Origin: Chitinophagaceae bacterium | GTDB lineage: Bacteria; Bacteroidota; Bacteroidia; Chitinophagales; Chitinophagaceae | Assembly (NCBI GenBank): GCA_035318845.1 | Contig: DATHDV010000213.1 | Location: 267-64,266, forward strand | Direction of reading: 5' to 3' | Length of the DNA: 64,000 nt | Shown: one piece after another, positions 1 through 64,000 of the stretch | Position numbering within the stretch: position 1 is the first letter of the stretch | How the letters are laid out: each line of letters opens with the position of its first letter | Program-made: the position numbers and the translations under genes | Notes under the pieces: model-generated | Seen by the model: only the letters and a program-made list of their open reading frames with translations | Database searches by the model: none | What the model was told of the DNA's origin: nothing

Positions 1-731
1 TTTACTTTTCCGAATACTCCTTTCTTTTTATCTTTTTTTAATTTCAGGTTGATGGTCTTTTCATAATTGCCGTCATCAAAGCCGGTCAGTTGTGCCTGGT
101 CGCTTTGTTTATCATAGACCTGCACTTTGTCCACAGCATCAGCCGGTAAATTTTTAGTTGCGATCTTGGGATCGTTTCCAAAAAATTCTTTCCCGTCCAC
201 CAATACCCTGTTCACTTTTTCTCCCTGGGCCTTGATCGTTCCGTCTTTTTCCACTTTCACACCCGGTAATTTCTTTAGCAGCTGTTCCACATTGGCGTTG
301 GGCGGCACTTTAAAAGAGCCGGCATTGTATTGGACCGTGTCATTGATCAATGTAACAGGTGGTTCTTCGTTCCTTGCTATTACTTCTGCCAATACCTTAG
401 CCTTATCATTCATCACCACGTTCCCAAGCTCTGCATTTTTATTATTATCAGAAATGCTGAAGAAGATATTGCTCGTATGATAGTTGACATGTGTTATCAT
501 CAGCCGGTATTCACCATTGGGAATACCTTTGAGTTCGAACCGGCCATCATTGCCCGTCATACTGAAAGTGACCAGGGAAGAATCTTTCCTTTCCAGAATA
601 GTGATGGTGGCAGCGGCAACAGGTTGTTTGCTGATCGTATCAAAAGCAAGTCCTTTTACAACGCCGTTCTTTTGCGCCGGTAAAACCGTGGTAAAACAAG
701 CCGACAATAAAACCAGGTAAATTTTTCTCAT
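1..731 (-). CDS. Outer-membrane beta-barrel / TonB-dependent-receptor-like protein with N-terminal carboxypeptidase-regulatory-like domain; 5' part only, runs off the window
   Basis: Manual translation from ATG at 731 gives MRKIYLVLLSACFTTVLPAQKNG...[30 protein letters not shown]...KTINLKLKKDKKKG. It is open to position 1 and clearly paralogous to 1423-4386. Absent from the ORF track because it has no stop in the window. Confidence 0.85.
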   Translation of the reverse strand, partial: MRKIYLVLLSACFTTVLPAQKNGVVKGLAFDTISKQPVAAATITILERKDSSLVTFSMTGNDGRFELKGIPNGEYRLMITHVNYHTSNIFFSISDNNKNAELGNVVMNDKAKVLAEVIARNEEPPVTLINDTVQYNAGSFKVPPNANVEQLLKKLPGVKVEKDGTIKAQGEKVNRVLVDGKEFFGNDPKIATKNLPADAVDKVQVYDKQSDQAQLTGFDDGNYEKTINLKLKKDKKKGVFGKV

Positions 732-821
732 AACTATTTCATTTCGGCTACGAAAATATTCTTAGCCTTCGGCAATATGGGTTAACAGGGCTTGGTTTAA
801 TGTTAATCAAGGTTAAAAAAT

Positions 822-879
822 GAGTCGGGAGTTATGAGTTAGGAGTTTGGAGCCGTTTAGTTTTGGACTGACTCTCGAA
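822..879. repeat. Degenerate ~7-bp periodic repeat arm (TGAGTCGGGAGTTATGAGTTAGGAGTTTGGAG)
   Basis: Heptamer periodicity visible in an intergenic position. Confidence 0.5.
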
Positions 880-976
880 CTTTGTGTCCTTAGTGCAATA
901 CTTTGTGTTCTTTGTGGTACAAAAATACAGGGAACACGAAGCACACAAAGAAAAATACAGCACAAAGAACACTAAG
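880..976. repeat. 9-bp-periodic inverted-repeat element (CTTTGTGTCCTTAGTG...CACAAAGAACACTAAG)
   Basis: CACAAAGAACACTAAG recurs exactly at 57613-57628; CTTTGTGTCCTT recurs at 58150-58161. Confidence 0.8.
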
Positions 977-1182
977 ATATGGTTAGGTTGCTACATGCGG
1001 ATAGCCACTTTAAACAATTGAAAAGACGATCAGCCATAGTAATAAGAACAAGTGGTTTTACGGATTTTGCTTCTGCCCAGGTTCTAATGGGTCAATAATT
1101 GACGCCAATACTATGAATTTTTACGTTTTTTAAATACTTTTAAGCTTGCTCTTTCGTTAACCCTTTTTAAAACTCTCCTATT

Positions 1183-1344
1183 ATGAAAAACAGACATCTT
1201 ATCCATTCACACCAGTCGGCAAAGATCTACCGTCATTATTACAAACCTTCGTTTAATATTATTCGTTTGCTGAAATCGGTATTGTCGGTTCTGATCTCCG
1301 GGTCATCCCATGTTGCGATATCGCATCACCACAAAAGAAAATAG
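1183..1344 (+). CDS. Possible 53-aa His/basic small protein
   Basis: ATG at 1183 to TAG at 1344 after an AT-rich leader: MKNRHLIHSHQSAKIYRHYYKPSFNIIRLLKSVLSVLISGSSHVAISHHHKRK. No homology evidence. Confidence 0.25.
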   Translation: MKNRHLIHSHQSAKIYRHYYKPSFNIIRLLKSVLSVLISGSSHVAISHHHKRK

Positions 1345-1422
1345 TTTTTTACTGACCCCTTAACATAGTAAATGTCTTTCAGCAGTGAAAGACATTTTTT
1401 ATTCATTCTAAAAAAGGGACGT

Positions 1423-4386
1423 TTAGTACATTCTCATGTTCCGGATATTCCTTTCCATGAATTTCGGCATGCCGGGCATTCCCTGTTGATTATTGTTCTT
1501 TCCGCCCATCCGGTTCAGGTTGAACAGGAAGCTTACCATAAAGTAGCGTTTCAGCACCATGCTCCGCACATCTTCAATATAGTTGTCACCACTGTTGCGG
1601 GTGATACTCTGGTTCTGGTTCAGGATATCATTGATTGAAAATTTGATCTCGCCATTCTTCTTTTTAAATAATTGCTTGCTCATGCTGGCATTCCATAAGG
1701 GTACGCTCTGGTTATAACCATCCGTACGTCCTGAATTAATATAATAATCTATATCCGTGGACAGGATGAATCCTTTTTTGGAAGTATAGGATATATCTGC
1801 AGAATAGGTTTGTGAAAAGTAATGATCATTCTGTGCAACACTTACAGTGTTATTTATACTGTAGTACGACAAGCTTGCATTGGCCGACAGGTCCCACATA
1901 TCTTTCAGGCTGAAATTAGCGCCAGCAGTTTGCGTCAGGGTCAGGGTCTTGCCAATATTTTTTTGCTTGTACAATTCACTTACATCCCGGTTAAAGAGAG
2001 CCAGCGTGGTGAAGTTGAGGCTGGAGCCTTTCAATTTTTTATTTTTAAATGGCAGCCCGATCGTGAAAAATGATGTGGTTGTAAAGGCACCATTCATATT
2101 TACAGGTTTTGTAAGTTGTATAAGGGAATCGCTCTTTTTCCCTGTCAGGGAAGCAAGGTTATCGATACTGTTTACAATTTTATTGCGGGTAGTGCTGAAA
2201 CTTAAATTAGCTGCCAGGAATTTAAAAGTAAGGATATTAAATGTATTGTAAGTAGCCGTAAAGTTGTGTGTGAACTCCTGGTTCAATTCAGGGTTGCCGA
2301 TCTTTACATATAAAGGGTTGGAAACATCCAGTACGTTCTGCAATTGCGAAACAGAGGGCTGGTTGGTCCTGCCGCGATAATTGATACGTACTCCTTTAGT
2401 GCGGCTTGGTGTCCAGTTAAAGCTGGCTGTTGGAAAAAAGTTGGTATAGCTTTGTTCGGTAAGAGAATCTTTCCCCGTCATTGCCTGGAAACTGTTGCTT
2501 GTTAAGGTAGCTCTTTGCACACCTACGCCCAACTGGTAATTGTATTTTTTATTTTGCACCCGGAAGTTGGCCCCAAAACGATTAGCAGCAAACCCATTTT
2601 CAAAACTATTGGTGAGCGGCAAATTCGTAATATCATATTTATCCGTTGCGGGATTATAATTGAATGTTTTTTTGTCGGATGTGCTTGCGTTATGTGTATA
2701 CGCATAATTGAACTCAAAGAGTTTGTTCTTGCTGACCGGTTCAGTATAGGAAACACTTATTGTATTGTTATGCGTGCTTGTTTTTTGATTATTCTGCTGG
2801 TTCTGGTTGCTGCTTCCCGATAAGCTGCCATCTGGGTTATAAAACTTTATCGGGGAAATATTATATCCTTCGCTTTTACTGTCTCCGTAGGTATTGCTCC
2901 AGCCGATTGTCAATGTTCTCCCGATATGATGAAATTTTTTCCGGTACAAGAAATTGTTATTGAGGTTTACACCGTCTCTTTCGTTGGTGTTCTTTGTTTT
3001 GCTGACCAGGGCCAGGTAGGCAAAATCTTCCTTGGTATAGTTGGTACTGGAGGTATCCTCGTTCATATTATCAGAATGCTGCAGGGTAAGACTTGGTGTG
3101 TATAAAATTGAGTTCATGGAATCTATCTGGTATTCCAGTCTTACATTGAAACGATGATTCTGATTTATATTATTCGATGTTGAATTTTTTGTTGTGTAAG
3201 AGATCGTATCATGAATGATCGTTGCCTGGCGGAATGTGTTTTGTTCCTGGTCATTGTCTGTCCTTGAAAAAAAGTAACTGCCGCTGAGTTTCAGTTTTGT
3301 TCCAAATTCATTATTAAAATTGATCCCCGAAGAAAGTGATTTGGTGATACCTGTTGCTGAACTGCCGCCAAATAATCCACTGGGACCGCGGGTTGACATC
3401 ATTTGCATCCCTCCGCCACCAAAACCGCCTCCGCCTCCGCCAAATCCACCGCCGCCACTACCACCACCCGAATTTCCCCCGCCTCCAAAACCACTAAAAC
3501 CACCCATGGAACTGATGATATCGGAAAATGAAAATCCCTGCTTGTTTATATTATTGGCGTTGAAAAGAACGGACAGGCGTTGGTTGCCATTGAATTTATT
3601 AAAGCTCAGATTTCCTTCATAACGGGTGCCATCACCATAACCACCGGCCAGCAATGCCCTTCCAAAAATTCCTTTGTTCTTATCTTTTTTCAATTTAATG
3701 TTTACCGCTTTTTGTTTGCTGCCATCATCTATCTTGGTAAACTTGGCCTGCTCACTCATATCATCAAACACCTGTACACTTTCCACCATATCGGCGGTTA
3801 AATTTTTTGTAGCCAGTTTGGGATCGTTGCCAAAAAATTCTTTCCCGTCCACATAAACTTTCTGCACGGTTTCTCCCTGTGCTTTCACTGTTCCGTCTTT
3901 ATCCACCTGCATGCCGGGAATCTTTTTCAGCAGGTCTTCCACCGTTGCATTGGGTTTTGTTTTAAATGCATCGGCCCTGAATTGTATAGTATCTTCTTTA
4001 ATAATAACCGGAGCATCATTGGTCACTACCACCCCGGTCAACGTTTTATATTCTTTTTGCACCTGCAGGTCACCAAGGTTAATAGCTTTTGCGGTTGCTG
4101 TAATGGAAACTGTTTTTTTGAAGGTTTCAAAACCGAGATGGGAGATCACTAATTGATAGTCCCCTTCTTCCAGGCCTTTTATTTCAAAAACTCCCTGCTT
4201 GTTAGATAGTGTAAAAGTTGCAAGTGAAGAATCTTTGCTGCTGATAACAGAAACAGTTGCCTCGCTGATAGGTTGTTTAGCGGCCGTATCCAGCAGTTTT
4301 CCTTTTATACTTCCATCGGTCTTCTGAGCCCATGAAGAAATGGAGAAAGTGAGTACCAACAGAGATAAGGTAAAAATTTTCTTCAT
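1423..4386 (-). CDS. Outer-membrane beta-barrel family protein (carboxypeptidase-regulatory-like N-domain, plug-like domain, OMP beta-barrel)
   Basis: 987 aa with signal peptide, [18 protein letters not shown] motif, Gly-rich linker and C-terminal [11 protein letters not shown] beta-strand. Confidence 0.85.
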
Positions 4387-4497
4387 ATTCGGAGAAATAG
4401 GTGTACGAAAATAGACGTAAAAACCGGGAACTTCCTTCGAAAAAGGGTTAAATTTCAGGGGAAAGGGGTGAATTATAGTATTCTCCCTGGGAATGGC

Positions 4498-7400
4498 TTA
4501 GCTAAAAAGGTATTCCACATCTTCCCTCGTCAGCGCCTTCACAAACGAAGCATCGTCTGAAATGATATCTTTTGCCAATGCCCGTTTCTTTTCCTGGAGT
4601 TGAAGTATTTTATCTTCAATCGTATCCTTGCAGATCATACGGTAGGCAAATATGTTTTTGGTTTGCCCGATACGATGTGTCCGGTCAATGGCCTGTTGCT
4701 CCACGGCCGGGTTCCACCAGGGGTCAACGATGTACACATAATCAGCAGCGGTAAGATTCAAACCCACACCACCTGCCTTCAGTGAAATAAGGAACACTCT
4801 TATATCGTCATTGTTCTGGAAGCTGTCAATAGCGGTTTGTCTATCCGGGGCTGATGTGCTACCGTCAAAATATTCATATTTGATTCCCAGTTCTTCCAGT
4901 TTTTCTTTTATTAAAGCAAGCATTCCCAAAAACTGCGAAAAGATCAAAGCCTTATGGTTACCCATATCCTCACTTAATTCTCTTGCCAGCTCATCTAATT
5001 TGATAGAGTGGTTGTCAAATTTTTCCTGTTCATTCAATATCGCCGGTGAGTCGCAGATCTGCCGCAGTTTCATCAATCCCTGCAAAATAGTAAGCTGTGA
5101 TTTTTGTATGCCTTGCGTTTCTATGGTCCCCAATATCTGGTTGCGGAAATCATTGCGGTAGGCATCATAGATGTTCCGCTGCTCTTCTTCCATTTCACAG
5201 AATAAAATGATCTCCTGTTTTTCGGGAAGGTCTTTTGCCACCTGTTCTTTTGTTCTTCTTAAAATAAATGGATAAAGAATTTTTCTAAGGTGGTCTTTCC
5301 TGTCTTTGTCGCCAAACTTATCAATGGGGATGGAAAACTCCTGCCGGAAAAACTCCATCGTGCCCAGCATGCCCGGGTTCAGGAAATTCATTTGTGCAAA
5401 AATGTCAAACGTATTATTCTGCAGCGGCGTTCCGCTCATACACAGGCGGTTCTTTGCTTTTAATAACCCAGCTGCCCTTGTTACTTTGCTCGAAGGGTTT
5501 TTGATGGCCTGGCTTTCATCCAGTATCACATAATCAAACTCAACGCTCATCAGCAGCTTTATGTCGCTGCGCAAAGTACCATAGGTTGTAATCGTGATAT
5601 CATGATCCAGCAGTTCTTCTTTTATTCTTGTTCTTACAGCTCCATGATGAATTCTCCATGTTAACTTGGGTGTGAATTTTTTTATTTCATTCTCCCAGTT
5701 ATAGATCAGCGTGGTGGGACAAACAACCAGTGCCTTTATACTGCCGATCTCTTTTTTATAATATTCAAGAAAGGATAATGCCTGCACCGTTTTACCCAAA
5801 CCCATATCATCCGCCAGTATGCCGCCCCATTTAATGTCTTTCAGGTAATTCAACCATTGATAGCCCGATACCTGGTAGGGCCGCAATATCATTTTCAAAG
5901 CATAGGGCGGATCGATCTCTTTTATTTTATTAAACTCTTTGAGGTTTTCATATTTTTCTTCCAGGTTCACCATCAGTTCTTCTTCATTCCTCGTTTCATA
6001 TAATTCGTCGATCACACTTAAATGATAGCGGGATAGTTTCAGCGAATCGGTCTTGCCTTCACCTACGCGGAATAACAAAGAATATTTTTTTAACCATTCT
6101 TCCGGTAAAATGCCGAGAGTGCCGTCATTCAGTTGCACAAACTGCTGTTTATTGGCCAATGCCCGTTTCACTTCAGCCACCGTTACTTTCTGGTCGCCAA
6201 AAAGGATATCCACTTTAGCGTCAAACCAATCTGTATTGCTGCTGATGAAGATCTTTGTTTGTGGTTTGGCGGTATTGAAGCGGAAATTTTTTAATGCCTC
6301 AAAACCAAACACAGGCGTCTTCATCTCTTTCATCGCATCTACAAACAAAAAGAACCAGTTGTTTTTCAGCACATCCGTTCCTTTTAATACCAGGGAGGAT
6401 GAATCTTCATTGTATACAAAACCAGAATGAAGGTTTTGTATTTTTTGGAGGAATTCATTTTCCTTTTCCCGGTTACGATGAACGATCAGGACCTTATCGC
6501 CCTGCGGCACTATCAATTCGTCCCTGTCCTTTGCTCTTGTTTCATAACCTTTATACGAGAAAGATGGCTGAAAGACGAGGTAATCTCCTTTTTCCAGCAA
6601 AAACAATTTTACATCCGGGTTTCCATCTTTTATTTCCTGTACCATCGACCTGTCAAAATCCACCTTGTGCTCTTTGGCCAAAGGCAAAATGAATTGATTC
6701 AATGATTGGCTCCATTCTTCTGCCGGCACATTCATTTTTCCTCCCGGCAAAAATTTGTCTATTAAATGAATTACATCATTGCTCTTCCAGAGGTAGATCT
6801 GGTGATTATATAAAAAGAAAAGCGGGCTGTTACTTTCATTATCAGCAAGATCATATTCAATACCGCCGGCATTTACCCTGCACTGAATGGTATAATGCGA
6901 GTTCTTTTTAATAATAAAATGAGGCCTTGCTTCTTCCGCCTGCAATTGTAGCTGTAGGAGGTTAACTGTTTTAAATGGCTTTTTGTCCGGCAGCAGGAAT
7001 ACAAACGGGTTGTCTGCTGATTCGGTAAAGATCTTTTTCAGTTTGGGCAACAGGTACTCAGCCATCAGTTCTTTCGTTTCATCGGGCAGATCATCTTCTT
7101 CCTGGTGAATGATATTTTCCCAGATGCCTGAAAAAGGCGAGTTGCGGTTGATGTATTTATTAATTTCCGGTTCCTGCAGTTTGCGCAGGGATGTAAGCAG
7201 GTTTTTATCTTCTTCTGAAAGCGTATCTGTATTTACATACCTGCTGATATCTGTTTTTTCAACTTTCCCGGTAAAGGCATTATTATTTTCATTGGGTTCG
7301 CCAATAACAACATCAACGGTAAAATGGGGATAGTTTTTTTTACCGAAATTAAAAACGATGCCCAGTCTTTGCGAAGACCTCGCCACTTCTGCTTCCATGA

Positions 7401-8259
7401 CCTGCGGCGATTCAATTTCTTTTTCTCTGATGGGAAGGAATACCGTTTTTTCCGGAATTGCCGAAGGGGCCACTCTTTTGATACCGGGATCCATGACTCT
7501 CAAAAAAGGTTTGCCATCTTTATATACAAATTCAAATTTTCCTTTCAGGTCATCGCTTAAGGAATACCCGTAGGCTTCCAGCAATTTATTTTTTTCTTTA
7601 TCCCAGTTGCGGATGCTATCGAAATAATTGGGGCCGTAATTATTCATCAGTTGCAGCAATACGATCACTTTGGGCAGGCAGAGCGGGTGTTCTTTATCCT
7701 CGTAATCACAACTGGTATCAAAATTCCTTTCATCATTTTTCCGGATAATTACTTTGCAGGATTGCCCGTTCACATTCACCAATGCTTTCACCGTTTCATT
7801 CCCTGCATATTCAATGGAAGCCTTGTTTGTTCTCAGGAATCTTTCTGCTTCTTCAAACACTTCGGGTGAAGAAAAAAGCCGCAGGCTCTTCAGGTCGATT
7901 GTTTTCATCTTGACAACCGTATGCCGCTGGTCATACTGTATATGATCTGCCTGCAGGTGACCGCGGTCGATCAGCTCCTGCAGTTGAAATAATGCTGCTG
8001 CTTCATGGCGGCAGATATCACCCAGGTTATACGGGCATCCGCAGCGAAGCGATGTGGCTTTGGGGTCTTTGAATTTTTGAATATAAACTTTATAATACGT
8101 GGCATAGCTATCATCTTTTACCCGGAACACCGCGGAGCCAAAGAGGTCATCATATTCCACCAGTTCTACATAACCAATGGCATGTATTTTTTTTCCCCGG
8201 CGGATCACTTCATCCGTGCCATGTGTGTAAACATATTTAATAAGGTGCGGTAATGCCAT
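4498..8259 (-). CDS. SWIM zinc-finger SNF2-family helicase/ATPase
   Basis: SWIM CGCPYNLGDICRH; motif I LADDMGLGKT; DESQ; SGTPLQN; LKAGGVGLNLTAAD; QAIDRTHRIGQ. Start moved to ATG 8259 (MALPH). Confidence 0.93.
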   Translation of the reverse strand: MALPHLIKYVYTHGTDEVIRRGKKIHAIGYVELVEYDDLFGSAVFRVKDDSYATYYKVYIQKFKDPKATSLRCGCPYNLGDICRHEAAALFQLQELIDRGHLQADHIQYDQRHTVVKMKTIDLKSLRLFSSPEVFEEAERFLRTNKASIEYAGNETVKALVNVNGQSCKVIIRKNDERNFDTSCDYEDKEHPLCLPKVIVLLQLMNNYGPNYFDSIRNWDKEKNKLLEAYGYSLSDDLKGKFEFVYKDGKPFLRVMDPGIKRVAPSAIPEKTVFLPIREKEIESPQVMEAEVARSSQRLGIVFNFGKKNYPHFTVDVVIGEPNENNNAFTGKVEKTDISRYVNTDTLSEEDKNLLTSLRKLQEPEINKYINRNSPFSGIWENIIHQEEDDLPDETKELMAEYLLPKLKKIFTESADNPFVFLLPDKKPFKTVNLLQLQLQAEEARPHFIIKKNSHYTIQCRVNAGGIEYDLADNESNSPLFFLYNHQIYLWKSNDVIHLIDKFLPGGKMNVPAEEWSQSLNQFILPLAKEHKVDFDRSMVQEIKDGNPDVKLFLLEKGDYLVFQPSFSYKGYETRAKDRDELIVPQGDKVLIVHRNREKENEFLQKIQNLHSGFVYNEDSSSLVLKGTDVLKNNWFFLFVDAMKEMKTPVFGFEALKNFRFNTAKPQTKIFISSNTDWFDAKVDILFGDQKVTVAEVKRALANKQQFVQLNDGTLGILPEEWLKKYSLLFRVGEGKTDSLKLSRYHLSVIDELYETRNEEELMVNLEEKYENLKEFNKIKEIDPPYALKMILRPYQVSGYQWLNYLKDIKWGGILADDMGLGKTVQALSFLEYYKKEIGSIKALVVCPTTLIYNWENEIKKFTPKLTWRIHHGAVRTRIKEELLDHDITITTYGTLRSDIKLLMSVEFDYVILDESQAIKNPSSKVTRAAGLLKAKNRLCMSGTPLQNNTFDIFAQMNFLNPGMLGTMEFFRQEFSIPIDKFGDKDRKDHLRKILYPFILRRTKEQVAKDLPEKQEIILFCEMEEEQRNIYDAYRNDFRNQILGTIETQGIQKSQLTILQGLMKLRQICDSPAILNEQEKFDNHSIKLDELARELSEDMGNHKALIFSQFLGMLALIKEKLEELGIKYEYFDGSTSAPDRQTAIDSFQNNDDIRVFLISLKAGGVGLNLTAADYVYIVDPWWNPAVEQQAIDRTHRIGQTKNIFAYRMICKDTIEDKILQLQEKKRALAKDIISDDASFVKALTREDVEYLFS

Positions 8260-8267
8260 ATTGTCAA

Positions 8268-8340
8268 TTGGCAATGGGCAATAGGCAATGATTGTCCTTG
8301 TATTGCCCTTTGCCTATTGTCTATTGCAGGTTGCTTATTG
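8268..8340. repeat. Heptamer hairpin element (GGCAATG/GGCAATA...TATTGCC)
   Basis: Tandem GGCAATR arm followed by a complementary TATTGYC arm; same family as the insert in mnmH at 23351-23426. Confidence 0.8.
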
Positions 8341-8356
8341 AAAAAAGGGCAATCGG

Positions 8357-8364
8357 CAAATGTA
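8357..8364 (-). promoter_or_regulatory. Bacteroidota -7 promoter element TACATTTG for the SNF2 gene
   Basis: Matches the TAnnTTTG consensus about 100 nt upstream of the start. Confidence 0.55.
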
Positions 8365-8466
8365 AAAGAATGTGAAGCGGATTTCCTTGGAAAATGGGAT
8401 AAATAAAAAATAATTTTTATTGAGGAATTGTACAGGAAAAAAGAATTATCTTAGTAGATTTTTTTG

Positions 8467-8524
8467 CCTCTCCTCGAACTACGTTCCTAACCTTCGCTTC
8501 GCTCGGTTACTCCTTCAGAGAGGA
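8467..8524. repeat. Nested palindromic REP-like element (CCTCTC...TAACC-TTCGCTTCGCTC-GGTTA...GAGAGG)
   Basis: Nested stems; the CTTCGCTTCGCTC core recurs at 32128-32140. Confidence 0.6.
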
Positions 8525-8574
8525 ACCACACACAGCCCCAACTTATTTGATGAGTTTTTAATTTTTCGTAACCT

Positions 8575-9318
8575 CTATTTTGCAACCAGCTTCCCGCCGA
8601 TATACACCGGGAGCACATTGGCCACATCGGCCGTAAGACAAAACTTAATGTCTTCGATCAAACCGAATCTTTCTACCAGGCGATGATAGTGAGTAAGCAT
8701 GGGCGCAAAATCAATTAGATTCTTTTGGTGTTTTTCATACATTGTTTCAGCCATCAGCGAACTGTCGCAATGGATAGTGAATTGTTCTTTCAGCCGGTGA
8801 ATTATTGCTCCCGCAAATAATGTGTCTTCCAGGTTGAAGCGGTCTTTCCAGCCGGCACAACCCAATACAACATTTTTTTTCTCTGCCGCTAAAAAGTCAC
8901 AAACGGCGGAAAGATTGGGGAACGAGCCTGCGATAATTGTATCTGCATTGTGATCCAGTGCCATTTGCAATAGCCGGGTGCCATTGGTCGTAGTGAGTAC
9001 CAGTATTTTGTTCTCAACAAATTCACGGCTGTATTCCAATGGCGAATTGCCATGATGTAATCCTTCGGCTATCATGCCGTCTCTTTCTCCCGCAGCTATT
9101 CCGTCGATGCTCTTACTTATCTCGATGGCCTTGGGAACCGAATCAACGGGAATCACACATCTTGCCCCGTTATGTAATGCGGAAGCAATAGTGGACGTGG
9201 CCCGGAAAACATCAATGATGACAACGATGCTGTTGCTAAGATCATATAAATGCAACAAGGCCGTTGAAAGTGAAGTATGAAGGGTGGGCTTATCCACCGG
9301 GTGCTTTGCATTACTCAT
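8575..9318 (-). CDS. comB: 2-phosphosulfolactate phosphatase family protein
   Basis: VVIIDVFRATSTI, AAGERDG, GNSPLE and LTTTNGT motifs. Confidence 0.9.
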   Translation of the reverse strand: MSNAKHPVDKPTLHTSLSTALLHLYDLSNSIVVIIDVFRATSTIASALHNGARCVIPVDSVPKAIEISKSIDGIAAGERDGMIAEGLHHGNSPLEYSREFVENKILVLTTTNGTRLLQMALDHNADTIIAGSFPNLSAVCDFLAAEKKNVVLGCAGWKDRFNLEDTLFAGAIIHRLKEQFTIHCDSSLMAETMYEKHQKNLIDFAPMLTHYHRLVERFGLIEDIKFCLTADVANVLPVYIGGKLVAK

Positions 9319-9371
9319 AGTAGCGGGACAGCAAAAATAGCGGAATGGGAATTAATGGAAGATCCGCCAAC

Positions 9372-9419
9372 CATAGCCTACATAGCCCACCATTTAAATG
9401 GTGGGCTATGTAGGCTATG
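9372..9419. repeat. Perfect 48-bp palindrome
   Basis: CATAGCCTACATAGCCCACCATTT|AAATGGTGGGCTATGTAGGCTATG: exact reverse complement with no loop. Confidence 0.95.
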
Positions 9420-9428
9420 ATTAATCGT

Positions 9429-9905
9429 TTATTTAATTAACAATCTCTTCCATTTCTCACTTTCTGCAAATTCTTTGATAGTTTTATTCCGCTGCTCCAG
9501 CAGTCGCTTCACATAATTGGTCAGGTAAAGGCTGTTGAACCATTGCCCAAGGACACCATAAGGTGATTCAAAATGAAAAAGGTCGATAACAATAGTTCCG
9601 TTTTCACAAGGTTTAAAATGATGTTCATGTTTCATCTCTTTAAAATCTCCCTGGACCTGTTCATCGGTAAACATATCCGGTTTTTTCATGGCTGTGATCT
9701 TTGAACGGAGCAACCTTGTTTTAAAAAAATGCCTTGCCCTCCAGGTTACGGTTTCGTCGTATTCGATCAATCCAAACCTGGTTCCCGCCACGGCCTCTTC
9801 TTTATGCCTGGACATGGATTCTTTATGTACCCCGATATGCCGGCTGAGGTCAAACACCACATGAACGGGGGCTGCAATGAATGTTGTAAGATGAATAGTC
9901 GGCAT
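9429..9905 (-). CDS. SRPBCC (START-like) family protein
   Basis: MPTIHLTTFIAAP..VFDLSR.I..H and FTDEQVQGDFKEMKHEHHF pattern. Confidence 0.85.
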   Translation of the reverse strand: MPTIHLTTFIAAPVHVVFDLSRHIGVHKESMSRHKEEAVAGTRFGLIEYDETVTWRARHFFKTRLLRSKITAMKKPDMFTDEQVQGDFKEMKHEHHFKPCENGTIVIDLFHFESPYGVLGQWFNSLYLTNYVKRLLEQRNKTIKEFAESEKWKRLLIK

Positions 9906-9917
9906 GGTTGTAAATTA

Positions 9918-10000
9918 AAAATTAGAAATGAAAAATACAAATGAGAAGATACTTCGTACACTTCCTCATTTCTCATTCCTTATTTCTTATTTCTCATTCT
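9918..10000. repeat. Heptamer hairpin element (AAATTAG/AAATGAG...CTCATTT/CTTATTT)
   Basis: Tandem 7-mers followed by a complementary arm, directly after the gcvT stop. Confidence 0.75.
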
Positions 10001-11084
10001 AAGTAAAGGGAATCTTCGAAACTTTTGCCTGAAGAAGTTTATCCCTCACTTTGATGTAGATCTCCGAATCAATGGCTGCACAGGATGTAATTACATATCC
10101 CAGGCCAATAGCTTTTCCAAGGCTGGGCGATTGTGTGCCGGAAGTAACATGACCGATCGTTGCTCCGCTATAATCTTTTATCTCATAACCATGCCGTGGT
10201 ATCCCCTTTTCCAGCATTTCAAACCCTACCAGTTTTCTTTCCACTCCTTCTGCTTTTTGTTTGGCAAAAATTTCTTTAGCTGTAAAATCTTTTGTGAACT
10301 TGGTGATCCATCCCAGCCCTGCATCCAGCGGTGATGTGGTATCATCAATATCATTACCGTATAAACAAAAGCCCATCTCAAGTCTTAATGTATCCCTGGC
10401 GCCAAGGCCAACCGGTTTCAATCCTTGCGGAGCACCTGCGGCAAAAATGGCATCCCATATTTTATCAGCCGCCCCGTCTTTATCTTCAAAATAAATTTCA
10501 ACACCGCCCGCACCAGTATATCCTGTTGCGCTGATCAATACGTTGTCCACTCCTGCAAATTTTCCTTTTACAAACGTGTAATATTTCAGGTTCAGTATGT
10601 CCAGGTCGGTCAATGGTTGTAAAATTTTTGTAGCATTCGGACCTTGAATGGCCAAAAGGCAGGTTTTATCGGAGATATTATGCATCTCTGCGTGTTTCTT
10701 ATTGTGATGCTTTATCCAGTTCCAGTCTTTTTCAATATTGGATGCATTTACCACCAGCATATAAACATTATTCTCTTCAATGCAATACACCAGCAGGTCG
10801 TCTACAATTCCTCCCTCATTATTGGGAAGGCAACTGTATTGAGCCTGGCCCGCTTTCAATTTTGCCGCATCATTGCTTGTCACCCGTTGAATAAGATCAA
10901 GCGCATTTTCTCCTTTTAAAATAAATTCTCCCATATGGCTTACATCAAATACGCCGGCATTTTTTCTTACGGCGGCATGTTCATCATTAATTCCGGTATA
11001 ACTGATCGGCATATTGTACCCGGCAAACTCAGCCATTTTGGCTCCAAGAGCAATATGTTTGTGGGTAAATGGAGTATTTTTCAT
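9999..11084 (-). CDS. gcvT: Glycine cleavage system aminomethyltransferase T
   Basis: [32 protein letters not shown] and [13 protein letters not shown] motifs. Confidence 0.97.
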
Positions 11085-11106
11085 TTTAATATTTAAAGTT
11101 GCGCTG

Positions 11107-11114
11107 CAAATATA
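11107..11114 (-). promoter_or_regulatory. -7 promoter element TATATTTG for gcvT
   Basis: TAnnTTTG consensus 23 nt upstream of the ATG. Confidence 0.6.
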
Positions 11115-11117
11115 TAC

Positions 11118-11227
11118 ACTACTTCGCTAAGGCTTCGTAGTACAAACGTAAAATAGAAAAGCCCCGTTAACAGGGCCTTTCTTTCCCGGATCTAACGGGA
11201 TTCAACCTGTCCCGCAAAGGGCGGGAC
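11118..11227. repeat. Cluster of short palindromes (ACTAC..CTTCGCTAAGGCTTCG..GTAGT; TCCCG/CGGGA; GTCCCGC/GCGGGAC), possibly including the pspC terminator
   Basis: Three or four stems in 110 bp downstream of pspC. Confidence 0.55.
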
Positions 11228-11241
11228 TTCAACCATTCTTA

Positions 11242-13431
11242 TCAAAAAAATTGAACCGGGGAAAACTCAGGTGAGGAACTTCTGGCAAAAGCGTCTTCAT
11301 TGATTTTCGCTTTTTGTTTGATACGGCCATTTGATTTTTGCCCGTTTTTTTCCAGTTCTTTTATTTTTCTTTCATTCTCTTCATTTTGTTTTCTTAATTC
11401 TTCAATTCGTTTTTGGTTCTCATCGTTAGGTAAACTATCTGTTTTTTCGAACCGGTAATCATTATCCGGCTCTGTTGTTTCGGTTTTGCCGTCTGCTGCA
11501 ACAAGAATACCACCCACCGTCATGGTATAATCCATATTGGTACGGTAAGGAAAATCCTGCCGCTCATTGTTGTTAATTTCCAACCCGGTTATTCTGTTTC
11601 TCCTGTAACTCCTTTCCACTTTTATCTGGAAAGAATTTAATTTTCGTTTTACCGATTCATCAAACCTGATCTTCTTCCCTACCGGCACATAGATCTCCAA
11701 TTCTATATTCTGAACCCTGAATTTACTTTCCTTATCAATAGCATATCCGTTAGCAAGATCAAGGATGCTGTCTTTTGAAGTAACGCTGTATTGAGTTCTC
11801 TGCGCCCGGTCCATGGCATCCTGGTATGTCCTTCCGAAACTATATTTCTTCATGATGACCCGGAACGAATCAGTACTTGGATACACACTGAGTTTTACCG
11901 CTGCTATTTTTAAAGTATCCGGAGACAGGTCCCAACCATTAGAACCATCATTCATCCAGCCAAAGCCACCGCTGTATTCCAGTTCTGGTTGTGTAACGGC
12001 AACAATCATTTTACCATTTGCTGGTTGTGTAACGGGTACCGTGCTGTTTGCATGCTCATATTCACGGAAGTCTTTAAAAATGCTTGTTGCAAACATGATC
12101 ATTACTACCCAACCGATAAACCATAAACCGCCAAAGGTCCAGCCGAGATAATTATTCCTTGATTTTGCCCGGATGATCCGTCTTATTATCCATGTTATAA
12201 AACCTATCAATGGTACTATAAGAAAAAAGATCAACGTGCCCCAGGCAAATAGTTGCTGCCATTTACTGGTCCACAAAAAATTATTGATAGGCCACCAGGC
12301 CACGCCACCAAACAATAATGCAAGCAATGAAACAAATAATGCAAAAGCGATTGAGCCGGCGATGAACAGGAAGAATACTTTAAATATCACCCCGATCGCA
12401 TGGCCGAGGCCACTGCTGCTTCTGCGGGCCGTGTCCTTTACATCGGCAACAAACTCTTTTCCCCTGGTCCCGGCAAATTCTTTTGCTTTGCTGCTTAAGT
12501 TTTGTGCCGACTCTTTTACTTCTTCTCCCCATTCTTTCATACGGCCCTTCATGTCTGCCATTCCTTCTTTTACATTCTGCCGGATACGGTTTACGTCAAC
12601 GGTCTCACCCCGCATTTCCATTTTCTGGTAATCACTGTTGGCTTCCGGCAATACGATCCATAATATGATATAGGTAAGAATAAATACACCAGTCAGCGAT
12701 CCAAAACCAATATCAATTGCGAAGTCAAAATCATTATCCCAGGTCATCCTGTTCAGGATACGGATAAATATATTCAGCAGGATCGGCGCTGCAAATATTA
12801 AACGGATGCCTGTTGCCTTTTTACCAAAATAAGCGGCAAGCCCCCCGGCTACTCCACCAATGATCCTGTTATCCGGGTTCCTGTAAAGTCTTTTCCCGGA
12901 ATACCCATCAAGATCTTTTGGAGGTAATACGATCCATAAAATGATGTAGGCCAGGAAACCAATACCGGTACCAAATCCTATAATAGCAAATAATAATCTT
13001 ACAACAGCAGGATCTACGTTGAGATAAGCAGCCATACCACTGCACACACCGCCGATAAATTTATCATTCGTATCACGGTATAACCGGCCACGTGGTTTTT
13101 TTTCAGTGTAAGAATAATTTTGCTGGCTACTCTGCTGGGATTGAGATGTAGTTGCGTTTTCTTTTTCTTCCGCTTCAAAATCTTCGACGGTGCCCATGGA
13201 AGAAACAATTTCATTTACATCCGCATCTGTAATAGCTGAAGAACCGAGCCTGATCTTATCACTCATTAGTTCCGCAATGCGGCTTTCAATGTCATTGATG
13301 ATCTCGTCACGACCTTCCTCTTTGGCAAAGTAGCGGCGCAAACTTTCAATATATGCCTGCAACTTTTCATAAGCCGAATCTTCGATCGGTATCACCCGGC
13401 CGTTTAAGTTTATGTTGATGATCTTTTTCAT
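11242..13431 (-). CDS. PspC domain-containing membrane protein (two PspC repeats, TM region, C-terminal extracytoplasmic domain)
   Basis: RLYRDTNDKFIGGVCSGMAAYL and RLYRNPDNRIIGGVAGGLAAYF repeats; N-terminal MKKIININLNG typical of Bacteroidota padR-pspC operons. Confidence 0.9.
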   Translation of the reverse strand: MKKIININLNGRVIPIEDSAYEKLQAYIESLRRYFAKEEGRDEIINDIESRIAELMSDKIRLGSSAITDADVNEIVSSMGTVEDFEAEEKENATTSQSQQSSQQNYSYTEKKPRGRLYRDTNDKFIGGVCSGMAAYLNVDPAVVRLLFAIIGFGTGIGFLAYIILWIVLPPKDLDGYSGKRLYRNPDNRIIGGVAGGLAAYFGKKATGIRLIFAAPILLNIFIRILNRMTWDNDFDFAIDIGFGSLTGVFILTYIILWIVLPEANSDYQKMEMRGETVDVNRIRQNVKEGMADMKGRMKEWGEEVKESAQNLSSKAKEFAGTRGKEFVADVKDTARRSSSGLGHAIGVIFKVFFLFIAGSIAFALFVSLLALLFGGVAWWPINNFLWTSKWQQLFAWGTLIFFLIVPLIGFITWIIRRIIRAKSRNNYLGWTFGGLWFIGWVVMIMFATSIFKDFREYEHANSTVPVTQPANGKMIVAVTQPELEYSGGFGWMNDGSNGWDLSPDTLKIAAVKLSVYPSTDSFRVIMKKYSFGRTYQDAMDRAQRTQYSVTSKDSILDLANGYAIDKESKFRVQNIELEIYVPVGKKIRFDESVKRKLNSFQIKVERSYRRNRITGLEINNNERQDFPYRTNMDYTMTVGGILVAADGKTETTEPDNDYRFEKTDSLPNDENQKRIEELRKQNEENERKIKELEKNGQKSNGRIKQKAKINEDAFARSSSPEFSPVQFF

Positions 13432-13460
13432 TGTATTATTATTTGGTTGAATTAGGTTGA

Positions 13461-13811
13461 TTAGTTGTTCAATGGCTCATCAGATTTTTTGCTGGTCAGA
13501 GCATTCACTCCGTTTGAAAGTTCATTCCAGGTTTGCTCCAGTTCTTTGTAAAAACTGTTTCCTTTTTCTGTCAGCAAAAAATATTTGCGTGGCGGCCCCG
13601 AGTTGCTTTCAACCCAACGGTAGGTTAGCATTTCTGCGTTTTTCAAACGGGTGAGCAGGGGATACAATGTTCCTTCCAGTATCTGGAGATTGTTGGCCCG
13701 CATTTCCTCTACTATATCGCTGGGATAGGCTTCGCCCCGGCGAATAATAGAAAGAATGCAGAATTCCAGTATCCCTTTCCGCATCTGACTTTGTGTGTTT
13801 TCAATATTCAT
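13461..13811 (-). CDS. PadR family transcriptional regulator
   Basis: QMRKGILEFCIL, EGTLYPLLTRL, WVESNSGPPRKYF. Confidence 0.95.
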   Translation of the reverse strand: MNIENTQSQMRKGILEFCILSIIRRGEAYPSDIVEEMRANNLQILEGTLYPLLTRLKNAEMLTYRWVESNSGPPRKYFLLTEKGNSFYKELEQTWNELSNGVNALTSKKSDEPLNN

Positions 13812-13837
13812 ATCTCTTCATTTTATCTGGTATGGCA

Positions 13838-13878
13838 CAAAGATAGGGTGATATTTGGTACTATGCAACACAAAGTAC
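13838..13878 (-). promoter_or_regulatory. padR promoter (-7 TATCTTTG at 13838-13845) with adjacent GTACT-N11-AGTAC palindrome, a putative PadR operator
   Basis: Consensus -7 element; dyad GTACT(13858-13862)...AGTAC(13874-13878) over the -33 region. Confidence 0.6.
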
Positions 13879-14050
13879 TGTGTTTTTAAAAATATTTTCC
13901 TGAAATGAGAGTCCATAAGGCCTGAAACACAGTCTGGGCTTGATTAAAATAAAAAATAGAAATTTTTTAAACCGGCTTACCCGGTTTTTATAAATGGTGA
14001 AATAGCTGGATAAATGAACCAGTTCGGGCTGTTTTCGATTAATTTGCCAT

Positions 14051-15073
14051 ATGAAGAAACTGGTCTTATTGGCGATAATAATGGCATGTCTTTCCTCTTG
14101 TTCCAATAAATACCAAGCCCTCAGAGGCCATTACCAATTTAAAAGCCCGGATAGCAAACCCGACTACAGCAACCTGGATTATTGGGCTGCACATCCCTGG
14201 AAAAAAGACCCCTCGGATAGTGTGCCTGCGCCATTAAGAAATGAAATACGGGATTCCGTTGCTGATGTTTTCTTCCTGCATCCTACTACATTAACCTCGA
14301 TTCGAAAACTAAAACACAAGAATGCTGATGTTGATGATGATTATCTCAATGCCAAAACAGATTATTCAACCATTTTATTCCAGGCAAGTGTTTTCAACCA
14401 GCAATGCCGGGTATTTGCGCCAAGATACAGGCAGGCACATATCACCAATTTTTTTTCGAAGGACCAGGAAAAAAAAGACAAAGCTTTTGACCTTGCCTAT
14501 GAAGATCTGAAAAATGCATTTATCTATTATTTAAAAAACTGGAACCATGGAAGACCGGTCATTATCGCTTCACATAGCCAGGGAAGTTTGCTGGGGGAAC
14601 GTTTATTAAAAGAATTCTTTGAAGACAAACCACTTCAAAACAAATTGATCGCAGCTTATATAATTGGCTGGCCGGTTCCAAAAGAATACTTCACTTCCCT
14701 GAAAATGTGCGCTGATTCATTGCAGACCGGCTGCATCTGCAGCTGGCGGACACTCCGTAAAGGTTTTCTTCCTTCTTATCTAAAAAAAGAAAAGGGCAAC
14801 TCCTATGCTACCAACCCGCTTAACTGGGTCACTACGAATGAATATGCTTCTAAGAAATTGAATAAAGGAAGTGTGCTGACCAGGTTCAACAAAATATATT
14901 ACCAGACCTCCGATGCGCAGATCAGCAATGGGTTGTTGTATGTAAAAAAACCAAAGTTTCCCTGGAGCTTTGTATTCCTGATCAGGAACTACCATGTCGC
15001 TGATATTAATTTATTCTACCTGAATGTCCGGGAAAATATCAGGCAACGGATAAAAGCTTACCAGGAAAAATAA
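14051..15073 (+). CDS. DUF3089-type alpha/beta-hydrolase lipoprotein
   Basis: Lipobox CLSSC; DVFFLHPTT, VFAPRYRQA, nucleophile elbow ASHSQG, NYHVAD. Confidence 0.85.
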   Translation: MKKLVLLAIIMACLSSCSNKYQALRGHYQFKSPDSKPDYSNLDYWAAHPWKKDPSDSVPAPLRNEIRDSVADVFFLHPTTLTSIRKLKHKNADVDDDYLNAKTDYSTILFQASVFNQQCRVFAPRYRQAHITNFFSKDQEKKDKAFDLAYEDLKNAFIYYLKNWNHGRPVIIASHSQGSLLGERLLKEFFEDKPLQNKLIAAYIIGWPVPKEYFTSLKMCADSLQTGCICSWRTLRKGFLPSYLKKEKGNSYATNPLNWVTTNEYASKKLNKGSVLTRFNKIYYQTSDAQISNGLLYVKKPKFPWSFVFLIRNYHVADINLFYLNVRENIRQRIKAYQEK

Positions 15074-15625
15074 TTACTTGTTTCTTTCAAGATATAGGGT
15101 CTCTTTATCCCGGGGCTTTACCACTGCATACCGGGTGACTGCGTGAATGGTCATTTCATCAAGTATGTCAACTACATTTTTGTAAGTTGTTTCTTTTCCA
15201 GGTTTGATGATAACCACCATTTCATTTCTTCCTCCTTTGACACTGTCAAGTTGTAGTTGTTTTTCCCCAATTATTTTTCCGACCCCGTTCTTTTCGTCCC
15301 ATGAAATTTGAACCACCGGATTCTTTATACCGGCCTCTTTTTCTTCTCCATAATAATAAAATAGTTTATTGTCTGCCCCGGTTAAAAAGGTAATTGTCTT
15401 AGACGCTGCTGAAGGAGTCGACGGTCCGTCATACGGCATAATAAGGTTCATCGCTTTGGGCCGGCTTAGTTCTGTTGTGATAACAAAAAAACTGATCAGT
15501 AAAAACCCAAGATCAACCATCGGGGTCATGTCAATTTTCAGGTTATGCTTTTTCATACGCCGTACCCCGGCTTTGCTCCTGGGCGAAGTCGAAGGGTCAT
15601 TTATCGCAATATTTATATTGCTCAT
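15074..15625 (-). CDS. exbD: Biopolymer transporter ExbD/TolR
   Basis: IDMTPMVDLGFLLISFFVITT and VVDILDEM motifs. Confidence 0.9.
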   Translation of the reverse strand: MSNINIAINDPSTSPRSKAGVRRMKKHNLKIDMTPMVDLGFLLISFFVITTELSRPKAMNLIMPYDGPSTPSAASKTITFLTGADNKLFYYYGEEKEAGIKNPVVQISWDEKNGVGKIIGEKQLQLDSVKGGRNEMVVIIKPGKETTYKNVVDILDEMTIHAVTRYAVVKPRDKETLYLERNK

Positions 15626-15745
15626 ATAATCTTTTCATTTAGATACAGATGGCGCCCGTTTCCACAATAAAATCACTGTCCGGCATGATGATTGTCATGG
15701 TTTCCGGGGGTCGTTGTTTTTACTTTTATGTATAATATTTTAGTT

Positions 15746-16573
15746 ATGAAAACGATAATCATTCCAACCGATTTTTCTCCTGTTGCCACCAATGCCCTTC
15801 ATTATGGTATTGAGATGGCAAAAACCATTCATGCAAGTCTTTTGCTCCTCCATGTATATAATATCCCGGTAAGCTATTCAGAGGTACCGCTTATGCTGGT
15901 ATCGGTGGAAGAATTGCAAAAAAGCGCTGAGGGCAAGCTGGACGAACTTAAAAAAGAAGTAGAACATATCACTTCCGGTGCGCTGAAAGTTTATACAGAT
16001 GCCCGTCTGGGTAATTTAACAGACGAGTTGCAGGATATCAGCAACAAGGTTAATCCTTTTGCGATCGTAATGGGAACCAAAGGGAGTTCAGGTATTGAAA
16101 AAGTTCTTTTCGGAAGCAATACACTTTCAGTCATCCGTCATTTAACATCGCCGGTCATTTGTGTTCCCCCGGGTAAAACATTTGGAACGGGTATTAAGAA
16201 AATTGGTTTTGCCTGCGATTTCCGGGATGTAGTGAAAGCAACTCCCGCCCAATCCATTAAGGAATTTGCCAAAGAATTCAATGCCGAGTTGCATGTACTA
16301 AACGTTGATTATCACAACCAGCGTTTTGATCCCGAATCAAAAGAAGAATCGTTGCTGCTGCATACCATGCTGGAAGATGCAAAACCCGAATACCATTTTA
16401 TCGAACATAAAGACATTGAAGATGGCATCAACGAGTTTGCAGAAACAAATAACCTTGACCTGGTCATTTCAATTCCAAAGAAACATAAATTGCTGGAAGG
16501 GTTATTTAAAACAAGTTCAACGAAACAGCTTGTCTTTCAGTCACACATTCCGGTAATGTGTGTACATGAATAA
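15746..16573 (+). CDS. Universal stress protein (tandem USP)
   Basis: MKTIIIPTDFS, IVMGTKG, LFGSNT. Start moved to ATG 15746. Confidence 0.92.
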   Translation: MKTIIIPTDFSPVATNALHYGIEMAKTIHASLLLLHVYNIPVSYSEVPLMLVSVEELQKSAEGKLDELKKEVEHITSGALKVYTDARLGNLTDELQDISNKVNPFAIVMGTKGSSGIEKVLFGSNTLSVIRHLTSPVICVPPGKTFGTGIKKIGFACDFRDVVKATPAQSIKEFAKEFNAELHVLNVDYHNQRFDPESKEESLLLHTMLEDAKPEYHFIEHKDIEDGINEFAETNNLDLVISIPKKHKLLEGLFKTSSTKQLVFQSHIPVMCVHE

Positions 16574-16590
16574 ATATTTTTCGTTCTTCT

Positions 16591-19560
16591 TTATTCAACC
16601 AATACAAAGGCCGCCCAGTAATAGGGTGAATATTTTTTTCGCATATCGGCCTGCGCCTTTGCAAAGGCGGCATCGATCGTTTTTCCTTTGAGCCAATAAC
16701 TATAAAAAGCGGTCATCAATTCTGAGGTTTCTTTATCAGGAACTTTCCATAAACTGACGATCATTTTTTTTACACCCGCTATCTTAAAAGCACGTTGCAA
16801 TCCAAATACGCCCTCCGTGCCTTTTACATCACCCAATCCTGTTTCGCAGGCGCTGAGCACAACCAGTTCTGTATTGCTTAAGTTCAGTTGTGATATTTCG
16901 TAAGCTGTTACTATGCCATCTTCCATTCCTTCTATTGGTAGTTTGCCGCTCCATGCATAATTACCTCCCGAGAGTATCAAACCGCTTCTCAATAAAGGAT
17001 TGACAGCCGTGACAAATGCATTTCTCCCCGGGATCGCCGTATTGTTTTTGTTATTTTTTTCACGAAGAAAAAAACCATGTGTAGCAACAAATATTGACTG
17101 CGGTGATCTTTCACCCATATCCTTCAGGTTTTCTTCCGAAGCAGCGAGTCCTGTATATACACGGGAGGGGATCTTGTTATTGTCGAATAATTTTTTAATG
17201 TTCTTTATTTCCTCTCCTGTTCCCGAAAGCCGGGGCCATTCGCCGGTATTCATCTCGCTGTTGCCCGGTGTATAAATGCTGGTTGAAAAATTTTCCTTAG
17301 GCTGCATTCCTTTTTTTTGCCGGGCAAGCTGAATGCTATCCATGGAAAAAACAGCATCACCAAACAAAGAAATGCTGCTGGGCTTTTTATTTGTGCCGGC
17401 AGGATCCCTGAAAAGCAATTGTCTTGTGCTGGTATATTGACGAAGCTGGTAACGATCCATTAAGATAGATACACTGTCTGTTGCCAGCGCCTGGAAAGCG
17501 ATATTGTATAATTTCCCCGCCGGTGAATAGGATATTTTTTTTATACCCTTAAGATATGACTCAAGTGGCTGCCAGATGAGGTAATATAATTTGCCGGACA
17601 AAGTTGTTGTATCATTAACTGCTTTTGTTGTACCGGGATAAAATGTTTTTACAAAAACTTCCGATGTGCCGGCGGCTTTACCGGTTAGTTTTAGCAATTG
17701 CTTTTCTTCAAACAAAGGGACAAAAGCAGGAATGCTATCATTTTTTTTCAGGATAAACGCGGCGTAAATAATACTATCGGTTACATCTTTAGTAAATAAT
17801 CGGAAGCTAACGAATTCTATGGCCGCTTCACCTGTATCAAGTTTCTTTTGAACATCTTCCATTTTTACCCCGATCCCTGATCTCATATTTCGGAAAGAAG
17901 AAGAAAGCCGGACCAGTTCTTTTTCGAGGTTCTCCGTCTTCTCTTCTAATTGTTTCAGGCTTGTCCGACGTTTTACATCGGGTAATGAATATTCTTTGGC
18001 CAAAACCTTTTTATTCGCCTGCCATTGAGCCAGCTTGTTTTCAATTACGGTGTCTTTGCTTGACCGAATAGCTTCCAGTACGTTTTTGCTGTCGGTCAGT
18101 AACAGGGATTTTACCAGTAGTTGTATATTATAGTTCTCCCGGTAAAAAGATGCCGGGGCGGCCGGATAATTATATAACAAGCTGAGGTTACTCTCCTGTA
18201 AAAAAATATTTGATGTGAGATAATTCGCCTTTTCTTCTTCGGACAGGACGGCAAACATGTTCAGCAGGTTGAATTCTTTTATTTTATTTACTTCAGATAA
18301 AAGCGATATGGCTTCGCTGTAGCGACCGGCTCTTTGGTATAAAACAGCGAGGTTGTTGATCGTTGCTGCATAAGAATTATGAAGGCTGCCTGCTGTCGCT
18401 TTTGTAAGCTCTGCGGATCTGATATATGTTCTCTCTGCTTCTGTGATCCTGTTCGTATGGCTGTATAAATAAGCAATGTCATTTAAAGCTGCAGCGTATG
18501 CTTCTCCTGTTTTGTTTTTCTTTTCCTCAATGGCAGCAACCTTTAACAGCAATGGCTCAGCTTTACTGTACTGTTCCATGGCCAGGTAAAGCTGCCCGAG
18601 CGTTTTTGTAATGCTGATCCGCTGTGGCCAGTTCTCATCATACTCTTTTTCTGCTATGCTCATGGCAACAAGTAATGTTGCTTCCGCTTTTTCATATTCA
18701 ACCAGCATGTCATATTCTGAACCAAGATTAGTAAGGCACGTTATATACTCCGGGCTGCCGGGTCCTTTCGTTTTTTTGAAAATTTCAGCGGCTCTTTTGT
18801 AATAGCTTTCTGCTTTTTCGTGTTGACCTAAATCAGAATACAATACAGCCAGGTTATTCAGGCTGTTGGCATAGTCATCGCTTTCTTCCCCACTTGCTTT
18901 TTTCCTTAGTTCCATTGCCTTCAACATCAGGGGTTCGGCTTTTTCAGGATGGCCCATGTTTTTATAAACGATACCGAGGTTATTCATACTGGTAGTATAA
19001 GCGGGATCGTTCACGCCTTTTGTTTTTTCCAGTATCTCCATGGATCGTATAAAAATGGGAACCGCTTTTTCATACTGGCCAAGACTTTCATAAACTTTTG
19101 CAAGCTTGTTGGAGGCAGATGCATATTCCGGGTCTGATTCTCCTGCTGTTCTTTTATAATACTCCCTTGCTTCGGCAAGCAGGGGAACGGCTTTATCATC
19201 TTCTCCCATTGTATTGTAAACGATCGCCAGGACGCTGATCCCATCAATATATTCTTTGCTGTTTTCTCCTGCGATCTTTTTGTTGATCCTGTTCATCTCA
19301 ATCAACCGTTCTTCTGCTTTTTGGAATTCCCGGGTAAGCATGTAGGTCCCGGAAAGGAACCGGAGATATTTTGTATACATGGCACTTTCAGCGCCATACT
19401 TTTCCTTTACTATTATCAAAGCTTTTTCAGCAAAGGGAATTACCTGTTCATATTTTTTTTCCTTGTAATAATAAGCGACACTATCGAGTACTTCTGACGC
19501 TGTTTGACTTTTTACGGCAAGGGTGCTGAAGACCAGTAAGAGAAAAAGGAAGTATTTCAT
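16591..19560 (-). CDS. Exported TPR-repeat CHAT (caspase HetF-associated) protease
   Basis: Signal peptide; about 9-10 TPR repeats (..NNLAVLY..G.Y..A); catalytic VATHGFF and VVLSACETG; C-terminal PYYWAAFVLVE. Confidence 0.92.
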   Translation of the reverse strand: MKYFLFLLLVFSTLAVKSQTASEVLDSVAYYYKEKKYEQVIPFAEKALIIVKEKYGAESAMYTKYLRFLSGTYMLTREFQKAEERLIEMNRINKKIAGENSKEYIDGISVLAIVYNTMGEDDKAVPLLAEAREYYKRTAGESDPEYASASNKLAKVYESLGQYEKAVPIFIRSMEILEKTKGVNDPAYTTSMNNLGIVYKNMGHPEKAEPLMLKAMELRKKASGEESDDYANSLNNLAVLYSDLGQHEKAESYYKRAAEIFKKTKGPGSPEYITCLTNLGSEYDMLVEYEKAEATLLVAMSIAEKEYDENWPQRISITKTLGQLYLAMEQYSKAEPLLLKVAAIEEKKNKTGEAYAAALNDIAYLYSHTNRITEAERTYIRSAELTKATAGSLHNSYAATINNLAVLYQRAGRYSEAISLLSEVNKIKEFNLLNMFAVLSEEEKANYLTSNIFLQESNLSLLYNYPAAPASFYRENYNIQLLVKSLLLTDSKNVLEAIRSSKDTVIENKLAQWQANKKVLAKEYSLPDVKRRTSLKQLEEKTENLEKELVRLSSSFRNMRSGIGVKMEDVQKKLDTGEAAIEFVSFRLFTKDVTDSIIYAAFILKKNDSIPAFVPLFEEKQLLKLTGKAAGTSEVFVKTFYPGTTKAVNDTTTLSGKLYYLIWQPLESYLKGIKKISYSPAGKLYNIAFQALATDSVSILMDRYQLRQYTSTRQLLFRDPAGTNKKPSSISLFGDAVFSMDSIQLARQKKGMQPKENFSTSIYTPGNSEMNTGEWPRLSGTGEEIKNIKKLFDNNKIPSRVYTGLAASEENLKDMGERSPQSIFVATHGFFLREKNNKNNTAIPGRNAFVTAVNPLLRSGLILSGGNYAWSGKLPIEGMEDGIVTAYEISQLNLSNTELVVLSACETGLGDVKGTEGVFGLQRAFKIAGVKKMIVSLWKVPDKETSELMTAFYSYWLKGKTIDAAFAKAQADMRKKYSPYYWAAFVLVE

Positions 19561-19594
19561 CTTTTGCAAGTCTGTTGTATTCCAACAGGATTTA

Positions 19595-21037
19595 TTAAAA
19601 CTCTGCGCTTCCCGGTGTTCTTGGAAAAGCGATCACATCCCGGATATTTGTCATGCCGGTTACAAACTGGATCATTCTTTCAAAACCAAGACCGAAGCCC
19701 GCATGTGGTACGGTGCCGAAACGTCTTGTATCCAGGTACCACCAAAGTTCTTCAGCGGGAACATGCATTTCCTTCATCCTTTGCTCCAGCTTATCCAACC
19801 GTTCTTCTCTTTGAGAGCCGCCGACTATTTCTCCAATGCCCGGAGCAAGGATGTCCATAGCAGCAACTGTTTTCCCATCATCATTCTGCCGCATGTAAAA
19901 TGCTTTGATCTCTTTGGGATAATTGGAAAGGATAACAGGTTTTTTAAAATGTTTTTCCACTAAATATCTCTCATGTTCACTTTGCAGGTCCATGCCCCAG
20001 CCCGTGATCTCGTATTGAAACTTCTTTTTCTTGTTATGGTTGCTTTCTTTTAAAATATCAATGGCATCAGTATAGGTGAGGCGTTCAAAACTATTATTCA
20101 GTACAAATTCCAGTTTTTCGATGAGACCCATTTCACTTCTCTTATCCTGTGGTAATTGTTTTTCTTCTTCTGCTAATCGTTGTGCCAGGAATTCCAGGTC
20201 TTCCCGATTGTTATCCAAAGCATATTTAATAAGATACTTAATGAATTCTTCGGCAAGGTTCATATTATCTTCCAGGTCATAGAAAGCCATTTCGGGTTCT
20301 ATCATCCAGAATTCAGCAATATGTCTTGTTGTATTACTGTTCTCTGCACGAAATGTAGGACCAAATGTATAGATGTCCCCAAAAGCGGTGGCAGCTAATT
20401 CTCCTTCCAGTTGCCCGCTGACAGTCAGGTTGGTGGCACGGCCAAAAAAATCTTCTTTGAAATTCACAGCGCCATTTTCATTACGGGGCGTATTGTCAAA
20501 TGGAAGTGTTGTTACTTTAAACAATTCACCAGCGCCTTCTGCATCACTGCCTGTAATAATCGGCGTGTGCATGTAAACAAACCCTTTATCATTATAAAAT
20601 TTATGAATAGCAAATGCCAGTGCATGACGGACACGGAATACCGAACCAAATGTGTTGGTACGAAAACGCAGGTGAGCTTTTTCCCGTAAAAATTCCAGGC
20701 TCGGCCTGTTCTTTAGTTGTAAAGGATATTTTTCAGCATCGCTGTCTCCCAAAATTTCTATCGTTGCTGCTTTTATATCCATCTTTTGTCCCTTGCCCAA
20801 TGATGGCTCAGCAATACCTGTAACTTTCAACGAAGCCGAAGTGGTTATTCTTTTCAGCAGCTCATCATCAAACTTGCCCAACTCTACTACGATCTGCAGG
20901 TTATTATTGGTGCTGCCGTCATTCAAAGCTATAAACTGGTTGTTGCGAAATGTTCGCACCCATCCCATTACGGTTACCTGTTGCCCGGTTGGTTCCTGTG
21001 CCAGCAGTTCTTTTATTTTTATCCTTTTGTTGAACAT
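19595..21037 (-). CDS. asnS: Asparagine--tRNA ligase
   Basis: OB fold GWVRTFR; LTVSGQL; [11 protein letters not shown]; GFGLGFER. Confidence 0.97.
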
Positions 21038-21055
21038 TTTGAAATTTAAGAGCGC

Positions 21056-21063
21056 CAAAGGTA
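21056..21063 (-). promoter_or_regulatory. -7 promoter element TACCTTTG for asnS
   Basis: Consensus match 18 nt upstream of ATG 21037. Confidence 0.6.
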
Positions 21064-21100
21064 AGATTCATCAGGGAACCGGAGGATGAATGTAGGCCTG

Positions 21101-21142
21101 CAAATCCTGTCAGACGCTCTTCGAGACGTCAGACAGGATTTG
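21101..21142. repeat. Palindromic REP-like element CAAATCCTGTCAGACG-N10-CGTCAGACAGGATTTG
   Basis: 16-bp stem with one mismatch in the asnS/rho divergent region. Confidence 0.75.
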
Positions 21143-21319
21143 GCCAGAAATTTTTGATTTTCAGAAATTAGCCGTATCATTGCATTGGAAAGAGGCTGAT
21201 AAGTATAGTTCTCCCAAAGATGTGATTCCCGTTTACCCGCCGATTTCACTCAACATAAACCCAAAATTTTCAGTTTTAAGATTGGTACTGCGAGTTGTGA
21301 CTAACCTCAAGATGTTTAT

Positions 21320-22954
21320 ATGTATGATATTCTACAACTGAACGACATGCTCGTTCCCGAACTGCTGGATATTGCCGAGCAGTTAAAAATACCGAACACA
21401 AAAAAACTTGGCAAGCAGGAACTGGTCTATAAGATCCTCGACAGCCAGGCCATTGCCGGGTCGAAAGGCGCTAAACCCAGCGATGACGGCAAACGCAAGC
21501 GGATCATTAAAACCACTACCGGTATCAGCAGCGAAGAAGCGGTTGTAGAAAGTGGTGGTGAGGAAAAAACAATCATTAAAAAACCCAATATGCCCCCGAA
21601 AAAAGAAGAAAAACTCCCTATTAAAAAGACCCGCAAAAAGCCGGATGAAAAAGAAGTCGCATCAGAAGTTGCTGTAGAAACACAACCAACCGAAACGCAG
21701 GAAGATAATAAATCTGAAGAGAGCCGGTTGGCCCAGGCGATCCTTAATGAAGGTAACCAGCAATCAGCCGAAAATCCTGCCGGTGTTGGTCAAAATAAAT
21801 TTTACCCTCCCCGCCGTGAACAACAGTTCAATGTTGAATTTGACGGTGTAATATTAAGTGAAGGTGTATTGGAAATGATGCCCGATGGTTATGGTTTCCT
21901 CCGTTCATCTGATTACAACTATTTATCTTCTCCCGATGATGTATATGTATCTCCTTCGCAGATCAAATTATTCGGATTAAAGACTGGTGATACGGTACAT
22001 GGCGCTGTTCGTCCGCCGAAAGAAGGAGAAAAATATTTTGCTTTATTAAAAGTGGATACGATCAATGGCAAAAGTCCCGAGGAAGTTCGTGACAGGGTTC
22101 CATTTGATTATTTAACGCCACTGTTCCCATACGAAAAATTAAACCTTTTCACGACTGCCAGCGATTATTCAACACGGATCATGGACCTGTTCACACCGAT
22201 AGGTAAGGGCCAGCGTGGATTGATCGTGGCGCAACCAAAAACCGGTAAGACGATGTTATTGAAAGCGGTGGCCAATGCCATTGCAGCCAATCATCCGGAA
22301 TGTTACCTGATGGTAGTTCTTGTTGATGAACGTCCGGAAGAGGTGACCGATATGGAAAGAAGCATCAAGGGTGAGGTCATTGCTTCTACGTTTGATGAAC
22401 CAGCTGAAAAACATGTGAAGGTTTCAACGATCGCTCTGCAAAAAGCAAAACGATTAGTAGAATGTGGGCATGATGTTGTGATATTGCTTGACTCCATTAC
22501 CCGTTTGGCAAGGGCGCATAACACAGTGGCTCCTGCATCAGGTAAAGTATTATCCGGTGGTGTGGAAGCGAATGCGATGCAAAAACCAAAACAATTTTTT
22601 GGTGCGGCCCGTAAAATTGAGAATGGCGGTTCATTAACTATTATCGCAACGGCATTAGTTGATACAGGAAGTAAAATGGACGAGGTGATCTTTGAAGAAT
22701 TCAAGGGAACAGGTAATATGGAATTGCAGCTTGACAGGAAACTTTCCAACAGGCGTATCTATCCTGCTATTGACCTGGTGGCATCTTCCACCCGTCGTGA
22801 TGATCTGCTGCTGGACAAAGATGTGTTGCAAAGAATGAACCTGCTCCGTGTTTATCTTACCGATATGAATACCGAAGAGGCTATGAGAGAATTGCAGAAC
22901 CGGATGAAGGGAACGAAAAACAATGAAGAGTTTCTGGCGAGTATGAACCGGTAA
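21320..22954 (+). CDS. rho: Transcription termination factor Rho with long Lys/Glu-rich N-terminal insertion
   Basis: [15 protein letters not shown]; [17 protein letters not shown]; [11 protein letters not shown]; [11 protein letters not shown]. Confidence 0.98.
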
Positions 22955-22957
22955 AGC

Positions 22958-23092
22958 GGATTTGAAAATGTGACGATGTCATAATTTGAAAATGAATACA
23001 GGGCCACCCTTTATCGGAGTGGCTTTATTATTTATTGTTCGCCAGATCAAAGATTATTTTCAAATCCTCAAATTCATTAATTTTCAAATTGC
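22958..23092. repeat. Periodic hairpin element (GATTTGAAAAT...ATTTTCAAATC/TTTTCAAATTG)
   Basis: Two TTTGAAAATG copies paired with TTTTCAAAT copies across the rho-mnmH gap. Confidence 0.6.
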
Positions 23093-23095
23093 TTT

Positions 23096-24241
23096 ATGGC
23101 GATCGAGAAAGTACATATTGAACAATTTCTTGAACTGGCAAAGCAATATCCCGTCATTGACGTTCGCAGCCCGGTAGAATATAAACATGCACATATTCCG
23201 AATGCGTATAGTTTGCCATTGTTTACTGATGAAGAAAGAAAAGTTGTCGGCACTACTTATAAACAACAAAGCCGTGAACAAGCTATTAAGGTTGGATTAG
23301 ATTTCTTTGGGCCGAAGATGAAGCTTATGGTTGAAAAAGCTGAAGAAATAATTGGCAATAGACAACAGGCAATAAACAATCCTTCTAATACCGAAAGCTC
23401 TTTGCCCATTGCCAATTGCCTATTGCTTTACTGCTGGCGCGGCGGCATGCGCAGCGCAGGTGTTGCCTGGTTATTGGATCTTTATGGTTTCAAAGTTTAT
23501 ACGCTTGTTGGCGGTTATAAAAAATTCAGAAATTATGTCCTGGATACTTTCAAAATTCCTTTCCACTTCAACATACTTGGTGGTTATACCGGCTCGGGGA
23601 AAACAGGGTTATTAAAAGCATTACAACAAAAGGGGGAGGGAGTTATTGACCTGGAAGGTTTTGCTAATCATAAAGGTTCTGCTTTTGGAAATATCGGTAT
23701 GCCGGCTCAGCCAACACAGGAGATGTTTGAAAATCTTCTTGCTACAAGCCTTAACGATGTAGGAAGTCAGAAGTCGGAAGTCGGAGGCTCTCTGAACTCT
23801 GACCTCATACCTCAGACCTCTGGTATCTGGCTCGAAGATGAAAGCCAGCGCATCGGCCTGGTCAACATCCCAAATGAGCTTTGGAAAAACATGCGGCAAT
23901 CTGCTGTTTATTTCCTGGATATCCCTTTTGAAGAACGCTTGAAACATATTGTGCAGGAATATGGTAACCTGGATCAGGAAAAACTAATTGATGCCATTAG
24001 CCGGATCTCTCAAAAATTGGGCAATTTAAATGCAAAAACAGCTATTTTGCTGCTAAAAGAGGGCAAAATCACCGAAAGTTTCGACATTTTGCTGAAATAC
24101 TACGATAAGCTTTATTTCAAGTCTTTGCACAATCGGGAAGGGATAAATTCGTTATTACATACAGTTGAATGTAAATCCATAACCCCTGAAAATACCAGCC
24201 TTCTTGCTCTTCAGTTCCAACATCAATATCAAACATCTTAA
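23096..24241 (+). CDS. mnmH: tRNA 2-selenouridine(34) synthase
   Basis: Rhodanese IDVRSPVEY and YCWRGGMRS; P-loop GGYTGSGKT; DLEGFANHKGSAFG; WLEDESQRIG. selD lies downstream. Confidence 0.96.
   Translation: MAIEKVHIEQFLELAKQYPVIDVRSPVEYKHAHIPNAYSLPLFTDEERKVVGTTYKQQSREQAIKVGLDFFGPKMKLMVEKAEEIIGNRQQAINNPSNTESSLPIANCLLLYCWRGGMRSAGVAWLLDLYGFKVYTLVGGYKKFRNYVLDTFKIPFHFNILGGYTGSGKTGLLKALQQKGEGVIDLEGFANHKGSAFGNIGMPAQPTQEMFENLLATSLNDVGSQKSEVGGSLNSDLIPQTSGIWLEDESQRIGLVNIPNELWKNMRQSAVYFLDIPFEERLKHIVQEYGNLDQEKLIDAISRISQKLGNLNAKTAILLLKEGKITESFDILLKYYDKLYFKSLHNREGINSLLHTVECKSITPENTSLLALQFQHQYQTS
23351..23426. repeat. Heptamer hairpin inserted in-frame in mnmH (IGNRQQAINN...LPIANCLL)
   Basis: GGCAATA-GACAACA-GGCAATA arm and TTGCCCA-TTGCCAA-TTGCCTA arm; same family as 8268-8340. 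Confidence 0.75.
23762..23822. repeat. Second heptamer hairpin in-frame in mnmH (GSQKSEVGGSLNSDLIPQTS)
   Basis: GGAAGTC-AGAAGTC-GGAAGTC arm and CTCTGAC-CTCATAC-CTCAGAC-CTCTG arm. Confidence 0.75.
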
Positions 24242-25892
24242 GCTTACGGCGTTATTCCTGTTATCGCCGCTGTTCTTTTTTGCCCAATCGCTTACCGGTC
24301 TGTGGACAGGAGCATTAAGCAATGACAGCGCTACTATCCGGAAAGATCAGTCATTTGAAATCGCATTGACGGAATACCGGGGCAAAGTATATGGTTATTC
24401 CCGCAGCGAATTTATCGTTAATGATACTTTGTATTACATTGTAAAAAGAGTAAAAGGAACCATTGATGGTGATGTGTGTGAAGTAACAGACGACGATATT
24501 ATTTCTTATAACTTTCGCGGAAAATTGGATAAGGGTGTAAAAGTAACCAGCATTTTTCGCCGCAACGAGGCAGACAGTACCTGGTATTTGGATGGCACCT
24601 GGAAAACAAATGCAACCCGGAAATATTATGCAGTAACCGGCAAAGTTGGTTTGCAGGAAGAAAAAGATCTGAATGCATCAAAACTTTTTCCGCACCTGGA
24701 AGAACTGAACCTGGCGAACGATGTCGCTTTTTATAAGGATAGAAAAGAAGGTCCCCCCATTGTTAAAGTCGCTCATCCTGAAAAAATAAAAACCGAATAC
24801 AATGATCGCCCTCAGCCTTTAGTGATCAACAACGATATTGCAATTGTTCCTGCTAAACCAAATTTACAAAAAGCAGAACCCGGTCCTGTCCCCGTTTTAG
24901 CTAATGAAACAATTGATGACATCGCAAAAGTTGAGTCGCAGGCAGAGCCGCGTGCTGATAAAAACCCGGTTGCCGATCTGCCAAAAACCGATATAAAGAA
25001 TATTCCTTCGGCCTCTGTTTCTGTTATTCCCATGCAGGTAACAAAAACAATTGCCGAAACCAAAAAGCCGGAGTTAATTGTAGCACCTGAGAAAACAACT
25101 ACATCTGTTGGTACTGTTACAGAAAAAAATGAAATAAAATCAGAGCCCATTGCTAAAACAGCAGAGAAACAGGAACAGTCTATTGTAAAAAATCAACCAT
25201 CGTCTATAAAACAAGCTTCTGCAATTGTAAATAACCCTGATACAAAAACGGTTGCTGTTGTAAACAATCCTGCTCCTGAAAAGAAAGAATCCCGCCCGGA
25301 TATCCCGGTCGGGCAGGTAAAATCACAGCCGATTGCTAAAACAGTAGTGAGCCAGGAAAAGCCAGTTGTAAAAACACAATCAGCACCAACAAAACAACCT
25401 GATGCAATTGTAAAGAAGACGGATACAAAGAGTGTTGCTATCAACAATCCTGTTCCTGAAAAAAAGGAACCCGAAACGGTTGCCAAACCAATAATACCAG
25501 AAGTTAAGAAGCCGGCTGCTGATGTAACAGCTAAAGCCGCTGTTATTGAAGGAAGAAAATCAGAATTCACACAGGTTGTGAACTTTAAAGCCGACAGTCT
25601 TGAGTTGTCTCTTTATGATAATGGAGAAATTGATGGCGATACGGTAAGTGTGTTTATGAATGGAGAAGTACTTATGTCAAGACAAGGTTTGAAAGCAAGT
25701 GCTATTAAGAAAACCATTTACATAACTCCGGATAATGAAGATTTTACATTGGTCTTGTTTGCAGATAATTTAGGAAAGTATCCTCCCAACACCGGCCTGC
25801 TGGTAGTACATGACGGGGATGATGTTTATAATCTTCGTTTCAGCTCTGATTTTCAGAAAAGTTCCGGGATAGTATTCAAGAGAAAAAAATAA
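24204..25892 (+). CDS. Exported hypothetical protein: N-terminal globular domain, P/K/E/T-rich linker with internal duplication, C-terminal YDNGEIDGDT domain
   Basis: 562-aa ORF with signal-like KHLKLTALFLLSPLFFFAQ; start codon uncertain (TTG, overlapping the mnmH 3' end). Confidence 0.8.
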   Translation: MLFSSNINIKHLKLTALFLLSPLFFFAQSLTGLWTGALSNDSATIRKDQSFEIALTEYRGKVYGYSRSEFIVNDTLYYIVKRVKGTIDGDVCEVTDDDIISYNFRGKLDKGVKVTSIFRRNEADSTWYLDGTWKTNATRKYYAVTGKVGLQEEKDLNASKLFPHLEELNLANDVAFYKDRKEGPPIVKVAHPEKIKTEYNDRPQPLVINNDIAIVPAKPNLQKAEPGPVPVLANETIDDIAKVESQAEPRADKNPVADLPKTDIKNIPSASVSVIPMQVTKTIAETKKPELIVAPEKTTTSVGTVTEKNEIKSEPIAKTAEKQEQSIVKNQPSSIKQASAIVNNPDTKTVAVVNNPAPEKKESRPDIPVGQVKSQPIAKTVVSQEKPVVKTQSAPTKQPDAIVKKTDTKSVAINNPVPEKKEPETVAKPIIPEVKKPAADVTAKAAVIEGRKSEFTQVVNFKADSLELSLYDNGEIDGDTVSVFMNGEVLMSRQGLKASAIKKTIYITPDNEDFTLVLFADNLGKYPPNTGLLVVHDGDDVYNLRFSSDFQKSSGIVFKRKK

Positions 25893-25897
25893 ATTTT

Positions 25898-25970
25898 ACC
25901 GCAGAGGTGGGGAGTCGCTGAGTCTTTAACCTTCCTGATCAAAAACCCTGCGCCTCTGCATCTCTGCGGT
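25898..25970. repeat. Inverted-repeat element ACCGCAGAG...CTCTGCATCTCTGCGGT
   Basis: 9-bp terminal inverted repeats with periodic CTCTGC copies. Confidence 0.7.
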
Positions 25971-26003
25971 TACATTCTCCCCAACTATTCCGAGATTTGC
26001 AGC

Positions 26004-27056
26004 ATGACTCAAGATCTTGTACGATTGACGCAATACTCTCACGGCGCAGGATGCGGCTGCAAAATTTCTCCAAAGGTTTTAGATGAAATACTGAAAAGCA
26101 GCATTGCTTTACCCGACAATAATAAATTACTGGTCGGCAATCACAGTAAGGATGATGCAGCAGTATATGACCTGGGAAATGGAATGGCGTTGATCTCTAC
26201 CACTGATTTCTTTATGCCGATCGTTGATGATGCCTTTGATTTTGGAAGGATCGCTGCGGCCAATTCCATCAGTGATGTGTATGCCATGGGCGGAAAACCA
26301 TTGATGGCGATCGCTATCCTCGGCTGGCCGGTGGGAAAGTTGCCGGTTGAATTGGCACAAAAAATAATTGAAGGCGGAAGAACGATTTGTGCTGAAGCTG
26401 GTATACCATTGGCAGGCGGACATAGTATTGATTCGCCGGAACCTATCTTTGGTTTGGCAGTGACCGGTATTGTTCCGATTGAATATTTAAAGAAGAATAA
26501 TACGGCGCAGGAAGGCGATCATTTATTCCTAACCAAGCCACTTGGCGTTGGCATTTTATCTACCGCACAAAAAAGAGGTTTGTTGAAAGAAGAGCATTTG
26601 CCAATAATGATCGGACAAATGACAACGCTGAATAAAATAGGTGAGGAGCTTGGTAAAATAAAAGGCGTGACCGCCATGACAGACGTTACCGGTTTTGGTT
26701 TACTGGGACATTTAATTGAAATGGCCGAAGGCAGTGGACTAAGTGCAGAAATTTATTACAACAAAATACCTGTGGCAGCAGGAGTGAAAGAATATATTGC
26801 TCAACGAATTTTCCCGGACGCCACTACCCGTAATTGGAGCAGTTACAGCGATAAAGTAAAATTTGAAAAGGGAGTGAACGTGATGGAGGCTTTTACTTTG
26901 CTGCCTGATCCGCAGACGAACGGCGGGCTGCTCCTAAGTGTAAATGAGAAAGATCTTGAACAGGTAAAAACTTTGTTACAAGAAAATGGCATTTCTTCCG
27001 TTATAGCGATAGGCAGAATGCTGACAGCTAATGAAAAAGTGGTTTGGGTGAAATAA
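26004..27056 (+). CDS. selD: Selenide, water dikinase (Cys form)
   Basis: LTQYSHGAGCGCKISP; TTDFFMPIVDD; NSISDVYAMGG; DVTGFGLLGH; PDPQTNGGLL. Confidence 0.97.
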   Translation: MTQDLVRLTQYSHGAGCGCKISPKVLDEILKSSIALPDNNKLLVGNHSKDDAAVYDLGNGMALISTTDFFMPIVDDAFDFGRIAAANSISDVYAMGGKPLMAIAILGWPVGKLPVELAQKIIEGGRTICAEAGIPLAGGHSIDSPEPIFGLAVTGIVPIEYLKKNNTAQEGDHLFLTKPLGVGILSTAQKRGLLKEEHLPIMIGQMTTLNKIGEELGKIKGVTAMTDVTGFGLLGHLIEMAEGSGLSAEIYYNKIPVAAGVKEYIAQRIFPDATTRNWSSYSDKVKFEKGVNVMEAFTLLPDPQTNGGLLLSVNEKDLEQVKTLLQENGISSVIAIGRMLTANEKVVWVK

Positions 27057-27075
27057 TAACCGAAACGTCTATTAC

Positions 27076-27921
27076 ATGAGGCATTTCATACTACTACTAA
27101 CGATATCGGCTTTAACCATTCATTCTTCTTTCGGTCAAAGTCATCCCGATTGGGAAGAAAGCGATAGGAAGATCATCGCCATTCTAACATCCATTAACAG
27201 GGAAAATCCCAGAGAGGTCGAAGCCGCTTTTGCCATAAATGGAAATATTCCAAAACAAAACCTGGGTTTTGGATGGAAACAATCTTTCCTGGCTTTAACA
27301 GGTGGTTATATACATATCTATGCGTGCTTATATTATTACAATGACAATATTGTAAGCTATACAATTCAACCTGAACTGCCTTACCAGCGGGATCTGAAAG
27401 AAAAATATTTAAATTGGTATGGTCGTGATTATACATTATTTGATACCGTAGTATATGAATATAGAAATACGAAGGTGGAGAAAGTGGTTATGAGACCGTT
27501 TAAATATCATGAAGATGAAATTCTGAAACCTTTGACAGAGTTTGTAAATAAGGATGAAATAAAGTTGTCGGAAAAAATGCTCGAATATATGTCCCCGGGG
27601 TCCGGCATGGAGTATGGCTGGGGTGGTGGATATCCCCCTACGATGTTTCGCAATCGTAAAGCCTTTAATCAACTAAAGGATAGTTTGACAATGGATGAAG
27701 CAAGGGTTTTATTATACTCGATAAACCCTGCCAGCAGGCTGACGGCAATAGAATTTTACAGGAAAAAAGATCCAACTCTTTTGCAAGAGCCGGATATTAG
27801 TTGCTGGATCGAAAGGATATACGAAGAAGTGCCCGAAATATTTACCCTGAACGGGTGTTTAGGAAGATTGCAAAACTGCCGGGAGCTTGTAGAAAAATAC
27901 TCAAAGATCGATCTTAAATAA
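27076..27921 (+). CDS. Exported hypothetical protein
   Basis: 281-aa ORF with signal peptide; no recognised motif. Confidence 0.75.
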   Translation: MRHFILLLTISALTIHSSFGQSHPDWEESDRKIIAILTSINRENPREVEAAFAINGNIPKQNLGFGWKQSFLALTGGYIHIYACLYYYNDNIVSYTIQPELPYQRDLKEKYLNWYGRDYTLFDTVVYEYRNTKVEKVVMRPFKYHEDEILKPLTEFVNKDEIKLSEKMLEYMSPGSGMEYGWGGGYPPTMFRNRKAFNQLKDSLTMDEARVLLYSINPASRLTAIEFYRKKDPTLLQEPDISCWIERIYEEVPEIFTLNGCLGRLQNCRELVEKYSKIDLK

Positions 27922-27925
27922 ACCA

Positions 27926-28450
27926 TTGAATACAAGAATTTGCATATTGACACTCCTCTCTTTGACCTTTCTATTTGGTTCCTGTAACAATGCTAAAAAG
28001 AAGGCGGAGGATAGCGCCGAAAAAATAAAGAAGAAAATCATTGAGAAAAAGGATAAGCTCATTGATGAAGTGATGCCGATCTTCAATTCAGACGTTCCTG
28101 ATACAAAGTCAAATAAAAAGCGTTTCAAAGAATTTCTTAAAACAGAAGCAACCGCAGATGTAAAAAATCTTTACTGCTATGACGATGCGATCGGTATTGA
28201 TGCTGACTACCAGTTCGCATTTACGTGCAATGATTCGACAATTCAAAAGATCATTACAAATCTTGGGTTGACGAAAACGGTTAAAGAAAATATTATAGGT
28301 TTAAGTTTTGCATCTGATTTTCCCTGGTGGGACACCGCACATATCAATCGATTAGAACCTTATTGGAAAAAGGGAGAGCATGAAACCTATTGGTATTTGT
28401 GGTTTGACGAAAAAACAAAAAAGGCTTATTTCTTCACTTTTGATATGTAA
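27926..28450 (+). CDS. Hypothetical lipoprotein
   Basis: Lipobox LFGSC; 4-nt gap from the upstream gene. Confidence 0.75.
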   Translation: MNTRICILTLLSLTFLFGSCNNAKKKAEDSAEKIKKKIIEKKDKLIDEVMPIFNSDVPDTKSNKKRFKEFLKTEATADVKNLYCYDDAIGIDADYQFAFTCNDSTIQKIITNLGLTKTVKENIIGLSFASDFPWWDTAHINRLEPYWKKGEHETYWYLWFDEKTKKAYFFTFDM

Positions 28451-28453
28451 GAA

Positions 28454-29386
28454 TTATTTTCTCCCTAAAAACACCTCCGCCATCATACACCTAACACTGC
28501 CGCCTTCTACTTCTTCAATCGTTGGCACAGCAATGGGCAACAATTTTGCATAAGCTTCCAGCATTTGTTTTTGTTCTTTCCGCAAAGAATCAAAAGCGGT
28601 CTTACTCATGACCAATATCTTTTCTCCTTTTTTATTTTTTACCGGCAACATATTACCTGCAAAGCGATGCATCTGTTCTCTTGTGATCGCAATGATACTG
28701 TGACCCGTTGATTCCAGCAGTTGCCGCACAGCTATCAGTTCCCATTCTTCATCAATAGCTTCTTCACAAAGCACGGCAAAATTTTCTCCAAGCGTCATCG
28801 CTACGTTGGTATGATACACCGGCATTCCGTTTTTATCCGTGGCCAGGAAAACAATGGCCTGGTAACCATTAGTGGCTGCAAACTTTTCCAATACAGAAAG
28901 ATTTGTCCTTTCCGACACGGCCGCATAGATCATCTTGTTGTCATGATCAAATACCATACTTCCGGTTCCTTCCAGGAATCTTCCTTCCACCTCAAACTCA
29001 CTCCAGTCCTGCAGATCTTTTACGATAAATTGATCAGCCAGTATTTTTATAATATCATCTCTTTTCTCCAGCCGGCGGCTGGGAGCATACATGGGAAAAA
29101 CGGTAACAATACCATCCGGAGAAGTGCTGAGCCAGTTGTTGGGAAAAATAGCATCGGGTTTGGCTGGTTCTTTGGTATCCTCGATCACCACCACATCTAT
29201 ATCATGGTTTCGCAGGGTTTGTACCATGTTATCAAATTCCAGTAAGGCTCTTTGTTGTATCCCGGTAGCTATCGGGGCCTCTTTACTGATGGCGGGGTTG
29301 GATTGAAAGTAATTATTGACTGCTGTTTCTTCATTGAATCCAAATGCAGCTGGGCGAATCATTAATATGGTGGATGCGAGGGGCAG
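28454..29386 (-). CDS. Amidinotransferase / arginine deiminase-related hydrolase (CtlX-like)
   Basis: LMIRPAAFGFNEET, PDAIFPNNW, LEGTGS, YHTNV, GGSVRCM. In-frame CTG at 29386 gives MPLASTILMIRP, longer than the track's ATG 29362. Confidence 0.88.
   Translation of the reverse strand: MPLASTILMIRPAAFGFNEETAVNNYFQSNPAISKEAPIATGIQQRALLEFDNMVQTLRNHDIDVVVIEDTKEPAKPDAIFPNNWLSTSPDGIVTVFPMYAPSRRLEKRDDIIKILADQFIVKDLQDWSEFEVEGRFLEGTGSMVFDHDNKMIYAAVSERTNLSVLEKFAATNGYQAIVFLATDKNGMPVYHTNVAMTLGENFAVLCEEAIDEEWELIAVRQLLESTGHSIIAITREQMHRFAGNMLPVKNKKGEKILVMSKTAFDSLRKEQKQMLEAYAKLLPIAVPTIEEVEGGSVRCMMAEVFLGRK
29261..29276. repeat. Short palindrome CCCGGTAGCTATCGGG inside the amidinotransferase CDS (encodes PIATG)
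   Basis: 16-bp palindrome with one mismatch; related copy TCCGATAACTATCGGA is intergenic at 32149-32164. Confidence 0.7.
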
Positions 29387-29401
29387 TGTGGTAGTTTTGG
29401 G

Positions 29402-29482
29402 GAACGCAGATCATCATGATGGTTAAGATGGTCTATGATCAATTATCTGCGTCAATCATCAAAATCATAAATATCAGCGTTC
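29402..29482. repeat. 9-bp-periodic inverted element GAACGCAGATCATCATGAT...ATCAGCGTTC overlapping the phhB stop
   Basis: 10-bp terminal inverted repeats with one mismatch and internal ATCAT periodicity. Confidence 0.65.
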
Positions 29483-29710
29483 TGTTATTGCATCAATTTT
29501 TTTGGCAAGCTTGTGGTCTTTGTCTGTAACAATATCTCCTGCATCATGGGTGTTGAGCCAGATCTCTACCGTATTCCACACGTTGGTCCACAACGGATGA
29601 TGATCCATTTTCTCGGCTTCTAACGCCACCCTCGTCATAAAAGCAAAAGCTTCACTGAAGTTTTTGAACTGAAATTTTTTATACAGTTTGTTGTCTTTTT
29701 CTTGCCACAT
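29474..29710 (-). CDS. phhB: 4a-hydroxytetrahydrobiopterin (pterin-4a-carbinolamine) dehydratase
   Basis: [25 protein letters not shown]; THDAG..VTDKD. Confidence 0.93.
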
Positions 29711-29755
29711 GGTATATATTTTGAGATTTTGGAATTGGGAAATTTAGAAATTGTT

Positions 29756-30205
29756 CTAAAAGACCAAATGTTCTTTGTTTTTTATTTTTTCATTAGTTAG
29801 TTCTAATACCAATTGTACGCTGTTAATGGTTTTGATGGTTTGAATCGTTTCCTGCAATGATTCATCGCTTACCTCATCTCCTTTCATCAGCCATAAAAAG
29901 TCAAGGTGTTTGAATTCCGGTAATAGATATTCCCCGTCAAACTGGTTCTTGTACACATAATGTGATAAGAAACGGGTGGGCTCACAATATTCATAGACCG
30001 TAAAAAAATAGCTCCGCTTTTTTTTGGTAAGCTGAATTTCCAGGTCGTTATTGATGCGGAAGTTTAAACCGATCGTACTGTTGAGGTTCCAGCAAAACTG
30101 GTAATCTTTGACAGGAGCCATGATACCGATCAGCCTGGTATCGGAAAAAAATTCATCAGTAAGTTTTTCGGTATCAAGGACCAGTTTGAGGTTGCGGTCT
30201 GACAT
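29756..30205 (-). CDS. IPExxxVDY family protein
   Basis: LLPEFKHLDFLWLM variant of the namesake motif; DYQFCWNLN. Confidence 0.8.
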   Translation of the reverse strand: MSDRNLKLVLDTEKLTDEFFSDTRLIGIMAPVKDYQFCWNLNSTIGLNFRINNDLEIQLTKKKRSYFFTVYEYCEPTRFLSHYVYKNQFDGEYLLPEFKHLDFLWLMKGDEVSDESLQETIQTIKTINSVQLVLELTNEKIKNKEHLVF

Positions 30206-30233
30206 AAACTGAAATTCTTGTCCAAGTTACAAT

Positions 30234-31913
30234 TTAAAATTCAACCACCGCTTCCTTGATCTCATTGCCTCTTTTAAATTTCACTTTTGTCTTCTCCCCT
30301 TTCTTGAATTTACCCAGGGCCTGCATATAATTTTCGAGCGAAGAAATATTATTGTCTCCCAACTGGATAATAATATCTCCGGTTTGCAGTCCTGCTTTCT
30401 GTGCCGGCTTTCCATCGCTTACTCCATCCGCTCTTACTCCCGTACCGGCAAATGTATAATCCGGCATAATCCCCAGTGAAACGCTGAACCTGGCAGAAGT
30501 AGTGGTTTGAGTTTCTCTTGTTTTGGTAAAAGCCAGTTTTGGTTTATCGTTCAGTGATTCTATTACAGAATAAACATGCTGAACAACAACCTGCTCCCCG
30601 GAATAATTGATCTTATCCGCATCATCGGACGGTTTATGATAATCAGTATGCAGACCGGTAAAATAAAACAGGACAGGAATATCTTTTCTGTAAAAAGAAG
30701 TATGATCGCTGGGACCGGTGCCGCTACTGTCAAATTTGATCGTTAATGATGGAGCCGTTTTCTTTGCATTGTTCGGAGGATCAAAATAATCTTTGCTGAT
30801 AACAGCTGACCATTCCGGTGAAGTGCCATAGCCACCAATGGTCAATACTTTTGTACTGTCATTCAATCTTCCCACCATATCCATATTGATCATGTAGTTT
30901 ACGGTATTCAGGTCGATCGTTGGATGCTCGGTAAAATATTTTGAACCAAACAATCCCAGTTCTTCTCCTGAAAAAGCAATGAAGAGGTAATTGTTATTAG
31001 TTGCGTTAGACGACTTTAGTTTCCTGGCCAGTTCTATCAGGGCTGCTGTTCCACTTGCATTATCGTCGGCGCCATTGTGAATGGCCGGTTCCTTACTTGT
31101 GTTTCTTGAATTTCCATCTTCTCCATAACCGAGGTGATCATAGTGTGCGCCAAGGATCACGGTTGTCTCGGCATCGTTATCGATATAGCCGATCACATTG
31201 TGACCAAGCCTGTTCTTCTCGCTGATCAATGTTCTCAGTTTAATATTCAGTGTTGCCGATTTATCAGAGAAATATTTTTTTGCAGCTTCTTTTGAAACAT
31301 AGACAGCAGGAATGGCTAATTTTTCTGATTTGTCCTTTGGATCAAATGCCAGTTTATCATCTATATCAGAAGAATTGTAAAAGATCATAGCCACAGCTCC
31401 CCTGTCATTGATCCCTTTAAAATTGTTATGGATATAATCAACAAGGTCAAAATGAGGATTGTCCTTGTTGGCCTCCAGTGTTTCTTTCAGATCAAAGAAC
31501 CAGGGCATGCCTACTTCCTGCAGGGCAACGGATGGCAAGGCTTCTATTTTCTGATCGGGACAAAAGGGAAATGGGAAATAATCTTTTTTAGTTTCAAGTT
31601 TATCTCCGTTTATTATTAATTCAGAGACATCATTTATTTGTTTGCCATCGTTTACAATAAAACTCTGCGGATAGTATTCTGTTCCTTTTGGCGTCAGCCC
31701 GATCTCTTTGAACTGGCTGATGATATATTGCATGGCCAGTTCTTCACCATGGGTTCCGGTTCGTCTTCCTTCCAGCTTATCATCAGCGAGGTATTGGATA
31801 TGAGCTTTAAGATTATTGGCCGTTTGTGTATCGGTCTTGCTGATATTCTTTGGCCCGGAACAAGCAGCCAGCAGAAATGTAATTAAAAGGAGTTTTGAAA
31901 AGGAAGGATACAT
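30234..31913 (-). CDS. M28 family metallopeptidase lipoprotein with PA and C-terminal PDZ domains
   Basis: Lipobox LLAAC; GAHYDHLG, NGADDNASG, FSGEELGLFGS, NMDMVG, SDH; PDZ LGIMPDY. Confidence 0.92.
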   Translation of the reverse strand: MYPSFSKLLLITFLLAACSGPKNISKTDTQTANNLKAHIQYLADDKLEGRRTGTHGEELAMQYIISQFKEIGLTPKGTEYYPQSFIVNDGKQINDVSELIINGDKLETKKDYFPFPFCPDQKIEALPSVALQEVGMPWFFDLKETLEANKDNPHFDLVDYIHNNFKGINDRGAVAMIFYNSSDIDDKLAFDPKDKSEKLAIPAVYVSKEAAKKYFSDKSATLNIKLRTLISEKNRLGHNVIGYIDNDAETTVILGAHYDHLGYGEDGNSRNTSKEPAIHNGADDNASGTAALIELARKLKSSNATNNNYLFIAFSGEELGLFGSKYFTEHPTIDLNTVNYMINMDMVGRLNDSTKVLTIGGYGTSPEWSAVISKDYFDPPNNAKKTAPSLTIKFDSSGTGPSDHTSFYRKDIPVLFYFTGLHTDYHKPSDDADKINYSGEQVVVQHVYSVIESLNDKPKLAFTKTRETQTTTSARFSVSLGIMPDYTFAGTGVRADGVSDGKPAQKAGLQTGDIIIQLGDNNISSLENYMQALGKFKKGEKTKVKFKRGNEIKEAVVEF

Positions 31914-31930
31914 AATTTGTTGTTGTTGGG

Positions 31931-31938
31931 CAAAGTTA
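31931..31938 (-). promoter_or_regulatory. -7 promoter element TAACTTTG for the M28 gene
   Basis: Consensus match 17 nt upstream of the ATG. Confidence 0.55.
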
Positions 31939-31985
31939 TCGGAGTGATGACAGTTGAGAAGTTATTTATTGTAAAAATTTATGCG

Positions 31986-32230
31986 GCCTCACCCCACGAT
32001 GCCTCTGATTTTTGTAAACTCCGATTCCCCTCTCCGGCCGGAGAGGGGGTGCGGAGTCTCTGCCATTAATAAATCATGTTGGGGTGAGGCGTTGATGACC
32101 AATGAACCGAACGATGAAGTGAGTGACCTTCGCTTCGCTCTGGGTAATTCCGATAACTATCGGAAGCGACACTATTGCTGAGCAATGAACAGAAAGATGA
32201 AAGGAGCGACTCTTCCACTGGAAGAGTCGA
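31986..32230. repeat. Composite nested palindromic element
   Basis: GCCTCACCCCA/TGGGGTGAGGC stem enclosing ACTCCG/CGGAGT and CCCCTCTCC/GGAGAGGGG; then TCCGATAACTATCGGA and CGACTCTTCC/GGAAGAGTCG hairpins. Confidence 0.75.
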
Positions 32231-32334
32231 AGGCAAGGGACGATGCCCAAAGAACGGGACGCTGGTTACCAAAACTTCTCCCGATACAGTTGCTTAAAAA
32301 TCGCAATTCGTAAGGAGGTTTGTCATGGCCATTT

Positions 32335-32342
32335 TACATTTG
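32335..32342 (+). promoter_or_regulatory. -7 promoter element TACATTTG for feoB
   Basis: Consensus match 16 nt upstream of GTG 32359. Confidence 0.6.
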
Positions 32343-32358
32343 CAGACTCTGGATAAAG

Positions 32359-34482
32359 GTGAAATCTGACAAGCTCCATATTGCATTGGTGGGGAATCCC
32401 AACAGCGGAAAAAGTTCTCTTTTTAACTGCCTGACCGGGCTGAATCAAAAAGTGGGTAATTTTCCCGGAGTTACTGTTGATAAAAAAACCGGAACCACAT
32501 TTTTGTCCGGGAAGATCGCTTCTGAAGTGATCGACCTTCCCGGCACTTACAGTCTTTATCCCCGCAGGCAGGATGAATGGGTGAGTTATAAAGTGCTGTT
32601 GAAACAGGATGCTTCTTTAAGTGCCGATGTGGTGGTGGCCGTTGCTGACGCCAGCAGTCTGAAACGCAATCTTCTTTTCTGCACCCAGATCATTGATCTG
32701 AAAGTGCCGGTGGTAGTTGCACTTACCATGATGGACCTGGCGAGGAAAAAAGGGATAAAGATCGATATCGCAGCATTGGAAAGAGAATTGGGTGTTCCTG
32801 TCGTTGCTGTTAATCCAAGAAAAAACAAAGGTATTGCTGAATTAAAAAAAGCAATTTCATTAACTGCCCAGCAATCTTACAAGATCCCGGTCAGGGATTT
32901 TATTGATAATAAAGCGCTGGCCGAATCTTCGGTTAACGATGTTAAACAACAGTTTCCTGAATTAAGCGATTACACGGCTATTCATTATCTCATCAACCAT
33001 GAATCATTTGACCTGGATGAGACCATGCAGCAAACTATTGAAAGCATAGAACAAAAAAATAATTTCAATCCAACCAAAACACAGGCAGAAGAAATTCTGC
33101 AGCGATATGGCCGCATCAGGCATATCATGCAGCAATCGGTATCAGAGCCCGACCCTTTGCAGAAATCTTTATTTACGGAAAAGTTGGATAATGTTTTGTT
33201 GCACCGGCGCTGGGGTTATTTAATTCTGTTAGCGGTATTATTCCTTTTGTTTCAAAGTGTATTCTGGATGGCGCAGTACCCGATGGACTGGATCGAATTA
33301 GGTTTTGCCAAACTAAGTCAATTCCTTTCTGTTTCATTGCCCGATAACCGGTGGACCGATCTGTTAATAAATGGTTTGTTGGCGGGGTTAAGCGGTATCC
33401 TGATGTTTGTGCCTCAGATCATGATCTTATTCGGATTGATCACATTGCTGGAAGATTCGGGTTATATGGCCCGTATCAGTTTTTTATCCGACCGGCTGAT
33501 GAGAAGTGTTGGCCTTAACGGTAAAAGTGTGATGCCGATGATCAGCGGGTTTGCCTGTGCGGTGCCCGCTATCATGAGTGCAAGAAATATTGAGAACCGG
33601 AAAGAGAGGTTGCTGACGATCCTTATCACCCCGCTGATGAGTTGCTCGGCAAGACTGCCCGTATATACTATTTTAATTAGTCTTGTTATACCGAAAACAT
33701 TTTTGCTGGGGTTTCTTGGTGTGCAGGGCCTGGTGATGATGGGCTTGTATTTATTGGGATTAATAATGGCATTGATCGTTTCATATGTGGCCAAATGGTT
33801 TATTAAGATAAACGAAAAAAGTTTTTTTATTCTTGAATTACCGACTTACCGTTCACCCAGGTGGGGCAATGTGTTGCCGGCGATGATCAGTAAGGCAAGA
33901 ATTTTTGTTTTTGATGCCGGTAAAGTAATTATGATCATTAGTCTTGTGCTATGGGCTCTTTGTTCGTTTGGACCCGGGAATAGAATGCAGCAGATCTCTC
34001 AACGATATGAACAACAAAAATCTCAACCCGGCGCCAATGTGGTGCAATTAGGTCAAGAATATCAAACTGCGAAGCTGGAAAATTCTTACGCCGGTATTTT
34101 GGGAAAATCAATTGAACCTGCCATTACTCCTCTCGGCTATGATTGGAAAATCGGTATCGCCCTTATTACATCTTTTGCAGCAAGAGAAGTATTTGTTGGC
34201 ACCATGGCTACTCTATACAGTGTTGGTGATGATGATAAGAGAGGAAGTTTGCTACTAAAAGAAAAGATGAAAGCGGCTGTGCGACCCGATGGTAAACCGG
34301 TCTTTAATTTAGCTTCAGGTTTATCGTTGATGATATTCTATGTATTTGCTATGCAATGTATGAGTACACTGGCAGTGGTAAAAAGAGAAACAAGGGGGTG
34401 GAAATGGCCGATCATCCAGTTGATCTATATGACCGGGCTGGCTTATTTAATGAGTTTGCTGGTGTACCAACTTTTTAAATGA
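32359..34482 (+). CDS. feoB: Ferrous iron transport protein B
   Basis: IALVGNPNSGKS, VGNFPGVTV, DLPGTYSL, GFACAVPAIM, CSARLPVY, FAAREVFV. Confidence 0.97.
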   Translation: MKSDKLHIALVGNPNSGKSSLFNCLTGLNQKVGNFPGVTVDKKTGTTFLSGKIASEVIDLPGTYSLYPRRQDEWVSYKVLLKQDASLSADVVVAVADASSLKRNLLFCTQIIDLKVPVVVALTMMDLARKKGIKIDIAALERELGVPVVAVNPRKNKGIAELKKAISLTAQQSYKIPVRDFIDNKALAESSVNDVKQQFPELSDYTAIHYLINHESFDLDETMQQTIESIEQKNNFNPTKTQAEEILQRYGRIRHIMQQSVSEPDPLQKSLFTEKLDNVLLHRRWGYLILLAVLFLLFQSVFWMAQYPMDWIELGFAKLSQFLSVSLPDNRWTDLLINGLLAGLSGILMFVPQIMILFGLITLLEDSGYMARISFLSDRLMRSVGLNGKSVMPMISGFACAVPAIMSARNIENRKERLLTILITPLMSCSARLPVYTILISLVIPKTFLLGFLGVQGLVMMGLYLLGLIMALIVSYVAKWFIKINEKSFFILELPTYRSPRWGNVLPAMISKARIFVFDAGKVIMIISLVLWALCSFGPGNRMQQISQRYEQQKSQPGANVVQLGQEYQTAKLENSYAGILGKSIEPAITPLGYDWKIGIALITSFAAREVFVGTMATLYSVGDDDKRGSLLLKEKMKAAVRPDGKPVFNLASGLSLMIFYVFAMQCMSTLAVVKRETRGWKWPIIQLIYMTGLAYLMSLLVYQLFK

Positions 34483-34484
34483 CC

Positions 34485-35390
34485 CTACTTCTTTGTGGGT
34501 TCCCAATTACTTTTGGGTTCAAAATAATTCCAGAGCAATAAAGAAATCCTTCTTGCCATTGTCCATGCTTCGTTTTCATGTATCCATCGCTGGTCTTTAT
34601 TATTTTTTGTAAAAATGCAAAATACATAAGGATTATTAGGGCCGTTCACCAGCAGCACTTCGCTTCTTGATGCATTTACACATCCGTTCTTGCTGAAAAC
34701 TTCAATGGTCGGGGGTATTTGTGAAATGGCTTCGTTCTCATCCCAATAGTTCCGGCCAAGGCAACGCATCATTCTTTCACATTCCGCAGGGGAAAAAATT
34801 TCATTCCTGTATATTTTTTCAAAGATGGTCCCCATTTCTTTGGGTGTTGTTTGACCCCAGCCATATTGTGTCCGGTTACTTTCTCTTCCGGGAGTCCTGG
34901 AATTAACTCTTGTATTTATTAAACCAAGGCTATCCAATATTTCATTGATCCTTGTTCCTTTCCCCGCAAGACTTTGAAGCCAGAGGCTGGCCGTATTATC
35001 GCTGGTGGTCAGCATGAGCATGATCAATTTTTTCAAGGCTATTTTTTCCCCGCTTTTAAATGAGCCAAGAATATCAGATCCTTCATATAGTAATGAATCT
35101 TTGTAAACCATTGAAGAATCATAATTCAACTCGCCTGTTCTTATTTTATCCATAATACCCAGCAGGATCGACACTTTTACAATACTGGCTGTGGGGAAAA
35201 TCGTGTCTGCATTAATGGAAACTGTTTTGCCGGTCCTTAAATTCTTTACATAAACGCCTATGTCACCATTAAAACCAATGATGGACTCCTGCAACTTTGC
35301 CTGAAGCCTTTTATCTGTTTTTTGTGCTGCTGCAGCAATGATAATAAGAGACAAAAGAAATATAAGAGAGATCTTTTTCATGCAGATCAT
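34485..35390 (-). CDS. Class A beta-lactamase-related serine hydrolase
   Basis: Signal peptide; FPTASIVK (SxxK); SDN; KNG in place of KTG. ATGA overlap with the upstream gene. Confidence 0.85.
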   Translation of the reverse strand: MICMKKISLIFLLSLIIIAAAAQKTDKRLQAKLQESIIGFNGDIGVYVKNLRTGKTVSINADTIFPTASIVKVSILLGIMDKIRTGELNYDSSMVYKDSLLYEGSDILGSFKSGEKIALKKLIMLMLTTSDNTASLWLQSLAGKGTRINEILDSLGLINTRVNSRTPGRESNRTQYGWGQTTPKEMGTIFEKIYRNEIFSPAECERMMRCLGRNYWDENEAISQIPPTIEVFSKNGCVNASRSEVLLVNGPNNPYVFCIFTKNNKDQRWIHENEAWTMARRISLLLWNYFEPKSNWEPTKK

Positions 35391-36688
35391 TTCATATTCA
35401 TGTAATCAAACACCAGGTCACAAAAGGCTTTGATCCCCGTTTTCATTCCGCTTTCATCAATAAAAAAGTCGGCCGTGTGATGCGGTGGCGCTTTTTTCGG
35501 ATCGTTTCCTTTTGGCATTCCTCCGAGGTAAAAAAAGAATGCGGGGGCTTTGGTACCATAATAAGAAAAATCTTCGGCGCCCGTTTTCCATTCGGTTTCT
35601 TCTACATGATTCGCTCCTGCTGCTGATTCCAGCGACGGGATCATTTTTTTTACAAGCTCCGGCGTATTATAAGTGACCAATGTTTTTGTATCAATAGTAA
35701 CATCGGCCGTGGCGCCAGATGCTTCTGCGATTTTTTTAACCGTTAGTTTTATTCTTTCGTGTACTTCTTTCTGCATGTCTTTATCAAGTGTTCGAATGGT
35801 TCCATCCATCACACATTCCTCGGGGATGATATTGCTTCTGACCCCGCCATTGATTTTACCAACGGTTATTACTACCGGCGCTTTCGTTAATTCCATTTGC
35901 CGGCTTACAATAGTTTGCAGCCCCTCAATGATCTGTGCTGAGATTTGTATGGGATCAATTCCTCTCCAGGGTTGTGAGCCATGGCTGCCTTTCCCTTTCA
36001 CAACGATATGAAACCAGTCAGACGAAGCCATAAAGGCTCCTGGTTTATATTGTATTGTTCCAACTTCCACATCCGATTCAATGTGCAAACCAAATATCAC
36101 ATCCACTTTTGGATTCTCCATCACTCCTTCTTTTACCATTAGGTCCGCTCCGCCGGCTTCGCCTTCCGGGGGACCTTCTTCTGCCGGTTGAAAAATAAAT
36201 TTTATGGTTCCTTTAATTTCATTTTTCATTCCGGAAAGAATTTCTGCCACACTCATCAGCATCGCCACATGGGCATCGTGTCCGCATGCATGCATTACTC
36301 CCACCTCCTGTCCGTTATAAGTTGCTTTTTGCCTGGAAGCAAAGGGAAGTTTGACTCTTTCTATTATTGGTAAAGCATCTATATCCGACCGCAGCGCTAT
36401 ACAGGGTCCTGGTTGGGTTCCTTTTAAAATTCCTACCACCCCGGTTTTCGCAACTCCTTCTTTTACTTCCAGCCCAAGTTTTCTCAAATGATCAGCAATA
36501 ATTTTTGCCGTCCGGGTTTCCCGGTTACCTAATTCAGGGTGTTCATGAATATCTCTTCGCCATGCAATACATTTTGCTTCTATTTTGTCTGCCTCAACTG
36601 ATGCTTTTTCTTTCAGCTTTGCGATATCTTTTTGAGCAAAGACCTGTATGGACAGCATAACTAAGCCGGATAACAAAAGATTTTTCAT
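35387..36688 (-). CDS. M20D amidohydrolase (exported)
   Basis: RRDIHEHPELG, ALRSDIDALP, MHACGHDAH, FQPAEEG, AEDFS, HHTADF. Start moved to ATG 36688. Confidence 0.93.
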   Translation of the reverse strand: MKNLLLSGLVMLSIQVFAQKDIAKLKEKASVEADKIEAKCIAWRRDIHEHPELGNRETRTAKIIADHLRKLGLEVKEGVAKTGVVGILKGTQPGPCIALRSDIDALPIIERVKLPFASRQKATYNGQEVGVMHACGHDAHVAMLMSVAEILSGMKNEIKGTIKFIFQPAEEGPPEGEAGGADLMVKEGVMENPKVDVIFGLHIESDVEVGTIQYKPGAFMASSDWFHIVVKGKGSHGSQPWRGIDPIQISAQIIEGLQTIVSRQMELTKAPVVITVGKINGGVRSNIIPEECVMDGTIRTLDKDMQKEVHERIKLTVKKIAEASGATADVTIDTKTLVTYNTPELVKKMIPSLESAAGANHVEETEWKTGAEDFSYYGTKAPAFFFYLGGMPKGNDPKKAPPHHTADFFIDESGMKTGIKAFCDLVFDYMNMK

Positions 36689-36775
36689 CGTACTTATTTT
36701 AGTTGAATTTACAGTAAATGCTGATTGGGCCGCAATCATTCTCCCCTTTCTTTATTTTATTTATATTTAACCTCC

Positions 36776-38041
36776 ATGTTGCTTCGTCATATTCCTTTTC
36801 TCAGGGCTGTGTTCCTGCACAGTATTACCGCTTTTGGCGGACCGCAGGCTCATTTTGCCATGATGCTAAAAACATTTGTCCGGCAACGACCCTATGTTAC
36901 AGAGCAGGAGTTGATGGAATACAACGCTTTTTGTCAATTACTTCCCGGGGCTTCTTCGACACAAACGCTTACACTGATTGGCTATAAAAGAGGCGGGGTT
37001 ATTTTAGCTGTGCTAACATTGATAATCTGGATACTGCCTGCTTCTATTATGATGGGTGCTTTGTCTTTTTTACTGGGATACATTGATCAGCGGCAATTGG
37101 GTACTGACATTTTCAAATTCATTCCGCCGATGGCTGTGGGGTTCCTGGCATATGCCGCGTTCACAGCTTTTCCTCTTGCTATAAAAAATACCATTACCTG
37201 GATAATTATGCTCATAGGTGCCATCGCAACATATTTTCTATTCGGACAACCATGGGTTATCCCCACGCTGATCGTCTCTGCCGGTATTGCCACCAACTTT
37301 AGCCGGAAACGTATTCCGCAAACCGAACAAAAACCGCGAAAAATAAAATGGTGGAATTTCTGGCTTTTTGGTATAATATTCATTGCTGCAGCTATTTTAA
37401 GTGAAATGGCCAGACAAGATGACTGGCCGAACAGGAAACCTATCAACCTTTTTGAAAATACATACAGGATGGGCAGTCTTGTATTTGGCGGTGGACAAGT
37501 ACTGATTCCTATGATGTATGAGCAATGGAGTGTGCGGCCGGAAGAAGAAAAAATAAAAGTAAGAAATCCTAATGCTATTCAGATTGATGAAAATGATATG
37601 TATACGGGGATGGGTATTGTCCGGGCAATGCCCGGTCCTGTTTTCTCCATTGCCTCATTTACGGGCGGACTTGCATTAAGAGATATGGGGAGCTCTCAGC
37701 AGGAAAAAAATATGATGCAGCTATTGGGTTGTTTTATTGGTGTGATTGCTATTTTTCTCCCCAGTGCATTATTAGTATTATTCTTTTTTCCTATTTGGAA
37801 CAACATGAAAAAATATGCTGCCGTTTACCGCTCACTGGAAGGAATTAATGCCGTTGTTGTAGGAATAATGATTGCCTCAACATTTTATATGATGAAAGAT
37901 ATTTCATTTTCAGATGTAAAACCGTTCAGCAGCTTGATAAGCGTCCTTGCTATCCTGGGAACCTTTCTGCTGCTAAACTTCACCCGGATCGCAGCTCCTT
38001 TTATTGTTATTGCATGCTTGTTACTGGGCTATTTTTTCTGA
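36776..38041 (+). CDS. chrA: Chromate efflux transporter (CHR family)
   Basis: [32 protein letters not shown]. Confidence 0.9.
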
Positions 38042-38042
38042 G

Positions 38043-38615
38043 TTATTTTTTATAGTATCCTCCCTTTTCGATCTCTTCAAGAACCTTATCAGGAATCATA
38101 TACCGAACAGATTTTCCTTTTTTAATATACTCACGTAGTTGTGTAGACGATAATTGAAGCAGCGGCGCATCAACAACATGCAGATCAGCCCCTATGTTAT
38201 TTTTTGTTTCGAATCCCGGTCTTATGTAAACACAGATGGGATAGTTTTTTACAATCACTTCATAGTTTTTCCATTTATACAGATTTTGAAAACTGTCGCT
38301 TCCCATAATAATACAAAAATCGTGTTCGGGGTATTTATCTGCCAGGTATGCTAATGTAGCTGTCGTGTAAGATGGCTTTGGCAAAGCGAATTCAATGTCG
38401 GAAGCTTTTATCCGCGGATCGTCTTCGGTGGCAATACGCACCAAATGCAACCGATGATACTCATTCAATAAATTGGATTCTTCTTTAAAGGGGTTTTGAG
38501 GAGAAACTACAAACCAAATTTTTTCAATATCAGTTTCGTTCAAAACGTGATTTGCAATGATCAGATGAGCTATATGAACTGGATTGAAAGAGCCAAAATA
38601 TAAACCTACTTTCAT
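38043..38615 (-). CDS. nadD: Nicotinate-nucleotide adenylyltransferase
   Basis: GLYFGSFNPVHIAH, SPQNPFK, PSYT, IMGSD, SST. Confidence 0.96.
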   Translation of the reverse strand: MKVGLYFGSFNPVHIAHLIIANHVLNETDIEKIWFVVSPQNPFKEESNLLNEYHRLHLVRIATEDDPRIKASDIEFALPKPSYTTATLAYLADKYPEHDFCIIMGSDSFQNLYKWKNYEVIVKNYPICVYIRPGFETKNNIGADLHVVDAPLLQLSSTQLREYIKKGKSVRYMIPDKVLEEIEKGGYYKK

Positions 38616-38630
38616 TTAATTTGTTTATAA

Positions 38631-38861
38631 TCAATCGATTATGTCAACAAAAATATGCTCTGCCTCATTAAGGCGAAGGCTGAGATGGTAGCCTGCTACA
38701 TTTACCGATATTGGATCTCCCAGCGGGGCAATTTGTTCCAACAGTATTTTTTCTCCAGGCACACATCCCATTTCCATTAATTTCAGAAAAAGCTCATTGC
38801 TTTTAAATTCTTTTATTATGCCTTCCTGCCCTGGTTTCAATTCAGACAATTTAATTATCAT
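38631..38861 (-). CDS. feoA: Ferrous iron transport protein A
   Basis: KLMEMGCVPG, APLGDPI, LSLRLNEA. Confidence 0.93.
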   Translation of the reverse strand: MIIKLSELKPGQEGIIKEFKSNELFLKLMEMGCVPGEKILLEQIAPLGDPISVNVAGYHLSLRLNEAEHIFVDIID

Positions 38862-38923
38862 CTACATTTTATTAGTGCAAAATTACTCTTGCAAGTTTGT
38901 TTTTCTTTACGAATTTTGAAATT

Positions 38924-39364
38924 ATGCCTCCAAAATCAAAAGTTTGCTTCTTTTTTCAGGAAGTAAAGGCCAACTTGACCAATCGTAGCATTTTAAAAAA
39001 ATACATTGAGTCTATTTTTAGAAAAGAAGGTCAAAAATTAGACTCTGTCAACTTCATCTTCTGCTCTGATAAAGCCTTGTTGAAAATCAATCAAACGTAT
39101 CTGAAACACGATTTCTACACCGACATTATTACTTTCAATCTTTCAGATAACGAATCAATTCGAGCCGAAATCTATATCAGCATCGATCGGGTCAGAGAAA
39201 ACTCCTTTGCATTAGGAGTTCCATATAAAGCCGAGCTTCTCCGGGTCATTTTTCATGGCGTTCTGCACTTGTGCGGTTATAATGACAAAACCAAAACGGA
39301 AAAAAAGAAAATTCGGAAAAGGGAAGACCTCTTTATCAATAAATATCAATCAAGGTCATTATAG
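38924..39364 (+). CDS. ybeY: rRNA maturation RNase YbeY
   Basis: HDFYTDIITF; RVIFHGVLHLCGYND (H3xH5xH). Confidence 0.95.
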   Translation: MPPKSKVCFFFQEVKANLTNRSILKKYIESIFRKEGQKLDSVNFIFCSDKALLKINQTYLKHDFYTDIITFNLSDNESIRAEIYISIDRVRENSFALGVPYKAELLRVIFHGVLHLCGYNDKTKTEKKKIRKREDLFINKYQSRSL

Positions 39365-39446
39365 GTATATTCTTTCACGTGGAACAGTTTTCATGCAATC
39401 CGTTTCATGTGAAAATAGGGTACGGGGAATTTTCCTTTTCCATGTG

Positions 39447-39454
39447 TACCTTTG
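39447..39454 (+). promoter_or_regulatory. -7 promoter element TACCTTTG for mnmG
   Basis: Consensus match 9 nt upstream of ATG 39464. Confidence 0.6.
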
Positions 39455-39463
39455 CCGGTCCAA

Positions 39464-41326
39464 ATGTTTCAAGAATACGATATTATAGTAGTTGGTGCCG
39501 GGCATGCTGGTTGCGAAGCTGCTGCCTCAGCTGCTAATCTTGGCTCACGTACCTTGTTGATAACCATGAATATGCAAACTATTGCCCAAATGAGCTGCAA
39601 TCCAGCAATGGGCGGGATTGCAAAAGGTCAGATAGTACGGGAAATTGATGCAATGGGTGGTTATTCAGGAATTGTGACCGATTTGTCCACCATTCAATTC
39701 AGAATGTTGAACAGGAGTAAGGGTCCAGCCATGTGGAGCCCCAGAGCACAAAACGACCGAATGCTTTTTTCCATTAAGTGGCGGGAGATGCTCGAGCAAA
39801 CACCAAATCTTGATTTTTACCAAGATATGGTAAAAGCGCTTTTGGTAAAAGATGGGAAATGCACCGGAGTCATAACCGGTTTAGGACATCAGATAAAAGC
39901 AAAATCCGTGGTGCTTACTAACGGTACTTTTTTGAATGGAATCGTTCATATTGGGGAAAAGAATTTTGGCGGAGGAAGAATGGCAGAAAAAGCTGCTACG
40001 GGCATCACGGAACAATTAGTTTCTCTTGGTTTTGAAAGCGATCGGCTGAAAACCGGAACACCGCCGAGGATCGATGGCCGAAGCCTTGATTATAGTAAAA
40101 TGGAAGAACAGAAAGGAGATGACGAAGTGGTTGGTTTTTCTTTTTTGGAAACAGAAAAACCAAAACAACAAAGAAGTTGCTGGATAACTTATACCAATCA
40201 AACAGTTCATGATGTGTTAAAAACCGGGTTTAGCAGAAGCCCAATGTTTGCCGGGCGAATTGATGGGGTGGGGCCCAGGTATTGTCCGAGTATTGAAGAC
40301 AAAATCAATCGCTTTGCTGAAAGAGAAAGACATCAACTTTTCATTGAACCGGAAGGATGGAATACGGTTGAGATTTATGTGAATGGGTTTTCAACATCAT
40401 TACCGGAAGAAATTCAATACGAAGCTCTTCGTAATATCATGGGTTTTGAAAAAGTAAAAATGTTTCGTCCTGGTTATGCAATTGAGTATGATTTTTTTCC
40501 ACCAACACAACTAAAGTACACCCTCGAAACAAAACTGATACAAAACTTATTTTTTGCCGGTCAGATAAACGGCACCACCGGGTATGAAGAGGCCGCTTGC
40601 CAGGGATTAATGGCCGGCATCAATGCGCATCAAAAAATTAAAAACCTTGAACCAGTTATTTTAAAAAGAAGTGATGCGTATATCGGTGTGTTAATTGACG
40701 ATCTGATCAGCAAAGGAACTCAAGAACCCTATAGGATGTTCACATCACGGGCAGAATTCAGAACATTGCTCCGGCAGGATAATGCTGATTTGCGTCTGAC
40801 AGAATTAAGCTATCGTCTTGGCCTTGCATCCCAGGAAAGAATGGACAAGGTGATAACGAAAAGAAATAGTGTAGAGGAAATAAAATCGATATTAAAAGAA
40901 TTTGCTGTAGAGCCAGAAGAGATTAATACATATTTTATTTCGATAAATTCTTCCCCGATAACCGAAAAACAAAAAGCACAAAAGATATTGCTTCGCCCAG
41001 ATGTGGAGTTGGATGAATTAGCTGACACCCTGCCAAAGCTAAAAGAGGTATTAAAACAATATTCAAAAGATGCGATTGAACAGGCATCCATTCAAGTCAA
41101 ATATGAAGTATATATAGAAAAGGAAAAAGAGCTGGTGCAGCGCATGAGTCAGCTGGAAGAGCTAGAAATACCCGAAACATTTGATTATAAAAAAATTATT
41201 TCTTTAGGCAACGAAGCCCGGGAAAAATTAACACGTATTAAACCCCGGACACTGGGACAGGCCAGCCGCATCTCAGGCATTAATCCCAGTGATGTGCAGA
41301 TATTGATGGTTTTTATGGGAAGATGA
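39464..41326 (+). CDS. mnmG: tRNA uridine-5-carboxymethylaminomethyl(34) synthesis enzyme
   Basis: VVGAGHAGCEAA, MSCNPAMGG, KTGTPPR, GPRYCPSIEDK, GQINGTTGYEEAA. Confidence 0.98.
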   Translation: MFQEYDIIVVGAGHAGCEAAASAANLGSRTLLITMNMQTIAQMSCNPAMGGIAKGQIVREIDAMGGYSGIVTDLSTIQFRMLNRSKGPAMWSPRAQNDRMLFSIKWREMLEQTPNLDFYQDMVKALLVKDGKCTGVITGLGHQIKAKSVVLTNGTFLNGIVHIGEKNFGGGRMAEKAATGITEQLVSLGFESDRLKTGTPPRIDGRSLDYSKMEEQKGDDEVVGFSFLETEKPKQQRSCWITYTNQTVHDVLKTGFSRSPMFAGRIDGVGPRYCPSIEDKINRFAERERHQLFIEPEGWNTVEIYVNGFSTSLPEEIQYEALRNIMGFEKVKMFRPGYAIEYDFFPPTQLKYTLETKLIQNLFFAGQINGTTGYEEAACQGLMAGINAHQKIKNLEPVILKRSDAYIGVLIDDLISKGTQEPYRMFTSRAEFRTLLRQDNADLRLTELSYRLGLASQERMDKVITKRNSVEEIKSILKEFAVEPEEINTYFISINSSPITEKQKAQKILLRPDVELDELADTLPKLKEVLKQYSKDAIEQASIQVKYEVYIEKEKELVQRMSQLEELEIPETFDYKKIISLGNEAREKLTRIKPRTLGQASRISGINPSDVQILMVFMGR

Positions 41327-41334
41327 TAATGTTA

Positions 41335-42774
41335 TTACCCGGCAAATGAACCTTTAATTTCAAGCTCTCTTCCTGTCAAAGTATTATTCTTCACTCCCAT
41401 TATTAACCCTCTGCATTGAGAACTTCCACATTGGCATTGAAACGGCTCCATATTTTCATCAAGAAATTCAGCATAATCTAGTGTCAGCTCTTCGCCTTTA
41501 GGTATTTTTTTTAAAGCGATTTCATTGAGCCCGTCAAAAGTAGTATTGGGATCGCAACTGTGGTTTTGAGGAGCCCATTCGGATGGGTCGTCATCCCAAA
41601 GAATAAAAAGTTCTTCACTGACGGGATAGGCATAACGGCGGAAATGCAGTTTTTCATCCTCGTTCCAGTTCTTTTCAACAAATCGTTTGGTAATGACCCG
41701 CTGCGATTTGCCTTCGCCTTTAAAAATAATTTCTCCCTCTTTAATATCGCGGTTTGCATAGATACCATAACCCGCAATGGAGTTGCCCTTCATTGTATAG
41801 GGTTTCATTTTCCTTTTATGGCGGGCAATGCCTTCTGCTATTATATGTCGTAAAAAACCATCCTGACCGATAGCATCATATTTCAACACAAAATCCGCCG
41901 AACCTTCATAACCGTCTTTATAGAAGACAGAGCAAGTAAGGTTCATTTCCAGAAAATAAACTTCTCTTTTGTCGTTTACTCTGAAATCGAGGCGGCCATA
42001 TCCAACTGCATTTACTGCTTTAAACATTTTCTCTGCCGCCTGCCGAATTTTTTTATCCAACTCTTCATCTGTACATGGAAAATTACATTCCGGGTGCAAT
42101 TCTGAAGTTTTTAATGAATAGGTTTTAAACTCTTTCCCTTCGGGAAATAAATATTCCACCGGAAGAAAAACAGTACAACTATGACCGTCGGGATTGGCAG
42201 CAACAAGTGCCGTGAATTCTCTGCCGGCAATATATTCCTCCACCAGCAGTGGCCCATATTCCTGAATGATGCTTTTTACTTTGCTTATTAGCTCTCCTTT
42301 AGTATGCACCAGCGAATGTTCATCCACGCCAAGACTGTCGCCCGCATGTGCCGGCTTTACAAACAATGGAAATTTTAAACTCCTTACTGCTTCATCCAGG
42401 TCTTTCATTTCATTAACCAAAACAAATCCCGGGGTAGTTACGCCTTCGCAGTAAGCAATATATTTCATCAGCTCTTTGGGTACATCATATAACTTGGTGC
42501 CGGGGCCTGTAAAAGGGAGGCTAAGTGATTCCATGGAAAATGTAACATCTATACCCGGTATTTCCCACTCCGGGTATCCTTCGCAAAGGTTTACGAAAAT
42601 GTCATACCCTTCTTTACTAAGTTCTTTTAGCTGCCTGAATGTAGTGAGTTTGTTCAGAAATACATTATGCACCTCATGCTCTGGTATAAGCGGGGCCAGT
42701 TCCCTTGGAGGGTCCCAATTCTTATAATCAACACCAGTGGTGGAGTAGTCGGGTTGCAGAACACAAACTTTCAT
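41335..42774 (-). CDS. Ddl-like ATP-grasp ligase fused to a C-terminal SET + post-SET domain
   Basis: ATP-grasp LFVKPAHAGDSLGV, VEEYIAGREF, GYGRLDFR, LEMN; SET IAGYGIYA, QNHSCDPN, EELTLDY; post-SET CQCGSSQC. Confidence 0.88.
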   Translation of the reverse strand: MKVCVLQPDYSTTGVDYKNWDPPRELAPLIPEHEVHNVFLNKLTTFRQLKELSKEGYDIFVNLCEGYPEWEIPGIDVTFSMESLSLPFTGPGTKLYDVPKELMKYIAYCEGVTTPGFVLVNEMKDLDEAVRSLKFPLFVKPAHAGDSLGVDEHSLVHTKGELISKVKSIIQEYGPLLVEEYIAGREFTALVAANPDGHSCTVFLPVEYLFPEGKEFKTYSLKTSELHPECNFPCTDEELDKKIRQAAEKMFKAVNAVGYGRLDFRVNDKREVYFLEMNLTCSVFYKDGYEGSADFVLKYDAIGQDGFLRHIIAEGIARHKRKMKPYTMKGNSIAGYGIYANRDIKEGEIIFKGEGKSQRVITKRFVEKNWNEDEKLHFRRYAYPVSEELFILWDDDPSEWAPQNHSCDPNTTFDGLNEIALKKIPKGEELTLDYAEFLDENMEPFQCQCGSSQCRGLIMGVKNNTLTGRELEIKGSFAG

Positions 42775-42816
42775 GTCACACTAAGGTAATAACTAGTCAA
42801 ATATAAAAACGGATAT

Positions 42817-43977
42817 TTATTTAACAGTAATCGTCTTCCTGGTTTTTGAAGTCCTTGTCTTTTTAACTACGACCGGCTTGACAATGCTTCTTCTCAATGC
42901 ATCTTTCAATATCTCGGTAATGATCTCCGTAAAGGATACATTAGAGACTTTTAAAATAGCCCCGATAGATGTGTAGTTTTCGTCTTCGCTTAATCCGCAT
43001 TGAGCATTAACCTCCAGCATGTATAGTTTGCCGGTATGTGAATCCTGCCTTATATCAATCCGGGTATAACCTTTTCCGCTACAGGATATATAAGCGTCCA
43101 TACTCAACTTCTTCAGTGCGGGGATCAGGGATGGTTCAACCGGACCGTATTCATAAAAGTTTCCGTTCTCCGGCATCGGGGTTTCATCTTCATAGATCTC
43201 CCAAAGACGGTCGAAGGATAAAAATTTCTCTGCCTCCGGCAGTGATTCATGAAAATTTCTCTTTACCGGTTCATATACTATGCAATTATTGGGATCGTCA
43301 GCTGAGCCGGTAATAAATGTAGTGTATTCAGGACCCGTAATGAATTGTTCAACAAACAAACCATCAACCAATAAGTTCCAGCCATGATAGCCTTTGTATA
43401 TTTCTTCAACTCTTTTTGCCAGTTCTTCCTCGCTTTGAACAACATTTTTAACGGATACACCCATGCTGCCGCCGGAAACTGCCGGTTTAATAATTATCGG
43501 AGTCCCCACTCTTTTACAAATTCCTTTTGTTGAGCCTTTCTTATCGGTGATCACTCTCCAGTTAGCCGTAGATACCCCCGCTTTATCAAAAGCCTTCTTC
43601 ATAGGGATCTTGGAAGTGGTCGTATTGTAAAAATATGCGTCGGAGCCGGTATAGATCAATCCATATTTTTCCAATTCATGAATAACGGAGACCCCGGGAG
43701 TTCCATTCACTTCATCCCCATCACAGAGGTTTAATATTAATGGTGTTTTTCCATTGGAGCTAACAGCGATCGACCGGATAATTTCCTTATAATTATCCAT
43801 CGTGACCGGTTGCCATTTCCATTGGGTTTTTAATTCCTCAAAAACGCTGGTAAACTCCTGTATGCTTTGAGAAAAGTCATAGTAATGCTGAATATTGGGA
43901 TCATCTGACTCCAGGTGAGGGGCCAGCACCCAAATCGTATATGGCTTCAGCAATCGAATGGCTTCAGATGTTTTCAT
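42817..43977 (-). CDS. Ddl-like ATP-grasp ligase
   Basis: NLCDG, IIIKPAVSGGSMGV, VEQFITGPEY, GYTRIDIR, LEVNAQCG; basic C-terminal tail. Confidence 0.88.
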   Translation of the reverse strand: MKTSEAIRLLKPYTIWVLAPHLESDDPNIQHYYDFSQSIQEFTSVFEELKTQWKWQPVTMDNYKEIIRSIAVSSNGKTPLILNLCDGDEVNGTPGVSVIHELEKYGLIYTGSDAYFYNTTTSKIPMKKAFDKAGVSTANWRVITDKKGSTKGICKRVGTPIIIKPAVSGGSMGVSVKNVVQSEEELAKRVEEIYKGYHGWNLLVDGLFVEQFITGPEYTTFITGSADDPNNCIVYEPVKRNFHESLPEAEKFLSFDRLWEIYEDETPMPENGNFYEYGPVEPSLIPALKKLSMDAYISCSGKGYTRIDIRQDSHTGKLYMLEVNAQCGLSEDENYTSIGAILKVSNVSFTEIITEILKDALRRSIVKPVVVKKTRTSKTRKTITVK

Positions 43978-43981
43978 ACAC

Positions 43982-44491
43982 TCAGGCTACTTTCTTCCTG
44001 ACCGAACGTTTGGCCAGTTGGCTTTGAATAAAATCAGTAAAGCGATATTTTTCCTGTGCCTCTTTGGAGAGAAAAGCAGCTCCCCTGATTTCTCCCAAAC
44101 AATGAGAGCTTCCGCAATAACACCGGAATGACTGTGTCATTTTCCATTCGGTAGATGGATAAAAAAATGTCATTTCCTCTTCGCATTTCAGGGGCTTCAA
44201 TGCCACCAGGTTCATAGCCGTGGTGTCAAAGAACACATTGGGATCGCAACTGTGATTGATGTACTGCAAAAACACAGGGTCAAACGTAATGTGTTTACGA
44301 ATGCCTAACTGGATTGTCAGGTAAGTTGGTTCTGCAGAGATAGTGCCGGCAGAAAAATTGGCAATGATATCGCCGGGCTTATAAGAACGGAGAGAAAACA
44401 ATGCGTTTTGTCCGTTCGATAATTTTCTTCGCATTTCAGCAATTCCATGATTGCTTATCATGCGGTAAGCAGGGGTAGTTAGTGTTTCCAT
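43982..44491 (-). CDS. Stand-alone SET domain methyltransferase with post-SET
   Basis: QYINHSCDPN, EEMTFFY, CYCGSSHC. Confidence 0.9.
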   Translation of the reverse strand: METLTTPAYRMISNHGIAEMRRKLSNGQNALFSLRSYKPGDIIANFSAGTISAEPTYLTIQLGIRKHITFDPVFLQYINHSCDPNVFFDTTAMNLVALKPLKCEEEMTFFYPSTEWKMTQSFRCYCGSSHCLGEIRGAAFLSKEAQEKYRFTDFIQSQLAKRSVRKKVA

Positions 44492-44685
44492 AAAATGAGT
44501 TAGTAAGTAATTAACCGAAAAGATATAGATAAACTTTTATGTAACAAATTTTATAGCGTCAAATGTGAATAATTAATAACTAATGTGGAATATGAATGAT
44601 GTATGATCATCGTGTTTGATTATTCATTTCATCATCATAAAGTCTATTCATTGCTTCAATATCGATTTTAACAACTGATTCATTG

Positions 44686-44693
44686 TACATTTG
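44686..44693 (+). promoter_or_regulatory. -7 promoter element TACATTTG for the truncated gene at 44741
   Basis: Consensus match. Confidence 0.5.
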
Positions 44694-44740
44694 CCGTTTG
44701 TTTTTAAAATAAACATTTATCATCTGCCCTGGTATAAACA

Positions 44741-45082
44741 ATGGTGCGAAAGATCGTTTCCATAATTTGTTCTTTATTAATTGGATTAGCTGAAATGAAG
44801 GCCCAGTGCGGTTCCGGTATCATCAGCTTTCCATACAACGAGGGATTTGAAACAAGCGATGGCGGATGGGTCTCCGGTGGCGCTGGTAATGATTGGGCAT
44901 GGGGTTCACCATCAAAACCAGTTATCTCAACAGCTGGCGGTGGAACAAAATGCTGGATCGTTGGTGGATTAACCGGCAGTTCTTATACTAATGCTGAAGC
45001 TTCATGGTTGCAAAGCCCTTGCTTTGATTTTACTTCTGTTCAAAGGGAATTAAGAATAGGAACGGTCATGTTAATCCGGTGA
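44741..45082 (+). pseudogene. Truncated secreted protein (N-terminus resembling large T9SS-cargo surface proteins)
   Basis: Signal peptide and FPYNEGFE..GGW..GG...DWAWG.P.K...W......Y...E.SWLQSPCFDF, then an abrupt unrelated 12-aa tail overlapping the convergent helicase stop. Confidence 0.6.
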
Positions 45083-47620
45083 TCTTTCCTGGGAAATTCC
45101 AAGACCGGCCATTACCAGTTTTATTTCACCGTAGCTAATACCTTCGCCAAGTTTTTGTTTTACAGGAGTAACGGATGTTCCGTCAAAATCTTTCAGCGCC
45201 GATTCGATCAATATGAATTTCTCCCTGCTTACCAGTTCATGAATACTTATATCACCGCGACGGACGAATTTCGCCAGGTGGCCTTCAATAGTATTGCTGG
45301 TCAGGTTTCTTTCTTTTGCGATATCAGCTATGTTTTTTCCTTCTTTATATAAACGGAATGATTCGGCATGGGTATCGCCTTTCTTTTTGGCCGGACCGGT
45401 TCTTTCCTTTTTTTCCCGCTTTGGGGATTTCTCATGAATCAACGATGAAAGATCGTATTCTTTGCTGTATGCCAGGATCACATCGAGGAACTGCTGACCA
45501 TATTGCCCGATCTTGGCATCTCCAAAACCACTGATCTTCCTGAGTTCGGCTAAGGTTTGTGGCAAATACATGGCCATTTCATCGATCGTGTTGCTTCCGG
45601 CTACAATATATATAGGTATGTCTTTCCGGGAACAAATGGTATCCCGCAACTTTCTTAATTGCTGGTGAAGTACAGGATGGGGGCTTTCCGCTTTTTTCTG
45701 ATTGGCTCCCGCATAAGCATTTACTGAAATAGAGGGCAGAACAAATTTTTGTTTGCGCTGATGAAAGGCTTCTGTATTAAATCCTTCCGTGAATCCTTCG
45801 AACATAAATTTCTTCATGGCAAGCTGAGCAAAAATTTCCCGCAGACTTTCATTGTATTCTTTGGAATGAAGACGACTGTCGGTAACCGCCGGAGATTGTT
45901 GTATATATTGAATCAGTGAGGCGGTCTCCGTTACAAAATAGCCGGCCGCTGCTTTTATTCTTTCCTGTAAAAGCTGGTTGGTTTCCGGAGCCTCCGCCTG
46001 AAGAAATAATGAATTCAGTTGTGTGTGAAATCTCTTGCCGGTTTCCTGCAGCTTGTCCATTTTGTACAATAGTTCTTCTGTCCATGAATATGATTCGGAA
46101 TTGAATGACGAAACATGTTCCAGCAAAAATTCCAGTAGTTCTTTTCCGCTATTGACGGCGACTGAAAAATCAAAGCAGTTGATCAATACGGCAAGCTGGT
46201 AACTTCTTTTTGCAATAGCCAATTCCTGTTGCAACTGGCCGCTTGAGGCACTTCTTTGAGAAAATTCCACAATTCTTGTATCGCTGAAAAGCCTCGATGA
46301 TCTTACCCGGCTTTGCAAGATCATTCCTTCGAGGTTCGTGCAACGACTCAACGCTACATACACCTGCCCGGGAGCGAATGCTTCCCCGGCATCAATGATG
46401 GCTTTTTCAAAAGTCAGTCCCTGGCTTTTATGAATTGTAATGGCCCAGGCCAGACGCAAAGGATATTGAGTAAACGAACCCAATACATCTGAATCTAATT
46501 GCCGGGTTGTTTTATTTAATGTATAGCGGATATTTTCCCATTTTTCTTTTGACACTTCAATTTCGTCGTCCCCGTCATCGCACTGAACAAATATTTTATT
46601 GGCTTCCAGCTTCGTAACGGTGCCGATCTTTCCATTGAAGTATCTTTTGCCTTTTTCGGATGAATCATTCCTGATAAACATTACCTGCGCTCCGGTCTTC
46701 AGATACAATATTTGTTCGGCGGGATAAGCCCTGTCCGAAAATTCATCCTGGACTTCTGCTTCATAAGAAAAAAGCGGGGTGGTCAGGTTCCCGAGTTCAT
46801 TGGCGTTTATTTCAAACGCTTTATTATTATGTGTGGTTAGAATAATATAACCATCCTGTTTGCGGCGGCGGAAATTGGGTTGAAAACGGCTTTCCAGAAT
46901 TTTCATTCCTTCTTCATCCAGTTCATTATTGCGGACCTGGTTAAGGAGTCCAATGAATTGCTCGTCACTTTGCCGGTATATCTTATTGAATTCAATATAA
47001 ACGGGTGGCTCTTCCTGCAAAACTTTGCTATCAAAAAAATACTGGCCGCTGTAATATTCAGACAATAAACTCCATTCCTGTTCTTTGATCACCGGGGGCA
47101 ACTGCAGCATATCACCAATAAATAAAACCTGGACGCCGCCAAATCTCCCGGCAGGTTGTTGTCTTACATGACGAAGTACGGTATCGATAGCGTCTAATGT
47201 ATCGCAACGGACCATACTGATCTCATCAATGATCAGCAGTTCCAGTTGTTGAATTACTTTTTTCTTTTCGTTGTTAAACCGTAAGCGGCTGATGAGACTA
47301 TGTTTAGTAGAAATTTCTTGCAGCGCAGGAGAAAACCCGGTTCCATTTGTTTCGGGAATGAATGGCGAGAGCGGCAATTGAAAAAATGAATGTATGGTTA
47401 CGCCGCCCGCATTAATGGCTGCCACGCCTGTAGGCGCTACGATGGCTATTTGCTTGGGGCAGTTTTGCCGGATATATTTTAAAAAAGTTGTTTTGCCTGT
47501 ACCGGCTTTGCCGGTAAGGAATATATTCCGGTTGCTTTGATTGACTAACTGGATAGCCAGCTGGAACATCTCATTGGTAGTATCGGGAATAAATGAAGCC
47601 ACAGATAATTTTTTTGCCAC
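45071..47620 (-). CDS. PIF1/RecD-like SF1 helicase with HRDC and C-terminal helix-turn-helix domains
   Basis: FLTGKAGTGKTT, IIDEISMV, GDMLQLPPV, AWAITIHKSQGLT, YVALSRC; HRDC ELRKISGFG; HTH. Start may be 47569-47620. Confidence 0.92.
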   Translation of the reverse strand: MAKKLSVASFIPDTTNEMFQLAIQLVNQSNRNIFLTGKAGTGKTTFLKYIRQNCPKQIAIVAPTGVAAINAGGVTIHSFFQLPLSPFIPETNGTGFSPALQEISTKHSLISRLRFNNEKKKVIQQLELLIIDEISMVRCDTLDAIDTVLRHVRQQPAGRFGGVQVLFIGDMLQLPPVIKEQEWSLLSEYYSGQYFFDSKVLQEEPPVYIEFNKIYRQSDEQFIGLLNQVRNNELDEEGMKILESRFQPNFRRRKQDGYIILTTHNNKAFEINANELGNLTTPLFSYEAEVQDEFSDRAYPAEQILYLKTGAQVMFIRNDSSEKGKRYFNGKIGTVTKLEANKIFVQCDDGDDEIEVSKEKWENIRYTLNKTTRQLDSDVLGSFTQYPLRLAWAITIHKSQGLTFEKAIIDAGEAFAPGQVYVALSRCTNLEGMILQSRVRSSRLFSDTRIVEFSQRSASSGQLQQELAIAKRSYQLAVLINCFDFSVAVNSGKELLEFLLEHVSSFNSESYSWTEELLYKMDKLQETGKRFHTQLNSLFLQAEAPETNQLLQERIKAAAGYFVTETASLIQYIQQSPAVTDSRLHSKEYNESLREIFAQLAMKKFMFEGFTEGFNTEAFHQRKQKFVLPSISVNAYAGANQKKAESPHPVLHQQLRKLRDTICSRKDIPIYIVAGSNTIDEMAMYLPQTLAELRKISGFGDAKIGQYGQQFLDVILAYSKEYDLSSLIHEKSPKREKKERTGPAKKKGDTHAESFRLYKEGKNIADIAKERNLTSNTIEGHLAKFVRRGDISIHELVSREKFILIESALKDFDGTSVTPVKQKLGEGISYGEIKLVMAGLGISQERSPD

Positions 47621-47761
47621 TAATTACACGAATGTCACGAAAATTAAACCAATTAAATACAGAATAACAACGCCTGCGGCGGTGATTTTAAGCACAATTG
47701 TTATAAGAATTTTAATTAGAACAAAAAGACGATTCTTCGTGGCACTCGTGCAATTCGTGGT
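47616..47761. repeat. 9-bp-periodic inverted repeat (CCACTAATTACACGAATGTCACGAA / TTCGTGGCACTCGTGCAATTCGTGG) around a ~95-bp AT-rich spacer
   Basis: 25-bp arms with about 21 matches. Confidence 0.75.
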
Positions 47762-47770
47762 CAGTCCGCT

Positions 47771-48118
47771 TTATGCATCTGTGGTCTTCGCACCCAGCAT
47801 CAGTAACTCATTCACCTGGATCTCGGTGATATATTTTTTGTTGCCTTCTTTATCATTATAGCTGCGGCTGATCAGCTTGCCTTCAATAGCAACTTCTTTT
47901 CCTTTGCCAAGGTACTTTTCAACGATCTCGGCCACTTTACCCCATGCCACCAGGTTGTGCCATTGTGTTTCAGTTACTTTCTCGCCTTTAGCGTTGCGAT
48001 AGCTTTCGCTGGTGGCCACGCTGAAGCGGGCCATCTTTTTACCACTTTCCAATGTTTTCACTTCTGGTGCGTTGCCCAGGTTACCGATCAATTGAACTTT
48101 GTTTTTTAATGCGTACAT
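47771..48118 (-). CDS. ssb: Single-stranded DNA-binding protein (short form)
   Basis: NKVQLIGNLGNAPE, FSVATSE, TQWHNLVAWGK, YITEI; no long acidic tail. Start moved to ATG 48118. Confidence 0.95.
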   Translation of the reverse strand: MYALKNKVQLIGNLGNAPEVKTLESGKKMARFSVATSESYRNAKGEKVTETQWHNLVAWGKVAEIVEKYLGKGKEVAIEGKLISRSYNDKEGNKKYITEIQVNELLMLGAKTTDA

Positions 48119-48279
48119 AATTTTAAGTTTTGTGTCCCGACACGGTCGGAACGGTTTTTTAAATTTTGTTATCTCAATCAACCGGCGACGTCTTAACCGA
48201 TCGACAACACAAAGATGATAGTGCCGGAAAGCCGGATTCGGTTTTTACCCGTTTCTTCCCGAAGCTAACCGTGTAAATA

Positions 48280-48295
48280 CGTTTGCACACGGATA
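48280..48295. repeat. 16-bp direct repeat copy 1, CGTTTGCACACGGATA
   Basis: Identical to 49992-50007; quasi-palindromic core CCGTTTGCACACGG. Confidence 0.85.
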
Positions 48296-48524
48296 TTTGT
48301 TTTTTCTGGATATTTTCATAGCTTTCATTATTAAAATTCCCCCTATTTAAAGTAAGCGTTTATAAGCTGGCGAATGTCCGCTTGCATGCATGTGATCCGG
48401 CCGGGTATTTTTGGGTTTGCCCGAAAGAAAATCACTAACCCTCTGTCATTATACGGGATTGTCTTTGGAACATAGAAAGCAAAAAACTTGAACCGACCAT
48501 TTATAACCATTAAACTTAAATTTT

Positions 48525-48983
48525 ATGCTAACGACAAATCAAATCAAAGCGAAGTATGGCGAACCCGGGCCATCAAATCTGATCATGATAACTTTTCCCT
48601 ATCCGATGAAAATTGCCTGGGATTTAAAAAGCATCGCCACAAAAACCCAATGTCATAAACTGGTTGCGCCAAAATTTAAACTGGTTTTTGATGACTTGTT
48701 GGCAACATACGGGTTACCCGAACTACAGAGACTCGGAATTGATCTGTTTGGTGGTCTTTATAATTTCCGTAAACAACGGAATGGAAACGATTGGTCACGA
48801 CATGCGTGGGGAATTGCCATTGACCTTGATCCGGCGCGGAATGCCTTAAAACAGACTTCTAAAACGGCTCAGTTTGCCAAGCCCGAGTATAAGCCAATGA
48901 TTGATATTTTCTATAAACATGGATTCCTGGGATTGGGGCCAGAGAAGAACTATGACTGGATGCATTTCGAAATTGGATCTTAA
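48525..48983 (+). CDS. M15-family peptidoglycan metallopeptidase (endolysin-like)
   Basis: Zn motif SRHAWGIAID (SxHx6D) and DWMHFE; upstream GGLYNFR; no signal peptide. Confidence 0.85.
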   Translation: MLTTNQIKAKYGEPGPSNLIMITFPYPMKIAWDLKSIATKTQCHKLVAPKFKLVFDDLLATYGLPELQRLGIDLFGGLYNFRKQRNGNDWSRHAWGIAIDLDPARNALKQTSKTAQFAKPEYKPMIDIFYKHGFLGLGPEKNYDWMHFEIGS

Positions 48984-49061
48984 TAAATAAAGAATAAAAT
49001 GTGCCGTCGATTTTGACACCTGCAAGTAAAAAATATTATTTCCTTTTTAAAAAATAAATTT

Positions 49062-49652
49062 ATGCTGACTGCTGAACGTTTCTCATCACTCACCAATATT
49101 GTTATAGACAATTTTGAAGGCGGGTATTATCACCCGGATATGGCCAAAAAAATGAAACCAAGCGACCAGGCATTAATGGCTGCGTCCGGTGAAACGATGT
49201 TTGGGCTGGATAGAAAAGCCGGGGCGCAACTGGCTGTATATCCCGAATGGAAACAATTTTGGGATATGGTAGATGAGGCAAATGCCCGTACTAACTGGAA
49301 ACATTATAGCCTTGGCGGTGCGCTCAATGCTCCTCTAAAGGAACTGACCGGTAAAATAATGTACCAGTGGTTCAACCACCTTGCTGCAAAATACCTGGTT
49401 GGAGATAGCATTGATAAAATATCTGCCGATGACCGGTTGGTAATTCATTTCAGCTATGCAAGCTGGAACGGTGAAGGCTGGTTCAAGAAGTTTGCAGATG
49501 CCCTCAACGCAGCTAAGGGAACAAAAGAGCAAATTTTTCAGGAAGCTATCAAAGCAAGAACAGAGGCAATAAACAAATCCGGATCTCCAAACAAAGCAAT
49601 AAGACAGCAGGGAGTAAATATGATGACTCTGTTTGCCAAATTACACCTTTAA
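49062..49652 (+). CDS. Putative GH108-like lysozyme-fold protein
   Basis: FEGGYYHPD...SGETMFGLD resembles the EGGY...GxTxxGI motif; no signal peptide. Confidence 0.55.
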   Translation: MLTAERFSSLTNIVIDNFEGGYYHPDMAKKMKPSDQALMAASGETMFGLDRKAGAQLAVYPEWKQFWDMVDEANARTNWKHYSLGGALNAPLKELTGKIMYQWFNHLAAKYLVGDSIDKISADDRLVIHFSYASWNGEGWFKKFADALNAAKGTKEQIFQEAIKARTEAINKSGSPNKAIRQQGVNMMTLFAKLHL

Positions 49653-49693
49653 GCGATTGCAAAACGTTGTAAATTGCAGTTCAATGCAAAGCT

Positions 49694-49894
49694 ATGGGTG
49701 AGACAATAACAAAATACCGGGTTTGCAAAATCGTTAACAGCAATGCCATCGGGGGTGTTACTACATATGATCTGGTAAGTACCGACCAAAGCGATTTCGA
49801 TAATTATGATGCTGCACGCAAGTGGATTGATAACTTAGAAGATATCCATAGGTATGGGGAATATGTAATATTAGAAGTATTCGTGAGGACTTAG
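49694..49894 (+). CDS. Small hypothetical protein (66 aa)
   Basis: ATG start, co-directional, plausible globular composition. Confidence 0.55.
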   Translation: MGETITKYRVCKIVNSNAIGGVTTYDLVSTDQSDFDNYDAARKWIDNLEDIHRYGEYVILEVFVRT

Positions 49895-49991
49895 TTCGTT
49901 TTATTCCTTTTACTTTCATTGAAATTTATCCTGCCCTGTCTTTCATTTTTTGAATATCTCTTTTTTTTGTACTCAACTATTCAAAGCAACC

Positions 49992-50007
49992 CGTTTGCAC
50001 ACGGATA
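49992..50007. repeat. 16-bp direct repeat copy 2, CGTTTGCACACGGATA
   Basis: Identical to 48280-48295. Confidence 0.85.
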
Positions 50008-50040
50008 ATTTTTCCTATCTTACTTACCCGAAAGCTTGCT

Positions 50041-50421
50041 ATGTCTGGATCAGAACTAACAAAAACCTGTCTTGCCTGCGGCAAAACATTAAAAGGAAGA
50101 ATTGATAAAAAATTCTGCGATGATTATTGCCGCAACAACTATAATAACCAGCAAAAAGCCAAAGGAAGCCACAGCAGCTTTGTAAGAAATATCAATAATG
50201 CCCTGCTGAAAAACAGGAAGGTCCTGGAATCTATTTTGCCCGCCGGAGAAGAGACGGCAAAAGCCAATAAGGATAAATTATTGCGGTTGGGTTTTCAATT
50301 CAAATATCTTACCCATTTATATATTACCAAAACCGGCAAGACATACTTCTATTGTTATGATTATGGTTACCTGCCGCTGGATAATGACTGGTACCTGATT
50401 GTAAAAAAGAAAGAAGATTAA
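50041..50421 (+). CDS. Zn-ribbon protein (DUF2116-like Bacteroidota family)
   Basis: CLACGKTLKGRIDKKFCDDYCRNNYNN; GFQFKYLTH; YFYCYDYGY. Confidence 0.85.
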   Translation: MSGSELTKTCLACGKTLKGRIDKKFCDDYCRNNYNNQQKAKGSHSSFVRNINNALLKNRKVLESILPAGEETAKANKDKLLRLGFQFKYLTHLYITKTGKTYFYCYDYGYLPLDNDWYLIVKKKED

Positions 50422-50491
50422 ACCCGTCCCCATGAAGCCGGTGTATCGTACAAACCGGTATTACTAGTTTTATTTAAAAAAAAAATTAAAG

Positions 50492-53400
50492 ATGCCAGTT
50501 CGTCTTATTTTTCCCGTTTGCTTTTGGGTTTTATGTTTAAATTTTTCTTTTGCACAGCAACCCTCTCCAAAACTAATGTTGCCGATCGGCAGCAAACTGG
50601 AAGTATTGTCTGCACAATTCAGCCCTGACGGAAAAAGAATTGTTACTGCTTCTGCCGACAAGACCGCATTGGTGTGGGATGCTGTTAGCGGAAATCTTTT
50701 GCTTATCCTTGACGATCACAAAGACATTGTGTCCTACGCAGAATTCAGTCCCGATGGAAAAAAGATCGTCACCTCTTCCTATGATAATATGGTGAGAGTG
50801 TGGGATGCTGAAACAGGTGAACGTTTATATACTTTAAAAGGACATAAGGATTCTGTGTTGTCGGCCCGATTCAGCCCCGATAGCAGGAAAATTGTTTCTG
50901 CATCGGCTGATGCCACAGCCAAATTATGGGATGTTGATACCCGGAGGCTTATTGCTGATCTGTCCGGACATGATGCCCGGGTTAACTCAGCAGAGTTCAG
51001 TCCTGATGGAACGATGATCGTGTCAGCTTCGACCAATGGCACGACTGCATTATGGAATGTAAAAACCGGTATGGGTAAATATTTAGGGGCTAAAGCCGAA
51101 GATCAGCACCGGGCTTCGGTAACCTCGGCTTCCTTCAGCAAGGATAATAAATTCATAGTAACGGGATCGGAAGATAGGACCATAAAGATCTGGGATGTTT
51201 CCAGCGGAAAGCTTTTAAAAACTCTGCAAAAACATACGGATAAAATTAATTCAGCACAGTTCAGCCCGGATGGGACCAAAGTGGTTACCTCTTCAAGAGA
51301 CAAAACAGCAAGGATCTGGAATGTGGCCGATGGAACTGTTTTGTTCACATTGGAAGGACATACCAATTCACTAAAATCTGCTCAATTCACCCGCGACGGA
51401 AAAAAGATCATCACAACCTCTTTTGATACTACCGCAAGGATCTGGGATGTGGCTACCGGTCATGCTGATACCGTATTAAAAGGACATCGAAGAACAGTTT
51501 GGGCTGCTGCAATCAGCAAAGACAATACAAAGTTCGTTACAGCATCATATGACGGCACAGCCAAAGTGTGGGACCTGGCAACTGGATCGATGATAACCGA
51601 TCTGAAAGGACATACGAATTGGGTTTACTCCGCTCAATTTAGCCCGGATGGAAAAAAAATTGTAACGGCAACCGATGATAGTACGATAAAAATATGGGAT
51701 GCGATAACCGGAACCCTGCTGACCAGTTTAACGGGACACAGGGATTGGGTCTATTCCGCTTTATTCAGTCCCGATGGAAAAAAAATTGTCAGCACATCAA
51801 GAGATAAGACAACCAAGGTTTGGGATATTGGCACGGGCGGGCAGGATTTTAATTTCCGGGTAAAAGATAATGCGTACCAAATAATATTCACCGACTACAG
51901 CCCCGATGGAAGCAAGATCGCTTTTGTAACCAGCGAAGATTCTGTGAAAATAATTGACGCCGTTACCTGGAACGAAATTCCCTGTTCAATCGGGCATCCG
52001 CAAATGGTAACAGCTAAGTTCAGCCCCGATGGTCAGAAGATCATCACCTCTTCAGGAGATTCAACAGCAAAAATATGGGACCTGGCAAGCGGAAAACTTT
52101 TGCAAACATTAAGTGGGCATAATGATGGGGTTTTATTTGCTGCTTACAGTCCCGATAACTCAAAAATTTTAACCACTTCTCTCGACAGGACTGCAATGAT
52201 CTGGAACAGTTCCGGTTTAGCAATCGATACGCTGATCGGGCATACTGAAAAAATAATTTATGCTGCATTCAGTCCTGATAGCAAAAAAGTTATTACGGCT
52301 TCCGAAGATAAAACAACTAAAGTCTGGGAAGTAAAAAGCGGAAAGCTTCTTTTTACATTAAAGGGACATACGGATTGGGTAAATACTGCACAGTTTGATC
52401 CCACCGGTAAAAAGATCATTACCGCATCCGGTGATAACACGGTTAAAGTTTGGAATGCTGACAATGGAAAACTGCTTTATACTTTTTTTGCCGTGGATAG
52501 TACGGATTATTTAGTTGTTGATCCATATAATCATTTTGATGGTACCGAAAATGCCCGTAACCTTCTTTACTTTACCTGTGGCTCCGAAAAAATTACATTG
52601 GACCAGGTAAAGGGCGATCTCTGGGAGCCCGGGCTGGTAGAACGGATAAATAATGGAGAACCCATTAAAGCAAAAACCTTGGATCAGCTGGATGTCTGTG
52701 GCCTGATCCCTGAAGTGGAAGCCACCGGTAACAGTACCAAGGAATTTCAATTTAAAGTTACACCCCGCAAGGGTGGTTTGGGAGAAACCGTTTTATTCGT
52801 TAACGGCATTGAAGCCAGGAGATTTAAAACGGAAGAATTAATTCGCAACAACTATGAAGTAAATATTAAAAAGGATTCCCTGAAAAATTATTTCCTTGCC
52901 AATGAAGAGAATTGGATCTCTTTAAAAGCCTATACAGGGGACAATTATATTTCGTCGCAGGAAGCAAAGATCAGTATTGACAAAGACGCTGACGAGACTT
53001 ATATAAAACCCAACCTGTATGCCGTAATGGTTGGAACAAGCCAGTATAAGGAGGCGCCTAAAAAAAGCGAAAGCATATTCGATACCAATATAAACCTGAG
53101 CTATCCTGCCATTGATGCCCGGGCAATATCTCAAACCGTTGAACGTGCAGCAAAAAAAATGTACGGTAATGACCATGTATTTATGTTCAACCTTACTACA
53201 GACAGCGCTGATGCCGTGAAGCCTAATAAACAAAATATCAAAAAGGCATTGGAGTTGATTGGAAAAAAAGCTACCGCCAACGATATATTACTCATTTTTT
53301 TATCCGGTCATGGTGTAATGACCGAAGAGAATGATACAAAACAATTTTATTACCTGACAGCCGATGCCACCAACCTGCTTGATGAAAGATCTTTTCCCCG

Positions 53401-54250
53401 GGTTGGCATCAGCACGGAAGAACTTACCGACTGGATCAGTCCGAAAAATATCAGGGCGCAAAAACGTATCCTGATCCTGGATGCCTGCCATAGCGGCCAG
53501 GCTATAAACAGTTTGCTGGAAAATGCACAGCAGACCAGGTCGGTTCCGGTTGCCAGGACGGATGACAGGTCGCAAATGATAAAAGAAATTGATAAGCTGA
53601 ATGAAAGATCCGGTTTATTTATTTTATCTGCATCAGCCAGCAACAAACTCGCTTTTGAATCAGATAAATATTCTCATGGCTATCTCACTTATTCTTTATT
53701 AAAAACGATCAAGCAACAGCCCGATATTCTCGAGGATGGAAAAAACCTGAATATAAGCCGCTGGTTCAATGCAGCCGGAAGATCGGTGAGTGATATTGCC
53801 AAAGAAGAGAACAATGACCAGAAGACACAGATCTTTTCAGTGGTCGATTTCAATATCGGGGAAGTGGACTCTGCTGTAATTTCAAACATCCGGCTGCAAG
53901 GAGAAAAACCACTATTCACTGCCAGCAGTTTTCAGAATGCTGATACGGCTGCTTATGGTGATGACCTGGGACTGACCAGATCTGTCAACGAAACTCTCCG
54001 GGAAATTTCAACAAAAGGAAAAGAAAGTAAAATTGTTTTTGCCATGTCTTATCCCGGCAGCGATGCCTATAGTATGGAAGGATCTTATAAACTCAAAGAC
54101 GATGAGCTGAACATTAAGATCCGCATCAAAAGAGGGAAGGAAGAAATTTGCAAGTTTGAAGAAAAGGGAATGGCTGACAAAGAAAAGATGAAGGAGCTGG
54201 CCGATCGTATCATTAAGAGGGCGGTGGATTGCGTTGAAGCAAAGAAATGA
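50492..54250 (+). CDS. Exported WD40-repeat protein with C-terminal caspase-like (peptidase C14) domain
   Basis: Signal peptide; 15 WD40 repeats counted (H...V.SA.FSPDG..IVT.S.D.T...WD); dyad FLSGHG and ILDACHSG. Confidence 0.92.
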   Translation: MPVRLIFPVCFWVLCLNFSFAQQPSPKLMLPIGSKLEVLSAQFSPDGKRIVTASADKTALVWDAVSGNLLLILDDHKDIVSYAEFSPDGKKIVTSSYDNMVRVWDAETGERLYTLKGHKDSVLSARFSPDSRKIVSASADATAKLWDVDTRRLIADLSGHDARVNSAEFSPDGTMIVSASTNGTTALWNVKTGMGKYLGAKAEDQHRASVTSASFSKDNKFIVTGSEDRTIKIWDVSSGKLLKTLQKHTDKINSAQFSPDGTKVVTSSRDKTARIWNVADGTVLFTLEGHTNSLKSAQFTRDGKKIITTSFDTTARIWDVATGHADTVLKGHRRTVWAAAISKDNTKFVTASYDGTAKVWDLATGSMITDLKGHTNWVYSAQFSPDGKKIVTATDDSTIKIWDAITGTLLTSLTGHRDWVYSALFSPDGKKIVSTSRDKTTKVWDIGTGGQDFNFRVKDNAYQIIFTDYSPDGSKIAFVTSEDSVKIIDAVTWNEIPCSIGHPQMVTAKFSPDGQKIITSSGDSTAKIWDLASGKLLQTLSGHNDGVLFAAYSPDNSKILTTSLDRTAMIWNSSGLAIDTLIGHTEKIIYAAFSPDSKKVITASEDKTTKVWEVKSGKLLFTLKGHTDWVNTAQFDPTGKKIITASGDNTVKVWNADNGKLLYTFFAVDSTDYLVVDPYNHFDGTENARNLLYFTCGSEKITLDQVKGDLWEPGLVERINNGEPIKAKTLDQLDVCGLIPEVEATGNSTKEFQFKVTPRKGGLGETVLFVNGIEARRFKTEELIRNNYEVNIKKDSLKNYFLANEENWISLKAYTGDNYISSQEAKISIDKDADETYIKPNLYAVMVGTSQYKEAPKKSESIFDTNINLSYPAIDARAISQTVERAAKKMYGNDHVFMFNLTTDSADAVKPNKQNIKKALELIGKKATANDILLIFLSGHGVMTEENDTKQFYYLTADATNLLDERSFPRVGISTEELTDWISPKNIRAQKRILILDACHSGQAINSLLENAQQTRSVPVARTDDRSQMIKEIDKLNERSGLFILSASASNKLAFESDKYSHGYLTYSLLKTIKQQPDILEDGKNLNISRWFNAAGRSVSDIAKEENNDQKTQIFSVVDFNIGEVDSAVISNIRLQGEKPLFTASSFQNADTAAYGDDLGLTRSVNETLREISTKGKESKIVFAMSYPGSDAYSMEGSYKLKDDELNIKIRIKRGKEEICKFEEKGMADKEKMKELADRIIKRAVDCVEAKK

Positions 54251-54327
54251 TTGGCGGCTTTTTTTATTTATCAGTAAGAACAATTAACCCCGGACACTCG
54301 GTTCGGGCGGCTTCTTTCATTTGCCTT

Positions 54328-54335
54328 TACATTTG
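54328..54335 (+). promoter_or_regulatory. -7 promoter element TACATTTG, 4 nt before the mobA ATG
   Basis: Consensus match. Confidence 0.55.
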
Positions 54336-54339
54336 CATT

Positions 54340-54918
54340 ATGCCCGGACAAAAAGGAATAACTGCTATCATTCTCGCCGGTGGAAAAAGTTCCCGGATGA
54401 AAGAAGACAAGGGCCTGGTATATTTCAACGGGAAGATGCTGGTGGAACATGTTATTGCGTCAGCAAAAAAAATGACGGATCATATCATTATTATTACCGC
54501 CAATCCTGCTTACCGGCAATTTGGTTATCCCTGCATCGAAGATGAGATGAAAGAAAAAGGTCCGCTGGGCGGTATATTTACAGGGCTTGTGCATTCGTCC
54601 ACAGAAAAAAATCTTGTAATTGGTTGTGATATGCCTTTTCTTTCTCAAAATATTTTCAACGGGCTGATCAGTACTTGTGAGGGGTTGGATGCCCTGCTTA
54701 CCGAACACAAGGGCAAGATTGAACCTCTTTGCTCTGTATATGACAAGAGTTGTATTCCTCATTTCAGGCAGCTACTTGAGCAAGATCAGTTAAAAATCAC
54801 CGATGCGTTAGAAGGATTAAAAACAAGAGTTATTAGTTTTGACAACGAAGACTGGTTTGCAGGAAATGAATTTGCCAATATCAATTCTATTGAAGAACTT
54901 AATAAATACAAATTGTAA
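54340..54918 (+). CDS. mobA: Molybdenum cofactor guanylyltransferase
   Basis: IILAGGKSSRMKEDKG, GPLGGI, GCDMPF, EPLCSVY, NINS. Confidence 0.93.
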   Translation: MPGQKGITAIILAGGKSSRMKEDKGLVYFNGKMLVEHVIASAKKMTDHIIIITANPAYRQFGYPCIEDEMKEKGPLGGIFTGLVHSSTEKNLVIGCDMPFLSQNIFNGLISTCEGLDALLTEHKGKIEPLCSVYDKSCIPHFRQLLEQDQLKITDALEGLKTRVISFDNEDWFAGNEFANINSIEELNKYKL

Positions 54919-54936
54919 TTAATAAAACTACTCCGC

Positions 54937-56619
54937 TTGTCAAACAATATCAACCCCGACCTGGCCATCGCCCAAAACACACCTATCAGGCATATAAGAG
55001 ATATTGGTGCATGGGCCGGCATTTCAAAAGAGGACATGGAATATTATGGTAAATACAAAGCCAAGCTTCCCCTCAAGCTGATCGATGAAGAAAAGATCAA
55101 AAGAAGCAAGCTGATACTTGTAACAGCCATCAGTCCCACACCGGCAGGCGAAGGAAAGACAACGACATCAGTCGGACTTGCCGACGGTTTGAATAAGATC
55201 GGTAAAAAAACAATGGCAGTATTGAGAGAGCCTTCGCTCGGTCCGGTGTTCGGTATCAAGGGCGGCGCAGCTGGTGGTGGATATGCACAGGTGATACCGA
55301 TGGAAGATATCAACCTGCATTTCACCGGTGATTTCAGCGCCGTGGAAAAAGCAAATAATCTTTTAGCAGCGCTTATTGATAATAATATTCAAAGCAAGAC
55401 ACGCAGTCTTGACATTGATCCCCGCACCGTTGTCTGGAAAAGAGTAATGGATATGAATGACCGTTCATTAAGAAATATGGTTATCGGTTTAGGTGGCACG
55501 GCCAATGGTGTACCAAGATCGGATGGGTTTAATATCACAGCAGCATCTGAAGTGATGGCCATTTTATGTATGGCAAAAGACCTGGATGATCTGAAAGAGC
55601 GGCTTGGTAATATATTAGTTGGTTTCTGCAAAGACAATAAACCTGTATTCGCAAAGCATCTGAATGCACAGGGCGCCATGGCCATACTTTTAAAAGAGGC
55701 GATCAAACCCAATCTTGTACAAACACTGGAAGGCAATGCCGCGATCTTGCATGGTGGTCCGTTTGCAAATATTGCTCAGGGCACTAATACGATCATTGGT
55801 ACAAAAATGGGATTGTCATTGGCAGATTATGTAGTTACCGAAGCGGGATTCGGTGCCGACCTGGGTGCTGAAAAATTCATGAATATCAAATGCGGTTATT
55901 CTGGTTTAAAACCGGATGCGCTGGTATTGGTTGCTACAATAAGAGCCTTGCGTCATCATGGGGGCGCAAAGAAAACAGAATACAATACACCGGACCTTGA
56001 AAAAGTAAAGAAGGGTTTTGAAAACCTGGAGAAACATATTGAGAACTGTAAAAAATTCGGGTTGACTCCTGTTGTTGCCATCAATCATTTTGTTACCGAT
56101 TCAAAAGAAGAAGTTGAATTTGTAATGAAGGAATGCACAAAGCACGGCGTGAAGGCCCTGATCAGCGATTGTTGGGCAAAAGGTGGTGAGGGTATGACAG
56201 AGATCGCACAGGCGGTTGTTGATATTATCGAAAGCGGTATCAATAAATTCAAACCACTATACGATTGGAGCTTGTCCGTGGAAGAAAAAATAAAACTCAT
56301 CGCCACAGAAATATATGGAGCCGATGACGTGGAATATTCTCCCAAAGCAAGAGAAGGTTTGAAAATGATAAAAGAATTGGGCTTCGATAAACTTCCCGTT
56401 TGCATGGCCAAAACACAAAAATCTTTTTCTGATAAAGAAAACAAGATCGGTCGTCCCCGCAATTTCATTGTTACCGTTCGTGAATTTGAATTTGCCGCAG
56501 GGGCAGGATTTGTTATTCCCATCCTTGGGGATATGATGCGTATGCCCGGTTTGCCGGCCATCCCCGCATCAGAAGGAATGGATATTGATAATAATGGTAA
56601 AATCTCCGGATTGTCATGA
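54937..56619 (+). CDS. fhs: Formate--tetrahydrofolate ligase
   Basis: TAISPTPAGEGKTT, LREPSLGP, GGAAGGGY, HGGPFANIAQG, TEAGFGADLGAEKF; TTG start. Confidence 0.97.
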   Translation: MSNNINPDLAIAQNTPIRHIRDIGAWAGISKEDMEYYGKYKAKLPLKLIDEEKIKRSKLILVTAISPTPAGEGKTTTSVGLADGLNKIGKKTMAVLREPSLGPVFGIKGGAAGGGYAQVIPMEDINLHFTGDFSAVEKANNLLAALIDNNIQSKTRSLDIDPRTVVWKRVMDMNDRSLRNMVIGLGGTANGVPRSDGFNITAASEVMAILCMAKDLDDLKERLGNILVGFCKDNKPVFAKHLNAQGAMAILLKEAIKPNLVQTLEGNAAILHGGPFANIAQGTNTIIGTKMGLSLADYVVTEAGFGADLGAEKFMNIKCGYSGLKPDALVLVATIRALRHHGGAKKTEYNTPDLEKVKKGFENLEKHIENCKKFGLTPVVAINHFVTDSKEEVEFVMKECTKHGVKALISDCWAKGGEGMTEIAQAVVDIIESGINKFKPLYDWSLSVEEKIKLIATEIYGADDVEYSPKAREGLKMIKELGFDKLPVCMAKTQKSFSDKENKIGRPRNFIVTVREFEFAAGAGFVIPILGDMMRMPGLPAIPASEGMDIDNNGKISGLS

Positions 56620-56625
56620 AATCTG

Positions 56626-56717
56626 GTCCGAAAGTCAGGAAGACCGGGAGATCGAAAGAAACTTTCCTTTATTCGGACATTCTTCCGGACTTTCGGTCTT
56701 CCCGACTCCCGACTTTC
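56626..56717. repeat. Periodic hairpin element (GTCCGAAAGTCAGGAAGACCGGGAG...CTTCCGGACTTTCGGTCTTCCCGACTCCCGAC)
   Basis: Complementary periodic arms between fhs and fdhD. Confidence 0.75.
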
Positions 56718-56731
56718 TCCCTGATTTTAAG

Positions 56732-56739
56732 TAAATTTG
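56732..56739 (+). promoter_or_regulatory. -7 promoter element TAAATTTG, 4 nt before the fdhD ATG
   Basis: Consensus match. Confidence 0.5.
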
Positions 56740-56743
56740 GTAA

Positions 56744-57634
56744 ATGCGTCCCTCATCAGTTGCGGCGGTTCAGATCCTGAAGGTTACTTCTCCCGGAAGC
56801 GATAAAAATTCCTTTGTATCCAACTCGGCCGAGGACCTGCTTGCCGTTGAACAACCGCTTGAGATCAGGATCATTTATGGCGCAGAAAAAGAACGCCAGC
56901 AAAAAAATATTTCGGTCACGATGTGCACACCGGGCCATGATGCCGAGCTGGCAACCGGCTTTCTTTTTACAGAAGGAATTATTTGCGGTAAAGAAGACAT
57001 CCTGAACTATACTTCTTCCGGCGATAATATTGTAACCCTGGAATTGCGGCCGGGGATCTCATTTGACCCGCAAAAGATAGAACGTCATTTTTATACTTCT
57101 TCCAGCTGCGGCGTTTGCGGCAAGTCATCTATTGAGGCGGTCAGGAATGTTTTCACAAGCAAACAAATAAATGATAATATCAGGATCAATGCTTCGGCGA
57201 TCACAAAACTCCCGGAAGCATTGCGGAAACAGCAGGAAGTATTTGAACATACCGGTGGCTTGCATGCTTCGGCATTATTTGATACCGATGGCAACCTGTT
57301 GCTCACCCGGGAAGATGTGGGGAGGCATAATGCATTGGATAAATTGGTGGGTGCCGCATTAATGGCCGGCGACCTTCCATTGGATCATCATATATTATTA
57401 TTAAGCGGCCGTGCCAGTTTTGAATTGATTCAGAAAGCTGCAATGGCAGGAATAAAAATTGTATGTGCTGTTGGAGCGCCGTCAAGCCTTGCCGTTGAAT
57501 TGGCTAAAGAAACCGAGATGACCCTGATCGGTTTTTTAAGAGACGGGAGGTTTAATATTTATTGTGGTGTACAAAGAATAAATAATAACAGAATAAATGT
57601 ATCCCACGAAGACACAAAGAACACTAAGCTTTAA
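56744..57634 (+). CDS. fdhD: Formate dehydrogenase accessory sulfurtransferase
   Basis: LAVEQPLEI, TMCTPG, SSCGVCGK, TGGLHA, REDVGRHNALDK, SGRASFEL. Confidence 0.96.
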   Translation: MRPSSVAAVQILKVTSPGSDKNSFVSNSAEDLLAVEQPLEIRIIYGAEKERQQKNISVTMCTPGHDAELATGFLFTEGIICGKEDILNYTSSGDNIVTLELRPGISFDPQKIERHFYTSSSCGVCGKSSIEAVRNVFTSKQINDNIRINASAITKLPEALRKQQEVFEHTGGLHASALFDTDGNLLLTREDVGRHNALDKLVGAALMAGDLPLDHHILLLSGRASFELIQKAAMAGIKIVCAVGAPSSLAVELAKETEMTLIGFLRDGRFNIYCGVQRINNNRINVSHEDTKNTKL

Positions 57635-57676
57635 GAATCTGGTACATATTTCTTTGTGAACTTAGCGGCTTTGTGG
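57604..57676. repeat. 9-bp-periodic inverted element overlapping the fdhD 3' end
   Basis: CACGAAGACACAAAGAACACTAAG...CTTTGTGAACTTAGCGGCTTTGTG; same family as 880-976. Confidence 0.8.
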
Positions 57677-57688
57677 GAAATAATTTTT

Positions 57689-58066
57689 ATGAAAGTCAGG
57701 ATAAAAGGAAATTCCATTCGATACAGGCTTACCAAAACGGAGATAGCCAATTTTGGTAAACTTGGCTGGCTGGAAGAGAAAACAGAATTCTTAAACGGTC
57801 CTTCTTTTCATTATTGTCTTGAAAAGAAGACCGGCATTGAAAATATAGAGGCTTCGTTTTCCGGGAACAGGATTTGTATTTTTGTTCCGGAGAATATAGC
57901 TGCAGAATGGACAACCACCGATGTAGTGGGTTTCGATACTAAAATGGATATTGGCGATGGTAAAGACCTGTTCCTGCTGATAGAGAAAGATTTTGTTTGT
58001 CTTGACCATACTTTCGAAGACCAGAGTGATAATTACGAGAACCCGAATAAGGCCTGCCCGACGTAG
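57689..58066 (+). CDS. Conserved hypothetical protein (MKVRIKGNSIRYRL...LLIEKDFVCLD family)
   Basis: Recognisable small Bacteroidota family; function unknown. Confidence 0.8.
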   Translation: MKVRIKGNSIRYRLTKTEIANFGKLGWLEEKTEFLNGPSFHYCLEKKTGIENIEASFSGNRICIFVPENIAAEWTTTDVVGFDTKMDIGDGKDLFLLIEKDFVCLDHTFEDQSDNYENPNKACPT

Positions 58067-58097
58067 GCTGGTTTGTTGAAACATATTTTCTCAAATG

Positions 58098-58196
58098 AAA
58101 AAAAGGAACACAATGGACACAACGAATCTCACAAAGGACACAAAGTCTTCTTTGTGTCCTTCGTGCCTGCTTTGTGAACTTTGTGTTCCTTTTTTT
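58098..58196. repeat. 9-bp-periodic hairpin (AAAGGAACACAATGG..CACAAAGGACACAAAG-TCTT-CTTTGTGTCCTTCGTG..TTTGTGTTCCTTT)
   Basis: Long imperfect stem with a 4-nt loop; same family as 880-976. Confidence 0.8.
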
Positions 58197-58218
58197 GAGT
58201 GGCTTGAAATTTAAAACA

Positions 58219-59874
58219 ATGTCTAAAAACTTAAGTGAGCTTTCCGGGAGAAAAGGATTAAACGAAAATCTTTTCGAAGAGCTGGGTATTGCTGCCCGGC
58301 CGGCGGGAACCCCTTCTGTTGAAAAAATGGAAATACTCGCCGATGAATTCATCATGGGCAAGGCCAATGTATATGGGGCTGCGAGTTTTTATGATTTCCT
58401 CAAACCAGGGAACCAGGGAAAGAAAGTATATATCTGCAACGGCAGTTCCTGCCTGACTGCCGGCACGCAAGATGTTCTGAAAGAAAAACTACTGAAACAA
58501 TATAAGCCAGAGGAGATCGGTGAAATGTGTTGCCTGGGAAGATGCCACGAGAACAATTCGTTTCATATTGGTGGAAAAAATTATTCGGGCAATGCTATTG
58601 ATGAGATTGATGCCATTAAAAAAAATAATACAATTGTTGCTGACAAATACAATGTGGCTTCTTATGGTACTGCAGTCCTCACTTCTTCTTTTCCCGGAAT
58701 AAAAGAATATTATTCCATACTGCCTGATGTATTAAAAAGATCTGCAGATGAATTACTGGAAGAATTAAAAATATCAGGGTTACGGGGTCGTGGCGGAGCC
58801 GGTTTTCCCATCGCTTTTAAATTGGATGCCTGCAAAAAAGAAACGGCAAAACAAAAATTCATTGTATGCAATGCAGATGAAGGTGACCCCGGCGCTTATA
58901 GCGACCGATATTTACTGGAACTTCAACCGCATAGCGTTTTACTGGGAATGATGATCGCCGGGTATATTGCCGGTGCTGATGTTGGCGTTGTATATATCCG
59001 GGCAGAATATCCTGAATCAATTACAATAACTCAGAATGCGATCGATGACCTGCACAAGCTGCATTTGCTGGGTGAAAATATTTTAGGGTCCGGCTTTAAT
59101 TTCAACTTCAAAGTGATCGGTGCGCAGGGTGCCTATATCTGCGGCGAAGAAACTGCCTTACTTTCTTCTATCGAAGGACAAAGACCGGAGGTAAGAGTTC
59201 GCCCACCTTATCCAGTACAACAGGGATTGTTTAATAAACCAACGGTTGTAAACAATGTGGAAACGTTGGCCTGCATTCCTTATATCATTAAAAACGGCGG
59301 AAAGAAATTTGCTTCCATTGGTATTGGCAAATCAACCGGAACAAAATTGATATCGTTGGATGGTTTCTTTAATAAACCCGGGATTTATGAAGTAGATATG
59401 GGAACCCCGCTTTCTGTTGTGGTGAACGATCTCGGAGGCGGATTTAACTCAGCAATAAAAGCCATGCATATCGGAGGTCCGCTGGGTGGTTTGGTTCCTG
59501 TTTCTAAGATCAATGATCTTACGGTTGACTTCGAATCTTTTTCCCAAAATGGTTTTTTACTGGGACACGCTTCTGTTGTTTGTATTCCTGAAGATTTTCC
59601 AATCATAAAATACCTGGAACATTTATTTGAGTTTACCGCACATGAAAGTTGTGGTAAATGTTTTCCCTGTCGTCTTGGTTCGGTAAGAGGATACGAGATG
59701 CTGAAGAAAGCGCAGGAAAGTGATTATAAGATCGACAGGACATTGCTGAATGACCTGATAGAAACTTTGGAGATCGGTTCGCTTTGTGCATTGGGTGGGG
59801 GATTGCCTCTTCCCATAAAAAATGCATTGCAGTATTTTGATAAAGAACTATCACCTTACTTTAAAAAATCCTGA
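58219..59874 (+). CDS. NAD-linked formate dehydrogenase flavoprotein subunit (NuoE-like [2Fe-2S] domain fused to NuoF-like FMN/NADH subunit)
   Basis: ICNGSSC...CCLGRC; GLRGRGGAGFP; CNADEGDPG; YIRAEY; GAYICGEET; NNVET; ESCGKCFPCR...SLC. Confidence 0.9.
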   Translation: MSKNLSELSGRKGLNENLFEELGIAARPAGTPSVEKMEILADEFIMGKANVYGAASFYDFLKPGNQGKKVYICNGSSCLTAGTQDVLKEKLLKQYKPEEIGEMCCLGRCHENNSFHIGGKNYSGNAIDEIDAIKKNNTIVADKYNVASYGTAVLTSSFPGIKEYYSILPDVLKRSADELLEELKISGLRGRGGAGFPIAFKLDACKKETAKQKFIVCNADEGDPGAYSDRYLLELQPHSVLLGMMIAGYIAGADVGVVYIRAEYPESITITQNAIDDLHKLHLLGENILGSGFNFNFKVIGAQGAYICGEETALLSSIEGQRPEVRVRPPYPVQQGLFNKPTVVNNVETLACIPYIIKNGGKKFASIGIGKSTGTKLISLDGFFNKPGIYEVDMGTPLSVVVNDLGGGFNSAIKAMHIGGPLGGLVPVSKINDLTVDFESFSQNGFLLGHASVVCIPEDFPIIKYLEHLFEFTAHESCGKCFPCRLGSVRGYEMLKKAQESDYKIDRTLLNDLIETLEIGSLCALGGGLPLPIKNALQYFDKELSPYFKKS

Positions 59875-59876
59875 TC

Positions 59877-62702
59877 ATGGGTATCGTGTACAGAAAAGAT
59901 GATAAGCATACACAGGAACAAAAAGGCAAAACCGTTACATATGGTTCTTCCAATGGCAATGGCACATTAAAAACCAATGTGGCTTATATCAATAACGAGC
60001 CTTTTGAGATCAAAGAAGGAGAAACGATCATTTCTTTTATCAGGAGAAATTTTGGAAAAGATGCTGTGCCTACATTATGCGATGCGCCCAACCTTGAACC
60101 TTTCGGTTCCTGCCGGGTATGCAGTGTTGATGTTGCGTTAAAAGAAAATGGTCCTGTAAAAACACAGGCCTCCTGTCATACGCCGGTGATGGTGGGTTCT
60201 TTTATTTATCCCGATTCAGACCGCATACAAAAACTCAGAAGGAATATTATTGAACTGGTACTTACCGATCATCCGCTTGATTGTCTTACCTGTGAAGTGA
60301 ATAATAATTGTGAACTACAAGAGGTGGCGGCAAGAGTAGGCATCCGTGATGTTCGTTATCCCGAAGGAAAAAATCATTTGGATAGAAAAAAAGATCTCAG
60401 TCACCCTTACATGACCTCCGATCTTTCAAAGTGCATCAATTGTTTCCGTTGTGTGCGGGCCTGCGATGAAGTGCAGGGACAATTTGTGTTGAGCATGGTG
60501 GGTCGTGGTTTTGACAGCCATATCATCAAAGGCTCCGATGTTAGTTTCAATGAAAGTGATTGTGTAAGCTGCGGCGCCTGTGCCCAGGCTTGTCCCACTT
60601 CTGCTATCAGCGATGTTTTTGAATCCAAGTCCATTGTATTTGATAAAAAAGTCAGAACGGTTTGTACCTATTGCGGTGTTGGTTGCAACCTGGATGTTGC
60701 GGTAAGTGCAGGAACCATCAAATCCATACAAGCTCCTTATGATGCAGAAGCAAATGCGGGTCACACTTGCCTGAAAGGTCGTTATGCTTTTTCATTTTAT
60801 AATCACCCGGATCGTATCCGCACTCCATTGATCAAAAAGAATGGTGAATTTGTGGAAGCCACCTGGGAAGAAGCTTATGATTTCATTGCAACAAAACTCA
60901 CTGAATTAAAAAATACATACGGCCCGGATTCTATTGCCGGCATTTCATCAGCAAGATGCACCAATGAAGAGAACTATATCATGCAGAAATTCATCCGGGC
61001 GGTGATCGGAACCAATAATATCGACAGTTGTGCGAGGGTTTGTCATTCACCCACTGCTATTGGTATGCAAAGAACATTTGGAACGGGTGCTGCCACCAAT
61101 TCTGTTATTGACATGCAATACACCGATTGCATGATGGTGATCGGCGCCAACCCCACGGATGCGCACCCGGTTACAGGCGCCAAGATGAAACAGCAGGCTA
61201 TGAAAGGCAAAACGCTTATCATCATTGATCCAAGAAAAACAGAATTGGTAAAATATGCAAACTATCATTTGCAATTGCGCCCCGGCACCAACGTGGCATT
61301 GCTGAACATGATGCTGTATTATATCATCAAAGAAAATTTAGAGGACAAAGATTTTATTGCGGCCCGCACAGAAGGATATGATGGGTTCAGAGAAAGTATT
61401 TTACAATTGAACATTGATGAACTGGAAAAAATTACCAGCGTTGACCGCAACCTTGTTCGTGAAGCAGCTATAGCGTATGCAAGTGCGCCGAATGCCATGT
61501 CTTTTCACGGATTGGGTGTTACCGAACATTCACAGGGAACATATGCTGTAATGCTGATCGCAGACCTGGCAATGATCACCGGCAATATCGGAAGAAGAGG
61601 AGTAGGAGTAAATCCATTGCGTGGACAAAACAATGTGCAGGGCGCTGCCGACATGGGTTGTCAACCTTACCAGGGTGCAGGTTACCTCGATGTGACCAAC
61701 CCCGAGATACATAAAATGTATGAAGAGTTCTACCATGCAAAACTGCCATTGCATGTGGGTTATAAAATTCCGCAGATGTATGATGCGGCGCTGAATAATA
61801 AATTAAAAGCTATCTGGGTGGTTGGTGAGGACATGGCGCAGACAGATCCCAACACACATCATGTGGTGGCGGCATTAAAGAATCTTGAGTTGTTCGTAGT
61901 GCAGGAATTATTCATGACAGAAACTTCCAAATTGGCCCATGTAATTCTTCCCGGTGCTTCCTTCCTGGAGAAAAGCGGAACATTCACCAATGGTGAAAGA
62001 AGGATTCAACGAGTGAATAAAGTGGTTGAGCCCATTGAAGGAACAAAGAGCGACGGACAGATCATCGTGGATATCATGAACCGGATGGGATATGAGCAGG
62101 CCGACTATGATCCTGAAACCATGCTGGAAGAAATTTCACAGGTGGTTCCTTTCTTTGCAGGAGTTAAATGGAATGAGTTGGGTGATAACGGCAAACAATG
62201 GCCCGTGCTGAAAGATGGAACCGATACCGAGATCCTGCATTTGAACAATTTTACAAGAGGAAAGGGGAAATTCATGTTCAATGCATTTAAAGAATCGGAG
62301 GAGATCGTGCAGCACGGAAAAGAATATCCTTATATTATCACAACCAACCGGGAGCTGGAGCATTATAACTGCGGCACCATGACAAGACGAACCCGCAATG
62401 CGCAGATACTGACCGAAGATGTATTGCTGATCTGCGAAGAAGATGCCCGCAAACACCTGATCAATGATGGCGATATGGTTTGTGTGGAATCACCCCGCGG
62501 CAAAGTGGATATCAAAGCAAAGATCACCGACGAAGTAAAACCCGGCATACTCAGCAGTACTTTCCATTTCCCCGATATCATGCTGAACAATATCACTTCC
62601 AGTATCAGCGACTCTGAAGCCATGTGCCCGGAATATAAAGTGGTGGCTTGTACTATCAGGAAGAGCAAGGGGAAGTATAAATTAAATAAACAGGATCAAT
62701 AG
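59877..62702 (+). CDS. fdhF: Formate dehydrogenase alpha subunit (Mo-bisPGD, Cys ligand, N-terminal Fe-S domains)
   Basis: GSCRVC, DHPLDCLTC, CINCFRCVRAC, CVSCGACAQACP, CTYCGVGC, CLKG; active site DSCARVCHSP; PLRGQNNVQG. Confidence 0.95.
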   Translation: MGIVYRKDDKHTQEQKGKTVTYGSSNGNGTLKTNVAYINNEPFEIKEGETIISFIRRNFGKDAVPTLCDAPNLEPFGSCRVCSVDVALKENGPVKTQASCHTPVMVGSFIYPDSDRIQKLRRNIIELVLTDHPLDCLTCEVNNNCELQEVAARVGIRDVRYPEGKNHLDRKKDLSHPYMTSDLSKCINCFRCVRACDEVQGQFVLSMVGRGFDSHIIKGSDVSFNESDCVSCGACAQACPTSAISDVFESKSIVFDKKVRTVCTYCGVGCNLDVAVSAGTIKSIQAPYDAEANAGHTCLKGRYAFSFYNHPDRIRTPLIKKNGEFVEATWEEAYDFIATKLTELKNTYGPDSIAGISSARCTNEENYIMQKFIRAVIGTNNIDSCARVCHSPTAIGMQRTFGTGAATNSVIDMQYTDCMMVIGANPTDAHPVTGAKMKQQAMKGKTLIIIDPRKTELVKYANYHLQLRPGTNVALLNMMLYYIIKENLEDKDFIAARTEGYDGFRESILQLNIDELEKITSVDRNLVREAAIAYASAPNAMSFHGLGVTEHSQGTYAVMLIADLAMITGNIGRRGVGVNPLRGQNNVQGAADMGCQPYQGAGYLDVTNPEIHKMYEEFYHAKLPLHVGYKIPQMYDAALNNKLKAIWVVGEDMAQTDPNTHHVVAALKNLELFVVQELFMTETSKLAHVILPGASFLEKSGTFTNGERRIQRVNKVVEPIEGTKSDGQIIVDIMNRMGYEQADYDPETMLEEISQVVPFFAGVKWNELGDNGKQWPVLKDGTDTEILHLNNFTRGKGKFMFNAFKESEEIVQHGKEYPYIITTNRELEHYNCGTMTRRTRNAQILTEDVLLICEEDARKHLINDGDMVCVESPRGKVDIKAKITDEVKPGILSSTFHFPDIMLNNITSSISDSEAMCPEYKVVACTIRKSKGKYKLNKQDQ

Positions 62703-62708
62703 AAAGGC

Positions 62709-63374
62709 TTACTTCTTTAATATTTTTTTCTCTTCCAAATGTTTTATAAGGTCTGCCATATAGCTGTGGCTGAAAGAAACCAACTCAGCTTCATCGAAAA
62801 AACCCGATTTTTCCGAATAGACATTCTCCACTGATGTGGCGTCATATAGTTCGCTCAATAAATAAAAGCCTTTTTCTTTGGTATAGTATGCCGGCGCGGA
62901 AATATCCTTTTTATACTTAGTGTCGTCGTTCCTGTCAACTTTTTTACTATATTCTTTAAACCCTAATACAAGTATTCCTACAAAGCCGGAAAGCATGGGG
63001 TCCGTGCCTTTAAAATTCATGCCGGCATTGTATTTTACATCATCCCCATTCTTTAAAAAATAAACAATACAAAGGGCGTCGCATCCGGTTGCCTTTACTT
63101 TAGCTGCAAGTTCTTCCTGGGATGGCGGTTTTGGATCATTAAGTACCGGCGGTATTACATCGATACTTTTTACAGCTTTATAGCCCTTTGATTCTGCAGC
63201 GAGTGCTAATTCTTTTTCCAGTCGCACCCTAAACTCTATATCGGCTGTATTGGCAATTATGAACAGGTTATTATAGGTCTTACCTCCAATCTTCTTATCT
63301 GTTGAATTTTTAGTTGATGAACAGGATAATAAAAGAGGAAAAATGAATACAGAAAAAATATGTATTCTTTTCAT
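62709..63374 (-). CDS. Hypothetical lipoprotein
   Basis: Lipobox LLSC after MKRIHIFSVFIFP. Confidence 0.75.
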   Translation of the reverse strand: MKRIHIFSVFIFPLLLSCSSTKNSTDKKIGGKTYNNLFIIANTADIEFRVRLEKELALAAESKGYKAVKSIDVIPPVLNDPKPPSQEELAAKVKATGCDALCIVYFLKNGDDVKYNAGMNFKGTDPMLSGFVGILVLGFKEYSKKVDRNDDTKYKKDISAPAYYTKEKGFYLLSELYDATSVENVYSEKSGFFDEAELVSFSHSYMADLIKHLEEKKILKK

Positions 63375-63428
63375 GATGTTTTTTTTGACCATCATAAAAT
63401 TAAATATTTATTTATACTGTTTTACTTT

Positions 63429-64000
63429 TTAAACAGGCATATATCCCTTTCCCAACTTCTCCCTCAACATCTTTTCTTTTTCTTTTATCGCCTTTTCGGT
63501 ATTTTCAAAAGACTTCAGCTGCACTTGTCCTTTCGTGCCAATTCTTCCAAAGCGGATGATCAGCTTATTTTCCTGGGTGGCCGCTTCCCAAAATTTATTG
63601 CTGATGGCATCAGTAAATTCAACCCGTTCAAACTGCAAACCTTCAAAACCGGGAATAATTACTGGCTGGTTCACGGGTTTTGTTTCTTCAACGGGTACAA
63701 TCGGAAGCTCTTTAACTGTCTCAACAATAACAGAAGTTTCGTTTTCTTCTTCCGGCAACTCCATTACCGGTTCTTCCTTAATTCTTTTTATGATTTGTTC
63801 TATAACTTTTTCCGGCTGTTGTAACCAGTCTTTGGCAAATACATTAATACTGCGCCAGCCGAATGACTGAAGAATGGCCGGTCGCTGGTAGTATTGCTCC
63901 ACCAAATTGCTATTACTGTAATGTTTGTCATCATCCATTAATATTCCTAAAGTATAATCTTCGTCCCCGGTCTTAAGTTTTACAGCCAATGAACATTTAA
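63429..64000 (-). CDS. 3' end of a larger protein: Vsr/REase-like domain followed by a C-terminal WGR domain
   Basis: Frame open to the window edge; LGILMD...QYYQRPAILQSFGWRSINVFAKDW; FWEA......IIRFGRIGTKGQ (WGR). Confidence 0.75.
   Translation of the reverse strand, partial: KCSLAVKLKTGDEDYTLGILMDDDKHYSNSNLVEQYYQRPAILQSFGWRSINVFAKDWLQQPEKVIEQIIKRIKEEPVMELPEEENETSVIVETVKELPIVPVEETKPVNQPVIIPGFEGLQFERVEFTDAISNKFWEAATQENKLIIRFGRIGTKGQVQLKSFENTEKAIKEKEKMLREKLGKGYMPV

Follow-up and report, generated by a model that had tools for sequence, protein, structure and literature searches.

Heptamer-repeat hairpins read in frame as two loops of a tRNA 2-selenouridine synthase in a Chitinophagaceae-like bacterium

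The tRNA 2-selenouridine(34) synthase (MnmH) encoded in the 64,000-nt stretch of DNA analysed here (hereafter the window) carries two in-frame cassettes, each formed by a unique loop between two short arrays of a single 7-nt unit that face each other. We establish their anatomy and derived state, their location in loops of a structural model, their turnover, their 21-nt length steps and a census of the population to which they belong. The explanation that we favour, and consider probable, is that the cassettes are STRR-like heptamer-array hairpins: derived additions to two ancestrally short connections of MnmH, drawn from a genome- and genus-wide, mostly intergenic population, and turning over by slippage and by replacement or recombination. 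The host gene and its cassettes are:

23096..24241, + strand: mnmH, tRNA 2-selenouridine(34) synthase, host of both cassettes; intact ORF of 381 codons
23351..23426, + strand: site-1 cassette, residues 86-111, IGNRQQAINNPSNTESSLPIANCLL; opposed GGCAATN-type heptamer arms
23762..23822, + strand: site-2 cassette, residues 223-243, GSQKSEVGGSLNSDLIPQTS; opposed GARGTCN heptamer arms

At site 1, a left arm of four degenerate GGCAATN units (23351-23380) is separated by a loop (about 23381-23401) from a right arm of 3.5 TTGCCNA units (23402-23426). Two inverted repeats are present (23350-23372/23402-23424, 23 nt, 78%; 23355-23373/23408-23426, 19 nt, 84%), and the fold energy is -18.8 kcal/mol on the sense strand (z -3.6) and -35.3 kcal/mol on the antisense strand (z -5.6). 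The site-1 hairpin is clearly beyond chance. At site 2, 3.5 units of GGAAGTC/AGAAGTC (23762-23787) face a right arm of GACCTCA/TACCTCA/GACCTCT (23796-23822), which pairs with GARGTC, including G:U pairs on the antisense strand. One inverted repeat (23756-23778/23791-23813, 23 nt, 74%) accompanies folds of -23.1 kcal/mol (sense, z -0.4) and -26.8 kcal/mol (antisense, z -2.4). By fold alone the site-2 hairpin is modest; it is supported by its period-7 arms and by comparative data. The period-7 arrays in mnmH lie at 23400-23428, 23762-23787 and 23802-23822. An earlier note, made from the sequence alone, had described two palindromic heptamer blocks in frame in this gene, and the inverted repeats, the arrays and the open ORF bear it out at both places; the encoded peptides and their placement directly before CWRGG and WLEDES also match its description.

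In profile searches the ORF passes the cut-offs of NCBIfam NF008750 (351.5 bits, cut-off 241) and TIGR03167 (314.9 bits, cut-off 219.75) and matches Rhodanese PF00581. It thus has what defines an MnmH: a score above an equivalog HMM cut-off, a rhodanese domain with the active-site Cys loop, and a P-loop domain. The motifs CWRGG, GGYTGSGKT and WLEDES are invariant over 25 homologues. The gene for the pathway partner lies 1.8 kb downstream:

26022..26951 (= G000:C213:26288-27217), + strand: selD, selenophosphate synthetase, pathway partner of MnmH; TIGR00476, 427 bits

With selD present, mnmH is part of an intact selenium pathway. Misassembly is unlikely, because an identical MnmH protein is recorded from a second contig of 1.98 Mb and near-identical cassettes are present in independent metagenome assemblies.

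Judged by sequence comparison, both cassettes are derived, the distant orthologues and a solved rhodanese homologue being short at these places. The NF008750 alignment sets 340 MnmH residues against 311 profile positions, and the solved homologue (PDB 3g5j) has 16 residues fewer at site 1. The site-1 segment is missing from orthologues L014, L020, L024, P0055, P0075 and P0115. The stretch GLDxxG..CWRGG takes 40 codons here and 22-23 in L014, L020 and L024; the site-2 stretch takes 31 codons here and 15-20 in those three (15 in L024), and 20 in L016 and L018. Over 101 orthologue DNAs, site 1 ranges from 22 to 48 codons (more than 25 in 94 of them) and site 2 from 14 to 50, and short-loop orthologues occur inside the genus too. 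Extra length goes with hairpin strength, since the median fold z, for which the gene's other 90-nt windows serve as reference, is stronger in long than in short cassettes at both sites (-2.5 versus -0.65 at site 1; -1.7 versus -0.4 at site 2). The alignment with orthologues that the earlier note had proposed reveals empty sites, clean 21-nt gaps and other palindromic families at both positions. Loops of the same length that are not palindromic, which that note had named as the mark of ancestral segments, were looked for among the orthologues and not found.

Both cassettes are read through as disordered, polar surface loops at helix-to-strand junctions leading into CWRGG and WLEDES. In the AlphaFold model, another of the checks proposed beforehand, both inserts map to low-confidence loops: pLDDT drops below 50 over residues 89-105 at site 1, in the connection from helix 60-86 to strand 108-112, and over residues 227-241 at site 2, in the connection from helix 208-228 to strand 244-247. 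The flanking helices and strands are confidently modelled. Because the loops sit at the N-terminal end of a β-strand, fold topology would put the catalytic Cys loop and WLEDES, a Walker-B-like motif, on one face and both cassettes on the other. The cassettes are probably neutral for the enzyme.

The contents of both sites turn over. Masking both cassette sites, we built a tree of 116 homologues, on which we count at least 27 changes of state at site 1 and at least 33 at site 2. At least six heptamer families fill the two sites (GGCAAT, GAGTC and TTGGCAG at site 1; GARGTC, GTGAAT, GAGCTGC, TTGGCAG and GACCGTT at site 2), and the peptides at one site vary from cassette to cassette. Relatives at 86-89% identity have one cassette swapped and the other kept. 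Moreover, hairpin stems extend into the flanking 'conserved' codons (EEII/ANCLL versus ESIV/DSRLIL), and relatives therefore differ by cassette replacement, not by simple insertion. Two close pairs (P0005 and P0055; L011 and L008) are separated by clean indels of 21 nt, exactly three heptamers, which is a signature of in-situ array slippage; the extra GGCTGTT of L011 is the complement of AACAGCC already present. All four site-1/site-2 combinations of the major cassette classes are found, an outcome compatible with recombination and with recurrent insertion alike, which counts against our explanation. The family of a cassette may track the array content of its host genome: GTGAAT-class site-2 cassettes occur in 2 of 5 GTGAAT-rich genomes and in 0 of 15 poor ones, a difference that is suggestive only (p about 0.05, hypergeometric estimate).

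The population behind the cassettes is large. The genome holds 669 period-7 arrays, as against 55 at period 8, and its commonest heptamer units are AGCTNTT, GGCAATN, GTGAATN, GAGTCGT, CAAGGTA, AACCAGC and AATAAGG. A partner beyond the 1% null threshold was found for 151 of the 669 arrays. An ungapped Watson-Crick criterion overlooked the MnmH cassettes, and hairpin loci were called instead by duplex energies against a null, giving 152 in the genome. These heptamer hairpins are mostly intergenic and strongly depleted from genes: 15% of the loci lie in long open frames, compared with 86% of random segments, and 15 of the 152 fall inside crude genes in a genome that is 87% coding. The genome-wide scan, which had likewise been suggested beforehand, nevertheless identified further in-frame hosts, namely HutU, LipB, TrpG/PabA, a CopA-type ATPase, an ABC-F protein and an E1 dehydrogenase. 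The free hairpin of the site-1 family that the earlier note had mentioned does exist:

8260..8330, + strand: free hairpin of GGCAATN heptamers, intergenic, sharing its unit family with site 1; fold -31.9 kcal/mol, z -3.2

It is immediately upstream of the region where a minus-strand ORF of 1258 codons (4498..8274) starts, and is like site 1 over 17-18 nt of arm only. Of 201 genomes of the order, 9 contain GGCAATN in three copies; for GTGAATN arrays, five members of the genus have 69-112 matches and the others at most 11. A limited 'vocabulary' of units that recurs over loci, species and genera points to copying or transfer of arrays, not to purely local birth, and weighs against our explanation.

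Several known repeat systems share features with these cassettes. As in STRRs and heptanucleotide LSSRs, 7-nt units stand in tandem in at least three copies, are dispersed at many loci, and can form a hairpin where arrays are opposed; like STRRs, the heptamer repeats here vary between strains. Heptamer repeats have been reported from some Bacteroidetes. Published STRRs, however, lie between genes, in UTRs or within a gene for an RNA; those described here are part of reading frames that encode protein, and a single enzyme has two of the hot spots. Vioque is said to have described, in 1997, an STRR that occupies a tolerant helix of a functional RNA gene. The units of STRR1-3, which we take to be the canonical cyanobacterial ones, are absent from the top heptamer units of this genome. 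Searches of one literature collection for in-frame heptamer hairpins in Bacteroidota turned up no paper.

Rickettsia palindromic elements (RPE), in the account given by a MITE review, lie in frame in conserved metabolic and housekeeping genes, are translated and fold-compatible, and have many hosts per genome; they are about 100-150 bp long, and within their families both the full-length consensus and the encoded peptide are conserved (Ogata et al. 2000, via PMC10969869). The MnmH cassettes are likewise hairpin-forming repeats in frame in ORFs. Unlike RPE, they are 61-76 nt of tandem 7-nt units with neither a full-length consensus nor a conserved peptide; the heptamer families are defined by their unit only, the loops are unique, several families alternate at each site, lengths change in three-unit steps, and the host belongs to the Bacteroidota (Chitinophagaceae-like). 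REP/REPIN sequences are presented in two papers as short, hairpin-forming, dispersed and mostly extragenic repeats, with a conserved REP sequence of 20-40 nt that has a GTAG/CGTC head and flanks its own RAYT gene (PMC3116915, PMC3733652). Our hairpins too are short, dispersed and enriched between genes, in a genome with Y1 transposase homologues, but they lack a conserved 20-40 nt palindrome (only the arms are common) and do not flank the Y1 (RAYT) genes beyond chance. A RAYT link was rejected: PF01797 genes are present, yet without flanking arrays beyond chance. The set of terminal repeats, target duplication and conserved interior that distinguishes MITEs is also absent, the duplication not being visible and the loops being unique. 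A MITE-like family was likewise rejected; the genome copies match in their heptamer arms only.

We also observed a different element from both window cassettes. A small palindrome of 21-22 nt (ACCTGCCTGCCGGCAGGCAGGT), with 50 copies, is nested in heptamer arrays and lies in frame in genes; it is inserted precisely, also inside the site-1 cassette of homologue P0035. Copies that strictly adjoin called arrays number 2 of 50, which is not significant (p 0.12); in an excision-and-rejoin test the count is 6 of 50 versus 9 of 2000, which is significant. Elhai et al. reportedly described small dispersed repeats (SDR) of Nostoc in 2008. Likeness to SDRs is limited to this palindrome, which differs from them in sequence and phylum.

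The earlier note went further than the anatomy and proposed that mobile hairpins are making new loops in the enzyme. The derived, in-frame palindromic heptamer blocks and the added loops stand; insertion as mobile units is not supported, the copies having only their arms in common, with unique loops and no visible target-site duplication. A version of the idea in which the cassettes are non-autonomous REP/REPIN- or MITE-like hairpins moved in trans, for example by a Y1/RAYT-type transposase recognising DNA hairpins, with the MnmH loops repeatedly targeted, seems to us unlikely. The genome does have four matches to Y1_Tnp (PF01797), three of them over the cut-off, but arrays do not flank these genes beyond chance (one pair within 1.5 kb of one gene, none at the others, about 0.5 per gene expected). 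Unit families do recur over loci and genomes; yet blastn-short searches of the whole genome with both cassettes and the free copy returned no full-length copies, only arm matches of at most 27 nt (about 26 nt at most for either MnmH cassette), and dozens of units would require dozens of specificities. That relatives have filled or empty sites would suit such a mechanism, as would the precise insertion of the 21-22 nt palindrome, which implies that hairpin-targeted insertion operates in the lineage. Against this, alignments of filled and empty orthologues revealed no target-site duplication or fixed termini at the junctions, and length differences are whole heptamer triplets. We hold it to be quite unlikely that a dedicated trans-acting process (a hairpin- or single-strand-specific nuclease or recombinase, or a repeat-adding polymerase) rewrites hairpins at fixed structure-prone hot spots, swapping whole cassettes at the two MnmH positions and at similar spots in HutU, LipB, TrpG and CopA genus-wide, with the cosmopolitan 21-22 nt palindrome entering by the same route. 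If true, this would be a hypervariable in-frame cassette system.

Both MnmH sites are occupied nearly genus-wide, as they might be if a longer loop or a nucleic-acid structure were selected, and this counts against our explanation. Both also lie immediately upstream of catalytic-motif strands, as might be expected if the hairpins were selected as mRNA structures that pause ribosomes before those strands or stabilise the mRNA, or if the variable surface loops were adaptive. We nonetheless find such selection very unlikely. One apparent compensatory change separates the window from L029 (GGCAAT/ATTGCC to AGCAAT/ATTGCT, in one register), the only such pair among five GGCAAT-class site-1 sequences and one whose heptamer register is ambiguous. 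By contrast, RNAalifold found no conserved long hairpin in the old site-2 cassette over 16 diverged orthologues, which argues against a selected RNA function, and at site 2 the sense strand of the window folds no better than its shuffles do. Families and lengths are interchangeable, the repeats occupy unrelated positions in unrelated enzymes and mostly intergenic DNA, and the genus has its short-loop orthologues. Among 101 orthologues the better-folding strand shows no bias at site 1 (42 versus 33); at site 2 it is the antisense strand in 67 and the sense strand in 11. Part of this bias may stem from the degenerate purine position (R) of GARGTC and from preferences for certain amino acids; we count the bias against our explanation. 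Scarcely credible, and largely refuted, is the view that both segments are variable linkers of ancestral origin, or products of faulty assembly, and palindromic by chance or through low-complexity composition. Linkers at helix-to-strand junctions do often vary and the site-2 sense fold is unremarkable, but the arms have period 7, the antisense folds reach z -5.6 and -2.4, the cassette units recur in intergenic hairpins, outgroups and the solved homologue are short at both sites, the identical protein recurs on the second contig, and close cassettes are found in the independent assemblies.

If the cassettes are STRR-like heptamer-array hairpins, as we favour, their history can be sketched. Arrays would lengthen and shorten by replication slippage, and the complementary arm may be made or kept by intrastrand template switching, of which we have one example. 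Genic copies would survive only where the frame is kept, the frame read has no stop codon and the loop is structurally permissive; with the frame kept open, length would change by a multiple of 3 nt each time, as a rule by three units (21 nt). Whole cassettes, together with 2-3 flanking codons, would give way to cassettes of other heptamer families, exchanged between lineages by homologous recombination and/or copied in short patches from other arrays of the same genome. An ageing cassette would lose its hairpin and then evolve as an ordinary linker peptide.

To our knowledge, in-frame palindromic repeats are textbook material for Rickettsia only. Heptamer (STRR-type) repeats are known chiefly as cyanobacterial intergenic curiosities. 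Here the two ideas are joined: in a free-living genus of Bacteroidota, core enzymes contain protein loops that are translated heptamer hairpins. Gene callers, alignments and phylogenies can be misled by such cassettes, as can structure predictions, where they show up as low-pLDDT segments. MnmH is an unusually clean natural experiment: its two hot spots can be compared over more than 100 orthologues, with at least six families that replace one another, alleles that are empty, and variants that differ by 21-nt steps. It makes testable the origin of the repeats (slippage and template switching versus transposition), the tolerance of a protein for de novo disordered loops, and whether small palindromes target hairpin DNA. 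A fast-changing class of repeats is remodelling protein loops, much as Rickettsia palindromic elements do.

The tRNA 2-selenouridine(34) synthase gene mnmH contains two in-frame heptamer-hairpin cassettes, one before the CWRGG motif (site 1) and one before WLEDES (site 2). The earlier note had described both, together with a free copy of the site-1 family (GGCAATN), and all three are real: the segments lie where it placed them, the reading frame is open and the inverted arms have a period of seven. The window contains

23096..24241, plus strand: mnmH, an open ORF of 381 residues
23351-23426, plus strand: site-1 cassette, residues 86-111 of MnmH
23762-23822, plus strand: site-2 cassette, residues 223-243 of MnmH
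26022-26951, plus strand: selD, 1.8 kb downstream of mnmH
8260-8330: free GGCAATN hairpin, -31.9 kcal/mol, z -3.2
829-852: period-7 array, GAGTTNN
9972-9999: period-7 array, CTCATTC/CTTATTT, with a weak partner at 9918-9946
29769-29790: period-7 array, T-rich

The MnmH protein scores 351.5 bits against NCBIfam NF008750 (cut-off 241) and 314.9 against TIGR03167, and the Pfam Rhodanese profile matches its N-terminal half. Since selD follows closely on the same strand, the selenium pathway is intact. Between the two genes, overlapping the end of mnmH, lies a 562-codon ORF (24204-25892, plus strand) whose central 300 residues are low-complexity, rich in Lys, Pro, Glu and Val, with repeated '...NNPxPEKKE...' segments; its homologues in related contigs have no recorded Pfam family.

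At site 1 the inverted arms are 23350-23372/23402-23424 and 23355-23373/23408-23426. The right arm is the period-7 array TTGCCCA TTGCCAA TTGCCTA TTGC, and the left arm, a degenerate one, reads GGCAATA GACAACA GGCAATA AACAAT. Site 2 has two called arrays, GGAAGTC AGAAGTC GGAAGTC GG and ACCTCAT ACCTCAG ACCTCTG. Folded as RNA, site 1 reaches -18.8 kcal/mol in sense (z -3.6) and -35.3 in antisense (z -5.6), and site 2 at -23.1 (z -0.4) and -26.8 (z -2.4). The free hairpin abuts the start region of a 1258-codon minus-strand ORF (4498..8274); its start is 2 nt upstream of a minus-strand ATG at 8256-8258, so that the immediate 5' leader of this ORF is occupied.

Both cassettes are derived, not ancestral. 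The NF008750 alignment sets 340 MnmH residues against 311 profile positions, and a solved rhodanese-domain homologue, PDB 3g5j, has a 16-residue gap across site 1. The mnmH gene was collected from 24 congeneric genomes and from two others in the order. In three distant orthologues (L014, L020, L024) the stretch from GLDxxG to CWRGG has 22-23 codons and that from EMFEN to WLEDES 15-22, compared with 40 and 31 here. Over 101 orthologue DNAs the range is 22-48 codons at site 1 and 14-50 at site 2, and extra length is accompanied by a stronger hairpin at both sites: with every other 90-nt window of its gene as the reference, long and short cassettes have median fold z-scores of -2.5 and -0.65 at site 1, and -1.7 and -0.4 at site 2. 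In 45% (site 1) and 31% (site 2) of orthologues no other part of the gene folds more stably than the cassette. At site 2 the antisense fold is the more stable in 67 of these 101 orthologues (L001-L115) and the sense fold in 11, possibly reflecting sense-strand T-to-C changes (Phe/Leu codons to Leu/Pro) that leave G:U pairs in the antisense only; site 1 has no strand bias (antisense 33, sense 42).

The cassettes belong to a genome-wide population. In the source genome (4.06 Mb, 41% G+C), periods 8 and 9 yield 55 and 48 arrays and period 7 yields 669. The period-7 arrays draw on a restricted set of units (AGCTNTT, GGCAATN, GTGAATN, GAGTCGT, CAAGGTA, AACCAGC, AATAAGG and others). About 150 loci qualify as hairpins when duplex energies are judged against random segments. 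Open frames of 120 codons or more contain only 15% of them, compared with 86% of random 80-nt segments, and 15/152 fall within a crude gene set (87% coding density). Among intergenic hairpins there is no more than a mild enrichment between convergent genes. The scan did find in-frame copies in further conserved enzymes, namely urocanate hydratase (C130:14693-14758), LipB (C46:10781-10863), a TrpG/PabA amidotransferase (C72:15364-15429), a heavy-metal (or copper) P-type ATPase (C258:12880-12957), an ABC-F protein (C31:12154-12255), a fused E1 dehydrogenase (C38:29548-29632), an ABC ATPase (C57:36726-36804) and an unnamed 380-codon ORF (C21:3437-3524). Among the hosts found in this genome, mnmH alone has two.

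How did the cassettes arise? According to the earlier note they were mobile mini-hairpins inserted as units. That they are palindromic in-frame blocks adding peptide holds, but insertion as mobile units is not supported. A whole-genome search with both cassettes and the free copy gave matches confined to the arms, of at most 27 nt, and none anywhere to the loops, so that a heptamer 'family' is a common 7-nt unit rather than a common element. No target duplication was seen at filled-versus-empty junctions of the mnmH alignments, and heptamer arrays show no excess over chance around the four Y1 transposase matches of the genome. We conclude that the arrays are propagated somehow, though not as classical cut-and-paste units. 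The heptamer units themselves are widespread. Three tandem GGCAATN units occur in 9/201 genomes (8/96 genera) of the order. GTGAATN array matches number 69-112 in five genus members and at most 11 in the remaining fifteen. Of 19 genus loci, two have a GTGAAT cassette at site 2, and both of these are in GTGAAT-rich genomes (p ~0.05 by our own estimate).

Turnover at the two sites is rapid in kind as well as length. Site-1 families across homologues are GGCAATN (IGN...PIANC), GAGTCNN (ES[IL]V.SRES...DSRLIL) and TTGGCAG (SQQLAVGN...LPTANC); those of site 2 are GARGTC (SQKSEV...SDL.PQTS), GTGAATN (IVNSEWSI...HSPLTIHHSP), GAGCTGC (SCELRAISCEQ), TTGGCAG and GACCGTT. The nearest relatives have exchanged one cassette and retained the other. 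Homologue P0002, with 89% overall identity (95% once the sites are masked), shares the window's site-1 cassette, but its site 2 has a GTGAAT cassette; in P0005 (86% identical) the site-2 cassette is that of the window and site 1 is filled by a short array of GAGTC; in P0055 both sites are short. We removed both sites, built a maximum-likelihood tree from 116 homologues and counted the changes of cassette class that it requires. Leaving out 'other' labels gives at least 27 changes at site 1 and at least 33 at site 2; keeping every label gives 40 and 42, where shuffling the labels gives 45-57 and 55-67. The major classes occur commonly in all four combinations, which is compatible with both recombination between lineages and recurrent events.

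Hairpin stems extend 2-3 codons into the flanks, whose residues follow the family (EEII and ANCLL with GGCAAT, ESIV and DSRLIL with GAGTC); relatives therefore differ by block replacement, not by insertion into an unchanged site. Clean gaps were found in two close pairs, each differing by exactly 21 nt, a single gap of three heptamers or seven codons: GGGAGTC AGGAGTC GGGAGTC between P0005 and P0055, and AGTAGCC AGGAGTC GGCTGTT between loci L011 and L008. In the latter the final added unit, GGCTGTT, is the reverse complement of a pre-existing downstream AACAGCC, as would be expected, in this one case, of intrastrand template switching. Slippage in heptamer-unit steps, template switching between hairpin arms, and cassette replacement through recombination or short-patch copying would together fit best.

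A different repeat nests in these arrays. The 22-nt perfect palindrome ACCTGCCTGCCGGCAGGCAGGT has 50 copies at up to 3 mismatches (13 exact) in the genome (for example C38:22515-22536 and C21:3989-4010), 15/50 of them within crude genes, where one in-frame reading is LPAGQAG. In the window there is only a copy with 3 mismatches, at 58452-58471. The element was also noted at L236:409-431. In-silico excision restores a period-7 array at 6/50 sites, compared with 9/2000 random ones (p 7e-7), and the right arm of the site-1 cassette of homologue P0035 has a precise insertion of a 21-nt version, CCTGCCTACCGGACAGGCAGG, which converts KDSRV to KDLPTGQAGSRV. Exact copies occur in at least 120 genome stretches from many phyla, including, among the matches listed, Bacteroidota, Patescibacteria, Planctomycetota, Gammaproteobacteria, Ignavibacteria, Nitrospirota and others. 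This palindrome is a genuine small dispersed element targeting heptamer arrays, whereas the mnmH cassettes are defined by their heptamer unit.

Heptamer repeats were reportedly described by Vioque in 1997 within the gene for RNase P RNA. In anatomy the cassettes are STRR-like heptamer hairpins; STRR-type repeats are 7-bp, hairpin-forming and chiefly intergenic in filamentous cyanobacteria (PMC2670836), and heptamer repeats are on record in a few Bacteroidetes (PMC4679880). In effect the closest analogues are Rickettsia palindromic elements, which lie in frame within many unrelated enzymes (PMC10969869), although the cassettes lack their ~100-150 bp size and full-length consensus. In the literature collection that we searched, no paper was found on in-frame translated heptamer hairpins in Bacteroidota.

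What do the inserts do to the enzyme? In an AlphaFold2 model (25-sequence alignment, mean pLDDT 71, pTM 0.66) both map to low-confidence helix-to-strand segments, with pLDDT <50 at residues 89-105 and 227-241. The first lies between a confident helix (60-86) and the strand 108-112 leading to C113-WRGG, the second between helix 208-228 and the strand 244-247 leading to WLEDES. Each modelled insert is thus at the N-terminal end of a β-strand whose C-terminal end bears a catalytic motif. In α/β folds N-terminal strand ends face away from the active site, and so, presumably, do the inserts. The catalytic motifs are invariant across homologues. RNAalifold found no conserved long hairpin in one site-2 cassette kept across 16 diverged orthologues of a single clade; structure is therefore not kept up in an ageing cassette, and this speaks against a selected function as RNA or DNA. 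The cassettes are in frame, hypervariable throughout the genus and probably neutral.

Follow-up and report, generated by a model that had tools for sequence, protein, structure and literature searches.

What would a soil bacterium make with two SET methyltransferase domains and two ATP-grasp ligases of the D-alanine-D-alanine ligase (Ddl) type, all encoded side by side? The question is raised by three genes, here called A, B and C, found in the window, the stretch of 64,000 nucleotides of a Chitinophagaceae genome that was analysed. Three kinds of product have to be considered, namely a small methylated metabolite, a modified protein or a cell-wall precursor.

An operon with four catalytic modules

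The first-pass annotation had described three co-directional genes with gaps of 4 and 42 nt, ending 8 nt from the stop codon of a convergent mnmG, and the ORF coordinates agree: A and B are separated by 4 nt, B and C by 42 nt, and the mnmG stop at 41326 lies 8 nt from that of C. The coding features are the following:

43982..44491, minus strand: gene A, stand-alone A-type SET/post-SET methyltransferase, 169 aa (ORF call and Pfam SET)
42817..43977, minus strand: gene B, second Ddl-like ATP-grasp ligase, 386 aa (ORF call, Pfam and NCBIfam)
42820..42885, minus strand: Lys/Arg/Thr-rich C-terminal tail of B, about aa 365-386, ...VVVKKTRTSKTRKTITVK (about 85 orthologue C-termini)
41335..42774, minus strand: gene C, fusion of a Ddl-type ligase and a SET domain, 479 aa (ORF call and Pfam)
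41800..42774, minus strand: ligase half of C, aa 1-325, complete Ddl-type ATP-grasp fold (AF2, Foldseek and invariant columns)
41404..41787, minus strand: SET/post-SET half of C, aa ~330-457, of a C-type SET clade distinct from A (Pfam SET and tree)

The operon holds these three genes and nothing else, and its neighbours are mnmG, a helicase gene and a gene remnant. The thousands of homologues and the conserved gene order place A, B and C far beyond chance. All the SET/post-SET and ligase motifs that had been attributed to the three proteins were found, and the four catalytic modules look intact. The earlier claim that no mur or cell-wall genes lie nearby stands for mur only, since two lysin-like ORFs (48525-48983 and 49062-49652) map some 4-5 kb away, past the helicase and ssb and outside the conserved cassette.

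Upstream of A, nucleotide comparison with about 50 related loci reveals a conserved block, within which the alignment of these loci delimits two shorter elements:

44492..44576, minus strand: putative promoter/leader block upstream of A (nucleotide comparison, ~50 related loci)
44576-44561, minus strand: near-invariant box TTAATTATTCACATTT (alignment of related loci)
44553-44545, minus strand: Bacteroidota-type -7-like element TAAAATTTG (alignment of related loci)

This block, whose conserved leader ...ATTACTTACTAAC... precedes the ATG of A, is 73-86% identical in nucleotides to its counterparts, whereas the A proteins of the same loci share merely ~61-81% identity, and its alignment (A5) contains an invariant run of 14 nt. 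A role as promoter, operator or leader may be proposed from this pattern. Elsewhere in the genome there is no further copy of the 16-mer TTAATTATTCACATTT and a single one of its 14-nt core (at C262, with no gene downstream), and a search of the genome for a regulon with this box gave no further operon. A riboswitch or leader RNA was considered in view of the strong conservation over ~85 nt and discarded: Rfam returned sub-threshold snoRNA noise and no family at threshold, and the RNAalifold consensus structure of the block is devoid of pairs. The sole small ORF upstream, of 27 aa, was rejected as a precursor peptide because it is not conserved beyond the closest relative. A graspetide or other RiPP system was also dismissed, there being no conserved precursor and no protease, and neither Asp nor Glu in the tail of B.

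Two ligases outside the cell-wall family

Both ligases find their best family matches among the Ddl/Van enzymes, as does the modelled fold of C, with Pfam Dala_Dala_lig_C scores of 57.5 bits for B (cut-off 24) and 76 bits for C. This likeness speaks for a cell-wall role, in which peptidoglycan precursors would receive from the ligases an alternative dipeptide of the D-Ala-D-X type, modified by methylation, and so do the lysin- or muramidase-like genes found a few kb off in the window and in some related loci. Members of the Ddl/VanA family (PF07478, NF002378, TIGR01205) have in common with B and C the ATP/Mg ligands, the Arg that stabilises the acyl-phosphate and the lid loop, and with the model of C the three-domain ATP-grasp fold. 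The ATP-grasp core (ATP-binding Lys, hinge Glu, Arg-x-Asp and the Glu-x-Asn Mg ligands) is kept in both operon ligases, the ATP/Mg and acyl-phosphate residues being K164, R306, D308, E322 and N324 in B, and K140, E179/E180, K222, R261, D263, E276 and N278 in C. The AF2 model of the ligase half of C (pLDDT 88.9, pTM 0.85) shows all three domains of the Ddl fold, together with the flexible region of the lid loop, and matches Ddl structures with a Foldseek TM(target) of 0.75-0.79 over ~330 columns. The Ddl fold is one that encloses small substrates.

On the other hand, the scores of both proteins fall far below the cut-offs that define true Ddl enzymes: B reaches 86.9 and C 86.3 bits in NF002378 (cut-off 243), and 79 and 84.4 bits, respectively, in TIGR01205 (cut-off 245.65). 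A check for a plain Ddl thus came out negative for both ligases (~87 bits against at least 243), and the canonical ddl of this genome is located on another contig (C178), where it passes the equivalog cut-off (337 bits against 310). Alignment with this resident Ddl shows that B and C lack the Ddl motif GGxSxE (E15) as well as the substrate motif EVNTxPG...S-L, and that the lid (omega) loop carries K-T in C and R-L-W in B, as against the Lys-Tyr of Ddl. The replacement of EVNTxPG that had been pointed out could be reproduced in the same alignment, where EMNLTCS of C (EMN at 276) and EVNAQCG of B (EVN at 322) stand in the place of EVNTIPG. Both also carry the NLC[ED]G motif that they had been said to share, as NLCDG at 83 in B and NLCEG at 62 in C, which together with R-x-D-x-R (RIDIR at 306 in B; R261, D263 and R265 in C) and N-x-x-C sets the operon ligases apart from Ddl/VanA, as do the fusion of one copy to a SET domain and the lack of a mur context. 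From these sequence differences, neither B nor C is a cell-wall Ddl. Moreover, the D-Ala-binding motifs are replaced in both, the operon is not linked to any mur, van or racemase gene, and the lysin neighbours look like shared synteny rather than an independent association, because the helicase recurs beside them. We know of no precedent for the SET methylation of peptidoglycan precursors, and a cell-wall role appears highly improbable.

SET domains between free amino acids and proteins

The two SET domains of the operon belong to separate clades, A-type and C-type, in the SET tree. Protein A matches Pfam SET with 31.2 bits and the corresponding half of C with 45.7 bits (cut-off 22.4). The motifs of A are NHSCDPN at 79, EMTFFY at 106 and CYCGSSHC at 124, with G-Q-N in place of the canonical N-terminal SET motif GxG, and those of C are GYG at 335, NHSCDPN at 404, ELTLDY at 429 and CQCGSSQC at 447. 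In the alignment of the A family the invariant positions are P55, Q61, H67, N79, H80, C82, P84, E106, Y111, E115, W116, M118, F122, C124, C126 and C131, and NHSCxPN, the Tyr of ExTxxY and the post-SET CxCx4C are invariant across the A and C families alike, so that the SAM-binding and catalytic motifs of both domains are, by alignment, conserved. SET enzymes are overwhelmingly protein-lysine methyltransferases, and the retention of canonical NHSCxPN, Tyr and post-SET motifs in A and C is an observation that sits less easily with small-molecule substrates.

The AF2 model of A (pLDDT 91.7) adopts a SET fold that Foldseek matches to BurB, MLL4, SETD2 and ASH1L. Both by sequence (E 2e-12) and by fold (Foldseek E 1.4e-9, TM 0.62-0.67), its top PDB match is BurB (9l4t/9l4v), which is, as A, a small (~170 aa) bacterial SET/post-SET protein; the SET half of C finds the SET domains of MLL, ASH1L and SETD2, together with BurB (1.3e-7). 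BurB of Burkholderia thailandensis and its homologue MSMT of Streptomyces mobaraensis are SET-domain L-methionine S-methyltransferases, and the methylation of free L-methionine by BurB, which binds its substrate through main-chain atoms, proves that SET enzymes can act on a free amino acid (PMC12542666). This main-chain mode of binding implies that specificity cannot be predicted from sequence.

Protein A could itself be a methionine S-methyltransferase of the BurB/MSMT type, in which case the operon would yield a sulfonium amide derived from S-methylmethionine or would feed a DMSP-like pathway. Its best sequence and structural match would fit this proposal, as would the segment Y-x-S-T-E...F-x-C-x-C-G, which is common to A and BurB. 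However, the two proteins are only 26-27% identical, A reads the canonical INHSCDPN where BurB reads LLHSCVPN, and in the tree BurB falls outside the A clade, as an isolated long branch that stands between the A-type and C-type clades and whose placement is unsure owing to its length. Furthermore, the partners of BurB are an SMM decarboxylase, an aminotransferase and a dehydrogenase, whereas the operon of A encodes ATP-grasp ligases and has no such BurI/BurD/BurE-type genes; the hosts are soil and freshwater bacteria, and the specificity of A, as noted, escapes prediction. Altogether, a sulfonium product of this kind seems quite unlikely. That BurB is not an orthologue of A in the SET tree also weighs against small-molecule substrates in general.

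A second possibility would be the modification of a protein or peptide, to which the ATP-grasp ligases would add amino acids and whose lysines would be methylated by the SET domains. Candidate targets are the basic ends of A and B themselves, or a housekeeping protein, for example of the ribosome or nucleoid. Enzymes such as RimK, TTL and LysX add amino acids to a protein C-terminal carboxylate or side chain, and the canonical substrate of SET domains, whose usual motifs are kept in A and C, is protein lysine. The tails themselves point in the same direction. Protein A has a basic, H3-like end (...AKRSVRKKVA), and the tail of B comprises 22 residues rich in K, R and T with a conserved terminal ...V-K, the protein ending in ...KKTRTSKTRKTITVK. 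Both tails might serve as docking arms or as substrates in peptide form, and their presence speaks against a metabolite as product. In the A model, however, the tail is simply the end of the C-terminal helix, and comparable basic helices are found across the A family; a role as pseudo-substrate was discarded, since the helix end is undocked from the active site. As for B (4238 homologues, 84-100% identical among the matches listed), the examination of ~85 orthologue C-termini shows [TSA]-[VI]-x-[VA]-K conserved at the very end of close orthologues only, and most orthologues at or below ~67% identity lack the tail although they keep the cassette. Basic tails like this one occur in 54 of the 3963 ORFs of the same genome.

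Eukaryotic TTLL12, which joins SET-like and TTL ATP-grasp domains, also favours a protein target and is the sole described protein of this composition that was found; its abstract describes no histone methylation and no tubulin tyrosine ligase activity for it (PMC3520985). Its domain order is reversed, its ATP-grasp is of the TTL type and acts in a protein context, and its architecture is not homologous to that of the C family. Against a protein target, the ligases of the operon are of the Ddl type in sequence and, for C, in full fold, with Pfam matches to Ddl_C, CPSase, GARS and generic ATP-grasp models but not to those of RimK or TTL; a free amino acid is the substrate of the closest SET structure, no conserved candidate target gene lies nearby, and the exporter genes that adjoin related cassettes do not suit an intracellular tag. 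The absence of a precursor-supply gene would fit a macromolecular target equally well. On this evidence protein tagging is unlikely, and if true it would represent a new bacterial system of post-translational modification.

Co-inheritance and the predicted product

Rare co-occurrence of the three genes would have spoken against a common pathway, and the opposite was found: A, B and C are colinear in 64 of 71 Chitinophagaceae species genomes, and where A is unlinked from B-C it is still present elsewhere in five of six genomes, next to housekeeping genes (ruvB-like and leuS-like, as judged from their sequences). In other genomes the same modules appear fused, as ligase, SET and A-type SET (P0126, P0132 and P0144), as B-type and C-type ligases (P0156) or as all four modules in a single protein of 953 aa (P0142), and the green alga Mesostigma viride combines four A-type SETs, a ligase and a SET in one protein. 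The ligase-SET fusion is the core of the system: it is found alone in Acidobacteriota, and the gene is often solitary among unrelated housekeeping neighbours (tdk- and gcvT-like, by eye). Since the fusion often works alone in other phyla, the minimal product probably requires just one ligation. From these comparisons, the system of two ligations and two methylations is real and co-inherited. In the neighbourhoods of related loci, no gene for a target protein, a precursor peptide, a protease or the supply of a precursor is conserved. ABC exporter genes adjoin the cassette in three lineages, with an ABC_membrane_3 gene beside it in 24 Chitinophagaceae loci and full exporters in family f21 and, in varied arrangements, in seven metagenome loci. 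The source genome has no gene of this ABC_membrane_3 (c9) type and no exporter adjoining the operon, a circumstance that counts against a metabolite as product.

The first-pass annotation had left the choice between a metabolite and a protein tag open. Its four-module, non-Ddl system stands, and the choice leans to the metabolite, on account of BurB as the nearest structure, the full Ddl fold with its lid loop, the exporter neighbours and the lack of a conserved target or precursor gene. On balance, it is somewhat probable that the operon directs the synthesis, without ribosomes, of a methylated and probably cationic metabolite that resembles a di- or tripeptide. We infer small-molecule substrates, an order of steps, a type of methylated atom and a product as follows. 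The ligase half of C would activate a common amino acid, or a similar small acid, at its carboxylate as an acyl-phosphate, and coupling with an amine would then produce a dipeptide-like amide. The SET half of C would then use SAM to methylate a nucleophile (N or S) on the substrate or product. In Chitinophagaceae, B would add a second ligation and A, a BurB-like SET of the other clade, a second and different methylation. The resulting di- or tripeptide-like compound would be methylated and probably permanently charged, and in several lineages, other than at the operon studied here, a dedicated adjoining ABC exporter would handle it. The words tripeptide and betainised, used earlier for this product, are guesses.

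A broader proposal, which we put forward only tentatively and hold to be doubtful, is that SET domains are the tailoring half of a widespread, undescribed pathway, independent of ribosomes and NRPS, of soil and freshwater Bacteroidota, Acidobacteriota and some algae. Ordinary amino acids would be joined by Ddl-type ligases into an amide resembling a di- or tripeptide, and repeated methylation by two different clades of SET enzymes would then leave this amide with a permanent charge, as a quaternary ammonium or sulfonium compound. Such compounds would form a new class of metabolites, either secreted or acting as compatible solutes. Much less likely is that, in Chitinophagaceae, the conserved Lys-ended tail of B binds the intermediate covalently and, as a swinging arm, passes it among the four active sites.

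Known pathways offer partial parallels for such a metabolite, compared here by description. In the NAGGN osmolyte pathway, the GNAT and ATP-grasp fusion Ngg makes N-acetylglutaminylglutamine, a capped dipeptide obtained without ribosomes or NRPS by a ligase fused to a tailoring domain; it differs in its acetyl cap, added by GNAT instead of a methyl group by SET, and in its ATP-grasp subfamily. Carnosine synthase and carnosine N-methyltransferase, which yield anserine, combine ATP-grasp dipeptide ligation with a later SAM methylation of the dipeptide, in this case in animals, with unfused enzymes and a non-SET methyltransferase. The earlier statement that no characterised pathway has this architecture agrees with the literature search, which found no pathway or paper on a SET and ATP-grasp cassette, an earlier in-silico mention being possible; a 2026 paper on a thiohistidine-dipeptide ATP-grasp enzyme is unrelated to it.

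If a methylated metabolite is indeed the product, thousands of genomes of abundant soil bacteria would encode an unknown compound, made by a pairing of Ddl-type ligase and SET that has no described biochemical example. The precedent of BurB would be extended, bacterial SET domains being broadly small-molecule enzymes, and the automatic names "D-alanine-D-alanine ligase" and "protein-lysine N-methyltransferase" would need correcting. The three genes, or the fusion gene alone, would form a compact target that is easy to express and assay.

Other roles and occurrences were also considered. An anti-phage defence system was rejected, as no family of the PADLOC models matched A, B or C. The giant eukaryotic homologue P0241 (6220 aa) turned out to be low-complexity and is neither an NRPS nor a PKS. 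Among public runs, the sequence was present in none of the RNA runs and was found in DNA metagenomes of soil and sediment only.

Organization and inheritance of the cassette

Features of the operon and its surroundings
41335-42774, minus strand: gene C, an ORF of 479 aa encoding a ligase-SET fusion
42817-43977, minus strand: gene B, an ORF of 386 aa encoding a Ddl-like ATP-grasp ligase
42820-42885, minus strand: C-terminal tail of B, about 22 residues, rich in K/R/T
43982-44491, minus strand: gene A, an ORF of 169 aa encoding a stand-alone SET/post-SET protein
44492-44576, minus strand: block of about 85 nt 5′ of A, conserved at the nucleotide level
44741-45082, plus strand: gene remnant, an ORF of 113 aa

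The ORF coordinates agree with the first-pass annotation of three co-directional genes, with gaps of 4 nt (A-B) and 42 nt (B-C), and with a convergent mnmG whose stop (41326) lies 8 nt from the stop of C. Matches above the Pfam gathering scores (SET in A, Dala_Dala_lig_C in B, and both in C) bear out the two SET and two Ddl-like ATP-grasp domains described there, and each motif quoted was found at its position. The remark that no cell-wall genes occur nearby holds, with the nuance that two lysin-like ORFs lie 4-5 kb from the operon, past helicase and ssb genes and outside the conserved cassette.

Co-occurrence of the three genes had been proposed as a check. In 71 species-representative genomes the available sequence extends far enough upstream; A-B-C is colinear in 64 of these, six have B-C only and one has C only. 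An A-type gene was present elsewhere in the genome in five of the six exceptions searched, namely five of the six B-C-only genomes and the C-only genome (E about 1e-64 to 1e-81); at the one unlinked locus inspected, the neighbours look like housekeeping genes. The cassette, whose host here is a soil Chitinophagaceae, is a genuine and intact unit with strong co-inheritance, and no characterisation of it appears in the literature searched. It is patchily distributed, being present in 14 of the 301 genomes sampled from the phylum and in 6 of 143 genera. At E<=1e-3, C is matched by 3580 of 8000 scored candidates, and at E<=1e-30 by 260 clusters defined at 50% identity; homologues of B number 4238.

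The block upstream of A is 73-86% identical in about 50 loci, whose A (SET) proteins are only about 61-81% identical, and contains a near-invariant 16-nt box, TTAATTATTCACATTT (44576-44561), unique in the genome, together with a Bacteroidota-type -7-like element. No consensus RNA structure and no Rfam match were found for this block, which probably serves as a dedicated promoter or operator together with a leader. Further upstream, the first ~100 residues of the remnant are 68% identical to the N-terminus, signal-peptide-like, of a ~490-aa protein whose gene lies between the helicase gene and A in many relatives; most of this gene is deleted in the present genome.

Ligases and methyltransferases

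Both B and C score about 87 bits against the NCBIfam Ddl models, whose cut-offs are at least 243, and a separate Ddl (328-347 aa) is encoded on C178, another contig of the same genome. This protein passes the equivalog cut-off (337 bits against 310) and carries the motifs GGFSGE, HGTPGEDG, AKY and EVNTIPG...S. Alignment of B and C to it showed that the ATP-grasp core is kept, with the Lys (K164 in B, K140 in C), the hinge (VEQFI and VEEYI, respectively), R-x-D (R306-x-D308, R261-x-D263) and E-x-N (E322-x-N324, E276-x-N278), whereas all the D-Ala-binding motifs are replaced in both. Thus, in keeping with the earlier reading, neither ligase is a plain Ddl. A cell-wall role of the cassette appears very improbable. 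Family-specific features common to B and C are the NLC[DE]G motif, a further Arg in R-x-D-x-R and a Cys within N-x-x-C. Two Cys are fully or almost fully conserved throughout the ligase family (C85 and C327 in B, C64 and C281 in C), one in NLC[DE]G and the other in place of the Pro of Ddl EVNTxPG; metal binding, redox or substrate binding are candidate roles.

The Ddl fold encloses small substrates. In the AlphaFold2 model of C (43-row alignment; pLDDT 88.9, pTM 0.85), the ligase half superposes on whole Ddl structures (TM(target) 0.75-0.79, ~330 columns), with lower confidence at about residues 205-232, the region aligning to the Ddl lid loop, and the fold would likewise enclose small substrates.

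As for the SET domains, the motifs for SAM binding and catalysis are invariant in both the A and C families. The best solved relative of A by sequence is BurB, a SET L-methionine S-methyltransferase (PDB 9l4t/9l4v; E 2e-12), followed by ASH1L (3e-4), and BurB is also the best fold match of the A model (pLDDT 91.7; Foldseek E 1.4e-9, TM 0.62-0.67; E ~1e-5 for MLL4, SETD2 and ASH1L). The SET of C matches BurB at 1.3e-7, among histone methyltransferases. BurB, of 172 aa, S-methylates free L-methionine, held deep in a pocket that shuts over the amino acid upon SAM binding (PMC12542666). In a maximum-likelihood tree, A-type and C-type SETs form two deep, well-supported clades, so the operon encodes two different methyltransferases; BurB sits between them as a lone long branch, and A is therefore its relative and not its orthologue. 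A sulfonium version of the metabolite is not the reading of choice and seems quite unlikely.

Basic tails and the cassette product

A small methylated amide metabolite is the somewhat favoured product, over protein tagging. The latter, in which the cassette would act on proteins, is unlikely. The tails of A and B leave room for a role as protein substrate or docking arm, but they are not universal in the system. The B tail is variable in sequence, with a terminus [TSA]-[VI]-x-[VA]-K in most orthologues of at least ~70% identity, and it is missing from most of the more distant ones, where the cassette is still present. A ends in ...FTDFIQQQLAKRxARKKVA, of which the KVA end is clade-specific, and the model shows a helix after its post-SET region; such a helix with a basic end is also present in SETs of the solitary-fusion clade described below. 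Of the 3963 ORFs in this genome, 54 have basic tails. For the tail of B, docking arm, substrate or localisation are candidate roles.

Neighbouring genes and module fusions

A 300-aa ABC_membrane_3 gene lies directly 3′ of C in 24 Chitinophagaceae loci; L006, L008, L010, L023 and about 20 other loci carry this gene, whose product is transmembrane-only. In f21, a family of the same phylum, A-C is followed by a full ABC exporter, and a homologous exporter adjoins the cassette in seven metagenome loci, in several orientations. No ABC_membrane_3 gene of this type was found in the present genome, and its full ABC exporter homologues are all on other contigs than the operon. Near the cassette loci, no conserved protease, precursor peptide, carrier protein or precursor-supply enzyme was found. 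In the loci of one sub-clade (L088-L094), an acylphosphatase gene (89 aa) comes directly after B-C, and past it lie two large putative metallopeptidase ORFs (HExxH motif) and a muramidase-like gene; an acylphosphatase adjoining acyl-phosphate-forming enzymes is curious, and the arrangement is restricted to one genus-level group.

Homologous proteins and loci with fused modules
Ligase, C-SET and A-SET in one protein: P0126, P0132, P0144; also loci L160, L163-167 and L174
B-type and C-type ligases in one protein: P0156
All four modules in one protein: P0142, 953 aa
Four A-type SETs, ligase and SET: P0137, from the green alga Mesostigma viride

The ligase-SET fusion is usually alone among unconserved neighbours in another large clade, which shares ~35-40% identity with the C studied here and takes in Pyrinomonadaceae (Acidobacteriota); the fusion is thus the minimal unit. 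A accompanies it in some lineages, and the loci in which B was seen all belong to the Chitinophagaceae-type clade, apart from its fused form in the metagenomic P0142 and P0156. In three metagenome contigs (L096, L097, L126), the fusion gene is seemingly in pieces a few hundred bases apart, as if split by introns, which suggests eukaryotic copies, in agreement with the Mesostigma homologue.
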